IMG/VR virus record: IMGVR_UViG_2526164631_000048
Span: 1-41,666 of that record
Reading direction: 5' to 3' (one strand)
Source of the DNA: a virus
Lineage: Duplodnaviria > Heunggongvirae > Uroviricota > Caudoviricetes
Length of the DNA: 41,666 nt
Part shown: piece after piece, positions 1 through 41,666 of the stretch
Numbering within the stretch: the stretch's first letter is position 1
Layout of the letters: each line of letters starts with the position of its first letter
Notes under the pieces: generated by a model
Told to the model about the DNA's origin: nothing
What the model saw: the letters and a program-made list of their open reading frames with translations, nothing else
The model's database searches: none
Program-made: the position numbers and the translations under genes

Positions 1-540
1 ATGAATCCGTTTAACGCCATTACTTTTGCTGCATTGTGCGGGCCTCTGGTTTGTCCTGCTGCTATGGCGCAGGAGTTCATCATCCAGCCAGCCCCTGTGA
101 TTGCTAAACCTTTTGAGTACTCTCCCTCTGTTGAGGAATTCTCACGCAAAATGGAAGAGGGTAAGGAGATCTTGCAAAAGTTAACAATTGCAGCAGATGA
201 CTACTATATCTGTTTGATTGATCTTAATAGCCAAGATGCTCGCGAGTTTGTTTCCAAAAACGGGACAGATACGACAGAGGCATGCGAAATGTTCCTGCGT
301 GCTTTTGAAGAAGAAGTGAAGCGTACAATTGAATCGCCTCTGCCTGAATTTATCAGGTCAGAACTGAAGGTTTACTGGCGTCATATTGCTAAAGCTCGCT
401 CATCTGTCACTCGCCTTAACAATTACATAAAGAGCATATTTAAAGAAACTGTTACTTTTAGCGGGCGCGCGGATCTTGCTGGAATTGCAGCACTAGCTAG
501 TCACACATCAAATAAGCTAAAATCGATGCAATTTCACTAA
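1..540 (+). CDS. Hypothetical protein with N-terminal hydrophobic segment; upstream partner of YafO-like toxin (possibly N-terminally truncated by window edge)
   Basis: ORF open from base 1; 16 bp gap to downstream toxin gene; AT-rich; no family recognised. Confidence 0.4.
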   Translation: MNPFNAITFAALCGPLVCPAAMAQEFIIQPAPVIAKPFEYSPSVEEFSRKMEEGKEILQKLTIAADDYYICLIDLNSQDAREFVSKNGTDTTEACEMFLRAFEEEVKRTIESPLPEFIRSELKVYWRHIAKARSSVTRLNNYIKSIFKETVTFSGRADLAGIAALASHTSNKLKSMQFH

Positions 541-556
541 CCGATAGCGGACGACC

Positions 557-991
557 ATGCATCTAGAAGTCTCTATTAATCCAGAAACTAGAGCTGAATT
601 TTTTGATGAAGTTTTTCTCAAATTCCCAGAGCTAGAGTCTTCTATCATTGATGATTTCAAGAGATACAAAGCAACCGGTGAGCTTCCGCATTATTTCGGT
701 AGGGACGTTGCGTATACTCAGCCTTATGGTGCTTTTCGGGCTGGGTTGATGCATATCCATCTTTGTCTACCGCCAAACAAGTTTCCCGAGAAACTTCCAC
801 AACCGGATAGGGTCTGCAAGAAAGGTGATCCTGATAATGATGCTTGTCTTGTGTATGTCCAAGGTGAGCTTTATGAGAATAAATATTCACTCATTGCTAT
901 TATGTATCCCGATGCACATGAAAAAGCAAGAAAACATGATGTGATGAGCTATCTGGCGCGAATTGCCCAGAATTATAAAGATGAAAACTAA
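557..991 (+). CDS. YafO-family toxin-like protein (ribosome-dependent mRNA interferase family)
   Basis: 144 aa; motifs FGRD..Y, HIHL, LVY.QG, LIAI..P..H.KAR align with my recollection of E. coli YafO; followed by terminator. Confidence 0.5.
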   Translation: MHLEVSINPETRAEFFDEVFLKFPELESSIIDDFKRYKATGELPHYFGRDVAYTQPYGAFRAGLMHIHLCLPPNKFPEKLPQPDRVCKKGDPDNDACLVYVQGELYENKYSLIAIMYPDAHEKARKHDVMSYLARIAQNYKDEN

Positions 992-1012
992 CCCGCCGAA
1001 GCGGGTTTTTTG
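992..1012 (+). terminator. Rho-independent terminator (cccgc-cgaa-gcggg + T6), probably bidirectional
   Basis: GC hairpin 992..1005 followed by TTTTTT; lies between convergent genes. Confidence 0.6.
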
Positions 1013-1017
1013 TGAGA

Positions 1018-1290
1018 TTAGTTATTTATTTTCCTATTTGTTCTTACCCTCTCCCATTCAATTCTGCCTTCTTCACGCCGTTTATCTATATATTCAGCAA
1101 GATCCTGAATGTTGATGCAGCGCTTTGCTTTCTGTGATGTACCAACACGATAAGTCGGGATCGGCAACTGGCATGCATTTGCTTTCGCTTCTGCTGTGTT
1201 AGGGCTCATACCGAAATACTTTTGGCATACAGCTGACAGCTCAATGTTTGGGGTATTGAATTCAGCCATCAGTAAAAACAAGGTGTTCAT
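1018..1290 (-). CDS. PrtN-family (pyocin activator-like) regulatory protein
   Basis: N-terminus MNTLFLLMAEF resembles PrtN MNTLFLLMAQY; GGAG RBS before ATG at 1290; ORF track start 1317 is GTG. Confidence 0.5.
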   Translation of the reverse strand: MNTLFLLMAEFNTPNIELSAVCQKYFGMSPNTAEAKANACQLPIPTYRVGTSQKAKRCINIQDLAEYIDKRREEGRIEWERVRTNRKINN

Positions 1291-1326
1291 AATTTTCTCC
1301 ATCAAAACCGGCTGCACCCGGGAAAA

Positions 1327-1902
1327 TCATAATTCTGTGCTGGTGGCAGGAATTAATTTCTGCCAGATAGCGGAAACATATTTTGCCTGATGACGGGCAT
1401 CAGCCAGGGCGTTGTGCCGGTCGCCATCGAAAGGCATGTCCATTTTGGGGTCGAATCCGATGGAACGCCCAAGCGTAACGATCGTGCGTACATCGTGGTC
1501 ATTCCAGTACGCCCACGGGCAGATTTGTCCTGCTCGCTCGTAAGCTCCACGTAAAATTACGTTGTCGAAGGTGGCCCCGTTACCCCAGACTTTTAAATAT
1601 TTCGTATTGTCTGCGTGCCGGTTAATGAAATGATTTAGTTCTGAGAGAGCATCGCTGATCGACAAAGTATCATCAATACAGATTGCAGCTCGTGCTTCAG
1701 GGCTTTGTTTCAACCACCACAGGATGGTATCGCCGTCAGGTGTAGCTCCTTGCCCCATAGCACTTTCCAGGCTAACAACCGTATAGAATTCTTGTCCGAT
1801 GTCTCCGGTTTCTGGAGTGAAGAACACCGCGCCAATGGAAACGATCGGTGCATCCTTATTTTTCCCCATCGTCTCAAGGTCGATCATTAAGTTGTTCATC
1901 AC
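1327..1902 (-). CDS. DnaQ-like 3'-5' exonuclease (DEDD family)
   Basis: 191 aa; MIDLETMG Exo I motif near N-terminus; H..ALADA near C-terminus. Confidence 0.7.
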   Translation of the reverse strand: MMNNLMIDLETMGKNKDAPIVSIGAVFFTPETGDIGQEFYTVVSLESAMGQGATPDGDTILWWLKQSPEARAAICIDDTLSISDALSELNHFINRHADNTKYLKVWGNGATFDNVILRGAYERAGQICPWAYWNDHDVRTIVTLGRSIGFDPKMDMPFDGDRHNALADARHQAKYVSAIWQKLIPATSTEL

Positions 1903-2450
1903 TTCACCTCCTGCGGCGGTTCCGGTAGCGGCATCCAGTGAGTTGCTTGCTCAATACCATTACCCGGCTTAATCGTTGCATCTCCGCGCCGAAAGGTGCT
2001 TCCGGTATAGCGTGCGGAGCATATTAGCGGTTCAACCAGAGAGCTATCGAAATTCACCGAAATAAGCACGTTCTGGCCCTTTTCAGGCATTCGATCACTA
2101 CAGATTATCCAACTATCCGGAGTTCCCGGAGAGTTGCCATTTACATCGAAGTTTGGCTCTGCGTCCTGAACCAGGAGGATGTAACCATTCTTGGCTGTAT
2201 CAAGTTCTAACGCCTCGGTGACGGTGCCGAAATAGCGATTACCTAAATCAGCATCACAAGTGCTTACATCAATGGAAACTTCCATGCCTTCGATTAATTC
2301 TGGCAAGTTGTAAGTTTGGCTTATAGGCTCTGCTTCCAGCGATGCCAGTGCAATTTCATAAGCACGGCGCTCAATATTGTCTCGAACGTCCAGGCCGCCT
2401 ATGCGCTCTTTGATTTCTTTAATCAGTTCTTTGTCGGTAAAAGTGGTCAT
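1899..2450 (-). CDS. DUF551-domain phage protein
   Basis: 183 aa; C-terminal W.PLPEPP-type motif; overlaps neighbours by 4 nt. Confidence 0.55.
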   Translation of the reverse strand: MTTFTDKELIKEIKERIGGLDVRDNIERRAYEIALASLEAEPISQTYNLPELIEGMEVSIDVSTCDADLGNRYFGTVTEALELDTAKNGYILLVQDAEPNFDVNGNSPGTPDSWIICSDRMPEKGQNVLISVNFDSSLVEPLICSARYTGSTFRRGDATIKPGNGIEQATHWMPLPEPPQEVK

Positions 2451-2812
2451 GCTGTAGCCCCTTCTTGATATTTTTCAAACCAGAACACAACCGGGTCAGA
2501 TTTCATTTCAACCAATCCCATACGAACCAGCGCCTTGCCTTTCCCGGACGCAAGGAATTCACGACGACCATCACTGATAATTCGCCGATAATCTTCCAGG
2601 CTACTGCAATGCTTGTGCAGATTGCATGGGTGGCATGCCGGAACCATGTTGGATATATCGTCACGTTCCTGGTGAAGCATATTTCCAGCAAAACGAATGA
2701 CCGGTTTTACATGGTCTGCATGCCACTTTTCGCCAAGTTCGCAGCCGCAATAAGCGCAGCGACCACCGAACTTCATGCGCAGTTCTGCACGTTGTTTTTT
2801 CGTCAGTGCCAT
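2447..2812 (-). CDS. HNH endonuclease
   Basis: CAYCG..H.DH..P and CHPCN motifs; AAGGAAAG RBS before ATG at 2812 (ORF track extends to 2902). Confidence 0.7.
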   Translation of the reverse strand: MALTKKQRAELRMKFGGRCAYCGCELGEKWHADHVKPVIRFAGNMLHQERDDISNMVPACHPCNLHKHCSSLEDYRRIISDGRREFLASGKGKALVRMGLVEMKSDPVVFWFEKYQEGATA

Positions 2813-2813
2813 A

Positions 2814-3032
2814 TCAGCTTTCCTTATATGGATTAATTTTATTGTGCAGTGTGTTGAACGACGCCCATACCACGTCGTTATACAATTCAATAACTGGCTC
2901 AATTATTTTCCCGATTGCCCATACCAGAATTAACGGGGATATCGGTATCATCAACACGATAAACAGAATGAGAAACAAAAATTCTGTCGCTCTACTTCTT
3001 CGCGGATATTCTTTTCTGAATAATGTCGGCAT
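2814..3032 (-). CDS. Small hydrophobic (membrane) protein, 72 aa
   Basis: ATG at 3032 preceded by AAGGAGAG RBS; central hydrophobic stretch FLFLILFIVLMIPISPLILVWAIG. Confidence 0.4.
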   Translation of the reverse strand: MPTLFRKEYPRRSRATEFLFLILFIVLMIPISPLILVWAIGKIIEPVIELYNDVVWASFNTLHNKINPYKES

Positions 3033-3033
3033 A

Positions 3034-3225
3034 TCACTCTCCTTTAGTGCGCAAGTGGTTTTCCCAGCGGTTTTGCGCCGCGCTGGGCTTATCTTTGACT
3101 CCCTCTCTGGCAATTCCAGAATATAAGTACAACACCACACGGCGATTGCTAACTCTCAACCACTGGCAGGGATAGCAACGTCTGTATACACGGGAAATAA
3201 GCATCTTTGCTTTACGGTTTTTCAT
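3034..3225 (-). CDS. Small basic protein, 63 aa (paralog of upstream ORF)
   Basis: Starts MKNRKAK; ATGA stop/start overlap with upstream ORF; Arg/Lys-rich. Confidence 0.35.
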   Translation of the reverse strand: MKNRKAKMLISRVYRRCYPCQWLRVSNRRVVLYLYSGIAREGVKDKPSAAQNRWENHLRTKGE

Positions 3226-3398
3226 CTTACTGCGTACCCTTTCTTTCGCCTGTTCTGTGACGCTGTAGGCTTACGCTTTGCGGCAAAAGCCACCTGACCA
3301 AATGGATGGAGTACTGCTATCTTATGGTTGCTGATAACCAGCTCCACCACACGCACAGGTCGCTGTAAAAAAAGTCGTTTTGCTTTACGGTTTTTCAT
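3222..3398 (-). CDS. Small basic protein, 58 aa (paralog of downstream ORF)
   Basis: Starts MKNRKAK; AGGAGAG RBS 7 nt upstream; shares 20-nt 5' sequence and K-P-x-A-x-Q-N-R motif with 3034..3225. Confidence 0.35.
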   Translation of the reverse strand: MKNRKAKRLFLQRPVRVVELVISNHKIAVLHPFGQVAFAAKRKPTASQNRRKKGYAVR

Positions 3399-3570
3399 CG
3401 TTTTGCTCTCCTGCGTTTCTTTGCTGCACGTCGTGCAGCTGCAATACCGGTATGGCGGTGCTTTGGTGCCGGGATGATGTTGTCAGCCATCAGGACATGT
3501 GGCTTTGCAATTAGCGCAGAAGCCCAAAAACGAGTCGGGTACGGTAACAAGTCGATACATGCCACACGCA

Positions 3571-4200
3571 TTACTCACCTTCTTTGATGCGAATGCCAGC
3601 GGCGCGTGGCACATTAACTTCCACGATGCGCACAGTTGGTTTGTACATCTCAATCGCTGTCAGCCAGTCAGCGCCGGTCATATGCTTTTCTGCATCGCCA
3701 TTAGTCCATTGAACCGGCACACCAATAGCTTTCATCGCAATTTCTATTTCCCCGGCAATGGCGCTTTTCCCGCAACCAGTAAAACCAGAGACAACGACAA
3801 GAACTTCGCCTTTGGCTGGTTTTATTTCCCGTGCTTCCAGTTCTGCTATGCGCTTCTCTGCGGCTTCCAGCTTGGCTTCTGCATCTTTGGCTCGCATCTG
3901 CCAGTTGATAGCGATGTCGATAACGCTGTTAGCACAACTGGACTCGTTCTCTTCGGCAGCTTTAGCTTCAGAAAGCTCATCAAGCAATCCAAGAACAACA
4001 GTTGGCGTGGCGAGCGTGATAAAACGCATATTGCTCATATGCTCTTCATCGCTGACCTCATCTCCAGCCTCGACCGCTGCCATGTGCTGAACATAGCCGC
4101 TATCACAGGTATTCCAGATTGCCCCTGCCTCGTAACCCCATTCACCATGTAGTGCTTTTTCTGCCGCCTCACGCAGTGCCTGGTAATTAATTTCGCTCAC
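3571..4200 (-). CDS. Ead/Ea22-like protein
   Basis: 209 aa; coiled-coil AEAKLEAAEKRIAELEA; typical position in lambdoid early-left region. Confidence 0.55.
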   Translation of the reverse strand: MSEINYQALREAAEKALHGEWGYEAGAIWNTCDSGYVQHMAAVEAGDEVSDEEHMSNMRFITLATPTVVLGLLDELSEAKAAEENESSCANSVIDIAINWQMRAKDAEAKLEAAEKRIAELEAREIKPAKGEVLVVVSGFTGCGKSAIAGEIEIAMKAIGVPVQWTNGDAEKHMTGADWLTAIEMYKPTVRIVEVNVPRAAGIRIKEGE

Positions 4201-4889
4201 TGACAGCCTCCTTTGCGAAGCTCTGCAGCGAAATATACAGCTGCGGAAACAATAGCTGCATGTCGGTATTCACCATCAGAAAAGAGAGAATCTCCCTTAA
4301 GTGCATTGACGATACTCTGATGATTTTTTGCCAGCATCTCCACACCCTGCGCCCGTACTTCAGCCAGGAAAGCATCTGTAGCCGGGGTTTGCGGCATACC
4401 TCCGTCTGTTGCGCAGATATACGCATCAGATAGTTCATCCTGCTCGCCATCAAACACGTAGCAACTCTGTGCGATAAATTTATTTAGCCCCGCATTCTCC
4501 GCCGCCAGCGCCGCGCAATTACCCTCCAGCTCTGCAATGCGCTGTTTTGCAGCATCAAGTTCAATCGATAATTTTTCCAACTGCTCTTTATGCTTCTTGT
4601 ATTCCTGATATGCGTGCCAGGACTGACCTTTGCGCACACTATCAGTAATATCAGTAATCTGTTCTGGTGTTAGCGTGGTCAGTGGCTGTGCTGGGAAAAT
4701 CAGCACTTTCCCGGAATCCCAATCAAAACCAGCGTGAATTGACTGAACCTCAACTGAGGGTGTTGAACCAATGCTGCCAGGCGAATGAACAACGATCGTT
4801 ACATCCATATCGCGACGATGGCTGTGGTTGTTGGACAAAATACGATTCACCAACTCAGAAAATTTGGAGAATTTCATGCGGAGCCTCAA
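4197..4889 (-). CDS. Ead/Ea22-like protein (paralog)
   Basis: Coiled-coil AKQRIAELE; shares a near-identical ~50-aa block with 5293..5877. Confidence 0.55.
   Translation of the reverse strand: MRLRMKFSKFSELVNRILSNNHSHRRDMDVTIVVHSPGSIGSTPSVEVQSIHAGFDWDSGKVLIFPAQPLTTLTPEQITDITDSVRKGQSWHAYQEYKKHKEQLEKLSIELDAAKQRIAELEGNCAALAAENAGLNKFIAQSCYVFDGEQDELSDAYICATDGGMPQTPATDAFLAEVRAQGVEMLAKNHQSIVNALKGDSLFSDGEYRHAAIVSAAVYFAAELRKGGCQ
4371..4518. repeat. Direct repeat copy A (~150 bp, near-identical to 5538..5697)
   Basis: Long identical runs seen directly, e.g. gcgcagatatacgcatcagatag...gccccgcattctccgccgccagcgccgcgca. Confidence 0.8.
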
Positions 4890-5296
4890 TATGCAAAATA
4901 GACCGTTGCCACGCCGTTATAGTGATCAAACGATACGGCGTTTACTTCATAGCTGGCAGGGAGCTTCGAGCCGAGAACATATCCGGGCCACGTTTTCCAT
5001 GGAATTTCTCTACTCTCACTACCCCCATATACCGTACATCCAAGTGAACCTACAGCCTCGTCAGAACGTTTGCCGCATGTTATGAAACCTATATTTTTCT
5101 TGCTGGTCTTAATGGCGATTGGGTGAACACTGGCTGATGCATTGGCAGCACGCTGTGACTGTTGGTTTGCGATATTCGCAGAGTTCGCAGCAGCTACAGC
5201 AGCCATGGTCGCGGCGGTAGATGCCACAATAACTGCTGAAGCCTGCGCCTGTTGGGTAATGGTCAGCAATGCCGCCACAAAAATCATCTTCTTCAC
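4886..5296 (-). CDS. Secreted/periplasmic hypothetical protein with Ala/Ser/Asn/Gln-rich linker
   Basis: GTG start with AAGGAG RBS; signal-peptide-like MKKMIFVAALLTITQQAQA; two Cys in C-terminal part. Confidence 0.45.
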   Translation of the reverse strand: MKKMIFVAALLTITQQAQASAVIVASTAATMAAVAAANSANIANQQSQRAANASASVHPIAIKTSKKNIGFITCGKRSDEAVGSLGCTVYGGSESREIPWKTWPGYVLGSKLPASYEVNAVSFDHYNGVATVYFAY

Positions 5297-5877
5297 TTGT
5301 CAGCTCCTTTGCGAATCTGTTCCGCCCATTCTTCAAGGGATTTCTCCGCATATTCACCGGACAGGCCATCAATCGGGTGCGGTTCATTAGCCAACTCTTC
5401 TTTCGCTGACAGAATCATGCGCGTAACGTCGAAAACTTCACGTAAAGACTTATTGATAAATCCGTGGTTGAAAGCAGCAGCAAGACGGCTTGCGGTATAG
5501 TTAATCCCCTCGTTGCGAGCCGCCGCACGAATTTCAGCCAAAAAAGCATCGGTGGCTGGGGTTTGCGGCATCTTTCCGTCTATTGCGCAGATATACGCAT
5601 CAGATAGCTCATCCTGCTCGCCATCAAACACGTAGCAACTCTGTGCGATAAATTTATTTAGCCCCGCATTCTCCGCCGCCAGCGCCGCGCACTTGGCCTC
5701 AAGGTTATCAATCGTGATTCCAGCAGAACGGCACTCCCGCAACGCCGTTTCTAGTTTTGATTCAAGTTCACCGAACTTACGCACCAGGTATTCAGCATCC
5801 GTTTCATTCACTTTCAGATCTTGCGGTACACATTTCCCGAGAAGAAACCATTCCATTTCGAAAACATTCATGCGCAT
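5293..5877 (-). CDS. Ead/Ea22-like protein (paralog)
   Basis: Shares the block CAALAAENAGLNKFIAQSCYVFDGEQDELSDAYICA with 4197..4889. Confidence 0.55.
   Translation of the reverse strand: MRMNVFEMEWFLLGKCVPQDLKVNETDAEYLVRKFGELESKLETALRECRSAGITIDNLEAKCAALAAENAGLNKFIAQSCYVFDGEQDELSDAYICAIDGKMPQTPATDAFLAEIRAAARNEGINYTASRLAAAFNHGFINKSLREVFDVTRMILSAKEELANEPHPIDGLSGEYAEKSLEEWAEQIRKGADK
5538..5697. repeat. Direct repeat copy B (~150 bp, near-identical to 4371..4518)
   Basis: Same sequence block as copy A, seen directly. Confidence 0.8.
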
Positions 5878-6416
5878 TTGCGTAACTCCGATAACTCGTT
5901 AAAACGTTCCATAAACATCCCGTAGGCATGGCCTGGTGACAGTGGAATAACTTTGAACATCTCTGTTGCCGGGATGCCTTCCAGTACAGGCCAGAAAGAG
6001 CCATCATCAAGCCCGAGATCGCGGCGTTCGGTTGCCAGCATAATGAGATCGGCATATTTCACTGGCGTGCTCATAACAGGAGGTAACCCGTATTTCTCAC
6101 GGATTACGGCGTCTATTTTTTCTTCCATCCGTTTATAGTCAGGAAGAAGGCGTTTCAGTGGCGCGGGAATGTCCTGGCAATACGCTTCTGTTGCATCATG
6201 CATTAACGCTTCAAAAGCAAATTCCTGCGGTACCAGCTGGCTGCAAAGCACCGCATGTTGGGCGACGCTGTAGAAGTGTGAAAGATGTCCTGCAAAGCGA
6301 CAGATATTTGAAAGGGAAACCGCGATATCGTTAATAACGATGTCATCTTTATTTATCTTGTCATAATAAAAATGTTTCCCGGAAAAAGTTTTAATAAATG
6401 ACATTTCGTTCTCCAC
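5868..6416 (-). CDS. HD-domain phosphohydrolase (YfdR-like)
   Basis: 182 aa; H..HD-type motifs (FAGH, MHDATE). Confidence 0.6.
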   Translation of the reverse strand: MENEMSFIKTFSGKHFYYDKINKDDIVINDIAVSLSNICRFAGHLSHFYSVAQHAVLCSQLVPQEFAFEALMHDATEAYCQDIPAPLKRLLPDYKRMEEKIDAVIREKYGLPPVMSTPVKYADLIMLATERRDLGLDDGSFWPVLEGIPATEMFKVIPLSPGHAYGMFMERFNELSELRKCA

Positions 6417-6532
6417 TTTATATGCGCTGCACCGCGTTGAATTCTGCTAAAAGGAAGCTCTCACCATCCGGTGATTATTGAGTTAATTACGTTTCCATAA
6501 ATGCCCCCGCAGGGGCATTAGCAGTAATGAAA

Positions 6533-7357
6533 TCAGGCGGTGAAAGTACCAATAAAGGTTTCTACTTTGCTGTCTTTGAATTTCTCAACAAGCAGATCAC
6601 GAAATTCGTTAGCCATTTCTTCCTGCACTGCTTCCAGCTGAATAATGCGCAGAACCAGTACAGGACGATCGCCAGTGATAATGCTGAGGCGTAATTTAAA
6701 CGGACGTTCTTTCAGACCTTCAAACGGAACGCATTTAAATTCAAATGCCACTGGCATAATATCTTTGGTCTTCGCTTCGACAGACTCCATCAGGGAGCGT
6801 TTTCCGCTGAAGTCATTATCTTCAAAATCAGCGGTCTGGTTTGCTTCAATCGTGATTTTACGGACAGCCGCAGCCGCTTTTGTTGCCTGAATAGCGTCAC
6901 CATTAGCATCAAAGCCCACAAGGTAGTCGGCCCAGTCTTCAATCCATTCTGCCAGTGACTTCTGGGAGTTACGCTCGCCATTAACAGACAACAGAGCAGA
7001 AAACGGTGCTGTCTTTTTTAGTTTGAGAGTGGCGGTGTTATCTGCGTGACCTGGTTCATCAATAGTACCCAGGTTAAGCACACTGACGGCGCGCATATTA
7101 TCGGCATCGATAAAGCAGCGGGTGCCTTCATCTGCAAGATCTTTAGAATAACGGGTAAAGTCATCGATGCTGGCAGTGGAAAGCGCACCACGGAAACGGA
7201 AGCGATTTAAATTAAATTTTTCCAGATCATGAATGCGGAAATTCTCAGGCAATGCCACAGCATCGGCACCAATCTTACTGATAATTTCATTAACACCCTG
7301 AGCAGAAATAAGGGCATGGATTTGATTAATTGCGGTTGCGTCTAAGTTCTGAGACAT
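6533..7357 (-). CDS. YfdQ-like (DUF2303) phage protein
   Basis: 274 aa; size and N-terminus resemble E. coli CPS-53 YfdQ as I recall it. Confidence 0.55.
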
Positions 7358-7422
7358 AATAAGTCCTCACTATATAAAGATATTCAGTGATGAGATAAAT
7401 AATCAGTTAATTAAGAACGATA

Positions 7423-7785
7423 TTAATGACCTGCTGCGCGGAGTTTTCCGTCAGGTTCACCGGCAAGAGTCAGTAATTGTCCCTGGTCTTCCTGCAGAAT
7501 AGTCAGGCGACCACCGCGATTGACATACATCGGCGTTTCGGTGGTGTCTTCTTCGGAAATTTTCCCGCGGTTAGTTGGGCGAACATATGAGAGTTTGTGT
7601 TTGATTTTCACACGGTTCTCATCAAACGGTTCGATTTCCAGATTGAGTGAGACCTTCCCTTTGGTTTTCGTGTTCATCACACCGGAAGCGACTTCACTGA
7701 GAACTGCGCCGATTTTGGTTTCAAATACGCCGCCGTCCAGCTCCCCGATAAATGCCTGCACATCAGTACTGCGTTCGCTAGCCAT
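7423..7785 (-). CDS. YfdP-like hypothetical phage protein (120 aa)
   Basis: ATG at 7785 with AGGAG RBS; ORF track extends to 7971 with no RBS-supported start. Confidence 0.5.
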   Translation of the reverse strand: MASERSTDVQAFIGELDGGVFETKIGAVLSEVASGVMNTKTKGKVSLNLEIEPFDENRVKIKHKLSYVRPTNRGKISEEDTTETPMYVNRGGRLTILQEDQGQLLTLAGEPDGKLRAAGH

Positions 7786-7833
7786 TTTGCTGCTCCTCAT
7801 CATATCGACCCTGCAAGGTCGGTTGGTTTCTCC

Positions 7834-7922
7834 ACAAAACAGAGAAGAACACCTGCGGTGGCAGCCGCCCGGATGGATTGGGTTATGAGCCCGTCGTCCG
7901 GTGATGCTCTTCTCTGTTTTGT
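7834..7922 (-). other. Long hairpin: 15-bp perfect stem (ACAAAACAGAGAAGA / TCTTCTCTGTTTTGT) around a ~59-nt structured loop
   Basis: Perfect inverted repeat seen directly; sits between a leftward terminator and the first early-left gene. Confidence 0.6.
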
Positions 7923-7968
7923 AAAAAGAGCGGTACCAGCCGGAAGCAAGTGTACAAACTGGTACCGC
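7923..7968 (-). terminator. Rho-independent terminator on minus strand (10-bp stem GCGGTACCAG, then U-run)
   Basis: Stem 7930..7939 / 7959..7968; plus-strand AAAAAGA at 7923..7929 gives the minus-strand U-tract. Confidence 0.5.
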
Positions 7969-8379
7969 CAAAGCAGTGGCTGTTGTGGTGACCGGTGCTG
8001 ATCTCCGGCTTGCGGTTATTTCAGACTCTCACGGGCGTTTAATTGCCCCGCCGAACAGCTCTTTTCCGCATTAGCTGCAATGTCTTTCGCGCATCAGCCT
8101 GCGCATTCACCACAACGCTGAGAGCACTTAGCCAGTTACGGCACCACACTTTGTCGCGGTTCCATAAATGCCCTCATCGTTGCACCCTGGTCTCTTCCCA
8201 GGTGTCAAACCGAACCGCCACGCTGGTTAGGCGTCTTATCAGCATCATCATTGACTTGCACATTCCGGCTACCTGGTTTGTTTGCCCGAGCAAGGAGTGG
8301 ATTGTCCCCTTTAACGTCCCCAGACCGCTAACGACGCATGTGCCATACGCCGTGTTACAACCAAATTTTGTTTAATCTT

Positions 8380-8437
8380 GCCTGTGACATGTTTCTTTTA
8401 GATACATTATGTATCTCAAGGGTACATTGTCAAGTAT
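8380..8437 (-). promoter_or_regulatory. Candidate OL/pL region
   Basis: Palindrome GATACAttaTGTATC (8401..8415) and GGGTACA motif shared with the OR region; position left of cI terminator. Confidence 0.3.
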
Positions 8438-8460
8438 AAAAAAACCTGCCGAAGCAGGTT
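8438..8460 (-). terminator. Rho-independent terminator downstream of cI
   Basis: On minus strand: aacctgc-ttcg-gcaggtt followed by U7. Confidence 0.6.
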
Positions 8461-8471
8461 ATAAATATTGA

Positions 8472-9146
8472 TTAGGCCTTTATTTTGTATCTTCTTGGTT
8501 TTCCTGAGAAAATTACTGTACCAATTATAGAGCAATTACCGTTGATCTTAATGTAAGGTTCAGGCCAGTTTGGGTTTAATGCTTTGAGGTAACGCTGTGT
8601 TCCATCTTCTATCAACCGCTTAAAGGTGGTTTCGCCTGTATCGTGCATCAATGCAATAACGTCGTCACCGTGGCAGGCAGGGACTTCAGGATCTACAAAA
8701 ATCATGTCTCCCGGGCGGTACTCATCAATCATTGAATCACCAATCACCCGCAAGATATAAGTCATTTCGCCACAGGGTACAGGGCAGGGATAAGTTTCTG
8801 CTGTGCTCAAATCAACCTCAGAATAGCCAACTTCTTTCCATGCTCCGGCCTGTACCCATGATATGACAGGGACTAACGTTATTTGTTTGTTAGTAATTGA
8901 AACATCAGGTTTTTTTGTGATGTTTGTTGTCTGGTGTTCTTGATCAAGCCATCCGACAGGCAGGTCGAAACATTTTTCGATGTGCCGTGCCATGCTGTCA
9001 CCGATATTTTTAGTAGCACCATCTCCCATAAACCTGCTGGTCTGGGTTGGCTCGCGATCAATCATGGTGGCAAAGGAAGAATTCCCGCCAACACCATCTC
9101 TCAGTTTTCTGGCGTTAGACCGCCGGATGTCATGGACTGTTTTCAT
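8472..9146 (-). CDS. CI-like prophage repressor (HTH + LexA/S24 peptidase domain)
   Basis: 224 aa; C-terminal GDSM and K..D motifs of S24 self-cleaving repressors; divergent from cro-like gene. Confidence 0.8.
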   Translation of the reverse strand: MKTVHDIRRSNARKLRDGVGGNSSFATMIDREPTQTSRFMGDGATKNIGDSMARHIEKCFDLPVGWLDQEHQTTNITKKPDVSITNKQITLVPVISWVQAGAWKEVGYSEVDLSTAETYPCPVPCGEMTYILRVIGDSMIDEYRPGDMIFVDPEVPACHGDDVIALMHDTGETTFKRLIEDGTQRYLKALNPNWPEPYIKINGNCSIIGTVIFSGKPRRYKIKA

Positions 9147-9236
9147 AACGAAATTAAAACCTTTGTACCGATAGGGTACAAGTATCTTGAAGGTTCATCT
9201 CAATCATGTAATATGTATATCGGAGGTACATATTGT
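9147..9236. promoter_or_regulatory. Immunity-region operator/promoter (OR; pR and pRM candidates)
   Basis: Perfect palindrome TTGTACC-N5-GGTACAA at 9162..9180; candidate pR -35 TTGAAG / -10 TAATAT; GGAGG RBS before cro. Confidence 0.5.
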
Positions 9237-9437
9237 ATGAAAGCGTATTGGGACTCTTTAACCAAAGAACAGCAGGGCGAGTTGGCCGGAAAAGTTGGCT
9301 CAACACCAGGCTACTTACGGCTGGTTTTCAATGGTTATAAAAAAGCCAGTTTTGTGCTGGCTAAAAAACTTGAGCAATGCACGTCAGGTGCAATTACGAA
9401 ATATGACTTAAGACCGGATATCTATCCGAAAGATTAA
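9237..9437 (+). CDS. Cro-like HTH regulator (YdaS family)
   Basis: 66 aa; GGAGG RBS; ends ...LRPDIYPKD as in YdaS-type Cro proteins. Confidence 0.65.
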   Translation: MKAYWDSLTKEQQGELAGKVGSTPGYLRLVFNGYKKASFVLAKKLEQCTSGAITKYDLRPDIYPKD

Positions 9438-9468
9438 CAGAACACCTTCAATTTTTAACCACAGAACG

Positions 9469-10032
9469 ATGAGGCTAACCGTGGGTAAGCATCACTGGAA
9501 AGTAGAAAAACAGCCTGAGTGGTACGTGAAAGCTGTCAGAAAAACTATCGCGGCGTTGCCGGGGGGTTACGCTGAAGCTGCTGAGTGGCTGGATGTAACA
9601 GAGAACGCTTTATTCAACCGCCTTCGTGCAGATGGCGATCAGATTTTCCCGCTGGGATGGGCAATGATTTTACAGCGCGCGGCTGGCACTCACTACATTG
9701 CGGATGCTGTCGCACAGTCTGCTGGTGGGGTGTTTGTATCGCTTCCTGAAATTGAGGAAGTAGAGAACGCCGATATAAACCAGCGCCTGCTGGAAGTCAT
9801 CGAACAGATCGGGAGTTACTCAAAGCAGATTCGTTCGGCAATCGAAGATGGGGTAGCGGAGCCACACGAGCAGACAGCAATTAATGATGAGTTGTATCTG
9901 TCAATTTCGAAGCTCCAGGAGCATGCAGCACTGGTCTACAAAATCTTTTGCGCTCCAGAAAAGAGTGACGCCCGCGAGTGTGCAGCTCCGGGCGTCGTGG
10001 CGTTTTGTGTCTGTGGAGAAACTAACGCATGA
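9469..10032 (+). CDS. Hypothetical regulator at the CII position (possibly YdaT-like)
   Basis: 187 aa ORF directly after cro-like gene; family assignment uncertain. Confidence 0.4.
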   Translation: MRLTVGKHHWKVEKQPEWYVKAVRKTIAALPGGYAEAAEWLDVTENALFNRLRADGDQIFPLGWAMILQRAAGTHYIADAVAQSAGGVFVSLPEIEEVENADINQRLLEVIEQIGSYSKQIRSAIEDGVAEPHEQTAINDELYLSISKLQEHAALVYKIFCAPEKSDARECAAPGVVAFCVCGETNA

Positions 10033-10177
10033 ACAGTTTAACGGCAAATAACCGTTTGTCGCAACAGCTGGTGGTCAGCGTCGCTGAACACCTGTTGTTA
10101 CGGCATGAATGCAGATTACCAAATCACCTGGCTGTAAGTAACCACAGAGAACTTTACCTGACTGTGGGGGGCGAGTT

Positions 10178-10357
10178 GTGCAGGAACTTAACCGCTGGTT
10201 TCGTGACGGAAGAGGACTTTATGTTCATGTTATTCGTTGGGAGCCAGAAACACAGCGCGTTATCTATCTTCGCAAAGACTACCCGCATGAGTGCTTTAGT
10301 CCTTTGTGGAAATTCAGGCGTGATTTTGTTGAGTGTGAAGGACCACCAGCACATTGA
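10178..10357 (+). CDS. DUF4222-family small protein
   Basis: GTG start after G-rich RBS; WFRDGRGLYVHVIRWEPETQRVIY...ECFSPL pattern; sits in a different frame from the long ORF 10029..10865. Confidence 0.45.
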   Translation: MQELNRWFRDGRGLYVHVIRWEPETQRVIYLRKDYPHECFSPLWKFRRDFVECEGPPAH

Positions 10358-10631
10358 TTCTGCCATTCCGGGACGTTACACTGTTCAGGCACCTTATAAA
10401 GCGGGTGCCGGGATTGGCGTCCTGGAATTGATCAAGGCGATATATGACGCGCCAGCGTCTTTTTTATCGTCCGCATTTGCTCACATCAAAGTTATGGTGG
10501 GCTGGGCGGGGGCATCGAAAGATGCGCCGGTTTCCTTGATCACCGGTTACGCCAACCCCGTTCAGTTCACCACCAGCGAAATTGGCGTTTCCGGTGGTGG
10601 AAGTATTTCACCGATCAAGGAGGCTGCCATC

Positions 10632-10865
10632 ATGGCTACTGTCCCAGCCCTCACTCGTCTGAATGATGAAGACTTACATAAACTCAGTTATGTAACAACT
10701 GCACTACGTGCTCTGCGCAAGGTAACTCTTTCGGATCCCCAGGCGCATCAGGTTTTGGTAGAAACCCTTCTTAACTTGCAGGCTGAACGTATTCGTCTGG
10801 CGGATAAGGCTAATTTTCATATTCACCGTCTCCTGAATATCAGCGGAGGGCATCGTCATGCTTAA
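10632..10865 (+). CDS. Small hypothetical protein (77 aa)
   Basis: Strong AAGGAGG RBS 8 nt before ATG; stop overlaps next start (ATGCTTAA). Confidence 0.4.
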   Translation: MATVPALTRLNDEDLHKLSYVTTALRALRKVTLSDPQAHQVLVETLLNLQAERIRLADKANFHIHRLLNISGGHRHA

Positions 10866-11094
10866 TCCGTTGAGCCTCAATATTCGCCGTTTACTTCAGC
10901 GTAAAAAAACATCAATTCCTACAGTTGGGCAGTGGTACACCACGCCTGCAGGGCATGTTCTACGTGTTAGCCTGGTTGACCGTGAATGCCAGAAGGTGAT
11001 TTGTGAACCGCTGGGCCGTAATTACCGCGTCAGTATGCCGCTTATAGCCTTTCGCTCCGGAAAAAACATGAAGCATCTCGGAGGTGCAGCATGA
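10858..11094 (+). CDS. DUF4222-like small protein (paralog)
   Basis: WY..P.GHVLRVSLVDRECQKVICEPLGRNYRVSMPL pattern similar to 10178..10357. Confidence 0.45.
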   Translation: MLNPLSLNIRRLLQRKKTSIPTVGQWYTTPAGHVLRVSLVDRECQKVICEPLGRNYRVSMPLIAFRSGKNMKHLGGAA

Positions 11095-11909
11095 GTATGG
11101 AGCTGATGGTTAAAGCGATGAAAATTCGAGTGGGTAATCCATTGCGAAAACTGGTTCTGATCAAGCTGGCTGATAATGCCAGCGATCAGGGTGAGTGCTG
11201 GCCCAGCTATCAGCATATCGCTGATCAGTGCGAGATTAGCAAACGTTCTGTGATGAATCATATTGCGGCCCTCTGTGAGTCCGGGCTGGTAAAAAAAGTC
11301 ACCCGGAAAGGTGAAAAAGGTAACTCAAGTAATATCTATCTCCTTCATCTGGATGGTGCAGGAGATTCACTAGGGGGTAGTGCAAATAATTCACTATCTG
11401 GTGCAGCAAATTCACCAGGTAGTGCAGGAGTTGCACCAGGGGGTAGTGCAGGAGATTCACCCAGAACCAGTCACTCTTTTGAACCAGTCAAAGAACCAGT
11501 CAATGAACCAATAGCTGTTGGTGCATCAGTTGATGAGTCCGTGCGAGTTCGTTCAAACCGACCGGAATACTCTCCGGAGTTTGAGCAGGCATGGCTGGCA
11601 TATCCCAAACGTGCTGGTGGCAATTCAAAATCTGCAGCCTTCAAAGCCTGGAAAGCCCGTTTGAACGAGGGGGTAAACCCCGAAACCATGCTGGAAGGTG
11701 TGAAACGCTACGCGGGCTGGGTATCTGCGATGGGTAACAGCGGCACACAATTTGTGAAACAGGCTGTCACGTTCTTTGGTCCGGATCGTCATTTCGAAGA
11801 ATCCTGGGAAGTTCCTGCGATATCTGCAGCCAGACGCGAGGACCCGTACTTCAAAGCCAGTTACGACAACGTGGACTACAGCCAGATCCCGGCAGGATTC
11901 AGGGGGTGA
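11091..11909 (+). CDS. Replication initiator (O-like; N-terminal winged-helix DNA-binding domain)
   Basis: N-terminal LVLIKLADNASDQGECWPSYQHIADQCEISKRSVMNHIAALCESGLV; internal Gly/Ser/Ala linker encoded by iteron-like repeats. Confidence 0.65.
   Translation: MSMELMVKAMKIRVGNPLRKLVLIKLADNASDQGECWPSYQHIADQCEISKRSVMNHIAALCESGLVKKVTRKGEKGNSSNIYLLHLDGAGDSLGGSANNSLSGAANSPGSAGVAPGGSAGDSPRTSHSFEPVKEPVNEPIAVGASVDESVRVRSNRPEYSPEFEQAWLAYPKRAGGNSKSAAFKAWKARLNEGVNPETMLEGVKRYAGWVSAMGNSGTQFVKQAVTFFGPDRHFEESWEVPAISAARREDPYFKASYDNVDYSQIPAGFRG
11355..11515 (+). repeat. Iteron-like tandem repeats inside the initiator gene (candidate ori)
   Basis: Five imperfect ~20-bp repeats (ggtagtgcaggagattcac-like), then 3 perfect GAACCAGTCA 10-mers plus one degenerate copy. 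Confidence 0.55.
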
Positions 11910-12400
11910 TCATGAGTCTTTTGAATGAAGTTCAGAAATTCATTGAAGCCCATCCGGGGTGTACTTCCGGAGACATTGCGGATGCTTTTGCAGGTTACTC
12001 ACGGCAGCGCGTTCTGCAGTCAGCAAGCAAGTTACGTCAGAGTGGGCGTGTGGCTCACCGTTGTGAAGGAGATACACGCAGACATTTCCCACGCCTGACT
12101 GAGAGAGCGCAGGAGCCGGAACTACAACCAGTTCGTGAAACCAGACCTGTGCGCAATTTCTATGTCGGCACTAACGATCCCCGGGTGATTTTGTGCCTGA
12201 CCCGCCAGGCGGAAGAACTGGAGTCCAGGGGCCTATACCGTCGTGCTGCAACGGTGTGGATGGCGGCATTCCGTGAAAGCCACTCCCAGCCAGAACGAAA
12301 CAATTTTCTGGCGCGTCGTGAGCAGTGTTTACGGAAAAGCAGCAAGCGCGCTGTATCGGGTGATGAGTGGTATCTGTCAGGGAATTACGTGGGGGCTTAA
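11906..12400 (+). CDS. PerC-family transcriptional regulator-like protein
   Basis: C-terminal LESRGLYRRAATVWMAAF...RREQCL resembles PerC domain. Confidence 0.5.
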   Translation: MIMSLLNEVQKFIEAHPGCTSGDIADAFAGYSRQRVLQSASKLRQSGRVAHRCEGDTRRHFPRLTERAQEPELQPVRETRPVRNFYVGTNDPRVILCLTRQAEELESRGLYRRAATVWMAAFRESHSQPERNNFLARREQCLRKSSKRAVSGDEWYLSGNYVGA

Positions 12401-13053
12401 TGAGTAATAAATATTGCCAGGAGCTGGTGGAACTGCGGAACAAACCAGCCCATGAACTGAAGGAAGTGGGTGATCAGTGGCGCACGCCGGACAACATTTT
12501 CTGGGGAATTAACACCCTGTTTGGCCCGTTTGTTCTGGATCTGTTCACTGACGGTGATAACGCCAAATGTGCCGCGTATTACACGGCGGAAGACAACGCG
12601 CTGGCGCATGACTGGTCAGAACGCCTTGTGGAGCTTAAAGGTGCTGCCTTTGGTAATCCTCCATACAGCCGCGCCAGTCAGCATGAGGGGCAATACATCA
12701 CCGGCATGCGTTACATCATGAAACATGCCAGTGCCATGCGTGATAAGGGCGGGCGCTATGTTTTCCTGATCAAAGCTGCCACCAGCGAAGTGTGGTGGCC
12801 GGAAGATGCGGACCATATTGCTTTTATTCGCGGGCGTATTGGTTTTGAACTGCCTGCCTGGTTTATCCCGAAGGATGAGAAGCAGGTGCCGACAGGCGCT
12901 TTCTTCGCTGGTGCTATTGCTGTTTTTGACAAGACCTGGAAGGGACCGGCAATCAGCTACATCGGGCGCGATGAACTTGAGGCATGTGGTGAGGCCTTTC
13001 TGGCGCAGGTTCGCCAGCAGGCAGAAAAACTGGTCAGGGAGATGGTGGCATGA
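12400..13053 (+). CDS. Phage DNA N6-adenine methyltransferase (Dam-like)
   Basis: NPPY catalytic motif (FGNPPYSR); TAATG overlap with upstream gene. Confidence 0.7.
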   Translation: MSNKYCQELVELRNKPAHELKEVGDQWRTPDNIFWGINTLFGPFVLDLFTDGDNAKCAAYYTAEDNALAHDWSERLVELKGAAFGNPPYSRASQHEGQYITGMRYIMKHASAMRDKGGRYVFLIKAATSEVWWPEDADHIAFIRGRIGFELPAWFIPKDEKQVPTGAFFAGAIAVFDKTWKGPAISYIGRDELEACGEAFLAQVRQQAEKLVREMVA

Positions 13054-13439
13054 AGCTGATCCTGCCTTTCCCGCCCAGCGTGAACACGTACTGGCGACAC
13101 CCCAACAAAGGGGCATTTGCTGGTAAGAGCCTGATAAGCGCGGCGGGGCGCAAATTCCAGAGCGCGGCGTGTGCAGCAATAGTTGAGCAGTTACGTCGTC
13201 TGCCAAAACCAACGTCGGCACCTGCTTCAGTGGAGATCGTGTTGTTTCCTCCGGATAACCGGATCCGCGATCTGGACAACTATAACAAGGCGCTGTTTGA
13301 CGCCCTGACCCACGCGGGTGTGTGGGAAGACGACAGTCAGGTGAAAAGAATGCTGGTTGAGTGGGGACCGGTTATCCCGGGAGGGAAGGTCGAGATCACT
13401 ATCAGTAAGTACGAGAAAACGGCGGGTGCAGCCGCCTGA
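13050..13439 (+). CDS. rusA: Holliday junction resolvase RusA
   Basis: 129 aa; PPSVNTYWRH, RDLDN, KALFDALT, VKRMLVEW motifs match RusA. Confidence 0.8.
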   Translation: MKLILPFPPSVNTYWRHPNKGAFAGKSLISAAGRKFQSAACAAIVEQLRRLPKPTSAPASVEIVLFPPDNRIRDLDNYNKALFDALTHAGVWEDDSQVKRMLVEWGPVIPGGKVEITISKYEKTAGAAA

Positions 13440-13458
13440 TTAAGAGGAGAAACGAAGT

Positions 13459-14268
13459 ATGAATAATCTGATGGTCATTGATGGTATTGAAGTTCGTCGT
13501 GATGCTTATGGGCGTTACAGCCTGAACGATCTGCATCGCGCAGCAGTAGCATCTGGTGCAAATGCCAGAACCAAGGAGCCGGGAAAGTTTCTTTCCAGCC
13601 AACAAACTGTTGAGCTTGTTCATGAATTGACCAACACCCAGAATTTGGGTGTTGACCCGGTGAGTGTGATTCATGGGGGAAATGAACGGGGAACGTATGT
13701 CTGCAAGGAACTGGTGTATGCCTATGCAATGTGGATCAGCCCGTCATTCCATCTGAAGGTGATCCGTACTTTCGATATGGTAACCAGCGCACCGGAAAAA
13801 TTATCCGGACAGGCTGCTGACAAGATGCAGGCTGGTGTGATCCTGCTGGACTTTATGCGCCGGGAGTTAAACCTGTCTAACTCTTCAGTGCTTGGTGCCT
13901 GTCAGAAACTCCAGGAGGCTGTTGGCTTACCGAATCTGGCACCGCGCTATGCCATTGATGCTCCTGCTGATGCACACGATGGCTCAAGTCGCCCGACACT
14001 GTCACTGAGTGCACTGCTGAAACAGTATGGTATACGCCTGACGGCTAATCAGGCATATCACCAGATGGTGAAGCTGGGGATCGTCGAGCAGCGCGAACGA
14101 TACAGCCGTACCGCGATTAACAACATCAAAAAATTCTGGTCGCTGACAGCGAAAGGCTGCATGTTCGGCAAGAACATCACCAGTCCTGCAAATCCGCGCG
14201 AGACGCAGCCGCATTTCTTCGAATCCCGATTCCCTGAGCTGTTAAAGCTGCTCGATACCGTTCATTGA
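13459..14268 (+). CDS. KilA-N domain protein
   Basis: N-terminal IDGIEVRRDAYGRYSLNDLHRAAVASG; AGGAG RBS. Confidence 0.65.
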   Translation: MNNLMVIDGIEVRRDAYGRYSLNDLHRAAVASGANARTKEPGKFLSSQQTVELVHELTNTQNLGVDPVSVIHGGNERGTYVCKELVYAYAMWISPSFHLKVIRTFDMVTSAPEKLSGQAADKMQAGVILLDFMRRELNLSNSSVLGACQKLQEAVGLPNLAPRYAIDAPADAHDGSSRPTLSLSALLKQYGIRLTANQAYHQMVKLGIVEQRERYSRTAINNIKKFWSLTAKGCMFGKNITSPANPRETQPHFFESRFPELLKLLDTVH

Positions 14269-14269
14269 G

Positions 14270-15265
14270 GTGACCGTGAGAGCACTACTGACCCCTGAAA
14301 TTGCCCCGCGTATGGGGATCGTATTGTTCAGACCAGGTTCAGAGCTGATGCCCCTGTTTATGCAGGGGCGTGTCCTGCTGGAGCCTGAGCCGGAACGTTA
14401 TTCATCTTTCGCCAGTGGTGCCGTACCGGCGGCATCACAACCGCTGGCAGATGATCCTGCCGTTCGGGCCGTGTTCCGCAATGAGGCAGTGATCCGTCGT
14501 GCTGGTGGCGTGGAATGTCTTGAAAGCTGGTTACTTCGTGAAAAAGGCTGCCAGTGGCCTCATTCCGACTGGCACAGCGAGAACATGACAACAATGCGAC
14601 ACGCGCCGGGCGCAATCCGTCTGTGCTGGCACTGCGATAACCAGCTGCGCGATCAGTTCACGGAACGGCTGGAATCAATGGCAACGGATAACTGTGCCCG
14701 CTGGGTGTTGTCTGTTGTGCGTCGGGATCTCGGTTTTGATGACAGTCACGTTGTGACAATGCCGGAACTGTGCTGGTGGCTGGTTCGTAATGATCTGGCG
14801 GATGCCTTACCGGAAAGCGCAGCCCGTAAGGCACTGAGATTACCGAATCCTGTTGTGCCGTCTGTCACCCGGGAAAGTGACCTTGTGCCTTCGGTTCCTG
14901 CCACCAGCATCATCCAGGATAAGGCGAAAAAGGTGCTGGCGCTGAAAGTGGATCCGGAGTCGCCGGAGTCTTTTATGTTACGCCCAAAACGTCGCCGCTG
15001 GGTTAATGAAAAGTACACGCGCTGGGTTAAGACACAGCCGTGCGCATGTTGTGGAAAGCCTGCTGATGATCCTCACCACCTGATAGGCCACGGTCAGGGG
15101 GGAATGGGTACAAAAGCGCATGACCTCTTTGTGTTGCCTTTGTGCAGAAAGCATCACGACGAGCTGCATGCGGATACCGTGGCATTTGAAGAGAAGTATG
15201 GCTCCCAGCTGGAGCTGATATTTCGTTTTATCGATCGTGCGCTGGCAATAGGCGTACTGGCGTAA
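14270..15265 (+). CDS. DUF968-domain protein (YdfU-like)
   Basis: C-terminal PCACCGKP..DPHHL..HGQGGMGTKAHDLFVLPLCRKHHDELH motif. Confidence 0.65.
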   Translation: MTVRALLTPEIAPRMGIVLFRPGSELMPLFMQGRVLLEPEPERYSSFASGAVPAASQPLADDPAVRAVFRNEAVIRRAGGVECLESWLLREKGCQWPHSDWHSENMTTMRHAPGAIRLCWHCDNQLRDQFTERLESMATDNCARWVLSVVRRDLGFDDSHVVTMPELCWWLVRNDLADALPESAARKALRLPNPVVPSVTRESDLVPSVPATSIIQDKAKKVLALKVDPESPESFMLRPKRRRWVNEKYTRWVKTQPCACCGKPADDPHHLIGHGQGGMGTKAHDLFVLPLCRKHHDELHADTVAFEEKYGSQLELIFRFIDRALAIGVLA

Positions 15266-15278
15266 GTGGAGAACGAGC

Positions 15279-16031
15279 ATGAACCTTGAAGCCTTACCAA
15301 AATATTACTCCCCAAAATCTCCAAAACTGAGCGATGACGCACCGGCGACAGGCTCGGGTGGTTTAACGATTACGGATGTGATGGCTGCGCAGGGGATGGT
15401 GCAGTCGAAAGCACCGCTTGGATTTGCCTTATTCCTGGCAAAAGTTGGTGTTCAGGATCCTCAGTTTGCGATTGAAGGTCTGCTCAATTACGCGATGGCA
15501 CTGGATAATCCGACATTGAATAAATTGAGTGAAGAAACCCGGTTACAGCTCATCCCTTACCTTGTGAATTTTGCCTTTGCTGATTATTCCAGGTCTGCGG
15601 CAAGTAAGGCTCGCTGTGAGCATTGTGCTGGTACTGGATTTCATAATGTATTGCGCGAAGTGGTGAAACACTCCAGAAGCGGGGAATCTGTTATCAAGGA
15701 AGAGTGGGTGAAGGAACTATGTCAGCATTGTCATGGTAAGGGAGAAGTCAGCACAGCGTGCAGAGGGTGTAAGGGTAAAGGTATTGTCCTGGATGAAAAA
15801 AGAACCCGGCTTCATGGCACGCCTGTTTATAAGATTTGTGGGCGTTGCAATGGAAACCGGTTTAGCCGTTTGCCAACCACACTGGCGCGGCATCATGTCC
15901 AGAAGCTGGTACCAGACCTGACGGATTATCAGTGGTACAAAGGATATGCAGATGTCATTGATAAACTGGTGACAAAGTGCTGGCAGGAAGAAGCATATGC
16001 TGAGGCGCAATTAAGAAAAGTGACGAGATAA
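15279..16031 (+). CDS. Late-gene antitermination protein Q
   Basis: 250 aa; Cys-rich zinc-binding motifs (CEHCAGTG, CQHCHGKG, CRGCKGKG, CGRCNG); placed just before lysis genes. Confidence 0.7.
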   Translation: MNLEALPKYYSPKSPKLSDDAPATGSGGLTITDVMAAQGMVQSKAPLGFALFLAKVGVQDPQFAIEGLLNYAMALDNPTLNKLSEETRLQLIPYLVNFAFADYSRSAASKARCEHCAGTGFHNVLREVVKHSRSGESVIKEEWVKELCQHCHGKGEVSTACRGCKGKGIVLDEKRTRLHGTPVYKICGRCNGNRFSRLPTTLARHHVQKLVPDLTDYQWYKGYADVIDKLVTKCWQEEAYAEAQLRKVTR

Positions 16032-16062
16032 ATGATTTTCGCCGAAGATGGCGACATGATTC

Positions 16063-16091
16063 TTGCATTTTTCAATAAATCTGGTTAGGAT
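16063..16091 (+). promoter_or_regulatory. Candidate late promoter PR' (-35 TTGCAT, 17-bp spacer, -10 TAGGAT)
   Basis: Sigma70-like hexamers directly downstream of Q; palindrome TTAGGAttcTCCTAA overlaps the -10. Confidence 0.35.
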
Positions 16092-16142
16092 TCTCCTAAC
16101 GATGGGCTTTGCATGTCTGCCGTTAACGAAATCATAACAAAC

Positions 16143-16164
16143 CTCGCTTCGGCGGGGTTTTTGC
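16143..16164 (+). terminator. Candidate tR' terminator (CUCGC-UUCG-GCGGG + U5)
   Basis: Hairpin with UUCG tetraloop and one G-U pair, then TTTTT. Confidence 0.5.
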
Positions 16165-16222
16165 TTTTCTGGAGGTCAATAATGCAGGGCGAAAAGCAGC
16201 AGCCATATTTTTTAACCCTGGT

Positions 16223-16426
16223 ATGACTGTTGAACAGCTTGAAGACTGGCTGGAGCAGCAAAAGCTTCATCTAAGCCGCTATAACCGTCTGGTAAAAGAA
16301 AAAGCAGAGCTTGAAGAACGGCTCAGTGATATTTCTGTGGAAATTGAACGAATGTCTGCTGGTGGTTTTAACGGAAAGTTGAGTTTCCCTTGGGAGTCAA
16401 GTTCGCTTCTGAGAAATCATCAATAG
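16223..16426 (+). CDS. Hypothetical small coiled-coil protein (67 aa)
   Basis: ORF between the late terminator and holin; no clear RBS. Confidence 0.25.
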   Translation: MTVEQLEDWLEQQKLHLSRYNRLVKEKAELEERLSDISVEIERMSAGGFNGKLSFPWESSSLLRNHQ

Positions 16427-16517
16427 GGTAGTATTTGACTGAAATAATAAACAGACTGTCATTAAGATCCCTTCCCCTCATATCTGAGAGGACCAACAGC
16501 AATTAAGAGGGGGCTAA

Positions 16518-16904
16518 ATGTCCGATCCGATTTCCGGTACTGGGCTGGCTGGTGGTGCCCTGACGGGTGCCAGTGTTTATGGACTGCTGACCGGAACTGA
16601 TTACGGCGTTGTATTTGGCGCATTTGCAGGGGCTGTATTCTACATAGCAACAGCAGCAGATCTGAGTGCATCGCGCCGACTGGCATATTTTATCGTGTCA
16701 TATATTGCCGGGATTCTTTGCTCTGGGTTGGTTGGCTCCAAGCTGGCGAACTTGACCGGATACAGTGATAAACCTCTGGATGCTATTGGTGCCGTAATCG
16801 TCTCTGCTTTAGCCGTTAAAATCCTGACGTTCCTGAATAATCAGGATATCGGCTCGCTGGTGGCGCTCATAACGCGCCGGGGAGGTTCAGGTGGAGCTAA
16901 ATGA
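16518..16904 (+). CDS. Putative holin (multi-TM small membrane protein)
   Basis: 128 aa; Gly/Ala-rich hydrophobic segments; first gene of lysis cassette; AGAGGGGG RBS. Confidence 0.5.
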   Translation: MSDPISGTGLAGGALTGASVYGLLTGTDYGVVFGAFAGAVFYIATAADLSASRRLAYFIVSYIAGILCSGLVGSKLANLTGYSDKPLDAIGAVIVSALAVKILTFLNNQDIGSLVALITRRGGSGGAK

Positions 16905-17172
16905 CCCGACAGCAACTATAAATGCGCTGTTATGTGCTTGTGTTGTTATTACTCTGATGTTTTATCGTCGTGGTGATTCGCGGCATCGTCCTTGGGTTTC
17001 ACGTTTAGCCTGGCTGATTACTGTTACATACAGTGCTGTTCCGTTGGCCTATCTCTGTGGGATTTATCCTCATTCCTCATGGCCCATTATCGTGGCGAAC
17101 ACTATTTTTCTTTCCGTGCTGGTGGCCGTCAGAGGCAACGTTGCACGTCTGGTTGATCATCTGAGGCACTAA
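16891..17172 (+). CDS. Putative holin/antiholin-like membrane protein
   Basis: 93 aa; GTG start after GGAGG; two hydrophobic segments; overlaps upstream holin. Confidence 0.4.
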   Translation: MELNDPTATINALLCACVVITLMFYRRGDSRHRPWVSRLAWLITVTYSAVPLAYLCGIYPHSSWPIIVANTIFLSVLVAVRGNVARLVDHLRH

Positions 17173-17786
17173 TGAACCAACAATTATTTCAAAAGGCGGC
17201 TGGTATTAGCGCCGGGCTGGCTGCGCGCTGGTTTCCGCACATTGATGCGGCGATGAAGGAATTCGGCATTACAGCACCAGCGGATCAGGCAATGTTTATT
17301 GCTCAGGTAGGCCATGAGTCGATGGGGTTTAGCGCCGTAGTTGAAAATTTTAACTACACACCATCTGCGCTTGTGGCGACGTTCGGAAAGAGGATCACAC
17401 AGCAGCAGGCTGATGCCCTTGGCAGAACATCCGGACATGCAGCTCGTCAGGATGCTATTGCCAATCTTGTGTATAGCAACCGGCTGGGTAACAAAGCACC
17501 CGGTGATGGCTGGAAATATCGCGGTAGAGGATTAATTCAAATCACTGGCCTCCATAATTATCGCATCTGTGGCGCGGCGCTGAAGTTAGATCTGGTGACT
17601 TCACCTGAACAACTGGAGCAGGATCTACAGGCCGCGCGCTCAGCTGCATGGTTCTACACATCTAAAGGCTGCATGGTCTACGGTGCCGATATTAATCGTG
17701 TTACGCGCATCATTAACGGCGGTCTGAACGGTATTGAGGATCGTAAGATTCGATACAACAAGGCGCGGGCGGCGCTGCTGGTATGA
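17172..17786 (+). CDS. Endolysin, glycoside hydrolase family 19-like
   Basis: 204 aa; GHES and WKYRGRGLIQITG..NY motifs of GH19 lysins. Confidence 0.75.
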   Translation: MNQQLFQKAAGISAGLAARWFPHIDAAMKEFGITAPADQAMFIAQVGHESMGFSAVVENFNYTPSALVATFGKRITQQQADALGRTSGHAARQDAIANLVYSNRLGNKAPGDGWKYRGRGLIQITGLHNYRICGAALKLDLVTSPEQLEQDLQAARSAAWFYTSKGCMVYGADINRVTRIINGGLNGIEDRKIRYNKARAALLV

Positions 17787-18244
17787 AGACGAGTTATTGG
17801 GCGCTCATTTTAACGTTTATTGCTTGTATTGCTGGTGGTCTTGTCTGGTCAGCTAATCATTACCACAATAAAGCCATTGAATACAAAAAACAGCGCGATG
17901 AAAACGCTATGGCATTAGATTCGGCTATGGCGACGATCTCTGATATGCAGAAGCGTCAACGTGACGTAGCAGAACTCGATGCCAGATATACAAAGGAGCT
18001 TGCTGATGCTAACGCCACTATCGAAAGTCTCCGTGCTGATGTTTCTGCTGGTCGTAAGCGCCTGCAAGTCTCCGCCACCTGTGCAAAGTCAACGACCGGA
18101 GCCAGCAGCATGGGCGATGGAGAAAGCCCAAGACTTACAGCAGATGCTGAACTCAATTATTACCGTCTCCGAAGTGGAATAGACAGGATAACCGCGCAGG
18201 TTAACTACCTGCAGGAGTACATCAGGGCTCAGTGCCTGAAATAA
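17783..18244 (+). CDS. Rz-like i-spanin
   Basis: 153 aa; N-terminal TM helix, coiled-coil periplasmic domain; follows endolysin; contains embedded ORF. Confidence 0.7.
   Translation: MKTSYWALILTFIACIAGGLVWSANHYHNKAIEYKKQRDENAMALDSAMATISDMQKRQRDVAELDARYTKELADANATIESLRADVSAGRKRLQVSATCAKSTTGASSMGDGESPRLTADAELNYYRLRSGIDRITAQVNYLQEYIRAQCLK
18006..18182 (+). CDS. Rz1-like o-spanin lipoprotein, embedded in Rz in another frame
   Basis: AAGGAG RBS 8 nt before ATG 18006; lipobox VVSAC; Pro-rich mature part. Confidence 0.6.
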   Translation: MLTPLSKVSVLMFLLVVSACKSPPPVQSQRPEPAAWAMEKAQDLQQMLNSIITVSEVE

Positions 18245-18276
18245 TTTTTTTGCAAATCACAAAGTCCATTTAATGA

Positions 18277-18299
18277 GCCTCGCGATGCGGGGCTTTTTT
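18277..18299 (+). terminator. Rho-independent terminator after lysis cassette
   Basis: gcctcgc-gat-gcggggc hairpin + T6. Confidence 0.6.
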
Positions 18300-18446
18300 A
18301 TGTCCGCAGTAAACGCGCTTCACACGCGCGACTTATGAACACAGAACCTTTCAGGATGACCCTTGAGGATGCCGGTTTGGTGATCGGTACCTTTCTGTGG
18401 GCCGGAATCCTGTGTGACAAGGTTCATCACTAAAAGGTAATTACTG

Positions 18447-18977
18447 ATGAAGTACCCAACAGTTATTGTCAATGGTGTGTCCGTTCGTGTTGATGAGGAT
18501 GGACGCTACAACTTAAACGATCTCCATGCAGCAGCAGTTGCAAATGGAGAGGCTACAGAGCAACAGCGCCCAAGCCAGTTTTTGCGTAGCGCGCAGATAA
18601 AACGCTTCATAAAAGCACTGGAGGCCAAAGTGCAAAAAAGCACTTTGGAACAAATTCAGCCACTTAAAATAATCAAAGGTGGTGCAGAACCAGGTGTGTG
18701 GGGTGTTGAACTTCTGGCAATCAGATATGCAGCATGGATTAAGCCGGAATTTGAAATCGAAGTTTATGAAGTTTTCAAAACGGTTGTCCGTCTCGGCGTT
18801 GGCGCAATGTCCCGTCTGAATAGAATCGATCACATCATCAATACTGAAACCAAAGCGATAAGCCAGTGCGCAAGCCAAATGGCTAAGTGGGGCGTTGGTG
18901 GGCGAAAAAGATTGCTTCATGTTGCACGTGAGAGAGCGGCAAATGAAGTGCAAATGTATTTGCCCGGAATGGTGTGA
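18447..18977 (+). CDS. KilA-N domain protein (second copy)
   Basis: N-terminal VNGVSVRVDEDGRYNLNDLHAAAVANG parallels 13459..14268. Confidence 0.6.
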   Translation: MKYPTVIVNGVSVRVDEDGRYNLNDLHAAAVANGEATEQQRPSQFLRSAQIKRFIKALEAKVQKSTLEQIQPLKIIKGGAEPGVWGVELLAIRYAAWIKPEFEIEVYEVFKTVVRLGVGAMSRLNRIDHIINTETKAISQCASQMAKWGVGGRKRLLHVARERAANEVQMYLPGMV

Positions 18978-19292
18978 TTTCGCAGGTTAATCCAGTTTTT
19001 GCATTACGGCAGTACAGCGAAACAACCCAAGCCAGTAAGTGGGGAAATAACACTGGCAGCCACTGAAAGATGAACCTCCAGCCTTATGGCAAAAAAGATT
19101 CTTTGTGGTGGCGGACTGATGGAAAGACATCGGTTATTGCAGAGGCCATTCAATGAGTGGTCTCGACAATGGCTTATACCCTGCACGGGATAACTTAACT
19201 GATATCCATTTTAACGGATAAACGGAGCCAATAATGGCAGAGAATGTCGGCATTATGGCAATGAAATTTGGATAAATCGGAGATTAGTACAT

Positions 19293-19643
19293 ATGCCGCC
19301 ACGAATCCCAAAAGCCTGCCGTGTTCGCGGTTGCCGCCATACCACCACAGATCCGTCAGGCTATTGTGAAAGCCACAAAAGCGAAGGCTGGAAGCAATAC
19401 AAACCTGGACAATCCCGTCATCAGCGCGGCTACGGTTCGAAGTGGGACAGTATCCGCGTGCGCATATTGAAGCGTGACAAAGGCCTGTGTCAGTTATGTC
19501 TGCGTGCTGGTGTGGTGCGTGAGGCGAAAACCGTTGACCACATCATTCCTAAAGCGCATGGCGGCACTGATGCCGACAGTAATCTGCAGAGTCTGTGCTG
19601 GCCCTGCCATAAGGCGAAGACGGCCCGTGAACGGTTAAAGTGA
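19293..19643 (+). CDS. HNH endonuclease (terminase-associated)
   Basis: CRVRGC...C, DHIIPKAHGG, CWPCH motifs; directly upstream of terminase small subunit. Confidence 0.7.
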   Translation: MPPRIPKACRVRGCRHTTTDPSGYCESHKSEGWKQYKPGQSRHQRGYGSKWDSIRVRILKRDKGLCQLCLRAGVVREAKTVDHIIPKAHGGTDADSNLQSLCWPCHKAKTARERLK

Positions 19644-19768
19644 TAATAATTCTCAACTGTCTGAGGGGAGGGGCGGGTCAAATCCCTGTGACCTGACGTC
19701 TTCCGGACTGCCCGCCCCATCGTTTTTTTATACCCGCGAAAAATGAAATTTAACCAGGAGTGCCGCAT

Positions 19769-20263
19769 ATGGCTGGAACGGCGGGGCGTTCCGGGCGTCG
19801 CCCCAAGCCAACGGCGCGCAAGGCGCTGGCCGGAAACCCCGGCAAGCGAGCCCTGAATAAAGATGAACCTGTTTTTACGCCCATCAAAGGTGTTGAGCCA
19901 CCGGAGTGGTTCGCTGAAGAAGATCTCCCTCTCGCTACGATCATGTGGCAACTGACAACTAAAGAACTCTGCGGTCAGGGCCTGCTGTGCGTGACTGACC
20001 TTGCGGTGCTTGAGCGGTGGTGCGTGGCCTACGAGTTCTGGCGACGTGCCGTGAAAAATATTGCCAGACAGGGCAACACCATCACCGGTGCAATGGGCGG
20101 CAGGGTCAAAAATCCGGAGCTGACTGCCAAAAAAGAACAGGAGTCCGAGATGAGCAGTACGGGGGCAATGCTCGGACTCGACCCCAGCAGCCGCCAGCGT
20201 CTGATTGGCCTGGCGGGGAAGAAGAAAGCCACTAACCCGTTTCTGAAAATTATCGAATCATGA
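19769..20263 (+). CDS. Terminase small subunit (P27-like)
   Basis: AGGAG RBS 8 nt before ATG 19769; position before large terminase. Confidence 0.6.
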
Positions 20264-21992
20264 GCCGGAAATCTTACCCCAACGTAAATGCTGCCAATCA
20301 GTATGCCCGTGATGTCGTGCGCGGAAAGATTGTGGCCTGCCAGTTTGTGATTCAGGCCTGCCAGCGCCATCTTGATGACCTGATGGCGGAAAAAGTAAGT
20401 CGTTTCGTTACCGCTTCGACAAGGACCTGGCTGAACGGGCCGCCAAATTTATTCAGCTGTTGCCGCACACCAAGGGTGAGTGGGCATTCAAGAGGATGCC
20501 CATCACGCTGGAGCCGTGGCAGCTATTTGTGGTCTGCTGTGCGTTTGGCTGGGTCAATAAAGGGTCCCGGCTGCGCCGCTTCCGGGAGGTGTATACCGAA
20601 ATCCCCCGTAAGAACGGCAAATCGGCAATCTCTGCCGGTGTTGCCCTGTATTGTTTTGCCTGTGATAACGAGTTCGGCGCGGAAGTGTATTCCGGTGCCA
20701 CGACAGAGAAACAGGCGTGGGAAGTCTTTCGCCCGGCGCGACTGATGTGTAAACGCACCCCCATGCTGACGGAAGCGTTCGGGATTGAGGTTAACGCCTC
20801 AAACATGAACCGTCCGGAGGATGGCGCGCGGTTTGAACCGCTGATCGGCAACCCAGGTGATGGTTCATCACCCCACTGTGCCGTGGTTGATGAATATCAC
20901 GAGCATGCCACCGATGCGCTTTATACCACAATGCTTACCGGGATGGGGGCGCGACGTCAGCCACTGATGTGGGCCATCACCACCGCCGGGTACAACATTG
21001 AGGGGCCGTGCTACGACAAGCGGCGGGAAGTCATCGAGATGCTCAACGGCTCGGTGCCTAACGATGAACTGTTCGGGATCATCTATACCGTTGATGAAGG
21101 TGACGACTGGACCGACCCGCAGGTGCTGGAAAAAGCCAATCCAAATATTGGCGTGTCGGTTTATCGCGAATTTTTGTTAAGTCAGCAGCAGCGTGCGAAA
21201 AATAACGCCCGTCTGGCAAACGTCTTTAAAACAAAACACCTCAATATCTGGGTGTCGGCGCGTTCGGCGTATTTCAACCTGGTGAGCTGGCAGAGCTGCG
21301 AGGATAAATCACTGACCCTTGAGCAGTTCGAGGGGCAGCCGTGCATTCTGGCCTTTGACCTGGCGCGTAAGCTGGATATGAACAGCATGGCGCGACTTTA
21401 TACCCGCGAGATTGACGGTAAAACGCATTACTACAGTGTGGCCCCGCGCTTCTGGGTACCGTATGACACGGTGTACAGCGTCGAGAAAAATGAAGATAGA
21501 CGGACAGCCGAACGCTTTCAGAAATGGGTGGAAATGGGCGTCCTGACCGTTACCGATGGTGCAGAGGTGGATTATCGCTACATCCTCGAGGAGGCCAAAG
21601 CGGCGAACAAAATCAGCCCGGTCAGTGAGTCACCCATCGACCCCTTCGGGGCGACCGGGCTGTCACATGACCTTGCTGATGAAGATCTGAATCCCGTCAC
21701 TATCGTCCAGAACTTCGCCAATATGTCCGATCCGATGAAAGAGCTGGAAGCAGCGATTGAATCGGGACGCTTTCATCATGACGGCAATCCCATCATGACC
21801 TGGTGTATCGGCAATGTGGTCGGCAAAAACATGCCAGGTAACGATGATTTAGTGAAGCCCGTCAAGGAGCAGGCGGAAAACAAAATCGATGGTGCGGTTG
21901 CACTGATTATGACGATCGGTCGGGCAATGCTCAAAGAACCTGACGATTTCCTCTCATCTCTTGATCCGGACGATGATCTCTTAATTCTATGA
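20260..21992 (+). CDS. Terminase large subunit, reading frame interrupted at an A5 run near 20390..20394 (N-terminal ~44 aa in one frame, remainder in another)
   Basis: Protein-like N-terminus in the 20260 frame turns to junk after MAEK; the other frame opens at 20379 and continues as ...[27 protein letters not shown]... with DEYHEH motif; one extra A would fuse them. Confidence 0.7.
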
Positions 21993-22150
21993 AATCACTA
22001 ATTGCTGATGTTATCGGGCTGGCTGGTTTTGGCCTGCTTACGTGCGGGGTTTACCTGCAGTTTGGTATGGCTCCGGCTCTGATTTTGTCCGGTGCTTTAC
22101 TGCTGGTGGGCGCACTGGCTATGGCCAGAAGGGGGACGCGTGCTGCTTGA
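21989..22150 (+). CDS. Small hydrophobic protein (53 aa)
   Basis: ATG overlaps terminase stop (ATGA); two predicted hydrophobic segments. Confidence 0.3.
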
Positions 22151-23366
22151 TGCTCTGTTCAGAAGTAAATCACTGGAGAATCCTTCCACCCCGATAACCG
22201 GTGATGCCGTTGATACTGATGGGCTGTTCCGGGCAGACGTTTATGTCAGTCCTGAGACTGCGATGAAACTGGCTGCGGTGTATTCCTGTATCTATGTCCT
22301 GTCTTCCAGCCTTGCCCAGATGCCGTTGCATGTTATGCGCAGGCACAAGGGGAAGGTTGAACCCGCACGCGATCATCCGGCGTTTTATCTGGTTCATGAT
22401 GAGCCCAATACCTGGCAAACCAGCTACAAATGGCGCGAACTGAAGCAACGTCACATCCTTGGCTGGGGGAATGGGTATACCTGGGTGAAACGTAATCGTC
22501 GCGGTGAAGTTATATCCCTGGATTGCTGTATGCCGTGGGAAACGACGCTGATGAATACTGGTGGCCGATATACCTACGGTTTGTACAACGAATATGGGGC
22601 GTTTGCGATCAGTCCGGACGATATGATCCACATCCGTGCGCTGGGTAATAATCAGAAGATGGGGCTGAGTCCGATTATGCAACATGCCGAAACAATAGGC
22701 ATGGGGATGAGCGGTCAGAAGTACACAGAAAGCTTCTTCAGCGGTAATGCCCGTCCGGCGGGGATAGTATCCGTTAAAAGCGGACTCAATAAGGAAAGCT
22801 GGGGCTGGCTTAAAGATCAGTGGCAGAAGGCATCGCAGGCGTTACGCCGCCAGGAAAACAAAACCATGCTGCTGCCAGCCGATCTGGATTACAAGGCACT
22901 GACTGTGTCGCCAGTTGACGCTCAGATCATTGACATGATGAAGCTGAACCGTTCAATGATCGCCGGTATTTTCAATATTCCTGCGCACATGATTAATGAC
23001 CTCGAAAAAGCCACCTTCTCCAATATTTCTGCGCAGGCGATTCAGTTTGTCCGCTACACGATGATGCCGTGGGTGACGAACTGGGAGCAGGAGCTTAACC
23101 GTCGCTTGTTTACCCGCGCTGAGTTAGCCGCCGGGTATTACGTCAGGTTCAATCTGACGGGGCTTTTACGCGGAACTCCGCAGGAGCGCGCGCAATTCTA
23201 TCACTTCGCTATTACCGATGGATGGATGAGCCGTAATGAGGCCCGCGCATTCGAGGATATGAATCCGGTTGAAGGGCTGGACGAGATGCTGGTAAGCGTG
23301 AATGCTGCTAACCCGGCAGGAGATTTTAAGCCCCCAAAAAACGATGAGGGAAAAACCAATGAATGA
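22140..23366 (+). CDS. Portal protein (HK97 family)
   Basis: ~410 aa; start uncertain (GTG 22140 or GTG 22092); position after terminase. Confidence 0.75.
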   Translation: MLLDALFRSKSLENPSTPITGDAVDTDGLFRADVYVSPETAMKLAAVYSCIYVLSSSLAQMPLHVMRRHKGKVEPARDHPAFYLVHDEPNTWQTSYKWRELKQRHILGWGNGYTWVKRNRRGEVISLDCCMPWETTLMNTGGRYTYGLYNEYGAFAISPDDMIHIRALGNNQKMGLSPIMQHAETIGMGMSGQKYTESFFSGNARPAGIVSVKSGLNKESWGWLKDQWQKASQALRRQENKTMLLPADLDYKALTVSPVDAQIIDMMKLNRSMIAGIFNIPAHMINDLEKATFSNISAQAIQFVRYTMMPWVTNWEQELNRRLFTRAELAAGYYVRFNLTGLLRGTPQERAQFYHFAITDGWMSRNEARAFEDMNPVEGLDEMLVSVNAANPAGDFKPPKNDEGKTNE

Positions 23367-23961
23367 CCGTGAAATCCGTTGTTACAGCGGTGAGGTGCGT
23401 GCTGAGAGGCATGACGATAACCCGGCGCACATTATCGGTTATGGATCGGTGTTTGACTGTCGTTCTGAGCTGATATTCGGTTCATTCCGCGAAATCATCC
23501 GGCCCGGCGCTTTTGACGATGTGCTTGGTGATGATGTACGCGCACTGTTTAACCACGATCCTAATTTTATTCTTGGGCGTAGTGCAGCAGGCACGCTGAA
23601 TCTTTCAGTTGATGAGCGCGGATTACGCTATGACATCCAGGCTCCGGAGACACAGACCATTCGTGATCTGGTGCTGGCCCCGATGCAACGTGGAGATATT
23701 AACCAGTCATCTTTCGCTTTCCGTGTCGCCCGTGACGGTGAGGAGTGGTATCAGGATGAGGACGGGGTTGTTATTCGCGAGATAACCCGCTTTTCCCGTC
23801 TGCTGGATGTCAGTCCTGTGACATATCCTGCCTATCAGGAGGCTGACTCGGCTGTTCGCTCCATGAAAGCATGGCAGGAGGCGCGCAACAGCGGCGCGCT
23901 ACAGAAAGCCATTAATCAACGTATGGCGCGTGAACGCGTCCTGACCCTTCTTAACGCGTAA
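23359..23961 (+). CDS. Prohead maturation protease (HK97 family)
   Basis: ATG 23359 with GAGGG RBS; ~200 aa; between portal and major capsid. Confidence 0.7.
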   Translation: MNDREIRCYSGEVRAERHDDNPAHIIGYGSVFDCRSELIFGSFREIIRPGAFDDVLGDDVRALFNHDPNFILGRSAAGTLNLSVDERGLRYDIQAPETQTIRDLVLAPMQRGDINQSSFAFRVARDGEEWYQDEDGVVIREITRFSRLLDVSPVTYPAYQEADSAVRSMKAWQEARNSGALQKAINQRMARERVLTLLNA

Positions 23962-23971
23962 AGGAAACATC

Positions 23972-25201
23972 ATGAAACTGCATGAACTGAAACAGAAACG
24001 TAATACTATCGCAACTGACATGCGCGCCCTGAATGAAAAAATTGGTGATAACGCATGGACGGAAGAGCAGCGCACTGAGTGGAACAAAGCAAAATCCGAA
24101 CTGGAAGCGCTTGATGAACGAATTGCACGCGAAGAAGAACTGCGTCGTCAGGATCAGGCGTACATTGAAAGCAATGAGGAAGAGCAGCGTCAGAATCTTG
24201 ATCCGGAAAACAATTCGCAACAGGATGAGAAACGAGCTCAGGTTTTTGATAAGTGGATGCGTCACGGTGCCAGTGAGCTGACATCAGAAGAGCGAAAGGC
24301 GTTGCGTGAACTTCGTGCCCAGGGTGTAGCTCAGGATGAAAAGGGCGGATATACCGTACCAGAAACATTCCTGGCGAAAGTTGTTGAGAAGATGAAATCC
24401 TACGGTGGCATCGCCAGTGTGGCGCAGATTCTGACCACTTCTGACGGTCGCACCATGGAGTGGGCAACAGCTGATGGTACTTCCGAAGTTGGTGTTCTGC
24501 TGGGCGAAAATGAAGAAGCCGGTGAAGAAGACACCGATTTCGGTATGGGAAGTCTTGGGGCGCTCAAAATGACATCGAAAATCATTCGTGTGTCTAATGA
24601 GTTGCTGCAGGACAGCGCGATCGATATGGAAGCTTATCTTGCCCGTCGCATTGCTGAACGTATTGGTCGTGGTGAAGCCCGTTATCTGATTCAGGGGACT
24701 GGTGCTGGTACGCCTAAACAACCCAAAGGGCTGGCAGCATCAGTGACCGGCACAACACAGACTGCCGCGGCAAATGCGGTGAAGTGGCAGGAAATTCTGG
24801 CTCTGAAACACAGCATTGATCCTGCATATCGTCGCGGACCGAAATTCCGCCTGGCATTTAACGATAATACGCTGAAACTGATCAGTGAGATGGAAGACGG
24901 TCAGGGACGCCCTTTATGGTTGCCGGATATTGTTGGTGTGGCACCTGCTTCAGTGTTGAATGTACCTTATGTCATTGATCAGGAAATTGATGATATCGGG
25001 GCGGGTAAAAAATTCATGTTCTGTGGTGACTTTGATCGCTTCATTATCCGTCGTGTGCGATACATGATTCTTAAACGTCTGGTTGAGCGTTACGCGGAAT
25101 ATGATCAGACCGGTTTTCTGGCCTTCCATCGTTTTGACTGTATCCTGGAAGACACCTCTGCCATTAAAGCGCTGGTGGGGAAAGGTAGCGTTGGTGGTTG
25201 A
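23972..25201 (+). CDS. Major capsid protein (HK97 fold family)
   Basis: 409 aa; N-terminal coiled-coil delta-like domain then capsid body; followed by terminator. Confidence 0.8.
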   Translation: MKLHELKQKRNTIATDMRALNEKIGDNAWTEEQRTEWNKAKSELEALDERIAREEELRRQDQAYIESNEEEQRQNLDPENNSQQDEKRAQVFDKWMRHGASELTSEERKALRELRAQGVAQDEKGGYTVPETFLAKVVEKMKSYGGIASVAQILTTSDGRTMEWATADGTSEVGVLLGENEEAGEEDTDFGMGSLGALKMTSKIIRVSNELLQDSAIDMEAYLARRIAERIGRGEARYLIQGTGAGTPKQPKGLAASVTGTTQTAAANAVKWQEILALKHSIDPAYRRGPKFRLAFNDNTLKLISEMEDGQGRPLWLPDIVGVAPASVLNVPYVIDQEIDDIGAGKKFMFCGDFDRFIIRRVRYMILKRLVERYAEYDQTGFLAFHRFDCILEDTSAIKALVGKGSVGG

Positions 25202-25225
25202 TTAGTCTTTTTACGTAATACAGCA

Positions 25226-25247
25226 CGCCGCGTAATGCGGTTTTTTT
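25226..25247 (+). terminator. Weak terminator after capsid gene (short GC stem + T7), followed by an 8-bp hairpin 25248..25269
   Basis: ccgc-gtaat-gcgg then TTTTTTT; second perfect hairpin gtgcccgc/gcgggcac just before next RBS. Confidence 0.35.
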
Positions 25248-25279
25248 GTGCCCGCGTTCTGGCGGGCACAGGAGGTTTT

Positions 25280-25603
25280 ATGCTGTTAAAAATGGAAGAG
25301 ATTAAGCTTCAGCTTCGTCTGGATGATGATTTCTCTGATGAAGATGAGTTGCTTGAACTACTTGGGAAGGCCGCTCAGAGTCGGACGGAAAACTTCCTTA
25401 ACCGTACGTTGTATGCAACCGCAGATGACAGGCCTGCGGATGATCCTGATGGGCTTGTGATATCTGATGATGTGAAGCTGGCGCTCCTGCTACTTGTCAG
25501 CCATTTCTACGAAAACCGCTCAACGGTTACAGACGTTGAGAAAATGGAGTTGCCAATGAGCTTTAACTGGTTGGTTGCTCCTTATCGCCTTATACCACTA
25601 TGA
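25280..25603 (+). CDS. Head-tail connector (gp6-like)
   Basis: AGGAGG RBS; ~107 aa; position after capsid. Confidence 0.55.
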   Translation: MLLKMEEIKLQLRLDDDFSDEDELLELLGKAAQSRTENFLNRTLYATADDRPADDPDGLVISDDVKLALLLLVSHFYENRSTVTDVEKMELPMSFNWLVAPYRLIPL

Positions 25604-26010
25604 AAATTCGTCAGGCGCAGACCAGCGCAACCTACATTCTGCCTGACCCCGGCGAGCTGAATAAACGCGTCCTGATCCGCCAGCGGGTGGATATGCCCGC
25701 GGATAACTTTGGCGTGGAGCCTCAATACCCGGTTGTGTTCCGGGCATGGGCGAAGGTTATCCAGACCAGTGCCACCACCTGGCAGGAAACAGCGCAGATC
25801 GGAGATGCCATCACCCATTACATCACCATTCGCTACCGCCGGGGGATCACTGCTGATTATGAGGTGGTCTGTGATGACAGTGTGTACCGGGTGAAACGTC
25901 AGCGTGATCTGAACGGGGCGCGGCGCTTTCTGCTGCTGGAGTGTACGGAACTGGGTGCCGAAGAACAAATGGGAGGACGCAGTGGAGCAGACAGCATTTT
26001 TACACGTTGA
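25600..26010 (+). CDS. Head closure / head-tail adaptor protein
   Basis: 136 aa; position in head-tail joining block. Confidence 0.45.
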   Translation: MKIRQAQTSATYILPDPGELNKRVLIRQRVDMPADNFGVEPQYPVVFRAWAKVIQTSATTWQETAQIGDAITHYITIRYRRGITADYEVVCDDSVYRVKRQRDLNGARRFLLLECTELGAEEQMGGRSGADSIFTR

Positions 26011-26506
26011 TTTCAAACAACCGGAGGAGATGGAGTTTAATCGTGCCAGGCTCCGAAAGGCATTTGTTCAAATCGGGCGTGTCTATATGCGTGATGCCCG
26101 GCGGCTGGTGATGCGGCGTGGTCGGTCTGCTCCAGGTGAAAACCCCGGCTATCAGACCGGACGACTTGCGCGTTCTATAGGTTATTACGTCCCCCGTAAA
26201 AGCTCCCGTCGTTCTGGCCTGATGGTCAGGATTTCCCCTAACCAGAAAAACGGGCAGGGTAACCGGCGTTTTCCTGAAGGTTCTGCGTATTATCCGGCGT
26301 TTCTGTATTACGGTGTGCGTTATGCCGCATACGGGATGAGCAAAAAGGATAAGCGCCAGAAAAAGCAGCATTCATCCCGCTGGCGGCTGGCACCACGTAA
26401 TAACTTTATGGCTGATGTCATCGACCAGCGTCGTTACTGGACACAAAAGTTACTGTCCCGTGAGTTACAGCGGTCATTACGTCCTGTAAGAAGGAAAAAA
26501 ACATGA
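25955..26506 (+). CDS. HK97 gp10-like neck/tail component (start uncertain, possibly GTG 25982)
   Basis: Basic ~175 aa protein overlapping the previous gene. Confidence 0.45.
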   Translation: MPKNKWEDAVEQTAFLHVDFKQPEEMEFNRARLRKAFVQIGRVYMRDARRLVMRRGRSAPGENPGYQTGRLARSIGYYVPRKSSRRSGLMVRISPNQKNGQGNRRFPEGSAYYPAFLYYGVRYAAYGMSKKDKRQKKQHSSRWRLAPRNNFMADVIDQRRYWTQKLLSRELQRSLRPVRRKKT

Positions 26507-37039: not shown

Positions 37040-37510
37040 ATGCATCGTATAGACACGAAAACCGCGCAGAAGGATAAGTTCGGCGCGGGTAAGAACGGTT
37101 TTACCCGTGGTAACCCCCAGACCGGCACGCCTGCCACCGTTCTGGATGATGACTACTTTGACATGTTGCAGGAAGAACTCTGCAGCGTGGTGGAGGCATC
37201 CGGTGCCAGCCTGGAGAAGGGGCGGCACGATCAGCTTCTTACCGCGCTTCGTGCGCTGCTGTTAAGCCGCAAGAATCCGTTTGGCGATATCAAATCGGAT
37301 GGCACTGTGCAAACGGCTCTCGAAAACCTGGGAATGACAGACATTCTGAATGATAAACAGGATAAAAATGATAATCTGACATCATTGTCGAGCTTAACAG
37401 GAATACCGGATGGGCTGGCATTTTTTACAGGTGCCGGAACAATGGATATGACAGCGCTGACTCAAAATGGCAGGGAAATTTTAAGTAAAAAAACGTATCG
37501 GAAACTCTAA
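37040..37510 (+). CDS. Tail fiber protein, conserved N-terminal part (possibly separated from its C-terminal part by a frame shift at an A7 run)
   Basis: N-terminal [32 protein letters not shown] motif typical of tail fibers; ends at stop 37508..37510 just after A7 (37487..37493). Confidence 0.6.
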
Positions 37511-37545
37511 AATATTTAACACTTGGGGATGGAACAGGAAGGCTT

Positions 37546-38139
37546 TTGGGGGTTCAGGCATTTGGATCATCTGGGACTTATATCAAATCACCTGGTGTAA
37601 CGAAAATTATAGTGGAAGCCGTTGGCGGAGGTGGTGCCAGTGGTAATTTGTCGGCAACTGCATCTGGTAACTGTGGTGTAAGTGCTGCCGGTTCCAACGG
37701 GGCATATGCTAAAGCATTTTTTTATCAGTCTATACCTGAATCCGTGCAAGTAACTATTGGAAGCGGTGGTGTAGCAGGAACAGGACCAGGAGGCTCTGGA
37801 GGTGACGGCGGGAATACAAGCTTTGGTGATTTGCTTGTATGTCCGGGAGGAAGGGGATCAACTCAAGTTCAGCAGGTACCTCCATTTTCAGGGGGAAGTG
37901 CAACAGAAGCACCAATTCCTACAGGGCAAGGGATTCTGTTCCATTCAGTTTCACGATCAAATTTATGTGGGGCACTTGGACTTGGTGATGATCAGGCGAT
38001 TGGCGTTGAAAGTATAACCACTACTATGCTTGGGATATACGGTATTGGCGGGACAGGTAAATACAATAAGGCGTCATCAGGTCCAGCGACAGGAAATAAT
38101 GGAAATCAGGGATATATTCTTGTGTGGGAGTATCAGTAA
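37546..38139 (+). CDS. Gly-rich tail fiber distal/receptor-binding part (frame open from 37489; TTG start at 37546 after AGGAAGG)
   Basis: 197 aa Gly/Ser-rich; lower GC; in a different frame that overlaps the end of 37040..37510. Confidence 0.5.
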   Translation: MGVQAFGSSGTYIKSPGVTKIIVEAVGGGGASGNLSATASGNCGVSAAGSNGAYAKAFFYQSIPESVQVTIGSGGVAGTGPGGSGGDGGNTSFGDLLVCPGGRGSTQVQQVPPFSGGSATEAPIPTGQGILFHSVSRSNLCGALGLGDDQAIGVESITTTMLGIYGIGGTGKYNKASSGPATGNNGNQGYILVWEYQ

Positions 38140-38140
38140 T

Positions 38141-38345
38141 GAGCGATATTTATGCAGTCGTACAAAATGGTGTCGTTACAAATCTTGTTGTATGGGATGG
38201 TAAGTCAGAGTTTAAGTCAGAAAAAGCGGATATAGTTAAATGTGTTGGAGATGTTGGTATTGGCTGGTCATATGACGGTAAAAAATTCATCAAGCCTTCC
38301 TTAAAACCAGATGTAGTTACTCCTCAAGATGAGTTAGTCAGTTAA
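38141..38345 (+). CDS. Small protein after tail fiber (possible fiber assembly chaperone, 68 aa)
   Basis: ATG directly after fiber stop; position typical of Tfa but much shorter. Confidence 0.35.
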
Positions 38346-38756
38346 TTGCTAGTACGCTGGAGATTTTGATAATTTCCAGCGCATTTTTCCTTCTGCAGTA
38401 ATGGATGAAATACCGCGAGTATAATGTTTTTATGCATATGAACCGTTTAAACCAGAGGAATCCTGACGAAATTGGTTATTGCGCCGAGAGTTGTCGGAGG
38501 GGGTGATATAGGTTATCTAATGGAGTAATCATTTTAACATTAATCAGTTTCCCCATGACATCCTCTAAACCCTATATAAACGATTTCCTGCTACTGGCAT
38601 TCAAACGAAATAATTTGAAAGCAATTTAAAGAGTTATTTGTCTAATGTTGGAAGCCGCAGCCACGTCGTATGCAAGAACGTGCTGCGGCTGGCTGGCGAA
38701 CTTTCGATAGTGCGAGTATTGAATGATTTCCAGCCGTTACCGATTTTACGTGTTAA

Positions 38757-39005
38757 TTAGTGAACAAACCACTCGTCAGCAGATTCCCAGGTATCTTTCA
38801 GAGTCTCCTGAACAAAAGTTTTTGCAGAATCCTTATCTGCGGTGCGTGTAACAGAAAGGCCATCGTTGCTGGTGGCTTTTACGATCACCTCTACATCGTC
38901 ATAACGTTTACTGATGCGTCGGGTTAATTCTTCCTTTAACGCATCCACAGCACCGGTTGGCATTTTAGTCATTTTTTCTTTGGCTATGCAGATTTCAATA
39001 CGCAT
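38757..39005 (-). CDS. dinI: DinI-family protein
   Basis: 82 aa; MRIEICIAK...TWESADEWF matches DinI; GAGGGA RBS; two LexA boxes upstream. Confidence 0.8.
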
Positions 39006-39018
39006 AAAAGTCCCTCTA

Positions 39019-39066
39019 TACTGTGTTTGTATACAGTATTATTTTTAACTGTATGGATAAACAGTG
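39019..39066 (-). promoter_or_regulatory. Two tandem LexA (SOS) boxes upstream of the dinI-like gene
   Basis: taCTGTgtttgtatACAGta (39019..39038) and aaCTGTatggataaACAGtg (39047..39066), both CTGT-N8-ACAG. Confidence 0.7.
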
Positions 39067-40164
39067 TCAAGAGGTCTTATTTCTGCTCCTTTGGAGCTCT
39101 TCAAAACGATTATGTAAAGATTTCGGATACAGTTCGGTATATACCTGCCATAGCACGTTTAATGAACGATGCCCTGTAACCTGGGCGACTTCCTCAATAC
39201 TAAAACCAGCCTCAAATAAGCGACTTGCCCCTTCTCTACGCAAATCATGGTATCGCAGATCTTTAATACCTAATTTGCTTCTTACCCTCTGGAATCCCGC
39301 AGTAACAGAAGTGCTGTTATATGGAAAAATGAATTCTGATTTTTTGGGTTGTCGTTGGACGATATCCCAGGCTTCCCCAAGCAAGGCTACTTTCATATGG
39401 TTGCCTTCCTTTTTACGTGGATCTTTCCTGTCTCTTACGAGTATGGATTTTTGTTCCTGATCGAGATCCTCCCATCGTAATCGGCATACTTCACCGATTC
39501 GCATACATGACCACACAGAAAATTTGAGGATATCAACGAACGGAATTTTTGAGCATTTATGTGTAGATCGTTGTTGAAGACCTTCAATGAGCATGTCCAG
39601 TTCATCAGATGCCGGTCTACGATTACGACGATTTGATTTACCAATTAACCCAAGTTTAAGTAGATATGGACGAGCGGCTTTTGCTGGGTTTGATGTGTAA
39701 TTAATTCCATATACAGGTTTGGCAGCATCCAGAACACTGCCAAGATAACTAACATCGTGGCTAACTGTAGCTGGACCTGCACCAGCGTTGTTTCTTAGCC
39801 TGCAATGTTCAATTACGTCATTTTCTGTCAGTTCAGATAGTTTGATCGCGGAGATGTCACTATCCATAAGCAGTTCCAGCACATATCTTTTAGTACGGCC
39901 TGCTTTACCTCCGGCATTTGGGTCATTTAAATATTTGTGTAGTAAGTCACGGACTGTAAGTCCGTCAACTGCATTTGATGATGGAATGCCATATAGATCT
40001 AATTCCATCACTTTCTGTGTGCCCCATGTTTTGGCATGAGCATGTTTAGGGAATGTTTTGCTTTCCCTGTAAGTGATAACACCTTTTTCTTTGATAATCA
40101 CATTACAGCGATAGCGTGGTGTGCCATCGGATTTTAGTCGTTTCTCTATGTTATAGTACGCCAT
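39067..40164 (-). CDS. int: Tyrosine recombinase integrase (dusA-specific integrase type)
   Basis: 365 aa; R...H..LR..Y catalytic signature (HDLRREGAS, LWQVY); divergent from and adjacent to dusA. Confidence 0.85.
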   Translation of the reverse strand: MAYYNIEKRLKSDGTPRYRCNVIIKEKGVITYRESKTFPKHAHAKTWGTQKVMELDLYGIPSSNAVDGLTVRDLLHKYLNDPNAGGKAGRTKRYVLELLMDSDISAIKLSELTENDVIEHCRLRNNAGAGPATVSHDVSYLGSVLDAAKPVYGINYTSNPAKAARPYLLKLGLIGKSNRRNRRPASDELDMLIEGLQQRSTHKCSKIPFVDILKFSVWSCMRIGEVCRLRWEDLDQEQKSILVRDRKDPRKKEGNHMKVALLGEAWDIVQRQPKKSEFIFPYNSTSVTAGFQRVRSKLGIKDLRYHDLRREGASRLFEAGFSIEEVAQVTGHRSLNVLWQVYTELYPKSLHNRFEELQRSRNKTS

Positions 40165-40183
40165 TACACGACCTCGTTATTTC

Positions 40184-40220
40184 GGGTTCCCATAAAACGT
40201 GGGAACCTGTGCGGGAACCT
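40184..40220. repeat. GGGAACC motif cluster: inverted repeat GGGTTCCCA-N7-TGGGAACC plus a direct repeat 12 bp on
   Basis: Seen directly between int start and dusA start. Confidence 0.5.
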
Positions 40221-40252
40221 AACGCGAGAAAAATAGCCTGAAATGTTCAAAA

Positions 40253-41290
40253 ATGCACGATAATCATGAAACACAAAAAATTAATCAAACCAGCGTGATG
40301 CCTGAAAAAACTGGTGTTTACTGGAATTCTCGGTTTAGCATTGCTCCTATGCTCGACTGGACGGACAGACATTGCCGCTATTTCTTGCGTCTGCTTTCCC
40401 GCAATACGTTGCTGTATACCGAAATGGTGACCACAGGGGCGATTATTCACGGTAAAGGTGATTATCTGGCGTACAGTGAAGAAGAACATCCGGTAGCGTT
40501 GCAACTGGGCGGTAGCGATCCGGCGGCGCTGGCGCAGTGTGCAAAGCTGGCAGAAGCGCGCGGATATGATGAGATCAACCTGAATGTCGGCTGCCCGTCT
40601 GACCGGGTGCAGAACGGCATGTTTGGTGCGTGTCTGATGGGTAATGCGCAGCTGGTTGCCGACTGTGTGAAAGCGATGCGCGATGTGGTGTCGATTCCAG
40701 TGACGGTGAAAACGCGTATTGGCATCGATGACCAGGACAGCTATGAATTTCTCTGCGATTTCATCAACACTGTTTCCGGCAAAGGCGAGTGTGAGATGTT
40801 TATCATCCACGCACGTAAAGCCTGGCTTTCGGGGTTAAGCCCGAAAGAAAACCGTGAAATCCCGCCGCTCGATTATCCGCGTGTGTATCAACTGAAGCGT
40901 GACTTTCCGCATCTGACAATGTCGATTAACGGTGGTATCAAGTCGCTGGAAGAGGCCAAAGCACACCTGCAACATATGGATGGCGTGATGGTCGGGCGCG
41001 AGGCGTATCAGAATCCGGGTATTCTGGCGGCAGTAGACCGGGAGATCTTTGGTTCCTCGGATACCGATGCCGATCCGGTGGCGGTAGTGCGCGCCATGTA
41101 TCCGTACATTGAGCGTGAACTCAGCCAGGGGACGTATCTCGGCCATATTACCCGGCATATGTTGGGCTTGTTCCAGGGTATTCCTGGCGCGCGGCAGTGG
41201 CGGCGTTATTTAAGTGAAAATGCCCATAAAGCGGGTGCAGACATTAATGTGCTGGAACACGCGCTCAAACTGGTGGCGGATAAGCGTTAA
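40253..41290 (+). CDS. dusA: tRNA-dihydrouridine synthase A (DusA); start may be ATG 40298 (MPEKTG...)
   Basis: Flavin-dependent Dus motifs ([23 protein letters not shown]); 5' end lies at the prophage junction. Confidence 0.85.
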
Positions 41291-41371
41291 CTTTTCACCA
41301 AAAAGTAGTCAAATTCACCACGCCCTGCGCACCGTCGCGGGGCGTTTTGCTGTTAAATCAATAGATTATTT

Positions 41372-41390
41372 TTGGCATGATTCTTGTAAT
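41372..41390 (+). promoter_or_regulatory. Candidate sigma54 promoter of pspG (TGGCAT-N5-TTGT)
   Basis: -24/-12-like elements ~35 nt upstream of pspG start; pspG is a known sigma54/PspF-dependent gene. Confidence 0.4.
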
Positions 41391-41423
41391 GCCAGCAAGA
41401 GATTTCATATTTGGGAGAGCATC

Positions 41424-41666
41424 ATGCTGGAACTACTTTTTGTGATTGGCTTTTTTGTCATGCTGATGGTCACCGGCGTTTCGTTGCTGGGCATTATCGC
41501 CGCGCTGGTTGTGGCGACGGCCATTATGTTCCTCGGCGGTATGCTGGCATTGATGATTAAGTTGCTGCCGTGGTTACTACTGGCGATTGCGGTGGTGTGG
41601 GTTATTAAGGCGATTAAAGCACCAAAAGTGCCGAAATATCAGCGTTATGACCGCTGGCGTTACTAA
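41424..41666 (+). CDS. pspG: Phage shock protein G
   Basis: 80-aa hydrophobic protein MLELLFVIGFFVMLMVTGV...; ORF track begins at an upstream non-supported start. Confidence 0.8.
   Translation: MLELLFVIGFFVMLMVTGVSLLGIIAALVVATAIMFLGGMLALMIKLLPWLLLAIAVVWVIKAIKAPKVPKYQRYDRWRY

Follow-up and report, generated by a model that had tools for sequence, protein, structure and literature searches.

The question raised by this locus is what accompanies a YafO-like toxin gene when the expected antitoxin gene is missing. To our knowledge, YafO is among the least studied of the RelE-type toxins, and its sole characterized pairing is with YafN. In Escherichia coli K-12, yafO is preceded by a 97-aa yafN (Phd/YefM-type), in agreement with the figure of about 95 aa given in a sequence-only reading of the DNA considered here. 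At one end of the window (the whole 41,666-nt stretch of viral DNA that was analyzed), the corresponding place is taken by an open reading frame for a 179-aa protein with a hydrophobic N-terminus and an all-helical predicted structure. That reading had proposed a two-gene toxin–antitoxin (TA) or abortive-infection module with a new type of antitoxin, while allowing that the upstream ORF might be cut by the window edge, or be the 3' part of a larger gene.

The region holds two complete genes (Table 1), with the 16-bp spacing and the hydrophobic N-terminus of the upstream product as originally described. Over its first 1500 bases the window matches the E. coli O111:H2 strain 12A chromosome at 100% identity, and 48 of 5426 complete E. 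coli genomes contain this 1500-base stretch in full. In the strain 12A chromosome, the cassette is flanked on one side by a displaced 5' fragment of dusA (105 nt), which is the attachment site, and on the other by a PrtN-family excisionase-like gene (1018..1290, - strand), the first of the lambdoid prophage's early-left operon; the opposite end of the window carries the integrase gene and the intact dusA. The suggested position at the far end of the prophage is thus borne out: the cassette is a self-contained two-gene operon, or “moron,” next to the attachment site of a lambdoid E. coli prophage integrated at dusA, and oriented opposite to the neighboring early-left phage genes.

Table 1. Features of the two-gene cassette at the start of the window.
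Feature	Position	Strand	Description
Partner gene	1..540	+	179 aa, ATG start; WP_001067897.1; phrog_8416; putative neutralizer (antitoxin) of the downstream toxin
Partner codons 1-23, MNPFNAITFAALCGPLVCPAAMA then QE	1..69	+	Hydrophobic, Sec-signal-like segment
Intergenic spacer, 16 nt	541..556	+	Weak ribosome site GCGGA at 547-551, ahead of the toxin ATG
YafO-family toxin gene	557..991	+	144 aa, ATG start; WP_000549966.1; phrog_1651; putative RelE-fold mRNA endonuclease
Intrinsic terminator	990..1013	.	Hairpin 990-1007, then T-run on the + strand

Base 1 of the window is the annotated ATG of WP_001067897.1 in the identical O111:H2 chromosome, with GAGG 6 nt upstream of it and about 200 nt of noncoding DNA extending back to the dusA fragment. 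The partner ORF is therefore complete, and neither truncation at the window edge nor descent from the end of a larger gene can be maintained. A promoter-like sequence (TTGACC-17-TAGACT) is found 54–82 nt upstream of the partner ATG, that is, outside the window. At its other end the pair closes, as had been proposed, with a strong terminator: the stem AACCCGC-CGAA-GCGGGTT and its T-run have a predicted folding energy of -11.6 kcal/mol (z = -2.9 versus shuffled sequences). A terminator-like score is also obtained for the hairpin on the - strand, toward the PrtN-family gene, which is transcribed convergently. The G+C content of the cassette is 42.9%, versus 50.7% for the rest of the window; it can be called AT-rich, as it was, but only moderately so (7th percentile among 1012-nt windows).

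Other possible control elements were considered. A palindrome, a candidate operator for autoregulation, is present between the -10 sequence and the ribosome site, and in enterobacterial homologs (ATAGC-N4-GCTAT, GATAAC-N4-GTTATC) its symmetry is kept while its sequence is changed; the copies taken singly are not significant versus shuffled sequences, and a clear palindrome is missing from other subgroups. No LexA box was found within 2.4 kb upstream of the cassette, matches being restricted to lexA and elsewhere in the locus, so that SOS control through such a box can be rejected. No Rfam family or relevant tandem repeats were found in or around the cassette; an RNA antitoxin (type I or III) is unsupported by these scans, which cover known RNA families.

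The product of the downstream gene had been put forward as a YafO-like toxin, and a profile search places it inside that family: it matches Pfam YafO_toxin (PF13957) at 76.5 bits (cutoff 25; E 1.9e-21) over profile positions 1–100 of 101, and is 36% identical to E. coli K-12 YafO over 117 aa (E 2e-19). The YafO signature blocks noted in the sequence-only reading are all present and all align to the K-12 protein: FGRD at residues 47–50, HIHL at 66–69, LVYVQG at 98–103, and LIAIMYPDAHEKAR at 112–125. Against the YafO equivalog model (NCBIfam NF007377) it scores 75.8 bits, below the cutoff of 153; by these scores it is a member of the YafO family, not a YafO equivalog or ortholog. RefSeq labels it “type II toxin-antitoxin system YafO family toxin.” It also matches phrog_1651 (E 1.8e-47), a phage family without known function, and has no match among the PADLOC-DB v2 defense profiles. 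Residues F47, G48, H66, I67, H68, D95, Y100, and H121 are invariant among 28 homologs, which suggests that the toxin is still an active enzyme. An AF2 model built on these 28 homologs (pLDDT 95.6) is RelE-like. In a Foldseek search of the PDB with this model, the best match was HigB2 (8a0x; E 4e-3, probability 0.99), with YoeB, YafQ, and RelE next; 8 of the top 13 matches are HigB2, YoeB, YafQ, or RelE toxins, at TM scores of only 0.4–0.5. The modeled fold resembles the RelE type (BECR-like); no solved YafO structure was found in the search for one.

The partner protein matches phrog_8416 (E 5e-86), a phage family of unassigned function, and on the family matches of the two products (Pfam, phrog_1651, phrog_8416) both ORFs are real genes and not chance ones. 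Its description as non-canonical, and without a recognizable antitoxin fold, has stood up to further searches. There is no similarity to YafN by BLASTP (E 1.7); Pfam and NCBIfam give chance-level matches only, with no Phd/YefM among them, and PADLOC-DB v2 a single match at chance level (E 0.017); a profile of the partner family finds nothing below E 0.09 among PDB sequences; and neither a DNA-binding domain (HTH, RHH, AbrB, or Phd) nor a known antitoxin domain or fold was found in profile and fold searches. The AF2 model (pLDDT 80) is helical, with a helix at residues 6–24, a disordered stretch at 25–43, a helical bundle at 44–146, and a further helix at 159–175. Relatives form 22 clusters by word-indexed search, 23 by profile search of 1.84 billion representatives, and 50 with a broader profile; all are unnamed or “hypothetical,” and the named sources are all gamma-proteobacteria. 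Full-length homologs are 171–200 aa. Conservation across the whole family falls on helical-core residues (E96, R100, E103, R133, N140, and L165), and most members end in FH. On these searches the partner represents a small, undescribed gamma-proteobacterial family.

That the two genes belong together is indicated by their distribution, which upholds the proposed two-gene operon. A survey of viral loci that started from the toxin yielded 80 from IMG/VR, 67 of them with enough upstream DNA to be informative. In all 67, a same-strand ORF of 171–200 aa ends 2–35 nt before the toxin gene, and every distinct upstream ORF matches the partner HMM; the other 13 begin at the toxin gene, the partner thereby being cut off. 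In the set of 5426 complete E. coli genomes, the partner occurs in 49 (50 records, 51 places), and the toxin in the same 49 with the same tallies; the two genes are adjacent, intact, and at least 99% identical among the matches listed. In species genomes recovered with the partner profile, the toxin adjoins the partner in four cases of four (Phytobacter, Enterobacter, and two Pantoea). A YafO-like gene is also found directly downstream of the partner in Photorhabdus prophages, in HK639, and in Pseudomonas phages YMC11/02/R656 and vB_PaeS-D14L; this order holds at all the partner loci that were examined. Overall, the cassette is known from E. coli, Pantoea, Serratia, and Photorhabdus, and from Pseudomonas prophages.

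The surroundings of the pair differ from one carrier to another. In E. coli its site is between att and xis; in HK639 and the Photorhabdus prophages it is within tail-gene clusters, and in the Pseudomonas phages it is near the repressor or the genome end. Immediately upstream of it in HK639 is a lipoprotein gene. No further neighbor is conserved beside the two genes, leaving the partner as the sole candidate protein inhibitor, and with such differing flanks the two genes form a mobile unit. The cassette is missing from most relatives of each carrier phage. It was found only on phages, prophages, and phage-plasmids, and searches for the partner on ordinary plasmids gave no match.

Partner and toxin have not changed at the same rate. 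Percent identities for the two, in partner/toxin order, are 74/75, 65/81, 57/76, 54/69, 17/51, 31/44, and 21/49; the 54/69 pair is from Candidatus Pantoea multigeneris, and the distant phages give 17–31 versus 44–51. By these comparisons the partner is the faster-diverging of the two, which is the usual behavior of antitoxins. Decay is seen in Photorhabdus antumapuensis, where the partner is intact and the toxin truncated, and at another eroded locus where both genes are fragmented beside IS1; no intact toxin with a broken partner was found among the loci examined. Taken by its distribution, the pair is a conserved functional unit that is inherited together. Co-occurrence indicates functional linkage; for neutralization by the partner it is circumstantial only.

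A linked pair with a partner other than YafN would be expected of a TA or abortive-infection module that relies on a new antitoxin family. On balance, the favored and somewhat probable reading is a TA-like module in which a new, helical-core family of antitoxins restrains a YafO-family RNase, the whole being an accessory cassette that may stabilize the prophage or abort competing infections. E. coli YafO cleaves mRNA and arrests translation, and the YafO-like protein of the cassette would do likewise. The 179-aa partner would be its cognate neutralizer, from a new antitoxin family standing in place of YafN, and the helical core (about residues 44–175, including E96, R100, E103, R133, N140, and the C-terminal FH) would be the part common to all relatives. 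The benefit to the phage could be prophage stabilization, the abortion of infection by competing phages, or both.

What is hard to reconcile with a classical antitoxin that sequesters its toxin in the cytoplasm is the signal-like N-terminus of the partner. Residues 1–23 are uncharged and hydrophobic, with Pro at position -5 and an Ala-x-Ala motif that precedes Gln24, and form the most conserved stretch of the protein among enterobacterial homologs. Codons 1–32 show many synonymous and few nonsynonymous changes, with the reverse in codons 44–93; the constraint is accordingly on the peptide rather than the DNA, and a DNA-level cause of the conservation can be rejected. The survey was extended to 46 partner representatives below 80% identity. 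All 46 have an N-terminal uncharged hydrophobic stretch, with a core of 11–16 residues; the residues preceding it are net neutral or positive (up to +6) in 45, and the net charge of the 15 residues past it is negative or neutral in 41. Enterobacterial partners all have Ala at -1 and Pro at -5; at -3 they have Ala or some other residue that is small or aliphatic. The mean hydrophobicity of the N-terminus (0.63) is within the range of the MalE signal peptide and the other known E. coli signal peptides compared, and its hydrophobic moment is low, leaving an amphipathic-helix reading unsupported. In the HK639-type subgroup the segment is less hydrophobic (AAIGLLMQQ, mean ~0.49). By simple heuristics only, the window partner and most of the 46 representatives have the n-region charge, the h-region, and the small -3 and -1 residues of a Sec signal. 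The partner N-terminus looks like a cleavable Sec signal peptide, and such a segment predicts that the helical domain would be exported, away from the cytoplasmic toxin.

The partner might then be an exported or envelope-located protein, carried by a cleaved Sec signal or held by a signal anchor, that does not sequester the toxin at all. The pair would in that case be a sensor–effector or exclusion module, the partner possibly sensing incoming phage or the status of export and the coupled cytoplasmic RNase being restrained in another way. This is the main rival reading, and it is unlikely. The constancy of the hydrophobic stretch and the charges on either side of it imply an N-in/C-out topology; the invariant Ala and Pro, the signal-range hydrophobicity, and the non-amphipathic character of the segment agree with export, as does the lack of an antitoxin-like domain. 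Phage morons often encode envelope proteins, and the gene directly upstream in HK639 is for a lipoprotein. The weak hydrophobic core of the HK639-type subgroup fits less well, however, and in the enterobacterial group no other part of the protein is as strongly constrained as its first 32 residues, an unusual pattern if these were simply a signal peptide; nor is there any apparent transmembrane link to a cytoplasmic toxin.

Evidence from a sister form also runs counter to an envelope role. SSU5-type phage-plasmids encode a distant homolog of the partner's helical core (29.7 bits, E 3e-11 in a single comparison), upstream of a YafO-like gene whose product is 31% identical; this arrangement was found in 317 plasmids, Klebsiella-type. 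The N-terminus of the phage-plasmid partner is conserved and polar (mean hydrophobicity 0.30), with acidic residues before it and no hydrophobic segment, so that in this lineage the helical core presumably is able to act in the cytoplasm. The core and its link to YafO thus persist where the hydrophobic segment does not.

Export and an antitoxin function could conceivably be combined. If the partner were an antitoxin cleared from the cytoplasm by Sec-dependent export rather than by proteolysis, which is doubtful, the precursor would neutralize the YafO-like RNase and continuous secretion would keep that precursor short-lived; halted synthesis or disturbed export, as by phage shut-off or membrane depolarization, would alter the level of free toxin. 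We know of no description of TA control wired to the secretion machinery for type II systems. A precedent of a kind is offered by toxin–antitoxin–chaperone (TAC) systems, where control over a HigA-type antitoxin is exerted by a SecB-like chaperone via a chaperone-addiction segment; such modules act in abortive infection (PMC11980606, section on PF_gp49 and HigBAC). There, the antitoxin of a RelE-superfamily toxin is tied to protein-export chaperone machinery; the analogy is by inference only, and the present cassette differs in having no chaperone gene and in the position of its hydrophobic segment, which is N-terminal and signal-like as opposed to a C-terminal addiction tail.

That the cassette works for the lytic or lysogenic program of its phage, for example as a regulated host-shutoff RNase with its modulator, and not for addiction or defense, is improbable. 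Both genes belong to phage protein families, the cassette is within tail-gene operons in HK639 and the Photorhabdus prophages, and it is confined to phages, prophages, and phage-plasmids, all of which such a role would accommodate; yet in E. coli the cassette is not part of the phage operons, runs opposite to the early-left genes, and has a promoter-like site and a terminator of its own, its position varies and it is absent from most relatives in the pattern of an accessory moron, and its G+C content is below that of the phage backbone. Because the layout is autonomous and the position variable, this role is less likely than either the TA or the envelope reading.

That the locus is of the ordinary yafNO type, or that the upstream ORF is what remains of the 3' end of some larger, unrelated gene, is barely credible and can be set aside, even with the RefSeq label on the toxin and the label “YafM antitoxin” given to the partner, without supporting homology, in two 2025 GenBank phage records: the partner has no YafN, Phd/YefM, or other Pfam similarity, the toxin reaches 75.8 against an NCBIfam cutoff of 153, neither a dinB/yafP context nor a LexA box is found near the cassette, and the partner ORF is complete, with a ribosome site, 200 nt of noncoding DNA upstream, and full-length homologs of 171–200 aa.

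As a TA-like module, the cassette has several points in common with YafN-YafO of K-12: the toxin family (PF13957), the FGRD, HIHL, LVYxQG, and PxxHxxAR blocks, the order of partner before toxin, and the short gap between them. Apart from the partner itself, it differs in context. The K-12 pair is in the SOS-controlled dinB-yafN-yafO-yafP operon, whereas the present cassette is phage-borne and stands alone, with no dinB or yafP and no nearby LexA box. The HigB2-HigA2, YoeB-YefM, and YafQ-DinJ systems (RelE/ParE, BECR fold) supply the best, though weak, fold matches to the present toxin; their antitoxins carry HTH, RHH, or Phd DNA-binding domains, and the present partner does not. The mechanism expected of the toxin on this resemblance is the cleavage of mRNA during translation (PMC11980606). 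In the same recent review, PF_YafO is a small BECR-fold family of ~1000 entries with antitoxin–toxin gene order, and its antitoxin partners are not discussed (PMC11980606).

Surveys of Pseudomonas aeruginosa prophages count this YafO toxin as an “orphan,” that is, as partnerless (PMC10449497, PMC12066637). Phages vB_PaeS-D14L and YMC11/02/R656 have the same cassette as that described here: their toxins are 47–51% identical to the present one, and a homologous partner gene of 167–180 aa is found 8 nt upstream. A Photorhabdus TA survey names YafO only as a search class (PMC13617665). No published description of the partner was found in the literature searched.

What appears to be new here is a known toxin family with an undescribed and strictly linked partner. 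A sizeable, phage-borne branch of the YafO family uses a partner other than YafN, one so far unnamed. The pair has been systematically missed: surveys score the toxin as an orphan, and 13 of the 80 viral loci start at the toxin gene. If the partner is truly exported, an intracellular RNase toxin would be linked to the cell envelope, without described precedent. If it is an antitoxin, it would represent a new antitoxin family, and the cassette would be a compact candidate system by which a prophage might abort infections or enforce addiction.

The partner gene begins exactly at the window start with its ATG, and the same is true of many IMG/VR prophage records (loci cited for these boundaries: L015-L043, L052, and L064). 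In 13 of the 80 viral loci retrieved, the record instead starts at the toxin gene, splitting the pair. Records cut at either point lose the cassette promoter, and such boundaries can make the toxin appear to be an orphan.

DNA beyond this edge, in locus L001, contains two short features (Table). The first is a palindrome, found at the same position in eight further loci (L007-L010, L044, L051, L053, and L056). Its symmetry is kept while its sequence varies among homologs: the E. coli version is AATAGC-TAAG-GCTATT, and other homologs have CTATAGC-TGTC-GCTATAG and, in Pantoea-type loci, GATAAC-ACAA-GTTATC. Taken singly, the copies are not significant compared with shuffled sequences, and no clear equivalent was found in other subgroups. 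The palindrome could be an operator or a 5′-UTR hairpin. The second feature, a perfect direct repeat of the 10-nt unit TCTATTCATA, might be part of the attachment region.

Coordinates of features in and around the cassette and its relatives. L-numbers are retrieved DNA loci; the dusA fragment is the displaced 5′ piece at the attachment site.
Feature	Location	Strand	Remarks
Direct repeat, TCTATTCATA x2	L001 7874-7893 (108-127 nt before the start of the window)		Between dusA fragment and cassette promoter
Short palindrome	L001 7958-7971 (30-43 nt before the start of the window)		Between promoter-like -10 and ribosome site
PrtN-family gene	window 1018-1290	-	Convergent with cassette; stop 10 nt from terminator hairpin
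Sister cassette	L014 874-1911; also L098 and L099		SSU5-type phage-plasmids
Decayed cassette, Enterobacter hormaechei	L096 2356-3384		Both genes fragmented, IS1 alongside
Decayed cassette, Photorhabdus antumapuensis	L097 98-1098		Toxin without its N-terminus; partner intact
Partner labelled "YafM antitoxin"	PV340560.1 222-761		Phage PhiR40_1
Partner labelled "YafM antitoxin"	PV340571.1 206-742		Phage PhiR55_1

Downstream, the cassette faces a PrtN-family gene, probably an excisionase. The terminator hairpin (window 990-1013) scores as terminator-like on the minus strand as well; with the PrtN-family stop codon so close, both transcripts may end there. When coordinates are mapped onto the identical E. 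coli O111:H2 strain 12A chromosome (L095 2838-5437), the window appears at its far end (about 38.5-41.7 kb) to extend beyond the prophage into host DNA. By this mapping it would include the integrase, an intact dusA whose 5′ end is of phage origin, and pspG; a DinI-like gene adjoins the integrase.

A sister cassette adjoins the integrase in phage-plasmids of the SSU5 type, hosted by Klebsiella, Enterobacter, Citrobacter, and E. coli; it is present in 317 plasmids, including pKPHS1 and pJN2-26. Its first gene encodes a 201-205-aa protein that has a helical core in common with the partner family and a polar, highly conserved N-terminus (MHLENCLEDMNVISNALATVTSNASRF); after 9 nt, a 136-aa YafO-like gene follows. 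Decayed copies of the cassette were found in two species (Table).

Two GenBank phage records, both from 2025 and from ECOR strains, name the partner "YafM antitoxin" (Table). No homology supports this name, and no paper on phages PhiR40_1 and PhiR55_1 was found.

Follow-up and report, generated by a model that had tools for sequence, protein, structure and literature searches.

Tandem small basic genes in the putative PL-type early operon of an Escherichia coli prophage

Between an ead/Ea22-like gene and a predicted HNH endonuclease gene, a temperate coliphage genome carries a chain of tiny ORFs that overlap at their stop and start codons and encode strongly basic products. This locus raises the question of whether such short ORFs are genuine genes, why two of them begin with the same residues, and what their products might do for the phage. 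The stretch of DNA analyzed here (the window, 41,666 nt) is 100% identical to positions 829742-871407 of NZ_CP066032.1, in reverse orientation, and is an E. coli prophage integrated at dusA.

Setting of the small genes in the prophage

The features on which the following analysis is based are listed in the order in which the minus strand is read.

8406-8433, minus strand: promoter-like site TTGACA-16-CATAAT (11/12), from a consensus scan only, directly 3′ of the LexA-family repressor gene
3571-4200, minus strand: ead/Ea22-like gene, 209 aa, GTG start (Pfam PF13935, E 3.8e-15)
3395-3571, minus strand: ORF A, 58 aa, pI 11.9, arginine-rich C-terminus (phrog_13831; WP_001261528.1)
3379-3399, minus strand: 21-nt block GATGAAAAACCGTAAAGCAAA at the B start, with an identical counterpart at the C start
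3222-3398, minus strand: ORF B, 58 aa, phrog_1380, "SNHK" body type, internal-copy tail QNRRKKGYAVR-stop (WP_000797289.1)
3227-3258, minus strand: conserved internal-junction sequence in the 3′ tail of B, just before ATGA, with a 32/32 match to a type I-F spacer of strain LF82
3206-3226, minus strand: 21-nt block GATGAAAAACCGTAAAGCAAA at the C start, with an identical counterpart at the B start
3034-3225, minus strand: ORF C, 63 aa, phrog_1380, "SNRR" body type, terminal-copy tail QNRWENHLRTKGE-stop (WP_071783682.1)
2814-3032, minus strand: ORF D, 72-aa DUF4014 protein with one hydrophobic helix (DUF4014 E 1.4e-24; phrog_1832)
2447-2812, minus strand: HNH endonuclease gene (predicted), 121 aa (PF01844; phrog_2118, E 8.8e-57)
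1899-2450, minus strand: DUF551 gene, 183 aa, whose start overlaps the HNH stop (ATGA) and extends the coupled gene chain

The site at 8406-8433 is a putative PL-type promoter that, judging from its consensus match, would drive a minus-strand early operon of ~7.4 kb. The co-directional gene run of this length ends in an excisionase-like gene (PrtN family), which is followed by a terminator at 990-1007. An earlier note on this DNA had placed the small ORFs in an early-left operon, and the arrangement agrees with this assignment: the run lies on the repressor side and reads toward xis, as a PL-like operon does, between the promoter-like site and the terminator. ORF D matched the Pfam model DUF4014 above the gathering threshold (86.7 bits, cut-off 23.2; residues 2-71 of 72), and the product of the neighboring gene is predicted to be an HNH endonuclease, its PF01844 score (28.7 bits, cut-off 21.4) likewise exceeding the gathering threshold.

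As described in that note, the hydrophobic ORF D and the HNH gene lie downstream of the small ORFs, and the A/B and B/C junctions are ATGA stop/start overlaps. D and the HNH gene each start at a TGAtATG junction. Along the whole chain the junctions read TAATG, ATGA, ATGA, TGAtATG, TGAtATG, and ATGA, with Shine-Dalgarno (SD)-like sequences in the last codons of the upstream genes. The ead stop overlaps the start of A as TAATG, and the last ead codons (K-E-G-E) contain the SD for A; ORF B has an ATGA overlap at both ends, and the last codons of C contain the SD AAAGGAG for the next gene. In the ten consecutive genes from 5296 to 1327, all junctions are overlapping, abutting, or at most 8 nt apart; tight stop/start coupling is shared by this ten-gene run and is not peculiar to the tiny ORFs.

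Further observations were made elsewhere in the window. Two minus-strand ORFs of 230 and 194 aa (4197-4889 and 5293-5877) have a 96-residue segment in common (64% identity, E 4e-39), which includes a near-identical stretch of 56 residues. The 194-aa ORF is intact in the window, and RefSeq has only a 41-codon pseudogene fragment at its position. On the plus strand, matches above the Rfam gathering score were obtained for the Hfq-binding RNA isrK (10389-10465) and the C4 antisense RNA (10490-10577), both in the immunity/replication-side region of the prophage.

Extent and coding status of ORFs A, B, and C

The first small ORF had been described as a 31-aa peptide (3395-3490) starting with the ATG at 3490. 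This delimitation had to be revised: the 31 residues form the C-terminal portion of a longer conserved ORF, 58 aa in length, with its start at 3571. The upstream start has the TAATG overlap with the ead stop and the SD GAAGGTGA, and the internal ATG at 3490 lacks an SD. Codons 1 to 27 of A are under purifying selection (dN/dS 0.20), and codon 1 varies across alleles only between ATG and GTG. The 58-aa product matched the phrog_13831 profile over its full length (residues 1-58 of 58, E 3.1e-40), and the same form is the RefSeq gene call. Internal initiation would be conceivable, since Met28 is conserved in the 58-aa alleles of A; however, the allele of phage 933W, which is 51 aa long, has no internal Met. 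In view of the SD, the selection on codons 1 to 27, and the restricted first codon, we regard a 31-aa peptide in place of the 58-aa protein as very unlikely.

An energy scan predicted an RNA hairpin at the ead/A junction (3557-3614, minus strand; -34.1 kcal/mol, z -3.13, from the scan only). Within its inner stem of 13 bp, the end of ead is base-paired to the G of the A start codon and to the first four sense codons. The long stem was found only in loci that carry this ead allele, and other alleles have a shorter local hairpin around the SD and AUG. The predicted sequestration of the A start by this hairpin is an indirect hint that translation of A may depend on upstream translation.

The expectation that the small ORFs would be missed by routine annotation was correct only for old records (AF125520, 933W), which omit them; PGAP annotates all three, and in RefSeq each carries the label hypothetical protein. 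Proteins exactly matching A, B, and C are present in NCBI and UniRef on 20, at least 1,000, and 21 contigs, respectively. Megablast-level matches to the A-B-C stretch were obtained in 658 of 5,426 complete E. coli genomes (chromosomes and plasmids).

Selection was analyzed in 80 loci with the B/C profile and 80 loci with A from IMG/VR, supplemented by phage records. Pooled pairwise Nei-Gojobori dN/dS ratios, which are indicative rather than exact because the pairs are phylogenetically non-independent, amounted to 0.22 in frame for the B/C family (1.10 and 0.99 in the shifted frames), 0.23 for A (4.39 and 0.83), and 0.24 for the DUF4014 gene D (0.50 and 0.78). For each of the invariant residues N3, R4, K5, A6, S26, N27, G37, K46, and N52, two to four different codons are in use. 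In the N-terminal heptapeptide, dN/dS was 0 to 0.03 with abundant synonymous change (pS up to 0.36). We had considered MKNRKAK as a mere nucleotide-level element and rejected this because its synonymous sites vary. Constraint on the bodies differed between types: dN/dS was 0.11 for the B-like type and 0.07 for the deeply diverged HK225-like type (pS 0.35), and the C-like and ILLVRRN-type bodies were more relaxed (0.62 and 0.44).

The alternative that the small ORFs are not genes, and are reading frames left open by chance in regulatory or intergenic sequence separating ead from DUF4014, would fit their short length (58-63 aa), the lack of a Pfam family for them, and their omission from old phage records such as AF125520. 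It is contradicted by the frame specificity of the selection (0.22-0.23 in frame against 0.83-4.4 out of frame) and by the varying codons behind the invariant amino acids. In addition, more than 100 distinct alleles preserve both the frames and the start positions, the stretch from ead to DUF4014 has no spare noncoding DNA, and an Rfam scan of positions 2300 to 4300 matched no RNA family. We find the chance-ORF reading hardly credible and consider it effectively refuted. The earlier note had made its case depend on conservation of the reading frames in related prophages; they are conserved and under frame-specific purifying selection, and on this comparative sequence evidence A, B, and C are therefore judged to be real protein-coding genes.

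Paralogy and array architecture of the phrog_1380 copies

ORFs B and C both begin with MKNRKAK, share a 5′ DNA block that is identical over 21 nt (previously given as 20 nt), and contain K-P-[TS]-A-[SA]-Q-N-R; the small proteins are very basic (pI 10.8-12.0). The proposal that B and C are diverged tandem paralogs was confirmed. Their similarity is not due to chance, because BLASTP aligned them at 41% identity (E 2e-7) and both belong to phrog_1380, which they match over their full lengths (B, residues 1-58, E 6.5e-23; C, residues 1-63, E 1.1e-33; 62-position model). Members of phrog_1380 are proteins of ~60 aa; M-K-N-R-K-A-K is their invariant N-terminus, S-N-[RH]-[RK] lies in the center, and S-A-A-Q-N-R is found close to the C-terminus. 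The motifs M-[KN]-N-R-K-A-[KR], S-N-[RH]-[RK], and A-x-Q-N-R are invariant or nearly invariant columns of the family alignment and are present in B and C. A simple local duplication is too simple an account of the pair, as both body types occur independently in many other combinations. The resemblance between neighboring copies had already been recorded in the GenBank entry of phiV10, which notes that p51 resembles p50.

From related loci, 111 distinct arrays were obtained. Each holds one to three phrog_1380 copies, with ATGA at every junction between copies, and the body types form at least eight combinations, with architectures that include (3), (0,3), (7), (1), (2,1), (4,1), (0,1), and (0,3,1); the combination in the window, (0,1), accounts for 3 of the 111. 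The B-like "SNHK" types were internal in 34 of 34 cases, the C-like and HK225-like types were the last copy in all cases, and two other types occurred in both positions. The class of the C-terminal tail predicted the position of a copy perfectly (26/26 internal copies and all terminal copies). The tail QNRR(K/E)KG.AVR-stop was found exactly where another copy comes next (26/26), and a QNRWKNH... tail exactly in last copies. The tail is set by array position, not by body type.

The two tails differ in what their codons provide. Those of the internal tail QNRRKKGYAVR-stop create the ATGA overlap with the next copy, and those of the last-copy tail, QNRWKNHLRTKGE-stop, read AAAGGAG(AG)TGAtATG, which supplies the SD and the junction for the next gene. 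All terminal tails (AAAGGAG(NN)TGAtATG) have the same SD nucleotides, and their final residue is E, D, or A. The same 3′ end is joined, exactly at TGAtATG, to at least eight different unrelated downstream genes. The upstream contexts of the arrays vary as well; A is sometimes missing, and the break lies at SD-like sequences. From the fixed SD nucleotides and the varied neighbors we conclude that the conserved gene ends are both protein motifs and junction or linker sequences of the lambdoid mosaic. ORF A directly precedes a copy of the B/C family in 79 of 79 informative loci, a linkage that could simply be a product of recent shared ancestry, given that the A alleles are at least 91% identical.

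These gene ends bear on a further explanation, in which the ORFs are translated and their products are unimportant: they would serve as translational relays or polarity-avoiding spacers, and their conserved ends would reflect nucleotide-level constraints (ribosome-binding sites, overlaps, and recombination linkers). The variable last residue next to a fixed AAAGGAG, a tail type that tracks the neighbor and not the body, cassette boundaries that coincide with SD-like sequences, and the weak constraint on the C-like body (dN/dS 0.62) are all compatible with it. Such relays should not, however, require a heptapeptide kept at dN/dS 0 to 0.03 despite plentiful synonymous substitution (pS reaching 0.36), a dN/dS of 0.07 to 0.11 in the bodies of types 0 and 7, or the internal invariant residues S26, N27, and G37, which lie far from any junction. 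We therefore judge it rather unlikely that the products are unimportant in this sense, and we retain the reading of A, B, and C as genes whose proteins are under selection.

A K/R-G-E C-terminus is present both on ead (KEGE-stop, 3571-3590) and on terminal phrog_1380 copies (TKGE-stop, 3034-3050), and its codons, AAAGGAG(AG), are the SD for the next gene. A "+GE motif" of unexplained significance has been described at the C-terminus of all Ea22 proteins (PMC7093339). Since the SD nucleotides are kept whether the last residue is E, D, or A, our data suggest that the Ea22 "+GE motif" is the footprint of a ribosome-binding site.

The internal junction also appears among CRISPR spacers. A 32-nt type I-F spacer of E. 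coli LF82 (repeat GTTCACTGCCGTACAGGCAGCTTAGAAA; locus L168, 1501-1532) is fully identical (32/32) to a segment in the 3′ tail of B. In the window, this protospacer (3227-3258) has the dinucleotide TC on its 5′ side; the canonical type I-F PAM is CC.

The position of the module differs between phages. HK225 (L004) and phiV10 (L003) carry this set of small genes 3′ of their replication genes, at a nin-like location, and Stx phages and the prophage studied here carry it in the operon on the PL side; it has therefore changed places between early operons. When 1.84 billion representative proteins were searched exhaustively with the family profile, only 48 matched, all of them small phage-type proteins or fusion artefacts. 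One match, P0093, was discarded as a spurious repeat protein. The apparent fusions phrog_9263, phrog_12350, P0027, and P0094 seem to have arisen from overlong ORF calls, from deletions, or from frameshifts that join the family to Ead or DUF551, and they offered no functional clue; a scan of genome contigs confirmed no locus. Distant phrog_1380 relatives were found on phage contigs of 60 to 72 kb, among small overlapping early genes (L166, 4001-4288; L167, 4001-4591), and a 69-aa member is present in Escherichia phage Av-05 (BFVD A0A076G5Z6). The family is therefore probably wider than the lambdoid prophages.

Possible functions and relation to known early-operon genes

An AlphaFold2 (AF2) model built from 24 sequences predicted a helix (residues 4-13), three strands (20-26, 29-34, and 39-44), and a second helix (49-61), with pLDDT 70.6 and pTM 0.40. 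This predicted fold had no significant structural neighbor. When A, B, C, and D were scanned against Pfam, NCBIfam, and PADLOC, the only match was DUF4014; the PADLOC defence models did not match A to D, and for the HNH gene only generic PtuB-like HNH matches were obtained. A search of PDB sequences with the family profile gave 0 matches at E up to 10, and a literature search for the A, B, and C proteins and their families yielded nothing. A likeness of ILLVRRN to the N-terminus of CsrA was dropped, as it is not conserved across body types and there was no Pfam CsrA match.

Our best guess, based on charge and context, is that A, B, and C encode accessory early products whose translation is coupled and which bind either nucleic acid or a partner of acidic character; nucleic acid binding would be in keeping with the pI of 10.8 to 12 and with two basic helices in the moderate-confidence model. 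Upon induction, A, B, and C would be translated by coupling to the upstream ead gene and would act as nonessential accessory factors, their basic helices most likely contacting nucleic acid or an acidic partner. The SNHK type, always upstream, possibly cooperates with the SNRR type downstream of it. The family as a whole behaves as a cassette, with one to three tandem copies per phage drawn from several body types.

Two more specific proposals can be weighed against this. In one, the family is a counter-defence or host-takeover factor of variable specificity, whose basic termini dock to a constant target, whose bodies track a diversifying host target, and whose arrays widen the range. Several very different body types between conserved ends and combined in arrays, the presence of the family among the accessory early genes of numerous temperate phages and phage-plasmids, and the higher dN/dS of the C-like and ILLVRRN-type bodies (0.62 and 0.44) speak for it. 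Yet no known defence-related model was matched, evolution within each type is still purifying, and ordinary lambdoid mosaicism explains the body variability equally well; we hold this proposal to be unlikely. In the other, the copies are combinatorial cassettes whose conserved coding ends would also serve as linkers for recombination and translational coupling, so that phages could build arrays from different body variants, SNHK always upstream of SNRR; the products would form homo- or hetero-oligomeric basic nucleic acid binders that tune early development or counter a host function, as other small exo-xis proteins do; this we consider doubtful, with a small chance of being correct. In contrast, it is likely that the locus lies in the middle of a PL-type early operon (an exo-xis analogue) of the dusA prophage and comprises three genuine genes, coupled to ead and including phrog_1380 cassettes, that encode accessory putative binders.

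The feature is ordinary, already catalogued accessory DNA of temperate coliphages and does not reveal a system of a new kind; what it adds, modestly and at the level of description, is the position-coded architecture of the arrays. Stx phages and other temperate coliphages have many small early genes that are uncharacterised; A, B, and C are among them, and their importance is modest. For studies of exo-xis-type accessory regions, it is useful that these genes are under selection and form position-coded arrays, and the C-terminal "KGE" tail, as the protein-level shadow of an embedded ribosome-binding site, would offer a simple explanation for the "+GE" motif of Ea22.

Known members of phrog_1380 comprise p50 and p51 of phiV10, Sap08 of VT2-Sakai, gp53 of HK225, and an unannotated ORF of 933W between L0069 and L0068. 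phiV10 has the same arrangement as the window, A plus two phrog_1380 copies, and the window does not differ essentially from the family; it holds one particular combination of body types. The exo-xis small proteins of lambda and Stx phages (Ea8.5, Orf63, Orf61, and Orf60a, with Ea22) modulate the lysis-lysogeny decision (PMC7093339). The A-B-C genes occupy the same position as those small genes, in the early operon on the PL side, with the recombination/ea22-type genes before them and xis after them, and in this prophage and 933W they directly follow the Ead/Ea22-like gene. As for the exo-xis proteins, the products are small and the genes accessory and mosaic, and the terminal phrog_1380 copy has a K/R-G-E C-terminus as in Ea22 (PMC7093339). 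No sequence or fold homology was detected between the A-B-C products and the lambda exo-xis small proteins (Ea8.5, Orf63, and others). Orf63 is a two-helix protein and Ea8.5 a homeodomain/zinc-finger protein (PMC7093339); the helix-three strands-helix fold predicted for phrog_1380 is unlike either of them. With regard to gene ends, homology at this locus breaks exactly at start codons or SD sequences, as in lambdoid mosaics. Lambdoid phages have mosaic junctions at gene boundaries and exchange modules at gene borders. Unlike ordinary lambdoid junctions, however, the conserved junctions described here are contained in the coding ends of the members of a single small gene family, and phrog_1380 differs from the general mosaic in forming tandem heterologous arrays with a position-dependent C-terminal tail.

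Follow-up and report, generated by a model that had tools for sequence, protein, structure and literature searches.

The small RNA sRNA-17 was described in Escherichia coli K1 RS218, where it is carried by an mEp460-like prophage, by means of 5'/3' RACE and Northern blotting (Front Microbiol 2020, PMC7719688). Primary and processed 5' ends were not distinguished by the RACE, and the authors claim an ArcA-regulated promoter, which in the coordinates used below lies within 8108-8367 (PMC7719688). Deletion of sRNA-17 changed 48 transcripts and modestly altered virulence phenotypes; host transcripts changed by about 2-fold, and large effects were seen for two genes, yfdP, which rose 95-fold, and yfdR (PMC7719688). 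Pairing with targets was proposed, and none was demonstrated (PMC7719688). The deletion strain also retains a CmR cassette upstream of yfdP (PMC7719688), which by our reading of the primer design is probably directed toward yfdP; because this cassette was retained, the 95-fold rise is confounded. A second described system is the put RNA, of approximately 70 nt and two stems, which is present in two related copies, one behind PL and one behind PR, and has RNA polymerase as its target (PMC9378689). Within its tRNA cluster, phage T4 encodes two stable RNAs that are not tRNAs, rnaC and rnaD (species 1 and 2 RNAs), whose function is unknown. Finally, the C4 RNA of P1/P7 and the CI RNA of P4 are matured by RNase P.

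Here, we analyzed a stretch of Caudoviricetes DNA of 41,666 nucleotides (IMGVR_UViG_2526164631_000048), referred to as the window. The "full length" primers published for sRNA-17 (AAAAGAGCGGTACCAGCC... and CGTTGTGGTGAATGCGCAGG...) map to positions 7925 and 8117 of the window. The proposal, made earlier from the sequence, that a small RNA ends at a terminator of this region is thus supported and was already published (PMC7719688), and we regard it as prior literature and not as a new result. What is new here is that sRNA-17 belongs to a very large phage RNA family.

Organization of the early-left leader

The region from 7786 to 8437, which is 99% identical to mEp460, is likely the transcribed noncoding leader of a cI-controlled early-left operon, yfdP-yfdQ-yfdR, and it probably represents a series of conserved structured RNAs and not a dead gene (Table 1). 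The four features placed there by the original prediction, namely, OL/PL, a terminator, a long hairpin, and the lack of a gene, were all found in position. The candidate operator/promoter at 8380..8437 was borne out by the 11/12 match to sigma-70 promoters and by the operator-like repeats of 17 to 19 bp that PL overlaps; their 17-bp motif, TGTAYNNNNNNGGTACA, is seen again between cI and cro, at 9164-9180 and 9214-9230. Judging from these repeats, occupation of OL by cI would turn PL off. When PL is active, transcription would start near 8399, and RNA polymerase would make units A+B and C and then the tRNA-shaped RNA. The first gene of the PL operon is yfdP, whose product matches phrog_204 (a PHROG of unknown function) and has no Pfam match; no N-like ORF was found in this place with the ORF list and a comparative test, an N-like gene is absent, and the only antiterminator encoded in the window is of the Q type.

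Table 1. Features of the early-left leader, with coordinates in the window
Feature	Coordinates	Strand	Basis
OL, two adjoining operator-like inverted repeats	8389-8407 and 8409-8427		Repeat search
PL promoter, TTGACA-16-CATAAT	8433..8406	-	Sigma-70 promoter scan, 11/12 positions match
Leader units A+B	8352..8186	-	RNAalifold, homologue comparison
Parts of A+B: hairpin; invariant AGCGGUC and GUAGCCGGAAUGUGCAAG; hairpin CCUGG-GAAGAGA-CCAGG	8352..8332 (first hairpin); 8202..8186 (last hairpin)	-	
Unit C, long stem CAACGAUGAGGGCA / UGCUCUCAGCGUUG, variable interior	8182..8113	-	Read from sequence
sRNA-17 as published, 193 nt	8117..7925	-	"Full length" primers of Table S2, PMC7719688, map exactly
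tRNA-like core	8116..7982	-	Family alignment, centroid fold
P1 closing stem, 9 bp, GUUGUGGUG/CACCACAAC	8116..8108 / 7990..7982	-	
P2, GCGCA-GGCUGA-UGCGC	8104..8089	-	
Payload (insert), 78 nt	8087..8010	-	
P4, GCCGG-AGAUCAGCA-CCGGU	8009..7991	-	
Intrinsic terminator, stem and U-run UCUUUUU	7969..7930 (stem); 7929..7923 (U-run)	-	Fold energy, published 3' end
Hairpin D, three-way junction: ~19-bp stem, arm D1, variable arm D2	7922..7834	-	20 diverged homologues
Conserved single-stranded GGAGAAACCAAC	7833..7822	-	Conserved across homologues; fold
Small hairpin E	7821..7806	-	Fold; stem sequence varies across homologues
yfdP RBS GAGGAG and ATG	7797..7792 (RBS); 7785..7783 (ATG)	-	ORF list, sequence

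The upstream part of the leader is occupied by units A+B, whose fold comprises 31 pairs, 5 of them compensatory, across 9 diverged homologues (RNAalifold). In phage P1, the same units lie between trnI and ban, and in O157 typing phage 9 they precede tRNA-Arg. Unit C overlaps the closing stem of the tRNA-like RNA by 4 nt; among its homologues, the stem is kept and the interiors differ, some of them carrying a T-arm-like GGTTCGANTCC. As to known families, the loop GAUAGCCGGAUAGUGC of Proteo-phage-1 (RF03044) resembles the invariant GUAGCCGGAAUGUGC of unit A, the similarity being confined to the loop motif, and in three loci, among them two Pseudomonas genome contigs, a Proteo-phage-1 RNA precedes the tRNA-like element by 70 to 130 nt. 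The RF03044 covariance model gave no match to unit A in the window at E<=10, and homology between the two is offered as a lead only.

The leftward GC-rich hairpin terminator that had been predicted at 7923..7968 was confirmed by its fold (-21.2 kcal/mol; z = -4.65; 0 of 200 shuffles as stable) and by the published 3' RACE end of sRNA-17, which falls within the U-run. A simple terminator scan missed it because the predicted loop of approximately 15 nt exceeds the 8-nt limit of the scan. The terminator tail, at 7931..7921, reads CGCUCUUUUUAC, which we take to be similar to the boxA consensus of lambda, and no boxB-like 15-nt hairpin was recognized by eye. At the other end of the RNA, no promoter-like site upstream of 8117 was detected by the promoter scan, and this end lies 1 nt from the helix, for which reasons 8117 is likely a processing site. 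The terminator would stop many transcripts, and a cut at the foot of the closing stem would yield the stable 193-nt sRNA-17. Since the terminator ends sRNA-17, the same terminator would also attenuate PL, so that hairpin D, GGAGAAAC, hairpin E, and the expression of yfdP-yfdQ-yfdR would be found on read-through transcripts only.

Hairpin D is a separate conserved element between the terminator and the first early gene, and it is preceded by a terminator with a run of 5 to 7 U residues in essentially all homologues. The long hairpin with a perfect 15-bp stem that had been noticed at 7834..7922 was upheld by comparison: over 20 diverged homologues, 98.9% of the alignment cells are paired and 7 pairs show compensatory change, and slid controls reach at most 51% paired. 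Its 25-nt arms are 84% complementary, including the perfect 15-bp run, and the region that contains it (7924..7780) folds with -57.6 kcal/mol (z = -5.1). Arm D1 consists of CCGGA..UCCGG enclosing GGG-CUCAUAA-CCC, and hairpin D carries GGGCUCAUAACCC, presumably identical to the anticodon stem-loop of the initiator tRNA, tRNA-fMet. Strict mimicry of that anticodon was rejected, given that the loop variants CUCAUUC, CCCAUAA, CUCCUAA, and CUCACAA occurred in a sample anchored outside the motif.

The tRNA-like RNA and its family

Members of the family share a closing stem of 7 to 13 bp that covaries freely, two near-invariant hairpins, and, between the hairpins, a hypervariable insert of 30 to 177 nt. 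The window element carries the 5' family motif GAAUGCGCAGGCUGAUGCGC, which forms P2, as an exact match at 8108..8089, and the 3' family motif GCCGGAGAUCAGCACCGG(Y)C, which forms P4, at 8009..7990. The family is further defined by a stem P1 of at least 7 bp, free in sequence and abutting both motifs, which is 9 bp long here, and the centroid fold of the window element recovers P1, P2, and P4. In an alignment of 81 scaffolds, 94.2% of the cells are paired versus 81.3% in shuffles, four helices are kept by compensatory changes, and 14 pairs have changed on both sides; the covariation score is 0.343 versus 0.100, with none of 500 shuffles as high, and slid controls are 25 to 49% paired. Stem P1 shows up to five pair types per position, and compensatory changes are also seen in P2, with GC, AU, and UA exchanges across the family, and in P4; in the P1-like phage copy, a G-C pair of the closing stem has changed to A-U. 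The two loops (GCUGA and UCAGC in the window) are complementary in 98% of cells and invariant, and because of this invariance, covariation does not support a loop-loop pairing.

Phages and prophages of beta- and gamma-proteobacteria, P1 among them, yielded approximately 195 distinct members in exact-motif scans, in each of which the conservation of the anchoring motif is by construction. The 21-mer GAATGCGCAGGCTGATGCGCG was present in at least 120 viral loci and in 40 genome loci (from Pseudomonas, Burkholderia, Aeromonas, Pantoea, Serratia, Chromobacterium, and others), and at least 120 further viral loci were added when the 3' motif served to anchor the scan. Whichever motif served as the anchor, the 5' and 3' motifs were found together (118/126 and 121/132), and six or more contiguous closing pairs were present in 86 of 95 distinct sequences with no stem filter applied. 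Of 5426 complete E. coli genomes, 1007 (about a fifth) contain the 30-nt 5' signature. Rfam 15 has no model of the family, the RefSeq E. coli records among the matches listed never annotate the element, and a search by sequence motif and topic of the literature outside subscription journals found no description of it. Rfam searches matched only nearby tRNAs, Proteo-phage-1, int-alpA, and STnc100 in 30 family loci and nothing in 7786-8437 (gathering thresholds for the whole window, E<=10 for the region).

Family members often occupy tRNA-gene slots and the moron site beside cI. A tRNA on the same strand lies within 300 nt of 28 of the 195 elements, often 7 to 20 nt away, and in 42 of 224 loci the element directly follows a cI-like S24 repressor (35 distinct sequences) encoded on its own strand. 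In P1 and P1-like plasmids, the members are located inside the C1-controlled tRNA/ban operon, and the P1 member is antisense to ORFs annotated as upl and plp. In O157 typing phage 9, the flanks aagtgctctcagcgt (upstream) and aatcacgcct.aggaccgtgat (downstream), which bracket tRNA-like elements elsewhere, enclose a true tRNA-Arg. Clustering of the neighbors for a conserved protein partner returned genes of the context only (cI-like repressor, NinG-like, spanins, and endolysin), with no RNA-binding candidate.

A tRNA identity was rejected. ARAGORN predicted no tRNA in the window and in none of 193 elements, even with introns allowed, dubious calls appearing only at the 80% threshold, and the Rfam tRNA model (RF00005) had no match in the window region at E<=10. 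Some members (L077 and L085) have an encoded CCA following the stem, and the window element does not. We also rejected a discriminator-CCA tail with U at -1 (an RNase P preference) as a family feature; because the A/C-rich tail and the U at -1 are largely an extension of P1, to 8 to 9 bp, they are not independent evidence of a tRNA end.

Possible roles of the leader RNAs

Our best guess is that the tRNA-like RNA is released by processing and serves as a stable mimic of a tRNA, and that its terminator has attenuation of PL as a further role. The transcript would form the 9-bp closing stem and the D-arm-like and T-arm-like hairpins with complementary loops, with the 78-nt insert at the place of the anticodon arm, and it would most likely be recognized and matured like a tRNA, with 5' processing of the RNase P type. 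The near-invariance of the scaffold next to a hypervariable insert suggests that the activity is carried by the scaffold, and it may be conjectured that the mimic acts toward a conserved host factor that handles tRNAs. A more specific reading is tentative and rather unlikely, namely, that the scaffold mimics the top half of a tRNA and engages the conserved tRNA machinery of the host, with the initiator-like loop of hairpin D as its second part. Such a mimic could possibly be a decoy for defense toxins that attack the acceptor ends or elbows of tRNAs; it could also possibly be a carrier, matured by RNase P, that stabilizes and delivers a hypervariable, lineage-specific payload. If true, either version would represent a new functional class of phage "tRNA-slot" RNAs.

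Other explanations of the RNA would place its importance elsewhere. A classical trans-acting sRNA, with the insert as a base-pairing seed for host or phage mRNAs and the scaffold for stability only, has a real though limited chance of being correct. A constant scaffold with hypervariable inserts suits programmable targeting, the inserts (193 elements in 154 unrelated clusters) are no more stably folded than shuffled sequence (mean z, -0.6), a result that would fit single-stranded seeds, and the published deletion altered 48 transcripts, with modest changes in virulence. However, that paper showed no target pairing, the host changes were approximately 2-fold, and the genes with large effects, yfdP and yfdR, are directly downstream of the retained resistance cassette. 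In addition, the extreme conservation resides in the scaffold loops, not in the insert, and the complementarity of inserts to the flanks of their own phage equals that to unrelated loci (mean longest match, 10.0 versus 10.0 nt, for perfect matches and local flanks only), a result on which we rejected antisense action of the insert on its own flanks. A very unlikely explanation is evolutionary debris, in which the region would be the decayed remains of a cassette for a tRNA gene (promoter, leader, tRNA slot, and terminator), captured at PL and now of importance for its terminator only. The flanks are indeed common to a real tRNA-Arg cassette, fragments resembling tRNAs are present in the unit C homologues (the T-arm-like GGTTCGANTCC) and in hairpin D (GGGCUCAUAACCC), and the P1 copy lies within a region that was nonessential in a CRISPRi screen. 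Nevertheless, phages of beta- and gamma-proteobacteria share identical 21-nt and 19-nt motifs, compensatory changes that preserve the four helices are abundant, and approximately 195 distinct members exist, with 1007 of 5426 E. coli genomes carrying one; such preservation of structure is not seen in pseudogenes.

Two further explanations concern the leader as a whole. The put-like cis-acting antitermination element entertained in the original prediction gained no support, there being no similarity to HK022 and no copy in the PR operon, and the hairpin for which it was proposed is downstream of the terminator. A variant in which A+B binds RNA polymerase, so that PL transcripts pass the sRNA-17 terminator into yfdPQR, is unlikely. 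A+B would begin approximately 45 nt past the putative start site, ahead of a terminator through which transcription of the early genes has to proceed; its fold is conserved, and its invariant segments are predicted to be largely unpaired. It precedes ban in P1 and a tRNA, a terminator, and a downstream gene in typing phage 9, and the phage has a Q-type antiterminator as the sole one encoded, with no N-like gene. On the other hand, comparison of the leader with the nun-putL-cI and cI-cro regions of HK022 (blastn-short) gave chance matches only (E>=1.2), a repeat search of 9200-11200 found no second leader-like copy in the PR operon except for a 15-nt RBS motif, and the core motif of A+B is upstream of a tRNA-like element in only 13 of 168 cases. 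With approximately 170 nt, A+B is also far above the ~70-nt, two-stem put RNA (PMC9378689). That the leader encodes a small protein or a decayed N-like gene is extremely improbable. Mechanical ORFs do occur, comprising one of 110 codons on the plus strand (8043..8375), an in-frame TTG extension of yfdP possible back to 7971, and, on the minus strand, ORFs of 49, 39, 36, and 26 codons that begin with TTG or GTG. The minus-strand set contradicts the claim that no ORF of that strand exceeds about 30 codons, yet none of all these ORFs behaves as coding. Hypothetical ORFs are annotated here in some phage records, but these lie on both strands and are mutually inconsistent, and the RefSeq/PGAP annotation of E. 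coli genomes has no gene in the counterpart of 7786-8437. Relative to an 81%-identical homologue, the substitutions favor none of the three codon positions (15/12/13) and the indels (4, 1, and 2 nt) break the frame; conservation of a small upstream ORF 3' of hairpin D was not found across homologues, and hairpin D homologues differ in length by numbers that are not multiples of three. On these grounds, the coding reading was rejected, and with it the decayed N-like gene suggested earlier, as a coding signature is absent and both sequence and structure are strongly conserved, with covariation.

A processed tRNA mimic at this site would mean that a widespread phage RNA family includes an RNA known from one report as a strain-specific virulence sRNA, which offers a concrete, testable candidate for the long-standing puzzle of stable non-tRNA RNAs in phage tRNA clusters and immunity regions, and gene annotation would be corrected in many phage records. 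In this lambdoid early-left operon without N, the first 600 nt would be devoted to RNA products and RNA structure, with a strong terminator facing early transcription. We suggest that the published phenotypes of sRNA-17 be reexamined for cis effects on the early-left operon.

Comparison with known systems

The closest known RNA is sRNA-17 of RS218, which has the same locus, essentially the same sequence, and the same terminator as the window RNA. It was presented as an isolated, ArcA-controlled, trans-acting sRNA, without the tRNA-like fold, the position in the PL leader, or a family outside the Enterobacteriaceae (PMC7719688). The leader as a whole is comparable to putL/putR of HK022 in being an RNA encoded in cis just 3' of PL in a lambdoid phage without N; in contrast to put, it shares no sequence with that system and has no PR copy, and the hairpin first singled out sits after the terminator. 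The family also resembles the C4 and CI RNAs (CL00128), which are small stable RNAs from the leader of a repressor-controlled phage operon and have a stem closing the 5' and 3' ends. These RNAs, however, direct two antisense loops at targets in their own operon, whereas the inserts of the window family have no excess complementarity to their own flanks. The C4/CI covariance models had no match in 7300-8700 at E<=10, and the same search found a genuine C4 RNA elsewhere in the window, at 10490..10577 (82 bits in the Rfam search).

With rnaC and rnaD of T4, the analogy is one of context only, and homology was rejected, none of the family motifs being present in their sequences. The model of YrlA, a bacterial Y RNA (RF02553), had no match in the window, and in a P1-like locus its sole weak match overlaps true tRNAs. 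The comparison with tRNAs has two sides. Unlike a tRNA, the element has a hypervariable insert of 30 to 177 nt that replaces the anticodon arm and noncanonical loops, GGCUGA and AGAUCAGCA, that are Watson-Crick complementary to each other. As in a tRNA, it has a four-way junction, a closing stem with a 7-bp core, a D-arm-like hairpin separated from this stem by 3 nt, and a T-arm-like hairpin that abuts the 3' strand of the closing stem. Moreover, like the tRNAs of phages (trnA, trnT, and trnI of P1 and the tRNA-Arg of O157 typing phage 9 and TL-2011b), members of the family occupy the same slots between the same flanks, often in tandem with tRNAs.

The cI-yfdP gap and its published RNA

The window represents an E. 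coli lambdoid prophage of the SfV/mEp460/cdtI/Ayreon type, in which a 652-nt region (7786 to 8437, read on the minus strand) separates cI from yfdP, yfdQ (DUF2303) and yfdR (HD-domain protein). It matches mEp460 and PhiR63_1 at 99% identity; of 5426 complete E. coli genomes, 2666 contain parts of it and 799 contain at least 80%. The original prediction of an ORF-poor gap with a promoter, a terminator and a long hairpin was correct overall. The promoter PL overlaps operator repeats common to the cI-cro interval, the leftward terminator hairpin with its U-run reaches -21.2 kcal/mol (z = -4.65), and the long hairpin, here hairpin D, contains a perfect 15-bp run within 25-nt arms, with the region folding at z = -5.1. 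The claimed scarcity of ORFs held in part. Mechanical ORFs of up to 49 codons occur on the minus strand, besides a 110-codon ORF on the plus strand and an in-frame extension of yfdP from a TTG start; a coding signature is absent, as comparison with an 81%-identical homologue gave 15/12/13 substitutions by codon position and indels of 4, 1 and 2 nt. PGAP annotated no feature across the region, phage records annotate it in mutually conflicting ways, and a short uORF downstream of hairpin D is not conserved.

The small RNA expected to end at the terminator is confirmed by mapped ends and is already in the literature: sRNA-17, a 193-nt RNA defined by 5'/3' RACE and Northern blotting in an mEp460-like prophage of E. 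coli K1 RS218 (PMC7719688). Its full-length primers map to the window with the 3' end in the terminator U-run. Deletion of sRNA-17 raised yfdP 95-fold and also raised yfdR (PMC7719688). As placed by primer positions, however, a CmR cassette is still present in the mutant between 8092 and 7975 and, as we interpret the primer design, is probably transcribed toward yfdP; because this cassette was kept, the 95-fold rise is confounded.

Features of the early-left leader, the sRNA-17 core and neighboring genes
Feature	Position	Strand	Remarks
yfdP	7423..7785		beyond the region, then yfdQ, yfdR
Hairpin D	7922..7834	-	long hairpin
Terminator hairpin	7969..7930	-	followed by U-run
sRNA-17	8117..7925	-	full-length primers
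P1 closing stem			GUUGUGGUG/CACCACAAC, then AAU
P2 hairpin			GCGCA-GGCUGA-UGCGC, then 78-nt insert
P4 hairpin			GCCGG-AGAUCAGCA-CCGGU, abuts 3' strand of P1 stem
Unit C	8182..8113	-	long stem, variable interior
Units A+B	8352..8186	-
PL	8433..8406	-	TTGACA-16-CATAAT, promoter scan
cI terminator	8460..8443		left of cI
cI	8472..9146	-	S24 repressor
cro	9238..9437	+
CII-like gene	9469..10032
Q-type antiterminator	15279..16031		lysis genes next
Phage P1 family member	L277 (AF234172) 3777..3878	- of locus	47-nt insert, between tRNA-Thr and tciA

A tRNA-shaped core and its family

sRNA-17 is tRNA-shaped and placed in a tRNA slot. The three conserved helices of its core (closing stem P1, 5' hairpin P2 and 3' hairpin P4) were recovered by the centroid fold, and the P2 and P4 loops are mutually complementary (GCUGA/UCAGC). 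O157 typing phage 9 has a genuine tRNA-Arg at the exact position of the core, behind the common flank ...aagtgctctcagcgtt; the downstream flank of this tRNA, aatcacgcctaaggaccgtgat, is also found after the tRNA-like elements of other phages. Leader pieces are approximately 95 to 98% identical to noncoding DNA just 3' of tRNA-Thr in P1-like plasmids and 79 to 90% identical to DNA immediately 3' of tRNA-Ile. ARAGORN called none of 193 family elements a tRNA, even with introns allowed. In phage vB_EcoS_swi2 (L009, 1258..1632), an ARAGORN tmRNA call covers the tRNA-like element and the adjacent tRNA-Met, apparently a spurious hit that the element triggers.

The family of such RNAs is large. Exact scans of IMG/VR with a 5' scaffold 21-mer and a 3' scaffold 19-mer each returned at least 120 loci; the anchoring motif is conserved by construction in each scan, and the other motif lay at the expected distance with either anchor (118/126 and 121/132). 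The 21-mer also occurs in genomes of Pseudomonas, Burkholderia, Achromobacter, Aeromonas, Pantoea, Serratia, Chromobacterium and others. Of 95 distinct sequences taken irrespective of their stem, 86 had at least six contiguous closing pairs. Among 81 distinct scaffolds pre-filtered for at least six closing pairs, with inserts replaced by GAAA, 94.2% of cells were paired versus 81.3% after shuffling, both sides had changed at 14 of 24 pairs, and the covariation score was 0.343 versus 0.100 (0 of 500 shuffles as high); sliding the partner lowered pairing to 25 to 49%. The family's P1 core is 7 bp, compensatory exchanges occur in P2 and P4, and the loop-loop pairing is 98% complementary, yet invariant. 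Inserts span 30 to 177 nt, and those of 193 elements sort into 154 clusters unrelated to one another; most form one or two hairpins, with a single outer helix about 2 nt past P2 in 106 of the 193. Of 5426 E. coli genomes, 1007 contained a 30-mer signature, at 948 sites on chromosomes and 240 on plasmids, with no annotated feature at the match among the 40 E. coli records listed. Rfam 15 holds no model for the family, and an earlier account was not found in literature outside subscription journals; one may exist.

As in the window, the element directly follows a same-strand cI-like repressor (35 distinct sequences) at 42 of 224 loci. A same-strand tRNA lies within 300 nt of 28 of 195 elements, often at 7 to 20 nt, and some remaining members sit near NinG, endolysin or spanin genes, the Q-lysis moron site. 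Neighbor analysis of the family loci gave no conserved partner protein.

Conserved RNAs around the core

The remaining leader is conserved RNA as well. In nine diverged homologues of units A+B, AGCGGUC and GUAGCCGGAAUGUGCAAG are invariant and 5 of 31 predicted pairs are compensatory; these units also occur between trnI and ban in phage P1 and 5' of tRNA-Arg in typing phage 9. At three loci, including two Pseudomonas genome contigs, Proteo-phage-1 (RF03044) lies 70 to 130 nt 5' of the tRNA-like element (L024 10242..10319, L132 2535..2615 and L162 63..141). The Proteo-phage-1 loop GAUAGCCGGAUAGUGC is similar to GUAGCCGGAAUGUGC, an invariant sequence of unit A (near 8270), a likeness that hints at unit A being a diverged relative.

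Hairpin D is a three-way junction with 98.9% of cells paired in 20 homologues, 7 compensatory pairs and slid controls of at most 51%. An intrinsic terminator with a run of 5 to 7 U precedes it in essentially every homologue inspected, and downstream come UGGAGAAAC(U/C)AAC, a small variable-sequence hairpin (hairpin E) and the RBS of yfdP or another gene. Its arm D1 carries GGG-CUCAUAA-CCC, identical to the initiator-tRNA anticodon stem-loop; since loop variants occur in a sample anchored outside the motif, we treat this resemblance only as a lead. The terminator tail CGCUCUUUUUAC (7921..7931, minus strand) resembles a boxA element, CGCUCUUA, and could also base-pair with GAAGAGC in the 5' strand of hairpin D. 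Unit C, whose interior carries a T-arm-like GGTTCGANTCC in some phages, shares one stem pattern with hairpin D, ACAACAG.AAG.GCAU ... UGC.CUU...GUUGUG, and the common GUUGUG end doubles as the 5' strand in the closing stem of the tRNA-like RNA; the two read as a "cassette" hairpin design used repeatedly, a long stem with variable cargo. The 15-nt UGUGGAGAAAC(C/U)AAC after hairpin D (7822..7836, minus strand) recurs in the PR operon (10012..10026, plus strand), where the CII-like gene ends and immediately ahead of the ATG at 10029, and is an RBS-like motif common to both early operons.

Proposed route and comparison with phage P1

Transcription from PL would give a leader of about 475 nt, from which the 5' end at 8117 would arise via processing, since it lies 1 nt from the foot of helix P1 and the promoter scan found no promoter-like site upstream. 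The terminator would free the stable RNA and also attenuate entry into yfdPQR, and read-through transcripts would bear hairpins D and E as a 5'-UTR. We conjecture that the near-invariant scaffold undergoes tRNA-like handling (RNase P) and has as its target a conserved host factor that deals with tRNAs, and that constraint on the insert is weak or lineage-specific. Classical pairing of the RNA with targets through a seed is possible; however, pairing data give it no support, and insert complementarity to the element's own flanks was a negative test. A put-like antitermination role, originally offered for hairpin D, is unsupported there and failed both the similarity and second-copy tests; the A+B leader may have such a role. 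Conservation and covariation contradict a decayed gene, such as the suggested N-like one, and cassette debris.

The tRNA-like element has a counterpart in canonical phage P1, within the C1-controlled ban operon. Because this member lies antisense to the junction between two annotated ORFs, upl and plp, these ORFs may not be genes; the region was nonessential in a CRISPRi screen. The P1-like plasmid p50EVA-2 holds two members. STnc100-like RNAs occur in a noncoding island common with the tRNA-like element in p50EVA-2 (L004 2325..2444, 38 bits, below threshold) and Klebsiella phage Madison (L008 3..208, 48 bits, above threshold), and the phage P1 annotation has a dicF-like region within the ban operon too. 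With such RNAs side by side, phage early and tRNA operons seem to gather several noncoding RNA types.

In the window's PR operon, Rfam detected isrK (64 bits) and C4 antisense RNA (82 bits) at 10389..10577 (plus strand), inside a 278-codon mechanical ORF (10029..10865) that is an "immunity region" CDS in phage Ayreon. A short ORF (10632..10865) has as its RBS GAUCAAGGAGG (10607..10617), which complements the C4 loop UUUCCUUGAUCA. C4 and the short ORF together look like a c4/icd module of the P1 immI type, so the 278-codon ORF is probably spurious.

Follow-up and report, generated by a model that had tools for sequence, protein, structure and literature searches.

Overlapping DUF4222, antisense-RNA and small-protein genes within a 278-codon open reading frame of an SfV-like lambdoid prophage

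Between the CII-like gene ymfL and a replication initiation gene, an SfV-like lambdoid prophage carries in its early right operon an interval that is probably best explained as a set of overlapping layers, namely a DUF4222 gene, an antisense-RNA immunity cassette, a 77-aa gene and a 78-aa gene. The parts are already known, and their combination in a lambdoid prophage appears to be undescribed. SfV-type and Stx-type lambdoid prophages would have a second, RNA-based layer of immunity with at least seven exchangeable specificities. The cassette lies directly upstream of the replication genes and would control an antirepressor-type slot, and would therefore bear on prophage induction and superinfection immunity.

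The original prediction listed four open reading frames in this part of the window (the whole stretch of 41,666 nucleotides analysed), and all four were recovered exactly, at 10029..10865, 10178..10357, 10632..10865 and 10858..11094. A chain of overlapping starts and stops runs through the interval, with the replication initiation gene (11091..11909) at its downstream end. The TGA stop of ymfL, whose start is placed at 9481 in the PGAP annotation, overlaps the ATG of the 278-codon ORF (ATGA, 10029-10032); the 78-aa gene overlaps the stop of the long ORF with its start and the ATG of the replication gene with its own stop. The protein-coding features are as follows.

9469..10032, + strand: ymfL, CII-like (Phage_CP76) gene; Pfam Phage_CP76, E 5.5e-14; phrog_101
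10029..10865, + strand: 278-codon ORF, 278 aa, ATG start (SfV orf37)
10029..10177, + strand: spacer between ymfL and the DUF4222 gene, the unique N-terminal part of the ymfM-like frame
10178..10357, + strand: DUF4222 gene, 59 aa, GTG start, out of frame inside the 278-codon ORF
10632..10865, + strand: 77-aa gene, ATG start, in frame with the 278-codon ORF
10858..11094, + strand: 78-aa gene (SfV orf38, phrog_1153)
11091..11909, + strand: O-like / DnaD-like replication initiation gene; Pfam HTH_36; phrog_270

The DUF4222 gene and the ymfM-like frame

The 59-codon frame had been proposed to encode a DUF4222-type protein, and a profile search bears this out. The product scores 51.1 bits against Pfam DUF4222 (PF13973; cut-off 27, E 9.5e-14), with residues 3-52 aligned to model positions 4-51 of 53, and it matches phrog_1343 over its full length (E 1e-36). 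All of its homologues carry PF13973, and PGAP annotates the gene as WP_001341559. The G-rich ribosome-binding site proposed for the GTG start at 10178 is a run of six G at 10167-10172, and a ribosome-binding site before this start is kept in every lineage. An AF2 model of the product is a small beta-barrel (pLDDT 85) whose PDB fold matches are generic SH3/KOW/Tudor barrels (E>0.04). An NCBIfam search of the 59-, 77-, 78-, 123- and 181-aa products gave no match.

The pattern of natural variation points the same way. In the DUF4222 frame the third codon position holds 10 of 12 variable sites in the SfV-like lineage, and for e14 the figure is 13 of 14. The protein is invariant in both lineages; among 64 natural DNA variants, 61 give the identical sequence, and conservation across genera is 64-100%. 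The same 64 variants yield 56 different translations of the long frame, with stops in none, in keeping with its earlier description as low-quality sequence over the DUF4222 gene. As judged by codon-position variation, the 59-aa gene is real and its frame is under purifying selection. The only member of the family with experimental data is RgdR (ECs1581) of EHEC, which activates the LEE/T3SS, represses motility and binds DNA non-specifically (PMC3378721). Like the 59-aa product it is small, basic and encoded by a prophage; it differs in its length (99 aa), in its location in a cryptic prophage of P4-like type and in having no reported link to replication modules.

The first third of the long ORF matches ymfM of the K-12 prophage e14 by position. 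The two loci have the same ymfK/ymfT/ymfL neighbours, and in e14 too an ORF (MNSLT..) begins at the ymfL stop codon, and the relative frame in which it overlaps a DUF4222 gene of 59 aa is the same. In contrast to the window, the e14 ORF is only 112 aa long, its end lies about 20 nt short of the DUF4222 end and 10 nt short of the replication gene, and the RNA cassette is missing. The unique N-terminal parts of the two ORFs are unrelated in sequence. The phrog_1170 match of the long ORF (E 1.5e-8) is confined to the DUF4222 overlap, and outside this overlap the similarity to YmfM amounts to 13 of 49 identical residues with no codon-position pattern, so that position, start context and frame are all that the window ORF and e14 YmfM have in common.

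The classical annotation of e14 has the ymfM-like frame as the sole real gene over the stretch corresponding to 10029..10357, which would make the DUF4222 frame spurious. Expression of ymfM does lead to filamentation (bioRxiv 10.1101/2020.11.19.390815), and the unique N-terminus of e14 ymfM varies in a coding-like manner (2, 6 and 13 variable sites by phase). We nevertheless give this reading hardly any credence. Nearly all variation within the ymfM/DUF4222 overlap is silent in DUF4222 and changes the amino acid in the ymfM frame, and the strong conservation of DUF4222 has to be set against ymfM-frame products that are unrelated between lineages. The ribosome-binding site retained before every DUF4222 start and the demonstrated phenotype of RgdR also argue against a spurious DUF4222 frame. 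The DUF4222 gene was included in both the published ymfM clone and the published ymfM deletion, and no frame-specific mutant has been described. The filamentation attributed to e14 YmfM (SfiC) could perhaps be due to the overlapping DUF4222 protein; a literature search found no paper linking ymfM with DUF4222. On the DNA published as the 'ymfM = SfiC' cell-division inhibitor there is in addition a DUF4222 gene whose product is far better conserved.

The IsrK and C4 RNA cassette and its regulated gene

Between the DUF4222 gene and the 77-aa gene, the long ORF spans two RNA genes together with the sequence elements listed here.

10354..10382, + strand: candidate sigma-70 promoter of the cassette; TTGATT 10354-10359, 17-nt spacer, TACACT 10377-10382
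10389..10465, + strand: IsrK / P4 seqA-like sRNA; Rfam RF01394
10429-10437, + strand: target box b1 TGATCAAGG in IsrK
10446-10465, + strand: IsrK intrinsic terminator, hairpin 10446-10459 then T6; from a terminator scan
10490..10577, + strand: C4 / P4 CI-type antisense RNA; Rfam RF01695
10494..10496, + strand: leader AUG at the C4 5' end (ATGGTGGG), counterpart of the Gifsy-1 orf45 start
10534-10542, + strand: C4 specificity loop CCTTGATCA
10613..10626, + strand: target box b2 GATCAAGGAGGCTG, containing the Shine-Dalgarno sequence AAGGAGG (10617-10623) of ATG 10632

Both RNAs match their Rfam models end to end. IsrK scores 64.2 bits against RF01394 (gathering 50, E 6e-13, model positions 1-77 of 77) and C4 scores 82.3 bits against RF01695 (gathering 45, E 3.9e-16, positions 1-87 of 87), and these are the only accepted Rfam matches within the 41.7-kb window. 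A sub-threshold c4-a1b1 match (21.4 bits) lies at 10376-10428; a mir-3116 match (21.9 bits, gathering 65) was discarded as noise. The consensus fold of C4 from seven alleles has 28 pairs, eight of them with compensatory double changes, and the RNA has an acceptor-like stem and a ..CACCACCA 3' end. IsrK and C4 are both found in all seven alleles as well as in the Rha variants, and the cassette is present in 300 phage records. The sequence from 10358 to 10649 is hypervariable, with variable sites spread over the three phases (52, 52 and 48) and no codon periodicity.

The candidate promoter was read by eye and agrees with 8 of 12 consensus positions. A sigma-70 promoter scan of 9950-11150 reported nothing, the candidate being absent from its list because an 8/12 match lies below the scan threshold. 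The start predicted from this promoter, G10389, coincides with position 1 of the Rfam isrK model, and we infer that the cassette promoter lies at 10354..10382. The leader AUG at 10494 shares its frame with ATG 10632, no stop intervening, and a leader AUG is in frame with the downstream gene in five of five contexts.

The loop of C4 (CCUUGAUCA) is complementary to both b1 (UGAUCAAGG) and b2 (GAUCAAGGAGGCUG), the duplex with b2 being 14 nt long. Loop, b1 and b2 co-vary together in all seven natural alleles, and in every row of a cross-matrix of alleles the cognate pairing of loop and b1 gives the longest duplex. When 10389-10640 is folded, the minimum-energy structure pairs the C4 loop with b2 in cis (z -4.65). 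A clear second pairing of the 'a' type of P1 did not emerge, an 11-nt G-U-rich duplex being seen in three alleles only. From complementarity and three-site covariation, the cassette has one loop and two targets of the P1 immI / P4 immunity type.

The loop is complementary to the AAGGAGG of ATG 10632, and 10632..10865 would therefore be the regulated gene. Here the original prediction had seen a third small gene with a strong ribosome-binding site, and the start does appear to be real: the AAGGAGG lies 8 nt ahead of the ATG, the third codon position holds 8 of the 13 variable sites, and the protein is the same in 17 of 20 variants. The homologous ATG is the start of antirepressor genes of the Rha, ORF6N and Bro-N types in the phages PA2 and VT2-Sakai and in one of Klebsiella, with in-frame stops upstream of it, and sister alleles carry a Rha antirepressor from ATG 10632 itself. 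A mosaic junction lies inside the 77-aa gene at 10649-10656. On this comparative evidence we regard ATG 10632 as a genuine gene start. Homology searches with the 77-aa product returned only near-identical copies in the same context; no similarity was seen to the Rha protein of the sister alleles, and comparison by eye with P4 Kil gave nothing shared beyond the first three residues (MAT). As the product has no recognisable family, it is position that suggests a kil-like or antirepressor-like role, and 10632..10865 would by analogy be regulated by C4 and occupy the place that P4 kil or an antirepressor has elsewhere.

These features suggest how the cassette may act, both the repression mechanism and the use of the promoter being deduced from its elements. 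Transcription from the internal promoter would produce an IsrK/seqA-like sRNA that bears b1 and ends at the intrinsic terminator. In a lysogen, C4 would pair with b2 and so block translation of the 77-aa gene, and this pairing may also favour termination, by analogy with P1 and P4. IsrK would compete for C4 through b1. Loop, b1 and b2 would together set the specificity of immunity, with at least seven specificities in circulation.

In the immI regions of P1 and P7 (c4 - icd - ant) the C4 loop base-pairs at the ribosome-binding site of the gene that follows, and the target boxes are duplicated, upstream and downstream of the c4 RNA. Allelic changes in loop and targets give P1 and P7 different specificities. 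The window shares with immI the C4-family RNA, the pairing of loop and ribosome-binding site, the duplicated boxes and the allelic specificities. It differs in that the downstream gene is neither icd nor ant (NCBIfam gave no Icd-like match), that the cassette sits inside an open reading frame of an early replication operon, and that the upstream copy of the target lies in a terminated sRNA, IsrK.

The likeness to the P4 immunity region (alpA - eta/kil - seqA - CI RNA - seqC - epsilon) extends to the order of the elements. In both, the ATG of an ORF overlaps the stop of the gene before it (ATGA), this ORF encloses an IsrK/seqA-like element as well as a C4/CI RNA, matched by the same Rfam models, and an internal in-frame ATG follows after ..EAAIMAT.., opening a nested product of 65 aa (Kil) in P4 and 77 aa here. 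The nested geometry of P4 eta/kil is thus reproduced in the window, with the cassette (10389-10577) within 10029..10865 and ATG 10632 in frame. The window differs in its host element, a lambdoid prophage and not a satellite dependent on P2, and in a ymfM-like linker that lengthens the ORF at its upstream end and runs over the out-of-frame DUF4222 gene. The nested 77-aa product is unrelated in sequence to Kil, and an orf38-O replication module follows in place of an epsilon-type (PF25738) gene.

The isrK-orf45-anrP region of Gifsy-1 offers a third comparison. There IsrK has its own terminator, read-through continues into a structured leader and then the antirepressor, orf45 is translated from an AUG-GUG start, and IsrK is complementary to the leader, which yields a processed RNA of roughly 80 nt, STnc1160 (PMC4825925). 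The AUG-GUG start of orf45 corresponds to position 10494 of the window. The orf45 stop overlaps the anrP start in another frame, whereas the leader frame of the window runs straight into the downstream gene, and the regulated gene is an antirepressor in Gifsy-1 but a 77-aa orphan here (Rha in the sister alleles).

The Ash match and translation of the long frame

The long ORF matches Pfam Phage_ASH (PF10554) with 67.8 bits over the translation of nt 10377-10658, and phrog_3960 matches over its full length. This protein match arises because the IsrK and C4 RNA genes lie within 10358..10631. In P4, likewise, the Ash HMM matches an obsolete 'cI 137 aa' ORF over the CI RNA, and the known antirepressor of P4, epsilon, belongs to PF25738 and falls outside the Ash model. 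In translation, the long C4 stem yields from its two strands the conserved 'peptide motifs' MVGWAG and ANPVQFTTS, and the HMM remains above threshold on the PA2 and Klebsiella cassette translations despite their in-frame stops. From these correspondences we regard the 'Ash domain' as a conceptual translation of the RNA cassette, not a selected protein domain.

It has nonetheless to be considered that the 'Ash family protein' (10320..10865) or SfV orf37 is a folded regulator drawn from a domain-shuffling network of Bro, Rha and Ash domains, with the RNA motifs incidental. Such a protein would account for the strong profile matches, for a frame that is open in every allele and for the two indels among the alleles, both multiples of three, and two studies regard Ash as a protein domain (PMC10111431, PMC8951638). 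A third-position bias, however, is missing across the 'domain' (52, 52, 48), and neither the GTG at 10320 nor the ATG at 10287 has any supporting feature as a start. Together with the stem-derived motifs, the matches across stops and the P4 match over CI RNA rather than the antirepressor, this makes a folded Ash regulator improbable. Studies have taken the Ash Pfam model as a protein marker and in one case as a proxy for P4 epsilon, which it is not. A literature search found no paper in which, for lambdoid phages, the Ash domain is identified with the RNA cassette.

The matching records examined carry the labels 'Ash family protein', 'transcriptional regulator', 'immunity region', 'Rha' and 'antirepressor', and in the matching RefSeq record the IsrK and C4 genes are unannotated. 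Automated callers had been expected to take the long ORF and to miss the small genes; the long ORF is indeed taken in the annotations of SfV (orf37) and mEp460 ('Rha', 383 aa), but PGAP calls the DUF4222 gene together with a shorter 'ash family' CDS at 10320..10865.

In the 278-codon ORF as a whole, a ymfM-like linker (about 10029-10350) continues in frame into a P4 eta-like ORF, which covers the RNA cassette and has the 77-aa gene as its last part. The amino-acid sequence of the 278-codon ORF is unconserved upstream of 10632 while its frame stays open. The spacer 10029..10177 has 7, 9 and 8 variable sites by phase, that is, no codon periodicity, and the unique part of the long frame is without a coding signature in the SfV-like lineage by these codon-position counts. 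A structured nut-like or terminator element in this spacer (10033-10177) was considered and rejected, the RNA fold not being significant (z -1.3). The ORF is not a conventional protein gene.

Its earlier description as misleading implied a chance frame that is never translated, with three independent small genes, two of them DUF4222 paralogues, and non-coding DNA between them. This account fits the purifying selection on the DUF4222 and 77-aa frames and the unconstrained protein sequence of the long frame. It fits, too, an openness of the frame within populations that is not significant (P 0.2-0.5 for the absence of stops in the N-terminal third), and the cassettes of other phages, which are intergenic and interrupted by stops. 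In VT2-Sakai, PA2 and Klebsiella contexts stops in the corresponding frame interrupt the cassette, and through-translation is therefore not intrinsic to it. Against this, over the cassettes of seven divergent alleles the long frame has no stops and the other two frames have 18 and 28. The ymfM-like frame is open, with a spacer length of 1 mod 3, in five lineages, all of which have kept the ATGA coupling of the start and the frame register, and in P4 and phiP27, too, an ORF with a coupled start runs over the cassette. The account also leaves out the two RNA genes, its second paralogue is not DUF4222 by Pfam, and P4 eta, in a summary of the eta/kil mechanism, is reported to be translated (PMC10111431). 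We therefore hold a chance ORF to be possible but rather unlikely; the start coupling, the distribution of stops and the eta/kil-like architecture argue that the frame is probably not a matter of chance.

Since it starts on the ymfL stop and its frame is kept open, the 278-codon ORF is probably translated, by analogy with P4 eta from mRNAs initiated at the main early promoter. Ribosomes would in this way be led through the cassette, and expression of the replication genes downstream would stay insensitive to termination and to C4. One may tentatively go further and propose that the two frames are used differently, one encoding DUF4222 and the other translated mainly for the act of translation, in a ribosome relay from ymfL through the cassette to the replication genes that would let only main-early-promoter transcripts escape RNA immunity. 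The possible assignment of e14 YmfM filamentation to DUF4222 would be a corollary. We consider this extension doubtful at present.

The 78-aa gene and its kinship with DUF4222

The 78-aa gene was predicted to be a second DUF4222-like gene, and on profile searches the prediction fails. A Pfam search of the product found nothing even at E<=1, and hhalign of the DUF4222 and 78-aa family alignments, both of low diversity, gave a probability of 0.8%. The profile of the 78-aa family found 24 matches among 1.8 billion representative proteins, and the DUF4222 domain was in none of the 10 scanned.

Weaker signals are in its favour. PHROG cross-matches between the 59-aa and 78-aa products are reciprocal (E 0.008 and 0.019), and pairwise BLASTP of the two gives E 0.017. 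An AF2 model of the 78-aa product has an N-terminal helix and a small beta-barrel (pLDDT 79), and its secondary-structure elements coincide with those of the 59-aa model at an offset of +19 residues, which is also the register of the BLASTP and PHROG alignments. The two models share 14 of the top 50 BFVD neighbours, at weak E values (1e-3 to 7e-2). On these predicted structures it is plausible that the 78-aa product is a remote relative of DUF4222 at the level of the fold.

Gene order and conflicting annotations

Across 9950-11150 the sequence matches Shigella phage SfV at 99.6% identity and a prophage of E. coli FDAARGOS_1059 at 100%. The four ORFs of the original prediction were all found where it placed them, with the predicted start codons and ribosome-binding sites.

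Features of the locus (window positions)
8472..9146, minus strand: cI-like LexA-family repressor
Between this repressor and ymfL in gene order: cro-like ymfT
9469..10032: CII-like ymfL
10029..10865: long ORF, 278 aa
10178..10357: DUF4222 gene, 59 aa
10376-10428: c4-a1b1, sub-threshold Rfam match
10389-10465: isrK, full-length Rfam match, 64.2 bits (gathering 50)
10429-10437: b1, box in IsrK complementary to the C4 loop, UGAUCAAGG
10490-10577: C4 antisense RNA, full-length Rfam match, 82.3 bits (gathering 45)
10534-10542: C4 variable loop, CCUUGAUCA
10613-10626: b2, box complementary to the C4 loop that contains the Shine-Dalgarno of ATG 10632, GAUCAAGGAGGCUG
10632..10865: 77-aa gene
10858..11094: orf38, 78 aa
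11091..11909: O-like/DnaD-like replication gene, downstream of the interval in question
Downstream of the replication gene: PerC-like gene, then dam

Three existing annotations of the interval are mutually at odds. The SfV record presents the entire 278-codon ORF as orf37, labelled ‘immunity region’; PGAP has three genes, for DUF4222 (10178..10357), ‘ash family protein’ (10320..10865) and one hypothetical protein (10858..11094); and in phage 2H10 (a RAST-type record) a 181-aa ‘antirepressor’ is the only call there. From ymfL to the PerC-like gene all junctions are stop/start overlaps (ATGA 10029-10032, ATGcTTAA 10858-10865, ATGA 11091-11094 and GTGA 11906-11909), a chain that is unbroken only when the long ORF is counted. 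The replication gene is followed by genes for a PerC-family activator (11906-12400) and a phage N6-adenine methyltransferase (12367-13053).

Small genes within and beside the long ORF

The 59-aa product had been described as DUF4222-type, and profile searches agree (Pfam 51.1 bits, cut-off 27; phrog_1343 full length, E 1e-36). For a frame-selection test, 86 related loci were collected, giving 64 distinct DNA variants of 9950-10649. The DUF4222 gene has 12 variable sites, 10 of which fall at its own third codon position, which is the second codon position of the long frame. Of the 64 variants, 61 encode the same DUF4222 protein, versus 56 different translations of the long frame. The e14-type lineage behaves likewise: third positions of DUF4222 account for 13 of the 14 variable sites and 55 of 57 variants encode the same protein, the other frame giving 27 variants. 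This near-invariance of the protein in two lineages, with variation at third positions, indicates a genuine DUF4222 gene subject to purifying selection. AF2 models the protein (pLDDT 85) as a small beta-barrel of four strands, a helix and a fifth strand, with only generic SH3/KOW/Tudor folds as structural neighbours. The one family member that has been studied, the prophage regulator RgdR, binds DNA non-specifically (PMC3378721). PerC/Pch-type prophage regulators and RgdR are both linked to LEE control in EHEC.

A third small gene had been proposed at ATG 10632. Of 13 variable sites in the gene, 8 fall at third codon positions, and 17 of 20 variants encode the same protein; Pfam returned no match for the product, and homology searches found no relative outside the same context. 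Relatives diverge sharply after the sixth codon, at a mosaic junction (10649-10656), some continuing as the 77-aa orphan and others as a 181-aa Rha antirepressor. In the sister alleles the same ATG opens a Rha-family antirepressor, whose Rha domain begins about 20 residues in. In PA2, VT2-Sakai and a Klebsiella phage, where the RNA cassette is annotated as intergenic, the homologous ATG directly 3' of it starts Rha-, ORF6N- and Bro-N-type genes; the PA2 start shares almost all of its preceding 25 nt with the window and has an in-frame stop 24 nt before it. Coding-type variation and the homologous ATG in other phages argue that the 77-aa gene is real and occupies the antirepressor/kil slot. The original prediction had picked out real small genes.

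An RNA cassette with allelic specificity

The original prediction pictured the locus without an RNA immunity cassette and so missed its core. In an Rfam scan of the whole window, C4 and isrK gave the only above-threshold matches. About half of the positions in 10358-10631 vary among relatives, without codon periodicity (52, 52 and 48 by phase), and this stretch is bounded by invariant blocks; the two RNAs account for the pattern. The variants group into seven allele clusters, all of which keep both RNAs above threshold. The IsrK 3' end is a hairpin followed by T6, and 8 of the 28 pairs in the C4 consensus fold show compensatory double changes. The read-through RNA (10389-10640) is predicted to be strongly structured (z -4.65), with the C4 loop pairing the ribosome-binding site in cis.

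The loop, b1 and b2 change together in each of the seven alleles; for example, loop CCGAUAACG occurs with UGUUAUCGG twice and loop CUUUGGUGA with UCACCAAAG twice. Every row of an allele cross-matrix has the cognate loop:b1 duplex as its best. Prophages that are otherwise near-identical thus differ in the C4 loop and both of its targets (10424-10634; relatives L086, L037, L063, L009, L022 and L057), with at least seven allelic specificities in circulation, which suggests a diversification of RNA-based immunity, as in P1 versus P7. The same logic is found in the P1/P7 c4 system and in the P4 CI/seqA/seqC system. The Gifsy-1 isrK-orf45-anrP locus is homologous to the cassette, and its IsrK, translated leader ORF and processed ~80-nt RNA have been shown experimentally (PMC4825925).

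An AUG-GUG at the C4 5' end (10494) is the counterpart of the Gifsy-1 orf45 start. It shares the frame of the downstream gene in all five contexts (the window and relatives L173, L174, L175 and L176), and in the four measured (window, VT2-Sakai, PA2, Klebsiella) the distance is 126-138 nt, always a multiple of three; a stop intervenes in some phages only.

The cassette also bears on the Ash domain. The long ORF matches Pfam Phage_ASH (PF10554) over residues 117-210, or nt 10377-10658, coincident with the two RNAs. Further observations argue against Ash as a translated protein domain. MVGWAG and ANPVQFTTS, the two ‘peptide motifs’ that it conserves best, come from the two strands of the long C4 stem, and the HMM scores above threshold on the PA2 (34.7 bits) and Klebsiella (30.3 bits) cassette translations despite in-frame stops. 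In P4 (L177 8168-8705, minus strand), where the CI RNA is the Rfam C4 match at 8420-8507, PF10554 matches residues 22-85 of the obsolete ‘cI gene product, 137 aa’ ORF over that RNA; the true P4 antirepressor, epsilon, belongs to PF25738. Recent papers still place Ash among proteins, either as a domain of unknown function or as epsilon, and one study of P4-like satellites took PF10554 as the epsilon profile. In L001 (NZ_CP066032.1, RefSeq, 100% identical here) the counterpart of 10389-10577 carries CDS features only; C4 and IsrK are unannotated, apparently due to the ‘ash family protein’ CDS covering both.

The long frame, e14 ymfM and orf38

The long ORF had been called misleading. Distrust of it as a protein was correct, but a likely translated frame was missed. 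It starts with an ATGA on the ymfL stop codon and its stop overlaps the orf38 start, as the orf38 stop overlaps the replication gene ATG. Over the cassette in the seven alleles this frame has no stops, versus 18 and 28 in the other two; in contexts with an intergenic cassette the corresponding frame does contain stops. The long ORF is therefore probably not due to chance. An ORF of the same design in P4 begins on the alpA stop codon and spans seqA and CI, and phiP27 L16 is built like both. An in-frame ATG after ..EAAIMAT.. in P4 yields the 65-aa Kil, and the window has ..KEAAIMATVPA.. in the same place. In P4, as summarised in PMC10111431, eta translation is coupled to alpA and prevents termination, with Kil as the truncated product. 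By analogy, the long frame is likely translated in the manner of P4 eta; its translation on main early promoter transcripts would take ribosomes across the cassette and on to the replication genes.

The first third of the long ORF is the positional counterpart of ymfM. In K-12 e14 (L087 2080-2438) a 59-aa DUF4222 gene overlaps the classical ymfM ORF out of frame, in the same relative frame as in the window; this ORF encodes 112 aa and begins MNSLT.. on the ymfL stop codon. The e14 DUF4222 gene is strongly conserved, with a TTG start and an AAGGAG ribosome-binding site, and PGAP now annotates it without ymfM. In e14, Citrobacter, Kosakonia and a metagenomic relative the ymfM-like frame runs without a stop from the ATGA and ends about 20 nt short of the DUF4222 stop codon, 10 nt before the replication gene ATG; spacer length is 1 mod 3 in all compared lineages. 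Variable sites by codon position in its unique part are coding-like in e14 (N-terminal part; 2, 6 and 13), mildly so in the Citrobacter group and not in the SfV type (7, 9 and 8). The study identifying ymfM as the SfiC division inhibitor (bioRxiv 10.1101/2020.11.19.390815) used a whole-ORF clone and a deletion, and frame-specific mutants were not described. As a result almost the whole of DUF4222 was present in the clone too, and these constructs are unable to tell the two products apart as the cause of filamentation.

A check of these four lineages (L088, L089, L091 and L087) for C4 and IsrK found neither, and in all of them DUF4222 sits right next to the O-like replication gene and overlaps it. 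These cassette-free genomes indicate that the block isrK-C4-(77 aa or Rha)-orf38 is an insertion between DUF4222 and the replication gene. Every component of the locus is of a known kind; a search found no description of a lambdoid replication operon that combines an out-of-frame DUF4222 gene and a ymfM-like linker with an eta/kil-like frame around IsrK/C4.

The 78-aa product had been proposed as a second DUF4222-like protein. It failed against the Pfam DUF4222 HMM and in hhalign, and a Pfam search gave no match. However, PHROG cross-matches (E 0.008 and 0.019), pairwise BLASTP (E 0.017) and AF2 secondary-structure elements concur on one register, offset by +19 residues, and the two models have 14 of their top 50 BFVD neighbours in common. 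Furthermore, orf38 lies directly upstream of the replication gene and overlaps it, the position of DUF4222 in insertion-free lineages. A remote relationship is plausible, rather than demonstrated membership of the Pfam family. Similarity among relatives resumes at 10927, a sharp mosaic junction inside orf38, so the N-terminal helix of the protein is swapped as well; one relative (L004) has a 74-aa variant.

Follow-up and report, generated by a model that had tools for sequence, protein, structure and literature searches.

A probable replication origin of lambda-type arrangement within the initiator gene of an SfV-type prophage

Tandem repeats inside a phage replication initiator gene raise the question of whether they are DNA elements of a replication origin or simply the coding sequence of a protein linker. 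The question arises in the window analysed here, a 41,666-nucleotide (41.7-kb) stretch of DNA from a virus of the Caudoviricetes, where a first-pass annotation had proposed that repeats within an 'O-like' gene form an origin arranged as in lambda, with the iterons inside the initiator gene. Comparison supports this proposal, through the position of the array, its co-variation with the recognition helix, its dyads and reading frames, and a lambda control. We conclude that positions 11355-11514, in the linker-coding part of the initiator gene, are probably the core of the phage replication origin. Taken jointly, it is very probable that the window phage is an SfV-type E. coli/Shigella prophage and that the repeats are its replication origin.

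The initiator gene lies at 11091-11909 on the plus strand and encodes 272 amino acids. It is of the type of orf39, the 'replication protein' of Shigella phage SfV, with which it shares 99.4% nucleotide identity; genes of mEp460, cdtI, Ayreon and Stx2c and Stx2a phages match it at 98-99% identity. E. coli FDAARGOS_1059 carries a 100% identical copy, and of 5426 complete E. coli genomes, 897 have the gene at a coverage of at least 80%. The GenBank record of SfV contains no origin annotation. In the plasmid collection, the gene was found on ~40-kb non-mobilizable, phage-like 'plasmids', those from Arsenophonus carrying holin and lysozyme genes; occurrence on plasmids therefore does not prove that the module suffices for replication.

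Profile searches place the protein in a family other than that of lambda O. It matches Pfam HTH_36 (PF13730) above threshold (1.8e-11; 44.1 bits, cut-off 25) and PHROG 270, 'replication initiation protein', over residues 3-271 (1e-87). The score for Pfam DnaD_N was 24.3 bits, with a cut-off of 27. No match was obtained with the Phage_rep_O profile (PF04492), even at E<=5, or with the Pfam Rep_3 profile, and a PDB sequence search returned no relatives. The label 'O-like' is thus apt for the function and architecture of the gene but not for its family.

An AlphaFold2 model divides the protein into three parts. Residues 1-88 (11091-11354) form a predicted N-terminal winged-helix DNA-binding domain (pLDDT 82-93), with helices at residues 3-11, 17-29, 40-47 and 51-64 and strands at 67-73 and 79-85; in the model, the recognition helix corresponds to approximately residues 51-64 and the wing to residues 67-85. 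Foldseek returned only generic winged-helix neighbours for this model (E >= 0.012), among them the DnaD N-domain (2v79; E ~0.02). Residues 91-157 are predicted to be a disordered linker (pLDDT <50). The third part, from approximately residue 160 (11568-11909), is a predicted helical domain (helices within 162-225, pLDDT 70-77) that matches PHROGs 26426, 3729 and 1701, 'replication protein / DnaD-like helicase loader'; some of its relatives carry the annotation 'phage replisome organizer' or 'DnaD-like helicase loader'. Pfam and NCBIfam searches assigned this domain to no family and did not detect a DnaB_2/DnaD C-domain, and Foldseek did not place it, the model quality there being too poor. The C-terminal domain is presumably an exchangeable module that recruits the replication machinery.

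Upstream of the initiator gene are a cI-type repressor gene (8472-9146, minus strand), a CP76 cII-like gene, an Ash-family gene and a 78-aa ORF, and it is followed by PerC-like, Dam and RusA genes, in that order. No helicase or helicase-loader (P/DnaC-like) gene was found next to the initiator gene among the ORFs and Pfam matches of its neighbours. Homologues in ZF40, phiV039C, F403 and Kp phi12.5 have a helicase or replication gene next to them, together with a different C-domain. Two small ORFs that overlap the repeats, at 11299-11460 (minus strand) and 11380-11514 (plus strand), were rejected as genes; they are reading frames generated by the repeats.

The repeat region begins directly after the winged-helix coding sequence. 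As the first-pass annotation had described in outline (about five imperfect repeats of ~20 bp), five tandem units of 21, 24, 21, 21 and 21 bp occupy 11355-11462: GGTGCAGGAGATTCACTAGGG (unit 1, 11355-11375, 21 nt), GGTAGTGCAAATAATTCACTATCT (unit 2, 11376-11399, 24 nt), GGTGCAGCAAATTCACCAGGT (unit 3, 11400-11420, 21 nt), AGTGCAGGAGTTGCACCAGGG (unit 4, 11421-11441, 21 nt) and GGTAGTGCAGGAGATTCACCC (unit 5, 11442-11462, 21 nt). The array is visible in the sequence itself and was also reported by TRF, with period-21 and period-22-24 arrays at 11376-11461 and a 12-nt period at 11481-11510; a repeat finder returned the same families. The units share a core, GTGCA-N5-T(T/G)CAC, that is a partial dyad and is perfect in unit 4, and they are putative sites for dimers of the initiator N-domain. 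Loose matches to the 15-nt core (up to four mismatches) are not enriched across the genome (15, with 10.7 expected); the non-random feature is the presence of five in-phase copies within 108 bp. A second cluster of iteron-like sites was not found in the 41.7-kb window.

At the protein level, the five units span codons 89-124 (of 272), with the winged helix (residues 1-88) on one side and the C-domain (from residue 160) on the other. The whole repeat region, 11355-11514, encodes residues 89-142, GAGDSLGGSANNSLSGAANSPGSAGVAPGGSAGDSP RTSHSFEPVKEPVNEPIA, which fall within the stretch between the domains that AlphaFold2 predicts to be disordered, so the first reading of the repeats as also encoding a Gly/Ser/Ala linker was correct. 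One explanation of the repeats is that they are nothing more than a low-complexity Gly/Ser/Ala/Pro linker whose length changes through replication slippage, with no function for the DNA. The predicted disorder of the encoded segment fits this explanation, as does the fact that all five units share one reading frame in this window. Copy number also varies among near-identical genes, as slippage would predict: the cdtI gene has three units more than near-identical genes, viral contigs with two or seven units show the same kind of difference, and in protein clusters of 242-302 aa with ~90% identity the length differences are multiples of the repeat. Variable copy number is, however, equally in keeping with an iteron array.

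We compared 12 phage homologues, ranging from 99% to ~50% identity and found in phages of Salmonella, Aeromonas, Vibrio, Klebsiella, Pectobacterium, Morganella and E. coli. In all 12, two to eight tandem repeats of 21-24 bp directly follow the winged-helix domain. Their sequences vary from phage to phage and always include a dyad: GGGGCAG-gag-CTGCCCC in F403, GTGTCAC-t-GTGACAC in mEp013, TGCCAT-ctg-ATGGCA in Klebsiella (where the array is of the type TGCCATCTGATGGCA) and GTGACA-aaa-TGTCAC in Vibrio D67. Repeats also follow the winged-helix domain in three remote HTH_36 homologues (30-38% identity); among remote homologues, D96a has five copies of GGTGACAGAGAGTCACC and PotUPM1 has CCCGCAGCAGCTGCACCC repeats. 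In viral contigs whose linker was read, tandem repeats directly follow the winged helix at 111 of at least 120 loci.

To these we added genome loci from different gammaproteobacterial species, chosen by N-domain peptide patterns only. The best 80 of 229, ranked by similarity to the N-domain of the window, were kept, and the sample is therefore not uniform. Sixty-two of the genome loci, each from a different species, have between one and seven repeats, most often four. Neighbouring repeats in these 62 loci are spaced 21 bp (76 pairs), 22 bp (24), 23 bp (19) or 24 bp (63) apart. Counting spacings of 21-24 bp only, 43 of 182 neighbour pairs (24%) are thus 22-23 bp apart, which means that neighbouring copies are read in different frames and give different peptides; mEp013 and Shewanella provide explicit examples. 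Furthermore, the repeats are more dyad-symmetric than shuffled sequences, with 5.03 of 8 positions paired compared to 3.95 (single-shuffle sd 0.80; 62 loci).

The repeat sequence also tracks the protein domain that would bind it. Iteron similarity correlates with the similarity of helix 3 and the wing (Mantel rho 0.56) far more than with that of the C-domain (rho 0.11). The same iteron type occurs with an unrelated C-domain in 158 pairs of homologues, and no pair combines a similar helix-wing with a different iteron; the C-domain assorts independently of the iterons. Within the N-domain, iteron class is best predicted, per unit of column entropy, by residues 49-55, where the recognition helix begins; equally variable positions elsewhere in the domain are weaker predictors. 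Part of this co-variation could reflect linkage, the N-domain and the iterons being adjacent. However, linkage alone cannot explain the asymmetry between N-domain and C-domain, because the C-domain is equally close to the iterons.

As a control, the same analysis was applied to lambda, where it recovered four dyad iterons, spaced 20, 24 and 23 bp apart, in codons 117-145 of 299. The lambda iterons thus behave as the repeats described here do. A linker without DNA function accounts for neither the shifted frames and differing peptides, nor the dyads, nor the match between unit sequence and recognition helix, and we regard it as highly improbable. From the sequence comparison, there is strong support for viewing the repeats as elements of the DNA whose sequence fits the initiator's recognition helix, rather than as peptide repeats.

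If the repeats are initiator sites, they need not be the origin. They could be cognate sites for autoregulation, copy control or exclusion, with the origin elsewhere in the phage. It is well established that the iterons of iteron plasmids act in control as well, and the region contains no strongly AT-rich segment; DnaA boxes (TTWTNCACA) are absent from the whole window (0, with 3.9 expected). Against this alternative, the window has no other cluster of iteron-like sites, and the array and the conserved element beside it are always coupled to the initiator gene, at 200 loci or more, whatever the neighbouring genes. In addition, the same arrangement is the experimentally shown origin in lambda, whose iterons are annotated. 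A purely regulatory role therefore seems quite unlikely. No sigma-70-like promoter was found in 10800-12200, so the repeats are not an obvious promoter or operator. A single weak terminator-like signal, within chance expectation, lies in the same interval on the minus strand. Rfam gave no match in the repeat region, the only matches being isrK and C4 RNAs 0.9 kb upstream.

The array is only the left part of the putative origin core. Abutting the last iteron is a conserved 28-nt box, AGAACCAGTCACTCTTTTGAACCAGTCA (11463-11490), and it overlaps a series of GAACC repeats at 11464-11514 on the plus strand, a candidate unwinding or helicase-entry element. The sequence after the iterons reads AGAACCAGTCAC TCTTTT GAACCAGTCAAA GAACCAGTCAAT GAACCAATAG. 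Three perfect 10-mers and one degenerate copy had been noted here in the first pass, and we find GAACCAGTCA at 11464, 11481 and 11493 and the degenerate GAACCAATAG at 11505, at spacings of 17, 12 and 12. There are exactly three copies of GAACCAGTCA in the 41.7-kb window, all on the plus strand and within 40 bp, compared to a chance expectation of 0.07 per window for both strands and a maximum of one copy in 300 first-order Markov simulations. We considered whether these are degenerate iterons and rejected this; they belong to a separate and far more conserved element.

This conservation extends well beyond close relatives. In 10 of the 12 phages, the last iteron is followed immediately on its 3' side by AGAACCAGTCACTCTTTTGAACCAGTCAA with zero to two substitutions, despite unrelated iterons upstream and unrelated C-domains downstream. 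An exact-pattern scan of viral contigs found the box at 120 loci or more, and where the gene could be read it belonged to this initiator family, whose MSM N-terminus was recognised at 111 of these loci; the exceptions are three loci located at the ends of contigs and a small number of copies with a truncation or frameshift. Among the best 80 of 229 species loci, 21 carry an exact box, 12 have one substitution and 19 have two, so that 52 of 80 have no more than two. A further 13 have three to six substitutions. The remaining 15 were scored as 'absent', and nearly all of these keep copies of AACCAGTCA in other frames; one has none and another is a truncated gene. Hosts of the box family include Enterobacterales, Pseudomonas, Shewanella, Aeromonas, Vibrionaceae, Pasteurellaceae, Marinomonas and Halomonadaceae. 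In the remote homologue PotUPM1, four (A/G)GAACC copies occur with a 12-nt period. Judged from these homologues, the deeper common denominator of the box is a GAACC repeat of 12-nt period.

A conserved box in coding sequence could be kept for its peptide. It might encode a linear motif (RTSHSFEPVxEP) for a host factor, or serve as a joint at which N-domain-iteron and C-terminal modules recombine, or both. Most homologues do retain the RTSHSFEPV frame. The box marks the precise border beyond which C-domains are exchanged, as seen in the 158 pairs with a shared iteron and unrelated C-domain, and one megablast match, to an otherwise dissimilar E. coli gene, spans only nucleotides 371-407 of the initiator gene. 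The box position thus coincides with the exact point of module exchange, and the box is probably a recombination joint as well.

The pattern of substitutions, however, is not what a peptide motif predicts. In 43 non-redundant homologues, the chance that two genes encoding an identical residue share its codon too is 0.97 for the nine box codons, compared to 0.43 for the best-conserved block of the N-domain. Amino-acid conservation runs the other way, at 0.86 for the box and 0.96 for the N-domain block. The fixed codons include the rare Arg codon AGA, and in the 12-phage set every box substitution that could be read alters the amino acid. The motif also survives in other frames. AACCAGTCA is read as T-S-H, P-V or N-Q-S in different homologues, which covers all three frames: the canonical frame is AGA ACC AGT CAC (RTSH), compared to CCA GAA CCA GTC ACT (PEPVT) in Shewanella and AAC CAG TCA (NQS) in Pasteurellaceae and mEp013. 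Two frames are used within this window alone, where the first copy of GAACCAGTCA encodes R-T-S-H and the second and third encode E-P-V. These comparisons indicate that the box is under nucleotide-level selection, and the peptide that it encodes is predicted to be disordered. A joint that is nothing but a joint fares no better, as 28 nt would not stay constant across orders without selection. We therefore consider it doubtful that the box is kept for its peptide or as a joint alone. A role as a recombination joint is compatible with origin function, and the two may well coexist.

If the box is part of the origin, one possible role is to open easily. Across 61 homologues, duplex stability within ±300 bp is on average lowest in the 45 bp from the start of the box (z 1.3-1.6), with a weaker minimum just ahead of the iterons, at -150 to -120 relative to the box (z ~0.95). 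Within this window the instability of the box reaches only the 75th-87th percentile, and the least stable 30-bp duplex segment of the region by nearest-neighbour calculation is at 11312-11342, which codes for the wing and to which a role could be assigned only tentatively. At 40-43% GC and this instability percentile, the box shows no evident classical AT-rich unwinding element; the corresponding AT-rich tract of lambda has 22% GC. The top strand of the box is A+C-rich and thus asymmetric, and the box occurs in a single orientation. Together with its conservation, these properties suggest sequence-specific recognition.

We therefore put forward a tentative reading, to which we give a little less than an even chance: the box with its GAACC 12-mers is a previously undescribed, sequence-specific core origin element common to one very large family of temperate-phage replicons in Gammaproteobacteria. 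If so, it would be not merely an easily melted tract but also the joint at which modules for specificity and for recruitment are shuffled. As the box persists with every iteron class and with every type of C-domain and partner, whatever recognises it should be shared by all of these combinations. Candidates would be the initiator itself, whose invariant N-terminal half could act on single-stranded DNA, and a host replication factor that is universal. The box sequence was not found in any paper of the literature searched.

From the anatomy and conservation of the sequence at 11355-11514, which are observed, we infer the following steps of binding, opening and recruitment. The N-terminal winged-helix domain of the initiator, probably as dimers, would bind the five dyad-symmetric iterons. 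With a spacing of approximately two helical turns, the bound initiators would lie on one face of the DNA and could assemble into a nucleoprotein complex like the lambda 'O-some'. This initiator-iteron complex would strain the adjoining DNA. The box of GAACC 12-mers (11463-11514), moderately unstable and strand-asymmetric, would then take part in duplex opening, in handling of single-stranded DNA or helicase, or in both, and the exchangeable C-domain would recruit the replicative helicase. In the SfV type the helicase would have to be host DnaB, with or without DnaC, because the phage has no helicase or loader gene of its own.

An origin formed by the repeats would come as no surprise to a phage specialist; it is the conserved GAACC 12-mer box that calls for explanation. 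The origin of this initiator family appears to be undescribed in the literature searched, the SfV genome paper and the Weigel & Seitz review aside. The gene is present in SfV serotype-converting Shigella phages and in Stx2c and Stx2a ('Eru6' and 'Eru5') Shiga-toxin phages. Replication of Stx phages controls the toxin dose, and the replication proteins of Eru phages are described as unstudied in PMC8951638. Pinning the origin to ~160 bp would open the way to a recognition code linking helix class to iteron class, to a minimal replicon that can be tested directly, and to natural orthogonal initiator/iteron pairs for compatible vectors. The box would also provide a clean case in which DNA-level selection overrides codon choice in a disordered linker, which is relevant to annotators and to dN/dS analyses.

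Several known systems share parts of this arrangement. Among them are Shiga-toxin phages: Stx2a_WGPS2, the Eru6 representative, has the same gene (98.0% nucleotide match), and Stx2a_F403, the Eru5 representative, has the iteron variant GGGGCAGGAGCTGCCCC with the same box. The Eru papers (Llarena et al., PMC8044961 and PMC8951638) class replication regions by gene content and, in their accessible parts, make no mention of iterons or an origin; according to the latter, the replication proteins of 'Eru' phages are wholly uncharacterised. In the Stx-phage literature, the region described here falls into the class 'Eru6'.

DnaD-like replisome organizers, such as G38P of SPP1, have a winged-helix N-domain resembling that of DnaD, as the initiator does. 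The oriL repeats of SPP1 reportedly lie inside gene 38, the gene of its organizer G38P. Unlike these organizers, the window initiator scores below the DnaD_N cut-off and has no DnaB_2/DnaD C-domain, and the hosts of its family are Gammaproteobacteria, whereas those organizers belong to phages of Gram-positive bacteria. Iteron plasmids (Rep/TrfA/pi/RepA, with iterons of 17-22 bp) likewise have direct initiator sites phased at approximately two helical turns. In the 13-mer unwinding element of these plasmids and in the 13-mers of E. coli oriC, short direct repeats of 12-13 nt adjoin the sites, as the GAACC repeats do here. Such repeats are opened and bound as single strands in iteron plasmids and oriC, and the same may apply at this locus. 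In contrast to Rep_3-type iteron plasmids, the window has neither a WH1-WH2 initiator nor DnaA boxes, and its iterons have an internal dyad and lie in coding sequence.

There is also a likeness to lambda O and ori-lambda, and to the lambdoid phages 82, phi80, P22 (gene 18) and Stx 933W. Stx phages have been described with iterons of the lambda type inside the initiator gene (PMC7466680). Both here and in the lambda type, the origin or putative origin lies inside the initiator gene, in the part encoding the linker that joins the DNA-binding N-domain to a C-domain with a recruiting role, presumed in the present case, and it consists of four to six dyad-symmetric iterons at 20-24-bp spacing in varying frames, with a less stable segment directly downstream, here on the average of 61 homologues. 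Classic comparative work reportedly showed that the iterons of lambdoid phages are type-specific and that the right-hand segment is common. Unlike lambda, the window has an HTH_36 initiator instead of Phage_rep_O, a PerC-like gene instead of a P or DnaC-like gene next to it, and a right-hand element that is a conserved GAACC 12-mer box of 40% GC rather than a tract of 22% GC. These sequence comparisons therefore lend strong support to the locus being a lambda-type origin arrangement, with the origin inside the initiator gene, that is used by a different initiator family.

The 76-nt 3′ tail of the initiator gene (11834–11909, + strand), at its junction with the PerC-like gene (11906–12400), is matched at 96–100% identity in ~1800 more E. 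coli genomes, where the rest of the initiator gene differs. K-12-type yfdN/yfdO loci are among these matches. For the initiator gene, a match of any extent was found in 2718 of the 5426 complete E. coli genomes, and at least 80% of the gene was covered in only 897. The tail is a second conserved mosaic joint, besides the probable one at the conserved 28-nt box directly downstream of the iteron array.

In two initiator loci, L136 (Pseudomonas bharatica) and L167 (Erwinia tracheiphila), the reading frame is shifted upstream of the box. Both have a stop codon within the box (PEPVTLLNQ*), leaving N-domain-only products of 119–134 aa; the affected stretch is around nt 326–400 of the gene. These genes may be pseudogenes or sequencing errors. 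Since many arrays contain 22–23-bp units, a change in array copy number could switch the reading frame of the initiator.

Initiators of the SfV orf39-type family were also found on circular, non-mobilizable "plasmids" of ~40 kb. These include the Arsenophonus nasoniae records H117–H126 (28–104 kb, mostly 38–48 kb); further family initiators are present on plasmid records H95, H97 and H100 and at locus L213. One initiator-bearing "plasmid" has the PLSDB type rep_cluster_2302. The ~40-kb Arsenophonus "plasmids" carry holin and lysozyme genes, so the initiator-bearing elements are extrachromosomal and phage-like. They could serve as natural tests of autonomous replication by the module. The DnaA-box consensus TTWTNCACA does not occur on either strand of the 41.7-kb window (3.9 expected, sd 2.0).

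A conserved 78-aa ORF (10858–11094, + strand; PHROG 1153, unknown function) overlaps the start of the initiator gene. Comparable small ORFs lie upstream of the initiator homologues in cdtI, ZF40 and IME1369_02, and the 78-aa product may serve the replication module as a co-factor. The Ash-family ORF (10029–10865), which lies a short way upstream of the replication gene, contains two gathering-level Rfam matches, both on the + strand: the Hfq-binding sRNA isrK (10389–10465, 64 bits) and C4 antisense RNA (10490–10577, 82 bits). Together, these matches suggest that the SfV-type prophage carries a c4-type antisense element controlling immunity or an antirepressor, like that of P1/P7.

Follow-up and report, generated by a model that had tools for sequence, protein, structure and literature searches.

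A two-domain YfdN-type PerC-family gene directly after the replication initiator of an SfV-like prophage

Activation of LEE1 has been shown only for PerC and PchABC (PMC5931665). Within the PerC family, ler is activated only by the short group-1 Pch proteins, PchABC, with PchD and PchE having little or no effect, and PchE represses csgD (PMC5931665, PMC6265319). PchE also affects flagella (PMC6265319, PMC7369912, PMC11773190). PerC genes are common in Gram-negative PICIs, and EcCIMP1_025, a PICI PerC-like protein, represses LEE1 (PMC11773190). A resemblance to the ANR (AraC negative regulator) proteins, which bind transcription factors and H-NS, not DNA, was earlier noted for a PICI PerC-like protein (summarised in PMC11773190). 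In E. coli K-12, yfdN has been called "the K12 unique PerC homologue" and was removed from ler reporter strains as a precaution (PMC5931665). A first-pass annotation of the DNA described here spoke of the family as activators of host virulence loci. That is right for PchABC, but PchD and PchE barely affect ler and the PICI homologue is a repressor of LEE1 (PMC5931665, PMC11773190).

The window, the whole stretch of 41,666 nucleotides analysed here, is an SfV-like prophage with an HK97-type head and a contractile tail, according to the annotation of a collinear genome. It carries a PerC-family gene between a replication initiator and a dam gene. We lean towards reading this gene as a non-essential accessory PerC-family regulator with a weak ANR-like similarity, which would act by protein contacts. 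As the ortholog of YfdN and SfV Orf40, it would be a closely packed delayed-early gene in the rightward early operon of an SfV/ST64B-type prophage.

The PerC-family gene and its product

The three genes and their supporting matches are as follows.

11091 to 11909, plus strand: replication initiator, 272 aa (Pfam and PHROG matches)
11912 to 12400, plus strand: YfdN/SfV-Orf40-type PerC-family gene, 162 aa and stop (Pfam, PHROG, 22-member alignment, RefSeq identity)
12400 to 13053, plus strand: Dam methyltransferase, the downstream neighbour (Pfam PF05869, E=9.8e-46)

The first-pass annotation gave the gene as 11906 to 12400 with a product of 164 aa. Such an open reading frame is present on the plus strand of the window, where a GTG start gives 164 aa, but the start is better placed at an internal ATG. 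All 22 aligned family members, which are 25-83% identical to the window protein, have M-S/T/N-L/I at the position of ATG 11912, and a Shine-Dalgarno-like G-rich run lies 5 nt 5' of this codon. Together these make ATG 11912 the most likely start and 162 aa the most likely length, with GTG 11906 as an alternative. The databases differ in their choice, as PGAP takes the GTG (164 aa) and RefSeq takes the ATG in mEp460.

The gene directly follows the initiator, as had been proposed. The initiator stop TGA occupies 11907-11909, and ATG 11912 begins 2 nt later. At the other end, the stop of the PerC gene overlaps the dam start in TAATG at 12398-12402. On the plus strand, a search for promoter-like sites found none in the roughly 1.5 kb on either side of the gene, and the stretch from 10459 to 14694 has no terminator-like site on this strand. 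The lack of promoter- or terminator-like sites of its own, with stop and start codons overlapping or 2 nt apart, counts in favour of a regulator expressed within the early operon. Translation of the gene would probably be coupled to that of its neighbours. Base composition was uninformative as a test of whether the gene is a "moron", since its GC (0.54) is like that of the neighbouring genes (0.50-0.54); pchA has 0.49.

A profile search bore out the proposed likeness of the C-terminus to the PerC domain. Residues 98-151 match Pfam PerC (PF06069) at E=9.9e-10, and the 39 bits exceed the gathering score of 22.6, which places the protein in this family by profile score. No other Pfam family matched at E<=0.1. 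PHROG 1324, "transcriptional activator", matches along the full length (aa 1-161, E=8e-78) and, with the two-domain architecture, assigns the protein to the YfdN/SfV Orf40 subfamily. Both the N- and the C-terminal domain are conserved in the 22-member alignment. The core motif A..LE..G.RRA...W...C consists of columns invariant with PchA, PchE and four other PerC proteins, and over the aligned C-terminal segment the window protein is 29% identical to PchA and 32% identical to PchE of E. coli O157 Sakai. PerC and PchA-E have a single domain of about 90-105 aa, whereas the window protein has 162 aa with an extra winged helix and a linker.

We built an AlphaFold2 model of the window protein on the 22-sequence alignment (mean pLDDT 80). 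The parts of the predicted protein are listed below.

11912 to 12091, plus strand: N-terminal winged helix-turn-helix domain, aa 1-60 (pLDDT 85-90)
12092 to 12178, plus strand: disordered variable linker, aa 61-89 (pLDDT below 50 for aa 64-79; family members differ in its length and sequence)
12179 to 12337, plus strand: PerC three-helix module, aa 90-142 (pLDDT 90-95; Pfam match at nt 12203-12364)
12338 to 12397, plus strand: C-terminal tail with a conserved W.L.G.y.G motif (weakly predicted hairpin, low model confidence)

As modelled, three helices form the PerC module, a small TPR-like unit that weakly resembles ANR family regulators. The ANR profile (NCBIfam NF033650) matches aa 96-142 with E=7.5e-5 and 22.5 bits, below the curated cut-off of 32, so the protein is not an ANR member. 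The W.L.G.y.G tail is conserved in the two-domain family and is also found in alignments of some short PerC proteins. A search for solved structures related by sequence gave only chance-level matches to the ClpC N-domain (E about 1). We rejected the idea that the N-terminal winged helix was copied from that of the initiator, as the hhalign probability was only 35%, in line with generic HTH similarity. Winged-helix and TPR-like folds are generic and are no proof of DNA binding or of a transcriptional role. What is new here is the two-domain build, with a winged helix, a linker, and the PerC module with its tail, along with the constant slot after the initiator described below.

The N-terminal domain bears on another possible function. 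The ren gene of lambda lies in the slot behind the replication genes. A gene in such a post-replication slot could serve in exclusion or counter-defence, shielding the phage or lysogen from other phages or from host defences. Residues 3-68 weakly match a PHROG "Ren-like exclusion protein" (E=0.0097), an "exclusion protein" gene lies two genes beyond the replication pair of Sakai Sp4, and natural loss of the PerC gene (see below) would fit such a role. However, no stretch of the match to Ren (PHROG 142) passes the threshold alone, which leaves the protein outside that family, PADLOC found no defence-system match, and the conserved part is the PerC module rather than the N-domain. We regard an exclusion function as very improbable.

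A common prophage lineage with a constant gene order

To place the locus, we compared it with RefSeq, phage and IMG/VR sequences. Over a 1,310-bp query spanning the initiator and PerC genes, the window has 100% identity with two RefSeq E. coli chromosomes; identity with mEp460, SfV, Ayreon and a number of Stx2c phages is 98-99%. One chromosome, NZ_CP066032.1, is collinear with the window and 100% identical over both genes, and its product WP_072127464.1 is annotated as "PerC family transcriptional regulator". RefSeq often names the gene yfdN with this same product. By tblastn, the window protein is 94-99% identical in SfV, SfII, SfIV, mEp460, the PhiR phages, and Stx2c and Stx2a phages, 67% identical to Sb43 of ST64B and 45% identical in Salmonella phage F1055. 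At least part of the locus is matched in 2,614-2,726 of 5,426 complete E. coli genomes. The YfdN-type family is found in K-12, Shigella phages, Salmonella, Enterobacter, Citrobacter, Hafnia and Leclercia. Judged by the RefSeq naming, the literature on yfdN and the presence of at least part of the locus in about half of complete E. coli genomes, the gene and its PerC-family assignment are already known. The gene itself is ordinary, as the same DNA is in RefSeq under the same family name.

The arrangement is no oddity of this window, as the same annotated order is standard in SfV/ST64B/mEp460-type prophages. The YfdN-type gene is directly 3' of the initiator in SfV, mEp460, ST64B, F1055 and PhiR29_2. 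More distant full-length two-domain relatives, down to about 26-47% identity, came from an exhaustive profile-free search. For these branches, loci were fetched with single distant members as queries, two of which gave no matches. In 76 of 81 IMG/VR loci from two branches (31-38% identity), a 285-317-aa upstream ORF ends a few bases from the start of the gene; in the remaining five, the contig ends within the upstream sequence. Genomes of Enterobacter, Salmonella and E. coli and further viral contigs have the same initiator-then-PerC order. In these relatives the early genes run cI, cro, CII(CP76), a small ORF, the initiator, the winged-helix-PerC gene, a methyltransferase, a LexA-like gene, RusA, KilA-N or ANT, DUF968 and Q. 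In every relative sampled, the initiator stop and the PerC gene start overlap or are a few bases apart.

This adjacency persists while the genes around it change. The initiators are mosaic, with at least four unrelated N-terminal domains and two types of C-domain (the window type and Pfam Phg_2220_C), and other families occupy the methyltransferase slot in relatives. The PerC gene stays after the initiator despite all of these exchanges. From the gene order, a constant slot of this kind is what would also be expected of a replication partner. One such partner would be a non-AAA+ adaptor that aids the initiator in recruiting or releasing host DnaB-DnaC, a facultative analogue of lambda P that stimulates replication without being strictly essential. 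Taken alone, the adjacency is weak evidence since these phages keep the whole early operon in synteny.

The initiator, helicase loading and natural loss of the PerC gene

Two features lie within the initiator gene.

11350 to 11505, no strand assigned: iteron-like direct repeats inside the initiator gene (repeat families D1-D3)
11886 to 11906, plus strand: initiator C-terminal peptide IPAGFRG (I-P-x-G-F-R-G invariant in 8 aligned annotated-phage initiators)

The initiator belongs to PHROG 270, "replication initiation protein" (E=1e-87), and has an N-terminal winged-helix origin-binding domain (Pfam HTH_36, E=1.8e-11; DnaD_N, E=3.6e-5). Its residues 145-249 match PHROG 1701, "DnaD-like helicase loader" (E=1.1e-32), and this C-terminal domain is related to the Phg_2220_C-type domain with an hhalign probability of 96.6%. 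The winged helix with its DnaD_N match and the DnaD-like C-domain suggest an organiser of the DnaD type. The repeats comprise units of the GTGCA..ATTCAC type, spaced at 24 and 42 nt, and three copies of GAACCAGTCA. They are the probable origin, as in lambda O. Phage cdtI has additional repeat units at its origin-like repeats.

The C-terminal peptide is constant in all eight annotated-phage initiators regardless of the type of N-domain or the downstream gene. Among 16 IMG/VR initiators most have IPxGFRG, several with 2-3 extra residues after it, and one (L032) departs from it; the initiators L093 and L094 lack the tail. The tail is predicted to be disordered (pLDDT below 50) and looks like a docking peptide. 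We examined whether it covaries with the downstream gene and found that it does not, as IPxGFRG is invariant beside YfdN-like, DnaC-like or unrelated genes. A longer initiator stretch, EDPxFK.SY.N.DYS, is not strictly tied to YfdN.

A P/DnaC-like loader had been reported as missing from the window, and our searches agree. Pfam scans of early-region ORFs gave no match to a P, DnaC/IstB or DnaB family, and neither a loader nor a helicase is present in the PGAP annotation of the collinear NZ_CP066032.1 or in the relative loci that we fetched. This very common prophage lineage, including Stx2c and some Stx2a phages, thus has an initiator but no phage-encoded loader or helicase. The term "initiator-solo" is said to go back to Weigel and Seitz in 2006. 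The window protein falls outside the loader families tested (lambda P, DnaC/IstB AAA+ and DciA), and its sequence contains no GxxxxGK[ST] Walker motif. In POCJ13 and the Klebsiella phage ST13-OXA48phi12.4, an initiator with the same C-domain and tail has a DnaC/IstB-type gene behind it, in the PerC slot; that of POCJ13 matches IstB_IS21 with E=2.5e-18. In Evi and cdtI, such an initiator is followed by neither a PerC-type nor a DnaC-type gene. We infer that the initiator probably recruits host DnaB together with host DnaC through its C-terminal domain and disordered IPxGFRG tail. Recruitment of the host helicase by Stx phages could matter for the replication and output of toxin phages.

Phage cdtI retains the initiator and dam gene of the window, but its PerC gene has a clean 396-bp (132-codon) in-frame deletion, leaving a stub of about 30 codons. 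By the title of a 2007 report by Asakura et al., cdtI is reportedly an inducible lambdoid prophage, and it is said to propagate. All 25 of the top-ranked E. coli genomes have the cdtI-type junction as a single 96-bp piece, as do 4 of 60 records taken at even intervals along the ranking, and 149 records have at least 99% identity. Only single-piece matches were counted as deletions because intact loci, in which the two query halves are joined, also reach at least 80% coverage. Extrapolation from these counts suggests that roughly 150-175 E. coli genomes, about 3% of complete ones, have the deletion allele. Their serotypes include O157:H7, O111:H8, O91:H21 and O178:H19. In Stx2a_WGPS2, the PerC gene is interrupted by an IS. 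Among 47 phage records matching the junction query, the deletion is found only in the two cdtI entries, and the gene is thus clearly under selection.

The loss of the gene in cdtI and in many genomes weakens the tie between the PerC gene and a different mode of helicase loading that the first-pass annotation had implied. It is unlikely, given these alleles, that the gene is essential as a loader. A long-annotated, common prophage gene that is apparently dispensable in at least one phage described as inducible argues for an accessory regulator and not a substitute loader. The deletion alleles, the IS interruption, the related initiators followed by a DnaC-type gene or by neither type, and the PerC genes found after primase-helicase genes (see below) all count for a regulator over a loader. 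Counting against a regulator are a gene intact in nearly all deposited phages, its constant slot by the initiator, and a lineage with no recognisable loader.

The same observations leave the facultative, stimulatory adaptor for DnaB-DnaC an unlikely alternative. The slot after the initiator in the 76 IMG/VR loci and further distant branches, the survival of this adjacency through domain exchange in the initiator, the DnaC-type gene in the identical slot beside related initiators and the lack of a loader anywhere in the lineage would all be consistent with it. So would the size of the protein, as DciA is a small helicase loader of similar size. Against it, the gene is deleted in frame in cdtI and in the estimated 3% of complete E. 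coli genomes, and the protein resembles none of lambda P, DnaC/IstB and DciA at Pfam E<=0.1 and lacks a Walker motif. Satellites, too, have PerC-domain genes, located behind primase-helicase genes, and IPxGFRG is the same before a window-type gene, dnaC or neither, with no partner-specific covariation. The adjacency adds little here, given the synteny of the whole operon.

Comparison with described PerC-family proteins and helicase loaders

For the accessory regulator that we prefer, the PerC module would contact a protein partner, which may be RNA polymerase, a transcription factor or a nucleoid protein such as H-NS. Anchoring on DNA or on a second protein would fall to the N-terminal winged helix. 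In support, the PerC-family members tested act on transcription (PMC5931665, PMC6265319, PMC11773190). The widespread YfdN-type protein is routinely labelled a "transcriptional activator", and "PerC family" should not be taken to mean that it activates virulence genes.

A host virulence activator like PerC or PchABC, selected for switching on host loci of the LEE1/ler type, is quite improbable. The protein has a true PerC domain with the conserved core motif, an O111:H2 strain carries an identical copy, and there are close copies in O157:H7 strains and in Stx2c/Stx2a phages. However, most hosts of the YfdN-type family are not known to carry LEE, and LEE activation therefore cannot be the conserved function of this type. 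The precaution taken with yfdN as a PerC homologue in ler reporters would suit an activator (PMC5931665), but ler responds only to the short group-1 Pch proteins, and the PICI homologue is a repressor (PMC5931665, PMC6265319, PMC11773190).

The window protein also differs from PerC, encoded on the EPEC EAF plasmid, and from PchA/B/C of EHEC prophages, although it has the core motif and Pfam PF06069 in common with them. PchA is a 104-aa, one-domain protein, and the window protein adds the N-terminal winged helix and the W.L.G.y.G tail. The position differs as well. The pchA gene is reverse-oriented in the late region of Sakai Sp4 beside IS629, between antiterminator/tRNA genes and lysis genes, in a prophage with its own replication-gene pair, while the window gene is an early gene within the operon.

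PchE (Sakai ECs1588) and the PerC-like genes of PICIs and P4-like satellites, among them EcCIMP1_025, have the PerC module in common with the window protein and, like the window gene, are just downstream of the replication genes of their element and transcribed with them (PMC7369912). Their products are 89-90 aa with no winged helix, and they follow a primase-helicase and not an initiator of the Phg_2220_C type. In Sakai Sp7, a DUF927 primase gene and an SSB gene precede the gene for the 90-aa PchE; in elements of Lonsdalea, Pantoea, Erwinia and Chimaeribacter, Zn-ribbon/Toprim/DUF927 genes precede PerC genes of 89 aa. Such elements need no substitute for a loader. It is conceivable, if distinctly unlikely, that PerC-domain proteins are ancestrally tied to the replication modules of temperate phages and satellites, that the winged-helix-PerC form partners the Phg_2220_C-type initiator, and that PerC and PchABC are domesticated, truncated offshoots. 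With such an ancestry, the winged-helix-PerC protein might be a facultative helper of DnaB-DnaC recruitment; alternatively, it might couple the onset of replication to transcription or to relief of H-NS silencing.

The ANR family, for example Aar, has a small helical module like the PerC module of the window protein. ANR proteins are single-domain and about 54-70 aa, whereas the window protein has two domains. Compared with lambda P and the DnaC-type loaders of phages, the slot directly after the initiator is alike, but the window protein is similar to them in neither sequence nor fold, has no ATPase motifs and is encoded by a gene that is naturally losable.

The closest described systems are the orthologs K-12 YfdN (of the CPS-53/KpLE1 prophage), SfV Orf40, ST64B Sb43 and mEp460 gp44. 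Their identity to the window protein is 95-99% among the E. coli and Shigella phages and 67% in ST64B. They are equal in length to the window protein, have the same two-domain build and are encoded in the same slot between the initiator and dam. There is no substantial difference from these orthologs, and the window copy is one allele of this gene.

Initiator tail and repeats within the initiator gene

The tail and internal repeats of the replication initiator occupy the following positions.

Window 11350-11505: iteron-like direct repeats within the initiator gene
Window 11886-11906: I-P-x-G-F-R-G peptide, the last seven codons of the initiator

Nearly all of the related initiators examined (loci L003, L004, L088-L091, phage cdtI (L005), and the IMG/VR loci L007-L104) have I-P-x-G-F-R-G as their C-terminal end, with 2-3 additional residues after it in several IMG/VR loci. 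The exceptions are L032 and L093/L094, where the motif is departed from or absent. The peptide is kept across at least four unrelated N-terminal domains and two C-domain types, and with differing genes downstream of the initiator (YfdN-like, DnaC-like, or LygF). The tail carrying it is predicted to be disordered and resembles a short docking motif, the partner of which is probably a host factor. The repeats are of the GTGCA..ATTCAC type together with three copies of GAACCAGTCA, and phage cdtI has additional units at the same place in its initiator gene. They are the probable phage origin.

Flanking genes and the left end of the prophage

Window 10858-11094: 78-aa ORF (PHROG 1153, E=7.8e-41)
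Window 12400-13053: DNA methyltransferase gene, next after the PerC gene

The 78-aa ORF, which runs into the start of the initiator gene, is conserved in SfV (orf38), mEp460, cdtI, and F1055. On the other side, the slot after the PerC gene holds a DNA methyltransferase in every case, both in the window and at the equivalent position in relatives (L095-L100). As the enzyme is always present while its family changes (Dam PF05869, MT-A70, MethyltransfD12, or without an assigned family), this points to a fixed slot with a repeatedly replaced occupant. The prophage left end coincides with the window start (window 1-1000; L002 8604-9901), and a YafO-family toxin gene is among the first genes. In L002, the identical E. 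coli genome, a truncated tRNA-dihydrouridine synthase gene adjoins this end.

PerC gene: deletion allele, phenotypes and relatives

L005 4078/4079: cdtI deletion junction, window 11990-12385 missing
L092 28601-32045: PchE locus, Sakai Sp7
L105-L108, about 1023-4255: loci of 89-aa PerC homologues (Lonsdalea, Pantoea, Erwinia, Chimaeribacter)

The PerC gene of cdtI carries a clean in-frame deletion of 396 bp. An identical junction is estimated to be present in 150-175 complete E. coli genomes spanning many serotypes, and from this we suggest one deletion allele that has since spread. Two published phenotypes touch yfdN, neither pinned to it specifically: a 2.5-kb UTI89 fragment (UTI89_C5098-C5102) with 'yfdN2' was a hit when clones were screened for induction of filamentation (PMC6206680), and ASKA yfdN overexpression altered glycogen accumulation (PMC2853380).

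[quoted passage not shown] The short PerC genes, for PchE and the 89-aa homologues, lie in satellite-like elements just downstream of primase-helicase genes (Zn_Ribbon_Prim/Toprim_3/DUF927), so PerC-domain genes generally have their place at the end of replication modules.

Follow-up and report, generated by a model that had tools for sequence, protein, structure and literature searches.

The closest described relatives of the terminase large subunit (TerL) gene considered here are orf2 of phage SfV (NP_599034.1) and the E. coli prophage copies represented by WP_000088169.1, the annotated TerL of strain 12A. We compared them with a viral DNA sequence of 41,666 nucleotides, the whole of which is referred to as the window. 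Gene order and protein domains of the SfV and E. coli prophage copies are the same as in the window, and a 331-nt region around the point where the window TerL is interrupted is 97.3% identical at the DNA level to SfV. The window gene differs from SfV and WP_000088169.1 only in the length of an A run, which is five instead of six nucleotides long and splits the open reading frame (ORF) of the window.

The head and packaging module is encoded on the + strand in the order HNH endonuclease, terminase small subunit (TerS), TerL, a 53-aa ORF, portal, HK97 prohead protease and major capsid protein. Predicted ORFs, the annotation of 12A and Pfam searches place TerS upstream of TerL, and portal, prohead protease and major capsid protein downstream of it. 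TerS corresponds to a 495-nt CDS annotated in both 12A and FDAARGOS_1059, and its stop codon TGA (20261-20263) overlaps the TerL start codon ATG (20260-20262) as ATGA. Once one A is inserted in the run, the repaired TerL contains a TerL_ATPase domain (PF03354; residues 86-256, E 1.6e-26) and a C-terminal, RNase H-like TerL_nuclease domain (PF20441; residues 268-560, E 2e-34). The repaired protein also matches the sequence of the HK97 TerL structure 6z6d (E 4.7e-26), and its Walker A P-loop PRKNGKS (residues 116-122) aligns with ARKNGKT of the latter. Since both Pfam domains are recovered in the repaired protein, the pattern obtained by joining the two frames is not one of chance. TerL of the window is a typical representative of the HK97/SfV family and has no new feature as a gene.

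The prophage is located in the 5′ end of dusA, with the integrase gene (39067-40164, − strand) adjoining dusA (40253-41290); in 12A a dusA 5′ fragment is present just left of the window. A YafO-family toxin gene is found at the left end of the window (557-991), and the 179-aa protein with which the window starts is also encoded on a Logan contig of SRR14865946. No gtr serotype-conversion genes are present between the tail-fibre region and int of the window, unlike the Shigella SfV-group phages, which have such genes there. A direct repeat of 168 bp (4350-4517 and 5524-5691; 92% identity with 13 mismatches and no gaps) lies inside two minus-strand ORFs of the early region (4197-4889 and 5293-5877), which suggests a domain shared by the two or a partial duplication.

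In the window record the TerL reading frame is interrupted. The ORF beginning at ATG 20260 continues beyond the residues DDLMAEK as unrelated sequence until the stop at 20743-20745, while a second frame, open from 20379 after a TGA at 20376-20378, reads to the stop at 21990-21992. The run at 20390-20394 is the only point where joining the two frames matches the homologues. An earlier note on this DNA had placed the switch between two TerL frames at this run of five A (A5), and frames, stops and the gap relative to homologues, which carry six A (A6), all agree with that placement. It had also expected one extra A to yield an ORF of about 577 aa; insertion of one A gives exactly 577 aa, identical to WP_000088169.1. 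Alignment to intact terminases, as the note had proposed, shows a single gap at the A5 run with respect to both SfV and FDAARGOS_1059, each of which has A6. The split is attributed to the record and not to the gene; the out-of-frame end of the 161-aa ORF results from the missing base and is not part of any gene product. When the 161-aa frameshift product and a 510-aa ORF starting with TTG were looked up as exact sequences, the protein collection returned neither; its gene caller had used other starts than those of these two ORFs. The features are collected in Table 1.

Table 1. Features at and around the interrupted TerL gene, in window coordinates
Feature	Position	Strand	Basis or remark
Second contraction, T6 (T7 in 12A and FDAARGOS_1059)	16208..16213		Alignment
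HNH endonuclease	19293-19643	+	Head/packaging module of the window
Terminase small subunit, P27 family	19769..20263	+	Pfam PF05119 Terminase_4, E 5.9e-21
TerL codons 1-45 (MSRK...DDLMAEK), true 5′ part of the gene	20260..20394	+	526 phage records have it in the same frame as the downstream part
A5 run, site of a one-base contraction	20390..20394		A6 in SfV, 12A, FDAARGOS_1059, AIHB, AIHC and 965 complete E. coli genomes
TerL codons 46-577 and stop, −1 frame relative to the 5′ part	20394..21992	+	ATPase and nuclease domains
Out-of-frame tail (VSRFVTAST...) of the 161-aa ORF	20395..20745	+	No Pfam match for the 161-aa ORF
Portal	22092-23366	+	Annotated start is an ATG near 22140; 53-aa ORF between TerL and portal
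Third contraction, A7 (A8 in 12A and FDAARGOS_1059)	37487..37493		Alignment

A look-up of the 498-aa product that begins at ATG 20496 found it at 10 places, nine with A6 and one with A5. The single A5 place is contig AIHA01000044.1 (GCA_000250215.2), and four loci of this contig are base for base the same as the window, A5 included. The accessions of the DECA drafts of 2012 (diarrheagenic E. coli; PMC3558956) span a range that includes the AIHA prefix. Aligned over its full length (1-41666) to the complete genome of E. coli O111:H2 strain 12A (NZ_CP077479.1), the window shows no substitution and exactly three one-base deletions, namely T7 to T6, A6 to A5 in TerL and A8 to A7, all of them contractions of A/T runs of at least 6. 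FDAARGOS_1059 differs from the window by the same three gaps and 6 SNPs. Runs of at least 6 number 53 in the 12A stretch and make up 0.8% of its bases, and the chance of three random positions all falling within them is P about 5e-7.

Three intact ORFs of 12A (81 aa, 577 aa and 366 aa) are each interrupted in the window by one of the contractions. The T6 run cuts an 81-aa hypothetical ORF (16182-16426; WP_001437320.1 in 12A) to 14 aa, whereas the A7 run splits a 366-aa tail-fibre-like ORF into ORFs of 156 aa (37040-37510) and 197 aa (37546-38139). The 366-aa ORF has a StfP-like N-terminus and a Gly_rich_2 C-terminus; in 12A it is open over all of its 366 aa, but the PGAP label 'stfP, incomplete' covers only the first 99 codons. 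A fourth contraction, T7 to T6, is present in the next 5.8 kb of the AIHA contig to the right of the window, where substitutions relative to 12A are again zero. It lies about 5.4 kb beyond the window end, in the intergenic stretch between tyrB and a small hypothetical gene, and is also found in AIHB. Overall, the AIHA contig and 12A differ by four run contractions and no substitution in about 47.5 kb. Such a combination is what run-length undercalling would leave behind, and it is unlike the divergence of strains by evolution. With zero SNPs in 47.5 kb, AIHA and 12A appear to be the same strain.

The sister DECA drafts AIHB, AIHC and AIHD carry the same prophage. By SNPs, AIHA groups with 12A, while AIHB, AIHC and AIHD group with FDAARGOS_1059. 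Run lengths are distributed differently: the T6 run at 16208-16213 is present in AIHA, AIHB, AIHC and the Logan read assembly of SRR124116, and the A7 run at 37487-37493 in all four DECA drafts, AIHA to AIHD, whereas both complete genomes (12A and FDAARGOS_1059) have T7 and A8. If these were real mutations, the occurrence of T6 and A7 across both SNP groups would need repeated parallel changes or reversions; a platform undercalling long runs would give the same distribution directly. The run-length alleles thus track the sequencing project and not ancestry, and the T6 shared by AIHB, AIHC and the SRR124116 assembly suggests a systematic undercall. At the TerL run itself A6 is present in both AIHB and AIHC, where a TerL of 577 aa is called, and A5 is private to AIHA among the DECA drafts checked. 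In line with this, a 38-aa antisense ORF whose sequence depends on A5 was found in the AIHA contig alone among 153 billion gene positions. The A8 run is contracted in four of four drafts, two of the T7 runs in every draft covering them and the A6 run in one draft; that longer runs are contracted in more drafts is suggestive only, the sample being small and most A7 and T7 runs being read correctly.

The two alleles are very unequal in frequency. Of 5,426 complete E. coli genomes, 1,115 contain the 331-nt TerL region, 965 the exact A6 36-mer and two (ET201 and AH02) the exact A5 35-mer. About 24 CDS are flagged 'frameshifted' in the 40 kb surrounding the A5 of ET201. In AH02 (NZ_CP081704.1, 'plasmid unnamed3', circular, 43,680 bp) TerL and ymfL are both flagged frameshifted. 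Deposited as a plasmid, the AH02 record comprises an entire SfV-like phage genome in circular form, with int adjoining a dusA 5′ fragment; it probably represents a prophage that was excised or was assembled out of its chromosome. In IMG/VR an A5 28-mer is present in one contig and its A6 counterpart in at least 120 contigs; the A5 contig is a different prophage (96.6% identical) with another contraction, A7 to A6, within the 2.6 kb aligned. Thus A5 recurs only sporadically, in assemblies with other frameshift-type or run-length discrepancies. A query for TerL with A7 gave no match, the query possibly being masked by the low-complexity filter. In a further assembly, GCA_900448305.1 (UARW01000010.1), the same left end of the prophage is seen with plsB in four pieces and with both dinF and a LexA-like repressor gene split; this is another error-rich assembly, and such artefacts are common around the prophage locus.

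The earlier note had left a choice between homopolymer sequencing error and a true inactivating mutation. Zero substitutions, contractions confined to A/T runs, project-linked alleles and A6 in the sister drafts together give strong support to the former, while the latter is not supported. Around the TerL run the flanks are the same as in the relatives and only run length differs, and the other discrepancies are of the same kind. We therefore consider it very likely that A5 is a homopolymer undercall made in sequencing or assembly of the AIHA draft and that the gene is intact in the real DNA. The real DNA would then have A6 and a single 577-aa TerL ORF, translationally coupled to TerS via ATGA, and the locus would be an ordinary HK97/SfV-type TerL gene of an SfV-like prophage integrated in dusA. 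As the cause we infer a technical one, such as flow-based or otherwise homopolymer-prone chemistry.

A genuine deletion would require replication slippage from A6 to A5 in the sequenced stock, cutting TerL after residue 45 and leaving a prophage without packaging, at an early stage of decay or domestication. The break is, after all, present in the deposited sequence, mononucleotide runs are natural hot spots of indels and of real slippage mutation, and an A5 private to AIHA among the DECA drafts is what a recent mutation would look like. The same privacy counts somewhat against an artefact: A6 is a short run, and A5 in only one checked DECA draft is sporadic, unlike the systematic T7 and A8 sites, and fits the expectation for a real private mutation as well. 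However, the deletion would then be one of four run contractions accompanied by no substitution in 47.5 kb, at least two of the other three contractions are project-linked and at odds with the SNP grouping, the SNP-identical complete genome of 12A has A6, and the other A5 assemblies carry further frameshifted genes or run contractions. On balance we consider a genuine deletion improbable. It is equally improbable that the DECA stock held an SfV-like prophage that had recently lost its terminase and was locked into dusA, perhaps with some leakage through low-level −1 re-pairing of tRNA-Lys on A AAA. Were A5 genuine, its recurrence in three other assemblies would mark a mutational hot spot repeatedly disarming this prophage family.

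Two further proposals accept the five A as they stand and keep the gene working, and each has very little to recommend it. In one, the deletion is real but harmless, and translation from ATG 20496 yields a 498-aa TerL (from TTG 20460, one of 510 aa) that keeps both domains. Both Pfam domains (86-256 and 268-560) do lie past residue 80, an AAGAGG precedes ATG 20496, and the match to 6z6d begins at query residue 113 and chain residue 62, HK97 TerL having about 50 fewer N-terminal residues. The automatic gene caller also takes ATG 20496 even at the nine intact A6 loci; these internal starts at intact loci are regarded as a start-site annotation problem and not as evidence for a short protein. They leave an unannotated gap of 234 nt after TerS, and the 498-aa entries of the protein collection are probably N-terminally truncated, missing 79 residues that are conserved across many phages. 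The earlier note had named raw reads with five A, together with a functional shorter terminase starting downstream, as the finding that would count against its reading; such a protein is unlikely, since 526 of the 569 phage records with a match, which range from enterobacterial phages to those of Firmicutes, keep the 45 residues before the break and those up to residue 90 conserved in a single frame. In addition, 20260 is marked as a coupled start by its ATGA overlap with TerS, the AAGAGG abuts ATG 20496 without a spacer, which is a poor geometry for initiation, and the premise of a real deletion is itself unlikely. Restart downstream was rejected on the conserved N-terminus, the ATGA coupling and the missing spacer. 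The other proposal has the split read through by programmed −1 frameshifting or transcriptional slippage, or the A run acting as a contingency tract that switches TerL, and it is just as hard to credit. The shift needed is indeed −1, and tRNA-Lys could re-pair from AAA 20392-94 to AAA 20391-93, so that low background slippage is conceivable. However, GCG GAA AAA G (followed by TA) fails the X XXY YYZ heptamer and leaves room only for re-pairing of a single tRNA on A AAA. For the 95 nt starting at the site the MFE is −24.5 kcal/mol and the mean of shuffled sequences −24.85 kcal/mol (z 0.11), which reveals no stimulatory structure. The two-frame layout is not conserved either, SfV, 12A, AIHB, AIHC and 965 genomes having one A6 ORF. 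Runs of five or six A do not reach the length that efficient transcriptional slippage or phase variation needs, and the ratio of 2 to 965 genomes for A5 to A6 at a tract of only 6 nt is no balanced on/off polymorphism. With heptamer, folding and conservation all against them, programmed frameshifting and phase variation were rejected.

With an undercall as the preferred reading, the locus provides no new biology, and a real deletion would count as an unremarkable case of prophage decay. Taken at face value, however, the break would have the prophage miscalled as packaging-defective, and the AIHA draft has at least two more spurious gene breaks within the window, in the 81-aa ORF and in the tail-fibre-like gene. 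Calls of prophage intactness and of pseudogenes from the DECA drafts or similar assemblies should be checked for run-length errors.

Among known systems, programmed −1 sites such as those of the tail assembly chaperone (G/GT) and of dnaX (A AAA AAG) share with the window an A run at lysine codons and a shift of −1. The window lacks their canonical heptamer and stimulatory structure, and its split is not conserved, the relatives having a single ORF. The pattern in the window is the same as in the class of homopolymer errors described for draft and long-read bacterial assemblies, in which spurious pseudogenes arise: its discrepancies are contractions in A/T runs of at least 6, with no substitutions. 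ET201 resembles this class as well, the same A5 being found there among about 24 frameshifted CDS.

What the first reader, a model, noticed from the sequence alone, without database searches (positions are those of the whole stretch)
25226..25269. Weak terminator plus strong hairpin in the leader of the connector gene
After the major capsid gene there is a short GC stem with T7, then an 8-bp perfect hairpin (gtgcccgc/gcgggcac) that ends right at the AGGAGG RBS of the next gene. This could set the ratio of capsid to downstream head-completion transcripts, or modulate translation initiation.
Basis: seen in the sequence. Interest (0 to 1): 0.2.

Follow-up and report, generated by a model that had tools for sequence, protein, structure and literature searches.

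The report
Conserved terminator-plus-hairpin after capsid gene
The 78-base gap between the major capsid gene and the head-tail connector gene of this SfV-like prophage holds a small terminator followed at once by a strong RNA hairpin that touches the connector's ribosome-binding site; many related phages keep this two-part element, but it is an ordinary kind of intra-operon signal that most likely lowers expression of genes downstream of the capsid gene.

Summary
The major capsid gene stops at 25201. After it come a 5-pair stem (25227-25241, about -7 kcal/mol) with a T7 run (25241-25247), then a perfect 8-bp GC-rich hairpin (25248-25269, -17 kcal/mol), then AGGAGG (25270-25275) and the connector ATG (25280).

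The window is 98.6% identical to phage SfV. The SfV GenBank record already marks a "putative rho-independent terminator" here, but places it on the second hairpin.

- **Conservation:** 113 of 153 loci found through connector-protein homology carry the same two-part element, in 36 distinct versions.
- **What stays fixed:** the T-run is T7 in 33 of 36 versions and T8 in the rest. Hairpin 2 is 98% paired.
- **What varies:** the hairpin 2 loop varies freely. Its stem changes almost only to G·U, plus one compensatory G-C to A-U pair.
- **Second hairpin:** the U-rich tail after it is not conserved. So hairpin 1 plus T7 is the real terminator, and hairpin 2 is a separate sense-strand RNA stem.
- **Mosaic joint:** the element sits at a recombination joint between head and neck modules.
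- **Antitermination:** a Q antiterminator lies upstream, so processing, stability or ribosome-site masking may matter as much as termination.

No experiment was possible. This is a member of a known kind, of low to moderate interest.

The parts
23972..25201 (+). Major capsid protein gene (HK97-type), the upstream cistron
   Evidence: ORF; Pfam Phage_capsid PF05065, E 7e-65; annotated as capsid in SfV and in RefSeq E. coli genomes.
25227..25241 (+). Hairpin 1: short stem GCCGC/GCGGU (4 G-C pairs plus G.U), loop GUAAU. This is the hairpin of the intrinsic terminator.
   Evidence: -7.5 kcal/mol. Kept in relatives with varied loops (GUAA, GAAA, UUCG and others) and alternative stems (ACCGCG/CGCGGU, CACCGC/GCGGU).
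25241..25247 (+). T7 run (U-tract) directly between the two hairpins
   Evidence: T7 in 33 and T8 in 3 of 36 distinct variants. These alignment columns are invariant.
25248..25269 (+). Hairpin 2: perfect 8-bp stem GUGCCCGC/GCGGGCAC, loop GUUCUG
   Evidence: -17.1 kcal/mol. 98.2% of cells paired across 34 distinct variants, with one compensatory pair and five pairs that change only to G.U. SfV GenBank annotates 5547-5584 (window 25247-25284) as a putative rho-independent terminator.
25270..25275 (+). Shine-Dalgarno sequence AGGAGG of the connector gene, abutting hairpin 2. It can pair with U25242-25247 to extend hairpin 2 to 14 pairs.
   Evidence: extended stem -22.8 kcal/mol, z -5.7. The SD lies 0-1 nt after hairpin 2 in all 34 aligned variants.
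25280..25603 (+). Head-tail connector (gp6-like adaptor) gene, the downstream cistron
   Evidence: Pfam Phage_connect_1 PF05135, E 2.7e-11. RefSeq annotates the same 324-nt gene. The longer ORF from ATG 25235, used in the SKA5 record, starts inside the hairpin 1 loop, and that ATG is absent in most relatives.
15279..16031 (+). Q-type antiterminator gene upstream of the lysis and head genes. It is context that bears on how the terminator behaves.
   Evidence: Pfam Antiterm PF03589, E 1.1e-53. Followed on the same strand by holins, endolysin, Rz, HNH and the small terminase.

Best explanation
This is a two-part intercistronic RNA element of the late operon. It lowers expression of the connector and later genes relative to the major capsid gene.

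**Part 1: hairpin 1 plus U7.** This is a weak intrinsic terminator. It ends a fraction of transcripts right after the capsid cistron. It is most effective on RNA polymerase that is not Q-modified.

**Part 2: hairpin 2.** This is a stable stem in the sense-strand mRNA of read-through transcripts. It is not a canonical terminator. I infer that it acts after transcription in up to three ways:
1. It forms a strong barrier to 3'-to-5' exonucleases, which would prolong the life of the upstream capsid message.
2. It leaves the U7 stretch single-stranded between two stems, a likely RNase E or Hfq site.
3. It brings the U-tract alongside the Shine-Dalgarno sequence, so that weak U-A and U.G pairs partly mask the connector's ribosome-binding site.

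**Shown here:** the structures, their conservation, their position, and the presence of Q.

**Inferred, not shown:** termination, processing and masking.
For: - **Anatomy and folding:**
- **Prevalence:** 113 of 153 loci found through connector-protein homology carry the tandem element, in 36 distinct versions.
- **Invariant T-run:** it is T7 or T8 in every version and always lies directly between the stems.
- **Hairpin 2 substitution pattern:** 98.2% of cells are paired. The loop varies freely in sequence and in length (5-8 nt). Five stem pairs change only to G.U or U.G. One pair switches G-C to A-U in 6 sequences. G.U pairs would be C.A mismatches on the other strand, so the selected structure lies in the sense transcript.
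- **Hairpin 2 energy:** stability is kept (mean -16.2 kcal/mol, range -19.3 to -12.8), whereas hairpin 1 is weak (mean -7.2).
- **No conserved tail after hairpin 2:** the sequence after the SD is often not U-rich (AAAATATG, AAAGCTATG), so hairpin 2 is not a conserved canonical terminator.
- **A recurring position:** more distant relatives have a single canonical terminator or a strong hairpin in the same place: YeP1, Vibrio phages K396 and K303, SfII, and loci L218-L222 and L250-L273.
- **Element kept across module swaps:** window vs L003 shows capsid 68.6% and connector 100% identity. L003 vs L282 shows capsid 99.8% and connector 48.6%.
- **Predicted SD accessibility:** the mean unpaired probability is 0.18 with the U-tract present and 0.45 for an RNA that starts at hairpin 2.
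- **Literature:** a terminator at the end of the procapsid module inside a lambdoid late operon is reported for phage L, with partial termination offered as a possible role (PMC8022706). Weak terminators that balance expression are documented in other phages (PMC9163698).
Against: - **No transcript data:** there are no 3'-end or expression data for this phage or any relative.
- **Hairpin 1 is weak:** it is not significant by energy (z -0.8), and it is degraded in three variants (L076, L237, L241).
- **Q is present:** the phage has a Q antiterminator upstream. From established knowledge of lambdoid Q proteins, this should let polymerase ignore such a terminator during lytic growth.
- **Weak covariation statistics:** only one pair changes on both sides, and the count of pairs with a change on both sides and of pair types is no better than in shuffles.
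- **SD masking may be a by-product:** the nucleotide between hairpin 2 and the SD cannot pair in 13 of 34 variants, and U pairs with any purine.
- **The SD abutting hairpin 2 may be economy of space:** in relatives with a single terminator, the SD also follows the T-run within about 3 nt.
Confidence: 0.6

Rival explanations
1. Tandem terminators: both hairpins are intrinsic terminators. The second uses the extended stem (U6 paired with AGGAGG) followed by UUUU as its tail, which is what the SfV GenBank annotation implies.
For: The scan reports a 14-pair stem at 25242-25275 followed by TTTTATGCTG. SfV annotates 5547-5584 as a putative rho-independent terminator. In the unrelated loci L126 and L202, the GTGCCCGC hairpin is followed by a T-rich run.
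Against: The T-rich spacer after the SD is not conserved (AAAATATG, AAAGCTATG, ATAACTCATG and others). Without the weak U-purine extension, the U's lie 6 nt from the stem. The T7 after hairpin 1, by contrast, is invariant.
Confidence: 0.12
2. Hairpin 2 is chiefly a translational operator for the connector gene. It clamps the U-tract onto the SD (a fourU-like, possibly temperature-sensitive mask), or it is bound by a phage protein that represses connector synthesis.
For: The SD abuts hairpin 2 in all 34 variants. The extended stem is -22.8 kcal/mol with z -5.7. Predicted SD accessibility is 0.18 with the U-tract and 0.45 without it. The connector has a stronger SD (AGGAGG) than the capsid gene (AGGA), although from general knowledge of HK97-type heads it is needed in far fewer copies.
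Against: Pairing of a U-run with a purine-rich SD is automatic. Position 55 of the alignment breaks the helix in 13 of 34 variants. The loop, the usual target of protein recognition, is not conserved. Relatives with a single terminator also have the SD immediately after the T-run.
Confidence: 0.15
3. The element is kept mainly as a recombination linker: a short shared sequence at the head/neck module boundary that promotes, or merely survives, mosaic exchange. It would have little regulatory role.
For: Recombination joints fall inside or next to the element. Window vs L003: capsid 68.6%, connector 100% identity. L003 vs L282: capsid 99.8%, connector 48.6%. In the phiP27-like loci, the C-terminus of the upstream ORF is 33% identical to the window's capsid protein, yet the element matches at 41 of 47 positions.
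Against: A neutral linker should take substitutions in stems as freely as in loops. Here the loops are free, while the stems change almost only to G.U or by compensation. The T-run length is fixed. Joints at gene boundaries are expected anyway, because only such recombinants are viable.
Confidence: 0.08
4. Chance or generic feature: an ordinary terminator with an incidental GC palindrome and no separate function for hairpin 2.
For: About 0.7 perfect 8-bp GC-rich hairpins are expected per shuffled window. The consensus scan finds no excess of terminator-like sites in the 10 kb around the gap (13 found, 9.2 +/- 3.5 expected).
Against: Hairpin 2 is kept in 36 distinct variants from several enterobacterial genera while flanks and loops diverge. 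The covariance model gives a single strong hit per genome.
Confidence: 0.05

Closest known systems
Putative rho-independent terminator annotated in phage SfV (GenBank U82619.2 / NC_003444, 5547-5584)
   Same: It is the same locus and the same sequence: the window's gap is identical to SfV's. It lies after the capsid gene orf5 and before orf6.
   Different: The annotation covers hairpin 2 plus the SD and start codon. Comparative data here point instead to hairpin 1 plus T7 as the canonical terminator and to hairpin 2 as a separate conserved stem. I could not read the SfV paper.
Intra-late-operon terminators after the procapsid or capsid module in lambdoid phages (phage L / P22 group; PMC8022706)
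   Same: A predicted intrinsic terminator lies inside a single-promoter, antiterminated late operon at the end of the head-shell genes. The role is unproven; partial termination or stopping non-antiterminated transcription has been proposed.
   Different: The head genes are a different type (P22-like versus HK97-like). No second SD-abutting hairpin is described there.
T7 T-phi and other weak phage terminators that balance late gene dosage
   Same: A leaky terminator just after the major capsid gene lowers transcription of the next structural genes. This rests on my own knowledge for T-phi; the general point is in PMC9163698.
   Different: T7 uses its own RNA polymerase and a single large hairpin. 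Here the host polymerase is used, probably Q-modified, and the architecture has two stems.
Intercistronic stem-loops that set differential mRNA stability (REP in malE-malF, the puf operon) and synthetic tunable intergenic regions (two hairpins flanking an RNase E site next to an RBS)
   Same: Two hairpins flank an A/U-rich single-stranded stretch between a highly expressed and a weakly expressed cistron, with the second hairpin adjacent to the RBS. This is a resemblance recalled from my own knowledge.
   Different: No processing has been shown here. The sequence is not a REP element. The resemblance is architectural only.
FourU RNA thermometers
   Same: A run of U's pairs with the SD through U-A and U.G pairs at the labile end of a hairpin (my own knowledge; pairing predicted).
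   Different: Here the U-run is also the terminator tail. Helix continuity is broken in 13 of 34 variants. There are no temperature data. No Rfam family matches.

Membership tests
Intrinsic (rho-independent) terminator: hairpin 1 plus T7 | G+C-rich stem-loop immediately followed by a U-tract of about 7-8 nt on the transcribed strand | tested here: met
   GCCGC-GUAAU-GCGGU followed by U7. The stem is short (5 pairs, -7.5 kcal/mol), so the terminator is weak by this criterion.
Intrinsic (rho-independent) terminator: hairpin 1 plus T7 | Location downstream of a stop codon, in the direction of transcription | tested here: met
   It begins 26 nt after the capsid stop, on the same strand as all flanking late genes.
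Intrinsic (rho-independent) terminator: hairpin 1 plus T7 | Stem and U-tract conserved in relatives while the loop and flanks vary | tested here: met
   The T-run is T7 or T8 in all 36 variants. Stem cells are 98.8% paired. Loops include GUAA, GAAA, UUCG and GUAAU, and alternative stems exist. The stem is degraded in 3 variants.
Intrinsic (rho-independent) terminator: hairpin 1 plus T7 | Transcripts actually end at the U-tract | not testable with these tools
   Needs Term-seq, 3' RACE or in vitro transcription.
Intrinsic terminator: hairpin 2 (as annotated in SfV) | U-tract immediately after the stem | tested here: not met
   The 8-bp stem is followed by AGGAGG. U's come 6 nt later, and only in some variants; others have AAAAUAUG or AAAGCUAUG. 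The feature is met only if the weak U-purine extension is counted as stem.
Structured cis-regulatory RNA (conserved mRNA hairpin): hairpin 2 | Base pairing maintained across diverged homologues, with compensatory or wobble changes specific to one strand | tested here: met
   98.2% of cells are paired. One pair changes G-C to A-U in 6 sequences, and 5 pairs vary only to G.U. Statistical support is modest: cells with a change on both sides reach the observed value in 7 of 500 shuffles, but the count of pairs with a change on both sides is no better than in shuffles.
Structured cis-regulatory RNA (conserved mRNA hairpin): hairpin 2 | Membership of a curated RNA family | tested here: not met
   No Rfam 15 match at the gathering threshold in the window. 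Nothing better than E=1.3 in 25150-25350.
SD-sequestering translational element (including fourU type) | SD paired in the most stable structure of the mRNA | tested here: inconclusive
   The MFE and centroid structures pair U25242-25247 with AGGAGG. Mean SD unpaired probability is 0.18, against 0.45 without the U-tract. The pairing is weak, is an automatic result of composition, and is interrupted in 13 of 34 variants.
REP / mobile palindromic element | Multiple dispersed copies per genome | tested here: not met
   One strong covariance-model hit per genome, always at the capsid-connector gap. In IMG/VR, a pattern search for the T-run plus hairpin 2 landed in that gap for most of the 55 distinct contexts, with 7 outlier contexts.

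The most novel reading that the evidence does not exclude
The H1-U7-H2-SD unit may be a distinct, portable "post-capsid" RNA module of HK97-type head operons in enterobacterial phages and beyond.

- **Proposed action:** it would work as a natural two-hairpin intergenic valve, combining partial termination, RNase E/Hfq-dependent processing at the exposed U7, protection of the capsid message by hairpin 2, and U-tract masking of the connector SD (possibly temperature-sensitive).
- **Proposed purpose:** it would keep working even when Q antitermination overrides the terminator. It may also serve as the preferred joint at which head and neck/tail modules are exchanged between myo- and siphoviruses.
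- **Supporting hint:** the same T-run plus GTGCCCGC hairpin follows a capsid-like gene in an unrelated phage type (L126, L206).
Probability: 0.2. Interest if true: 0.45.

Novelty: new member of a known kind. Interest (0 to 1): 0.22.

Why it matters
If the element works as inferred, it is one of the devices by which a phage with a single long late transcript makes hundreds of capsid subunits but only about a dozen connector subunits per virion.

The roles of terminators inside antiterminated late operons are still described as unknown (PMC8022706). The two-part form is shared by many prophages of E. coli and Shigella and by relatives in Klebsiella, Mixta and Buttiauxella. That makes the question easy to test with one set of mutants.

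There are also practical corrections to annotation:
- The SfV terminator feature is probably placed on the wrong hairpin.
- Two phage records start the connector gene inside the element.

The finding does not challenge any current view.

Tried and rejected
- **Rfam:** the gathering scan of the whole window and a permissive scan of 25150-25350 gave no family for the element. A 12-bit isrK-like match only reflects the terminator shape.
- **SfV paper:** I tried to read Allison et al. 2002 by DOI and by a guessed PMC id; it is not held.
- **Literature searches:** no transcript data turned up for SfV-type phages. The phiCbK paper was irrelevant.
- **Longer connector ORF:** the ORF from ATG 25235, used in the SKA5 record, is rejected. 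That ATG lies in the hairpin 1 loop, has no SD, and is absent in most variants.
- **Minus-strand terminator:** rejected, because both hairpins are followed by A-runs or non-U sequence on that strand.
- **DNA palindrome or protein operator:** disfavoured, because stem changes are G.U on the plus strand only, which are C.A on the other strand, and the loop length varies.
- **REP-like repeat:** rejected, with one copy per genome.
- **Hairpin after the sheath gene:** the GC hairpin at 28760-28782 lies inside the next ORF and was not pursued.
- **Genome-contig scan:** the connector alignment returned only 7 loci.
- **Hairpin 1 alignment artefact:** MAFFT shifts the L007 row by two columns, which the pair count scores as unpaired.

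Full report
**1. What is there**

The window is an SfV-like prophage. The segment 24700-25700 is 98.6% identical to Shigella phage SfV and 99.3% identical to Escherichia phage SKA5. Window coordinate equals SfV coordinate plus 19700.

The HK97-type major capsid gene (23972-25201; Pfam Phage_capsid, E 7e-65) is followed by a 78-nt gap. Then comes a gp6-like head-tail connector gene (ATG 25280 to 25603; Phage_connect_1, E 2.7e-11).

The gap reads as follows:

| Feature | Sequence | Coordinates |
|---|---|---|
| Hairpin 1 (H1) | GCCGC-GUAAU-GCGGU | 25227-25241 |
| T-run | T7 | 25241-25247 |
| Hairpin 2 (H2) | GUGCCCGC-GUUCUG-GCGGGCAC | 25248-25269 |
| Shine-Dalgarno | AGGAGG | 25270-25275 |
| Spacer | UUUU | 25276-25279 |
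| Start codon | AUG | 25280 |

**2. Is it more than chance?**

- H2 folds at -17.1 kcal/mol. Its z-score is -4.2, and none of 200 shuffles folds as well.
- The whole gap has z -4.2.
- H1 alone is unremarkable by energy: -7.5 kcal/mol, z -0.8.
- Perfect 8-bp GC-rich hairpins occur at 3 places in the window, against 0.7 +/- 1.1 in shuffles.
- The consensus scan shows no excess of terminator-like sites.

Sequence statistics alone are therefore weak. Position and conservation carry the argument.

**3. Already annotated**

The SfV GenBank record marks 5547-5584 as a "putative rho-independent terminator". That range equals window 25247-25284, which is H2 plus the SD and the start codon. The SfV gap is identical to the window's. 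I could not read the SfV paper.

**4. Conservation**

I collected loci through connector-protein homology only, from three sources: IMG/VR queried with three different connectors, the one-genome-per-species GTDB collection, and annotated phage and E. coli records.

- 113 of 153 loci carry the same tandem element, in 36 distinct versions.
- Hosts named in the records include E. coli and Shigella, Mixta, Buttiauxella and Klebsiella.
- The element is also in the Stx phage phiP27.
- In the alignment of 34 versions, the T-run columns are invariant. The run is T7 in 33 of 36 versions and T8 in 3.
- The sequence upstream of H1 cannot be aligned.
- The H2 loop varies in sequence and in length, from 5 to 8 nt.
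- The SD always begins 0-1 nt after H2.

Pair counts:

| Helix | Cells paired | How the pairs vary |
|---|---|---|
| H1 | 98.8% | Two pairs vary on one side only |
| H2 | 98.2% | One pair switches G-C to A-U in 6 sequences, with G.U intermediates; five pairs vary only to G.U or U.G; the few mismatches lie in the two pairs at the stem base |

All wobble changes are compatible with pairing in the plus-strand transcript. On the other strand they would be C.A mismatches. That argues for an RNA structure in the late mRNA rather than a DNA palindrome.

Formal covariation support is modest. Cells with a change on both sides reach the observed value in 7 of 500 shuffles. The number of pairs with a change on both sides is no better than in shuffles.

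H2 stability is maintained (mean -16.2 kcal/mol, range -19.3 to -12.8). H1 is always weak (mean -7.2) and is degraded in three versions.

A covariance model built from the alignment finds one copy in the window at 83 bits. The next best hit is 20 bits. No Rfam family matches.

**5. Which hairpin is the terminator?**

The U-tract directly after H1 is invariant. The T-rich spacer after H2 and the SD is not conserved: many versions have AAAAUAUG, AAAGCUAUG or AUAACUCAUG.

H2 can look like a terminator only if the weak pairing of U25242-25247 with AGGAGG is counted as stem. I conclude that H1 plus U7 is the canonical, weak intrinsic terminator. H2 is a separate element, so the SfV feature is probably placed on the wrong hairpin.

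**6. Wider context**

More distant relatives have a single canonical terminator or a strong hairpin in the same place:

- ACCCGC-UUCG-GCGGGU plus U6 in L218-L222.
- ACGCCC-UCCG-GGGCGU plus U6 in L250-L273.
- Canonical terminators in Yersinia phage YeP1 and Vibrio phages K396 and K303.
- A strong hairpin after the SfII capsid gene.

A signal directly after the capsid gene is thus a general feature of this head-gene family. The tandem form is one widespread version.

A predicted terminator at the end of the procapsid module, inside a single-promoter late operon, is also reported for the P22-like phage L. Its role is stated there as unknown, and partial termination or stopping non-antiterminated transcription is suggested (PMC8022706). 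Weak terminators that balance phage gene expression are documented elsewhere (PMC9163698).

**7. Antitermination**

The window encodes a Q-type antiterminator (15279-16031; Pfam Antiterm, E 1e-53). It is followed on the same strand by holins, endolysin, Rz, HNH, the terminase subunits, portal, protease and capsid.

From established knowledge of lambdoid Q proteins, Q-loaded polymerase reads through intrinsic terminators. During lytic growth, H1 may therefore terminate little. This raises the weight of post-transcriptional roles for the element.

**8. Mechanism (inferred)**

H1 plus U7 ends some transcripts after the capsid cistron, most effectively for unmodified polymerase. On read-through RNA, H2 forms a stable stem with three possible effects:

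1. It blocks 3'-to-5' exonucleases and so favours survival of the capsid segment.
2. It leaves U7 single-stranded between two stems. Such a context is typical of RNase E cleavage and Hfq binding sites (my own knowledge).
3. It stacks the U-tract against the SD.

Folding predicts the 14-pair extended stem at -22.8 kcal/mol, z -5.7. It also predicts lower SD accessibility when the U-tract is present: a mean unpaired probability of 0.18, against 0.45 for an RNA that starts at H2, across 36 versions.

This masking follows largely from U pairing with any purine. The helix is also interrupted in 13 of 34 versions. I therefore treat it as possible, not shown.

The connector's SD (AGGAGG) is stronger than the capsid gene's (AGGA), although the connector is needed in far fewer copies. 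That fits some restraint on its use.

**9. Mosaic joint**

Recombination joints fall in or beside the element:

| Comparison | Capsid identity | Connector identity |
|---|---|---|
| Window vs E. coli AZ146 (L003) | 68.6% | 100% |
| L003 vs siphovirus vB_EcoS-689R5 (L282) | 99.8% | 48.6% |

The L003 and L282 sequences are identical through H2 and diverge right after it. In the phiP27-type loci, the C-terminus of the upstream ORF is only 33% identical to the window's capsid protein, yet the element matches at 41 of 47 positions.

The element therefore stays in place whatever lies on either side. A purely neutral "linker" reading is disfavoured by the substitution pattern in the stems.

**10. Verdict**

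The feature belongs to a known kind (an intra-operon terminator or intercistronic stem-loop after the capsid gene), and GenBank already flags a terminator here for SfV.

The modest new points are these:
- The two-part architecture is conserved.
- H1, not H2, is the canonical terminator.
- H2 is a conserved sense-strand RNA stem abutting the SD.
- The element marks a head/neck recombination joint.

Interest is low to moderate.

Noticed in passing
L004 (E. coli strain 98221, NZ_CP173484.1) 1150-2510, corresponding to window 25244-25245: An IS110-family insertion sequence (transposase WP_167787904.1) sits exactly in the T-run between hairpin 1 and hairpin 2. It splits the element (GCGGTTTT | IS | ATTTTGTGCCCGC).
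   Followed up: partly
L126 7719-7790 and L206 (IMG/VR contigs 3300015262_000033 and a relative): A GC-rich phage with a different head type carries a terminator hairpin plus T6 followed at once by a GTGCCCGC...GCGGGC hairpin. It lies just after a capsid-like gene (weak, sub-threshold Major_capside match, preceded by a cement protein). It may be convergence, transfer or chance, because it was found by a pattern search.
   Followed up: partly
window 10389-10577 (+): Rfam matches above the gathering threshold to isrK (64 bits) and C4 antisense RNA (82 bits), side by side. This indicates a P1/P7-type c4-antirepressor immunity module in this prophage.
   Followed up: no
window 25235 (SKA5 record OR670062.1) and L282 1756 (vB_EcoS-689R5, ON470583.1): Two phage records start the connector gene inside the element: at the ATG in the hairpin 1 loop, and at the ATG of the ATGCCCGC arm of hairpin 2. 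These are probably mis-called starts. RefSeq E. coli annotations use the ATG after the SD.
   Followed up: yes
window 25955-26506 overlapping 25600-26010: The ORF after the head-closure gene (183 aa from GTG 25955) has no Pfam match, and its listed start overlaps the preceding gene by 56 nt. SfV and RefSeq annotate shorter versions of this ORF (297 and 507 nt), so the start is uncertain.
   Followed up: no
window 18220-18251 and 16136-16184 (+): Other terminator-like sites lie on the late strand: a T7 run just after the Rz gene (18245-18251), and a weak covariance-model hit (12.7 bits) between Q and the holin that could be the late-promoter terminator region.
   Followed up: no
L286 (SfII) 2248-2298; L079-L086, L091-L093: SfII/ST64B-type relatives lack the tandem element. 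They have a strong hairpin (GGGGCGCGG-AACC-CCGCGCCCC) after the capsid gene, then an extra small ORF that ends at the connector start.
   Followed up: partly

Follow-up and report, generated by a model that had tools for sequence, protein, structure and literature searches.

A tail fibre gene split at a run of seven A in an Escherichia coli prophage probably reflects a one-base homopolymer under-call in an old draft assembly

We asked why the tail fibre gene of an Escherichia coli prophage is carried in two reading frames. The gene lies in a stretch of 41,666 nucleotides, all of which was analysed and is referred to here as the window (IMG/VR record IMGVR_UViG_2526164631_000048; Table 1). The upstream frame starts with an ATG at 37040, three bases past the stop of a Mu gp48-like gene. 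It crosses a run of seven A (junction sequence TTTTAAGT AAAAAAA CGTATCGG, with the immediate context AAGT-AAAAAAA-CG), reads five out-of-frame codons (TYRKL) and ends at a TAA at 37508-37510, 15 nt past the run. In the -1 frame, the codon at 37486-37488 is a TAA, past which the frame stays open from 37489 to a stop at 38137-38139. Its earliest start codon is a TTG at 37546, and the AGGAAGG at 37537-37543 ends 2 nt before it, a spacing too close for a good ribosome-binding site. The first-pass annotation had reported the A7 run, the stop that follows it and the second frame open from 37489, and we confirmed all three in the sequence. It had also predicted that one extra A would fuse the two frames into a fibre of about 365 aa. 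Adding one A in silico gave a 366-aa ORF, which is exactly the protein of the relatives with A8. Runs of seven are not rare in this DNA: there are eight A7 and seven T7 runs within the window.

Table 1. Features of the window that bear on the split fibre gene, and their neighbours. Runs are given as assembled; changes are written as finished genome > window.
Feature	Position	Strand	Remarks
T7>T6	16207		truncates 81-aa gene
T6 run	16208..16213	+	T7 in finished genomes; gene start 16182
A6>A5	20389		splits terminase large subunit
A5 run	20390..20394	+	A6 in both finished genomes; splits terminase large subunit
Baseplate J (Mu gp47-like) and Mu gp48-like (YmfQ) genes	35403..37036	+	PF04865 E 5.9e-52, PF10076 E 9.4e-27
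Tail fibre gene	37040..38139	+	single 366-aa ORF in relatives; two frames in this assembly
ORF1	37040..37510	+	156 aa, fibre N-terminal part (StfP-like, Mu S-like)
Mosaic junction zone	37265..37400	+	start of GC drop and left ends of distal cassette; from similarity breakpoints and GC profile
A8>A7	37486		splits tail fibre
A7 run	37487..37493	+	site of one-base shortening; A8 in every copy read outside the DEC drafts
-1 frame continuation	37489..38139	+	216 codons
Small 68-aa ORF	38139..38345	+	phrog_14370, unknown function, E 5e-26
DinI-like gene	38757-39005	-	prophage right end (38757-41290)
Tyrosine integrase	39067-40164	-	prophage right end
dusA	40253-41290		prophage right end

We assessed whether the two frames belong to one protein. 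The family phrog_863 aligned to residues 1-365 of the fused protein in a single stretch across the junction (E 6.8e-70), and a match of both adjacent frames to one tail-fibre family in one alignment is beyond chance. Tail-fibre PHROGs matched residues 1-112 of ORF1 (phrog_1396, E 1.8e-51), which also had a weak match (5yvq/8ju3, E about 0.02) to the N-terminal region of fibre S from phage Mu. The -1 frame matched the Pfam family PF21722 (Gly_rich_2) with 32.8 bits against a cut-off of 24.3 (E 9.2e-08), and no family was matched in NCBIfam. An AlphaFold2 model of the distal 216 residues, made with 84 homologues, was confident (pLDDT 91, pTM 0.86), and the predicted domain has the TNF-like plus Gly-rich fold of cyanophage Pam3 gp24. 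The baseplate genes lie directly upstream and establish where in the tail module the fibre gene sits.

We compared the window with finished genomes. It is identical to the locus in the E. coli DEC12A draft (exact match at window position 34040) and is therefore part of that draft, AIHA01000044.1. In a megablast search of 5,426 complete E. coli genomes, FDAARGOS_1059 and O111:H2 strain 12A proved to carry this prophage at dusA, and both have A8 and an intact 366-aa ORF. Over the full 41,666 bp, the window and the finished genome of strain 12A (NZ_CP077479.1) differ by 0 substitutions and at three places. All three differences are 1-nt deletions in the window inside A/T homopolymers, and FDAARGOS_1059 has the same three longer runs along with six substitutions relative to the window. 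The three ORFs that are broken in the window, all intact in finished strain 12A, are the fibre, an 81-aa hypothetical gene that is cut to 14 codons by the T6 shortening, and the 577-aa terminase large subunit (20260-21992), which the A5 run divides into ORFs of 161 aa and 510 aa. The terminase is the other frame break at a poly-A run that the first-pass annotation had counted in the window, and the comparison bears this out. To trace the A5 break in DEC12B, C and D, we also considered a terminase call of 498 aa. It was uninformative because the same call is made in assemblies with an intact 577-aa ORF. At two SNP positions, DEC12A agrees with strain 12A, whereas DEC12B, C and D differ at one of them and DEC12B and D also at the other. 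From the name, the serotype, the 0 substitutions over 41.7 kb and these two positions, we infer that strain 12A is DEC12A.

We examined the length of the run in other copies of the gene. The 12 complete E. coli genomes that contain window positions 37400-37600 all match with 202 bases against the 201 of the window. Eleven of these were read, and each has A8 and a continuous ORF of 366-419 aa; the twelfth, with the same extra base, was recorded as a match only. A pattern scan for the fibre site that allowed A6 to A10 recovered 15 IMG/VR contigs and four metagenome contigs (two of the four cut by the contig end), all with A8 and with the frame open across the site. The same scan of the GTDB representative genomes, over A6 to A10, gave no match. 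The copies read from other projects thus number 30 (11, 15 and 4), and every one has A8 and a single frame across the site. This is the comparison with intact fibres of related prophages that the first-pass annotation had proposed, and its outcome is uniform; none of the 30 pairs a true A7 with the two parts encoded as separate genes. The docking part and the distal domain, split at A7 in the window, form a single polypeptide in these 30 copies as well as in about 136 of the 150 best distant homologues.

The shorter run has a narrow distribution. In the protein collection, the exact truncated 156-aa protein is present on only four contigs, from the drafts of DEC12A, B, C and D. The other truncated form is an allele (V34D, G133R) with the same ...SKKTYRKL end, and it is present only in DEC14B, from the same sequencing project. 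The 366-aa forms of the fibre are on hundreds of contigs in this collection, 365 of which carry a single variant. A7 is also given by Logan re-assemblies of SRR124115 and SRR125865, two early SRA runs; the contig from SRR124115 is common to four samples. The shorter run is therefore carried by the majority of reads in those runs and is not a random slip of the consensus. One Logan contig from an early SRA run begins 4 nt before the A run, and reads of mixed run length may have broken the graph at this point. Taken over all sources, A7 is confined to the data of one project (the DEC12A-D and DEC14B drafts and the two SRA runs), where it is present on two alleles.

We therefore consider, with a probability of about 0.88, that the fibre frame break is an assembly artefact in which A8 was under-called by one base in the DEC12A draft. 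The first-pass annotation had leaned toward homopolymer sequencing error, and the comparison with finished strain 12A, with one-base homopolymer shortenings as the only differences, is what such error would leave. A systematic A/T under-call is the simplest account given the 0 substitutions, the restriction of the differences to one-base homopolymer shortenings, the restoration of the ORFs, and the presence of A7 in one project on two alleles. The draft AIHA01000044.1 would have called a run of eight A as seven, and the real gene would encode one tail fibre of 366 aa, in a dusA-integrated prophage whose contractile tail is Mu-like. Long homopolymers are prone to under-calling in pyrosequencing, from which the missing base presumably stems. 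A sister project of the same year and sequencing centre relied solely on 454 Titanium paired-end reads, assembled with Celera (PMC3491183). As this old draft has A/T runs of 6-8 that are one base short, its homopolymer frame breaks in the fibre, the terminase and the 81-aa gene should be read as artefacts, and the prophage is probably intact. The frame break is no biological feature; the gene behind it is an ordinary tail fibre of a known kind. The main value of the case is as a caution about frame breaks at homopolymers in old draft assemblies.

Other explanations take the seven A at face value. An A7 common to four or five separate drafts fits a systematic platform bias and would also fit a real allele in the laboratory stocks, but it is unlikely that the DEC stocks really carry it. 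Genuine decay would mean that a real one-base deletion from A8 inactivated the fibre of the DEC12 lineage while erosion of the prophage also hit the terminase. This would agree with an A7 common to four DEC12 isolates that differ mutually by SNPs, with its reproduction when the reads are re-assembled and with the breakage of two essential virion genes in the window. However, each of the three runs is one base longer in finished strain 12A, and it is improbable that three real slippage deletions would arise without any substitution over 41.7 kb. The same truncation on a different allele is seen only in DEC14B, from the same project, and A7 is found in 0 of the 30 other copies. Given the zero substitutions, the decayed host-range machinery that had been suggested for this locus is a very unlikely explanation. 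Phase variation, suggested alongside it, would make the A tract a contingency locus that sets the fibre on (A8) or off (A7) by slipped-strand mispairing. The 30 independent copies from other projects are uniformly A8, with no A7 and no A9, and the want of tract-length polymorphism outside one project counts against such switching, even though the homopolymer sits inside a host-range gene, A7 is present on two alleles and one read-graph contig starts beside the run. The tract is also short for an E. coli contingency locus, and the window's other two differences fall at shorter runs and in unrelated genes, which indicates a technical cause. We regard phase variation as highly improbable. It is very unlikely, too, that A7 is real in DEC12 and DEC14B and that the A8 of the portable cassette described below is a hot spot where recurrent slippage turns the host-range fibre off, with low-level slippage possibly restoring the full-length protein. 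If this were true, it would be a phase-variable prophage tail fibre in E. coli.

The A7 run could also be correct if the distal part were a separate gene starting at TTG 37546, as the first-pass annotation had offered as an alternative, or if the run were recoded by programmed -1 frameshifting or transcriptional slippage. The separate gene draws on the AGGAAGG ahead of the TTG, but it was rejected on the spacing of 2 nt and the single-frame relatives. A runs in lysine codons are shifty in E. coli, and this one has an AGGGA motif 10 nt upstream, an arrangement reminiscent of dnaX. The 0-frame sequence AGU AAA AAA ACG nevertheless gives the heptamer U_AAA_AAA and not the canonical X_XXY_YYZ. A downstream stimulatory RNA structure was looked for and none was found (MFE -11.9 against a shuffle mean of -14.7, z +1.07, with 172 of 200 shuffles folding at least as well), and the frameshift candidate that the window does have, T_TTT_TTT at 29326-29332, looks quite different. 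A programmed frameshift at A7 was rejected for want of a canonical heptamer, a downstream structure and two-frame conservation in relatives. Both proposals run against the 30 other copies, which encode one frame across the site, and against the distant homologues: in about 136 of the best 150, a longer protein ends in the Gly-rich domain. We judge both to be extremely improbable, and retain the under-called A8 as the probable explanation of the frame break.

The drop in GC content that the first-pass annotation had noted in the Gly-rich distal part is real biology and finds its explanation in mosaicism. GC is 0.56-0.62 over 36450-37349 against 0.41-0.50 over 37350-38249, falling from about 0.58. 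Similarity to other prophages has left breakpoints at 37265, 37318, 37350 and 37400, and matches to the N-terminal part only stop at about 37329-37345. The N-terminal ~100 codons have 95-98% DNA identity to stfP-type genes with other distal parts in ~1,800 of the 5,426 complete E. coli genomes. The distal cassette, which runs from ~37265-37400 to 38297/38319 and includes the A8 run and most of the small ORF, is 96-99% identical in other E. coli prophages, where it is joined in frame to three other N-terminal anchors, starting MGSITLMAKNDFK..., MGDNTLMATNNFK... and MNRSDAPKK.... Four anchor types in total carry the cassette, with different baseplate neighbours (YmfQ/Mu gp48-like or DUF2612), and several distal cassettes adjoin an O-antigen-type acyltransferase gene. 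A tblastn search of the INPHARED isolated phages with the distal domain (low-complexity filter on) did not find the cassette and gave only a 53-residue motif match in a Pseudomonas phage. The glycine-rich cassette, with its predicted Pam3 gp24 fold, moves among no fewer than four types of fibre anchor in E. coli prophages.

In Pam3, the helical domain at the N-terminus attaches to the baseplate, the TNF-like domain and the glycine-rich one are described as recognising the host receptor, and the fibre gene is followed by one for a chaperone (PMC9608196). By analogy, the fibre described here would be short and modular, with a docking part and a receptor-binding tip. The N-terminal ~100 residues, a conserved part common to other fibres, presumably serve for attachment to the baseplate, and recombination swaps modules at a short conserved linker. 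The C-terminal ~200 residues are predicted to fold into a TNF-like and glycine-rich domain resembling the one with which Pam3 gp24 recognises the host receptor, and the likeness suggests a trimeric fibre with a receptor-binding role. Downstream, the ATG of the small 68-aa ORF shares one base with the fibre stop. The ORF follows the fibre in the annotation of all relatives and travels with the distal cassette. It is a candidate fibre-assembly factor or minimal fibre chaperone, although similarity to Tfa chaperones was not detectable. Through the overlap this ORF is translationally coupled to the fibre, and its C-terminus varies (59 aa against 68 aa) where the cassette ends.

The annotation of the fibre in public genomes deserves comment. 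The intact fibre of 366-388 aa has no gene annotation in RefSeq complete genomes (loci L001 3141-4241, L002, L005, L016, L020 and L021). RefSeq marks the first 99-115 fibre codons as an incomplete pseudogene, named 'stfP' if the anchor is StfP-like and 'hypothetical protein' otherwise. The glycine-rich part is unannotated or is called from an internal ATG as a protein of 268 aa (loci L003 and L017).

Several neighbouring elements were also recorded. The T_TTT_TTT heptamer lies in frame in the tail assembly chaperone gene (29075-29398), whose -1 frame continues without a stop to about 29490, where the tape-measure gene begins (29483). Judged from the sequence, it is a textbook candidate for the programmed -1 frameshift (G/GT type) that is conserved among tail chaperones, and in contrast to the fibre break we take it to be real. 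The prophage is dusA-integrating, and in the finished genome a displaced 5' fragment of dusA is annotated at 42209-42313 of locus L014, at the far end of the prophage and just outside the window. At 4908-6471 of locus L007, in the DEC12C draft, an IS66-family transposase gene stands in place of the DEC12A integrase. Only 43 aa remain there of the DinI-like gene, inside which, at L007 position 4877, similarity to strain 12A stops. An Rfam scan of 36800-39100 returned only a sub-threshold match to the Shigella sRNA CssrB (38632-38687; 22 bits against a gathering threshold of 76, E 0.09), which is probably due to chance.

We compared the locus to known systems. The three shortenings resemble homopolymer under-calls of 454 drafts in being single-base, deletion-only, located in A/T runs of 6-8, reproduced within a project and absent from finished genomes; the platform evidence here comes from the sister project of the same centre only. 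Cyanophage Pam3 gp24 (PDB 7YPX) is alike in the predicted TNF-like and glycine-rich distal domain, but at its N-terminus the fibre here resembles StfP or Mu S and not Pam3, and the downstream ORF has 68 aa against 162 aa for gp25. Mycobacteriophage Bxb1 gp33, the 'tail wing brush' (PDB 9D93), is alike in fold only and is a siphovirus accessory fibre. The glycine-rich domain of ALK/LTK (7LIR, 7LS0) likewise shares the fold only, ALK being a metazoan receptor ectodomain. The E. coli e14 and Mu-type fibres (StfP, Mu S) have another distal cassette, and the locus here is without their invertible segment or invertase, whereas the position of the gene, after homologues of Mu gp47 and gp48, is the same.
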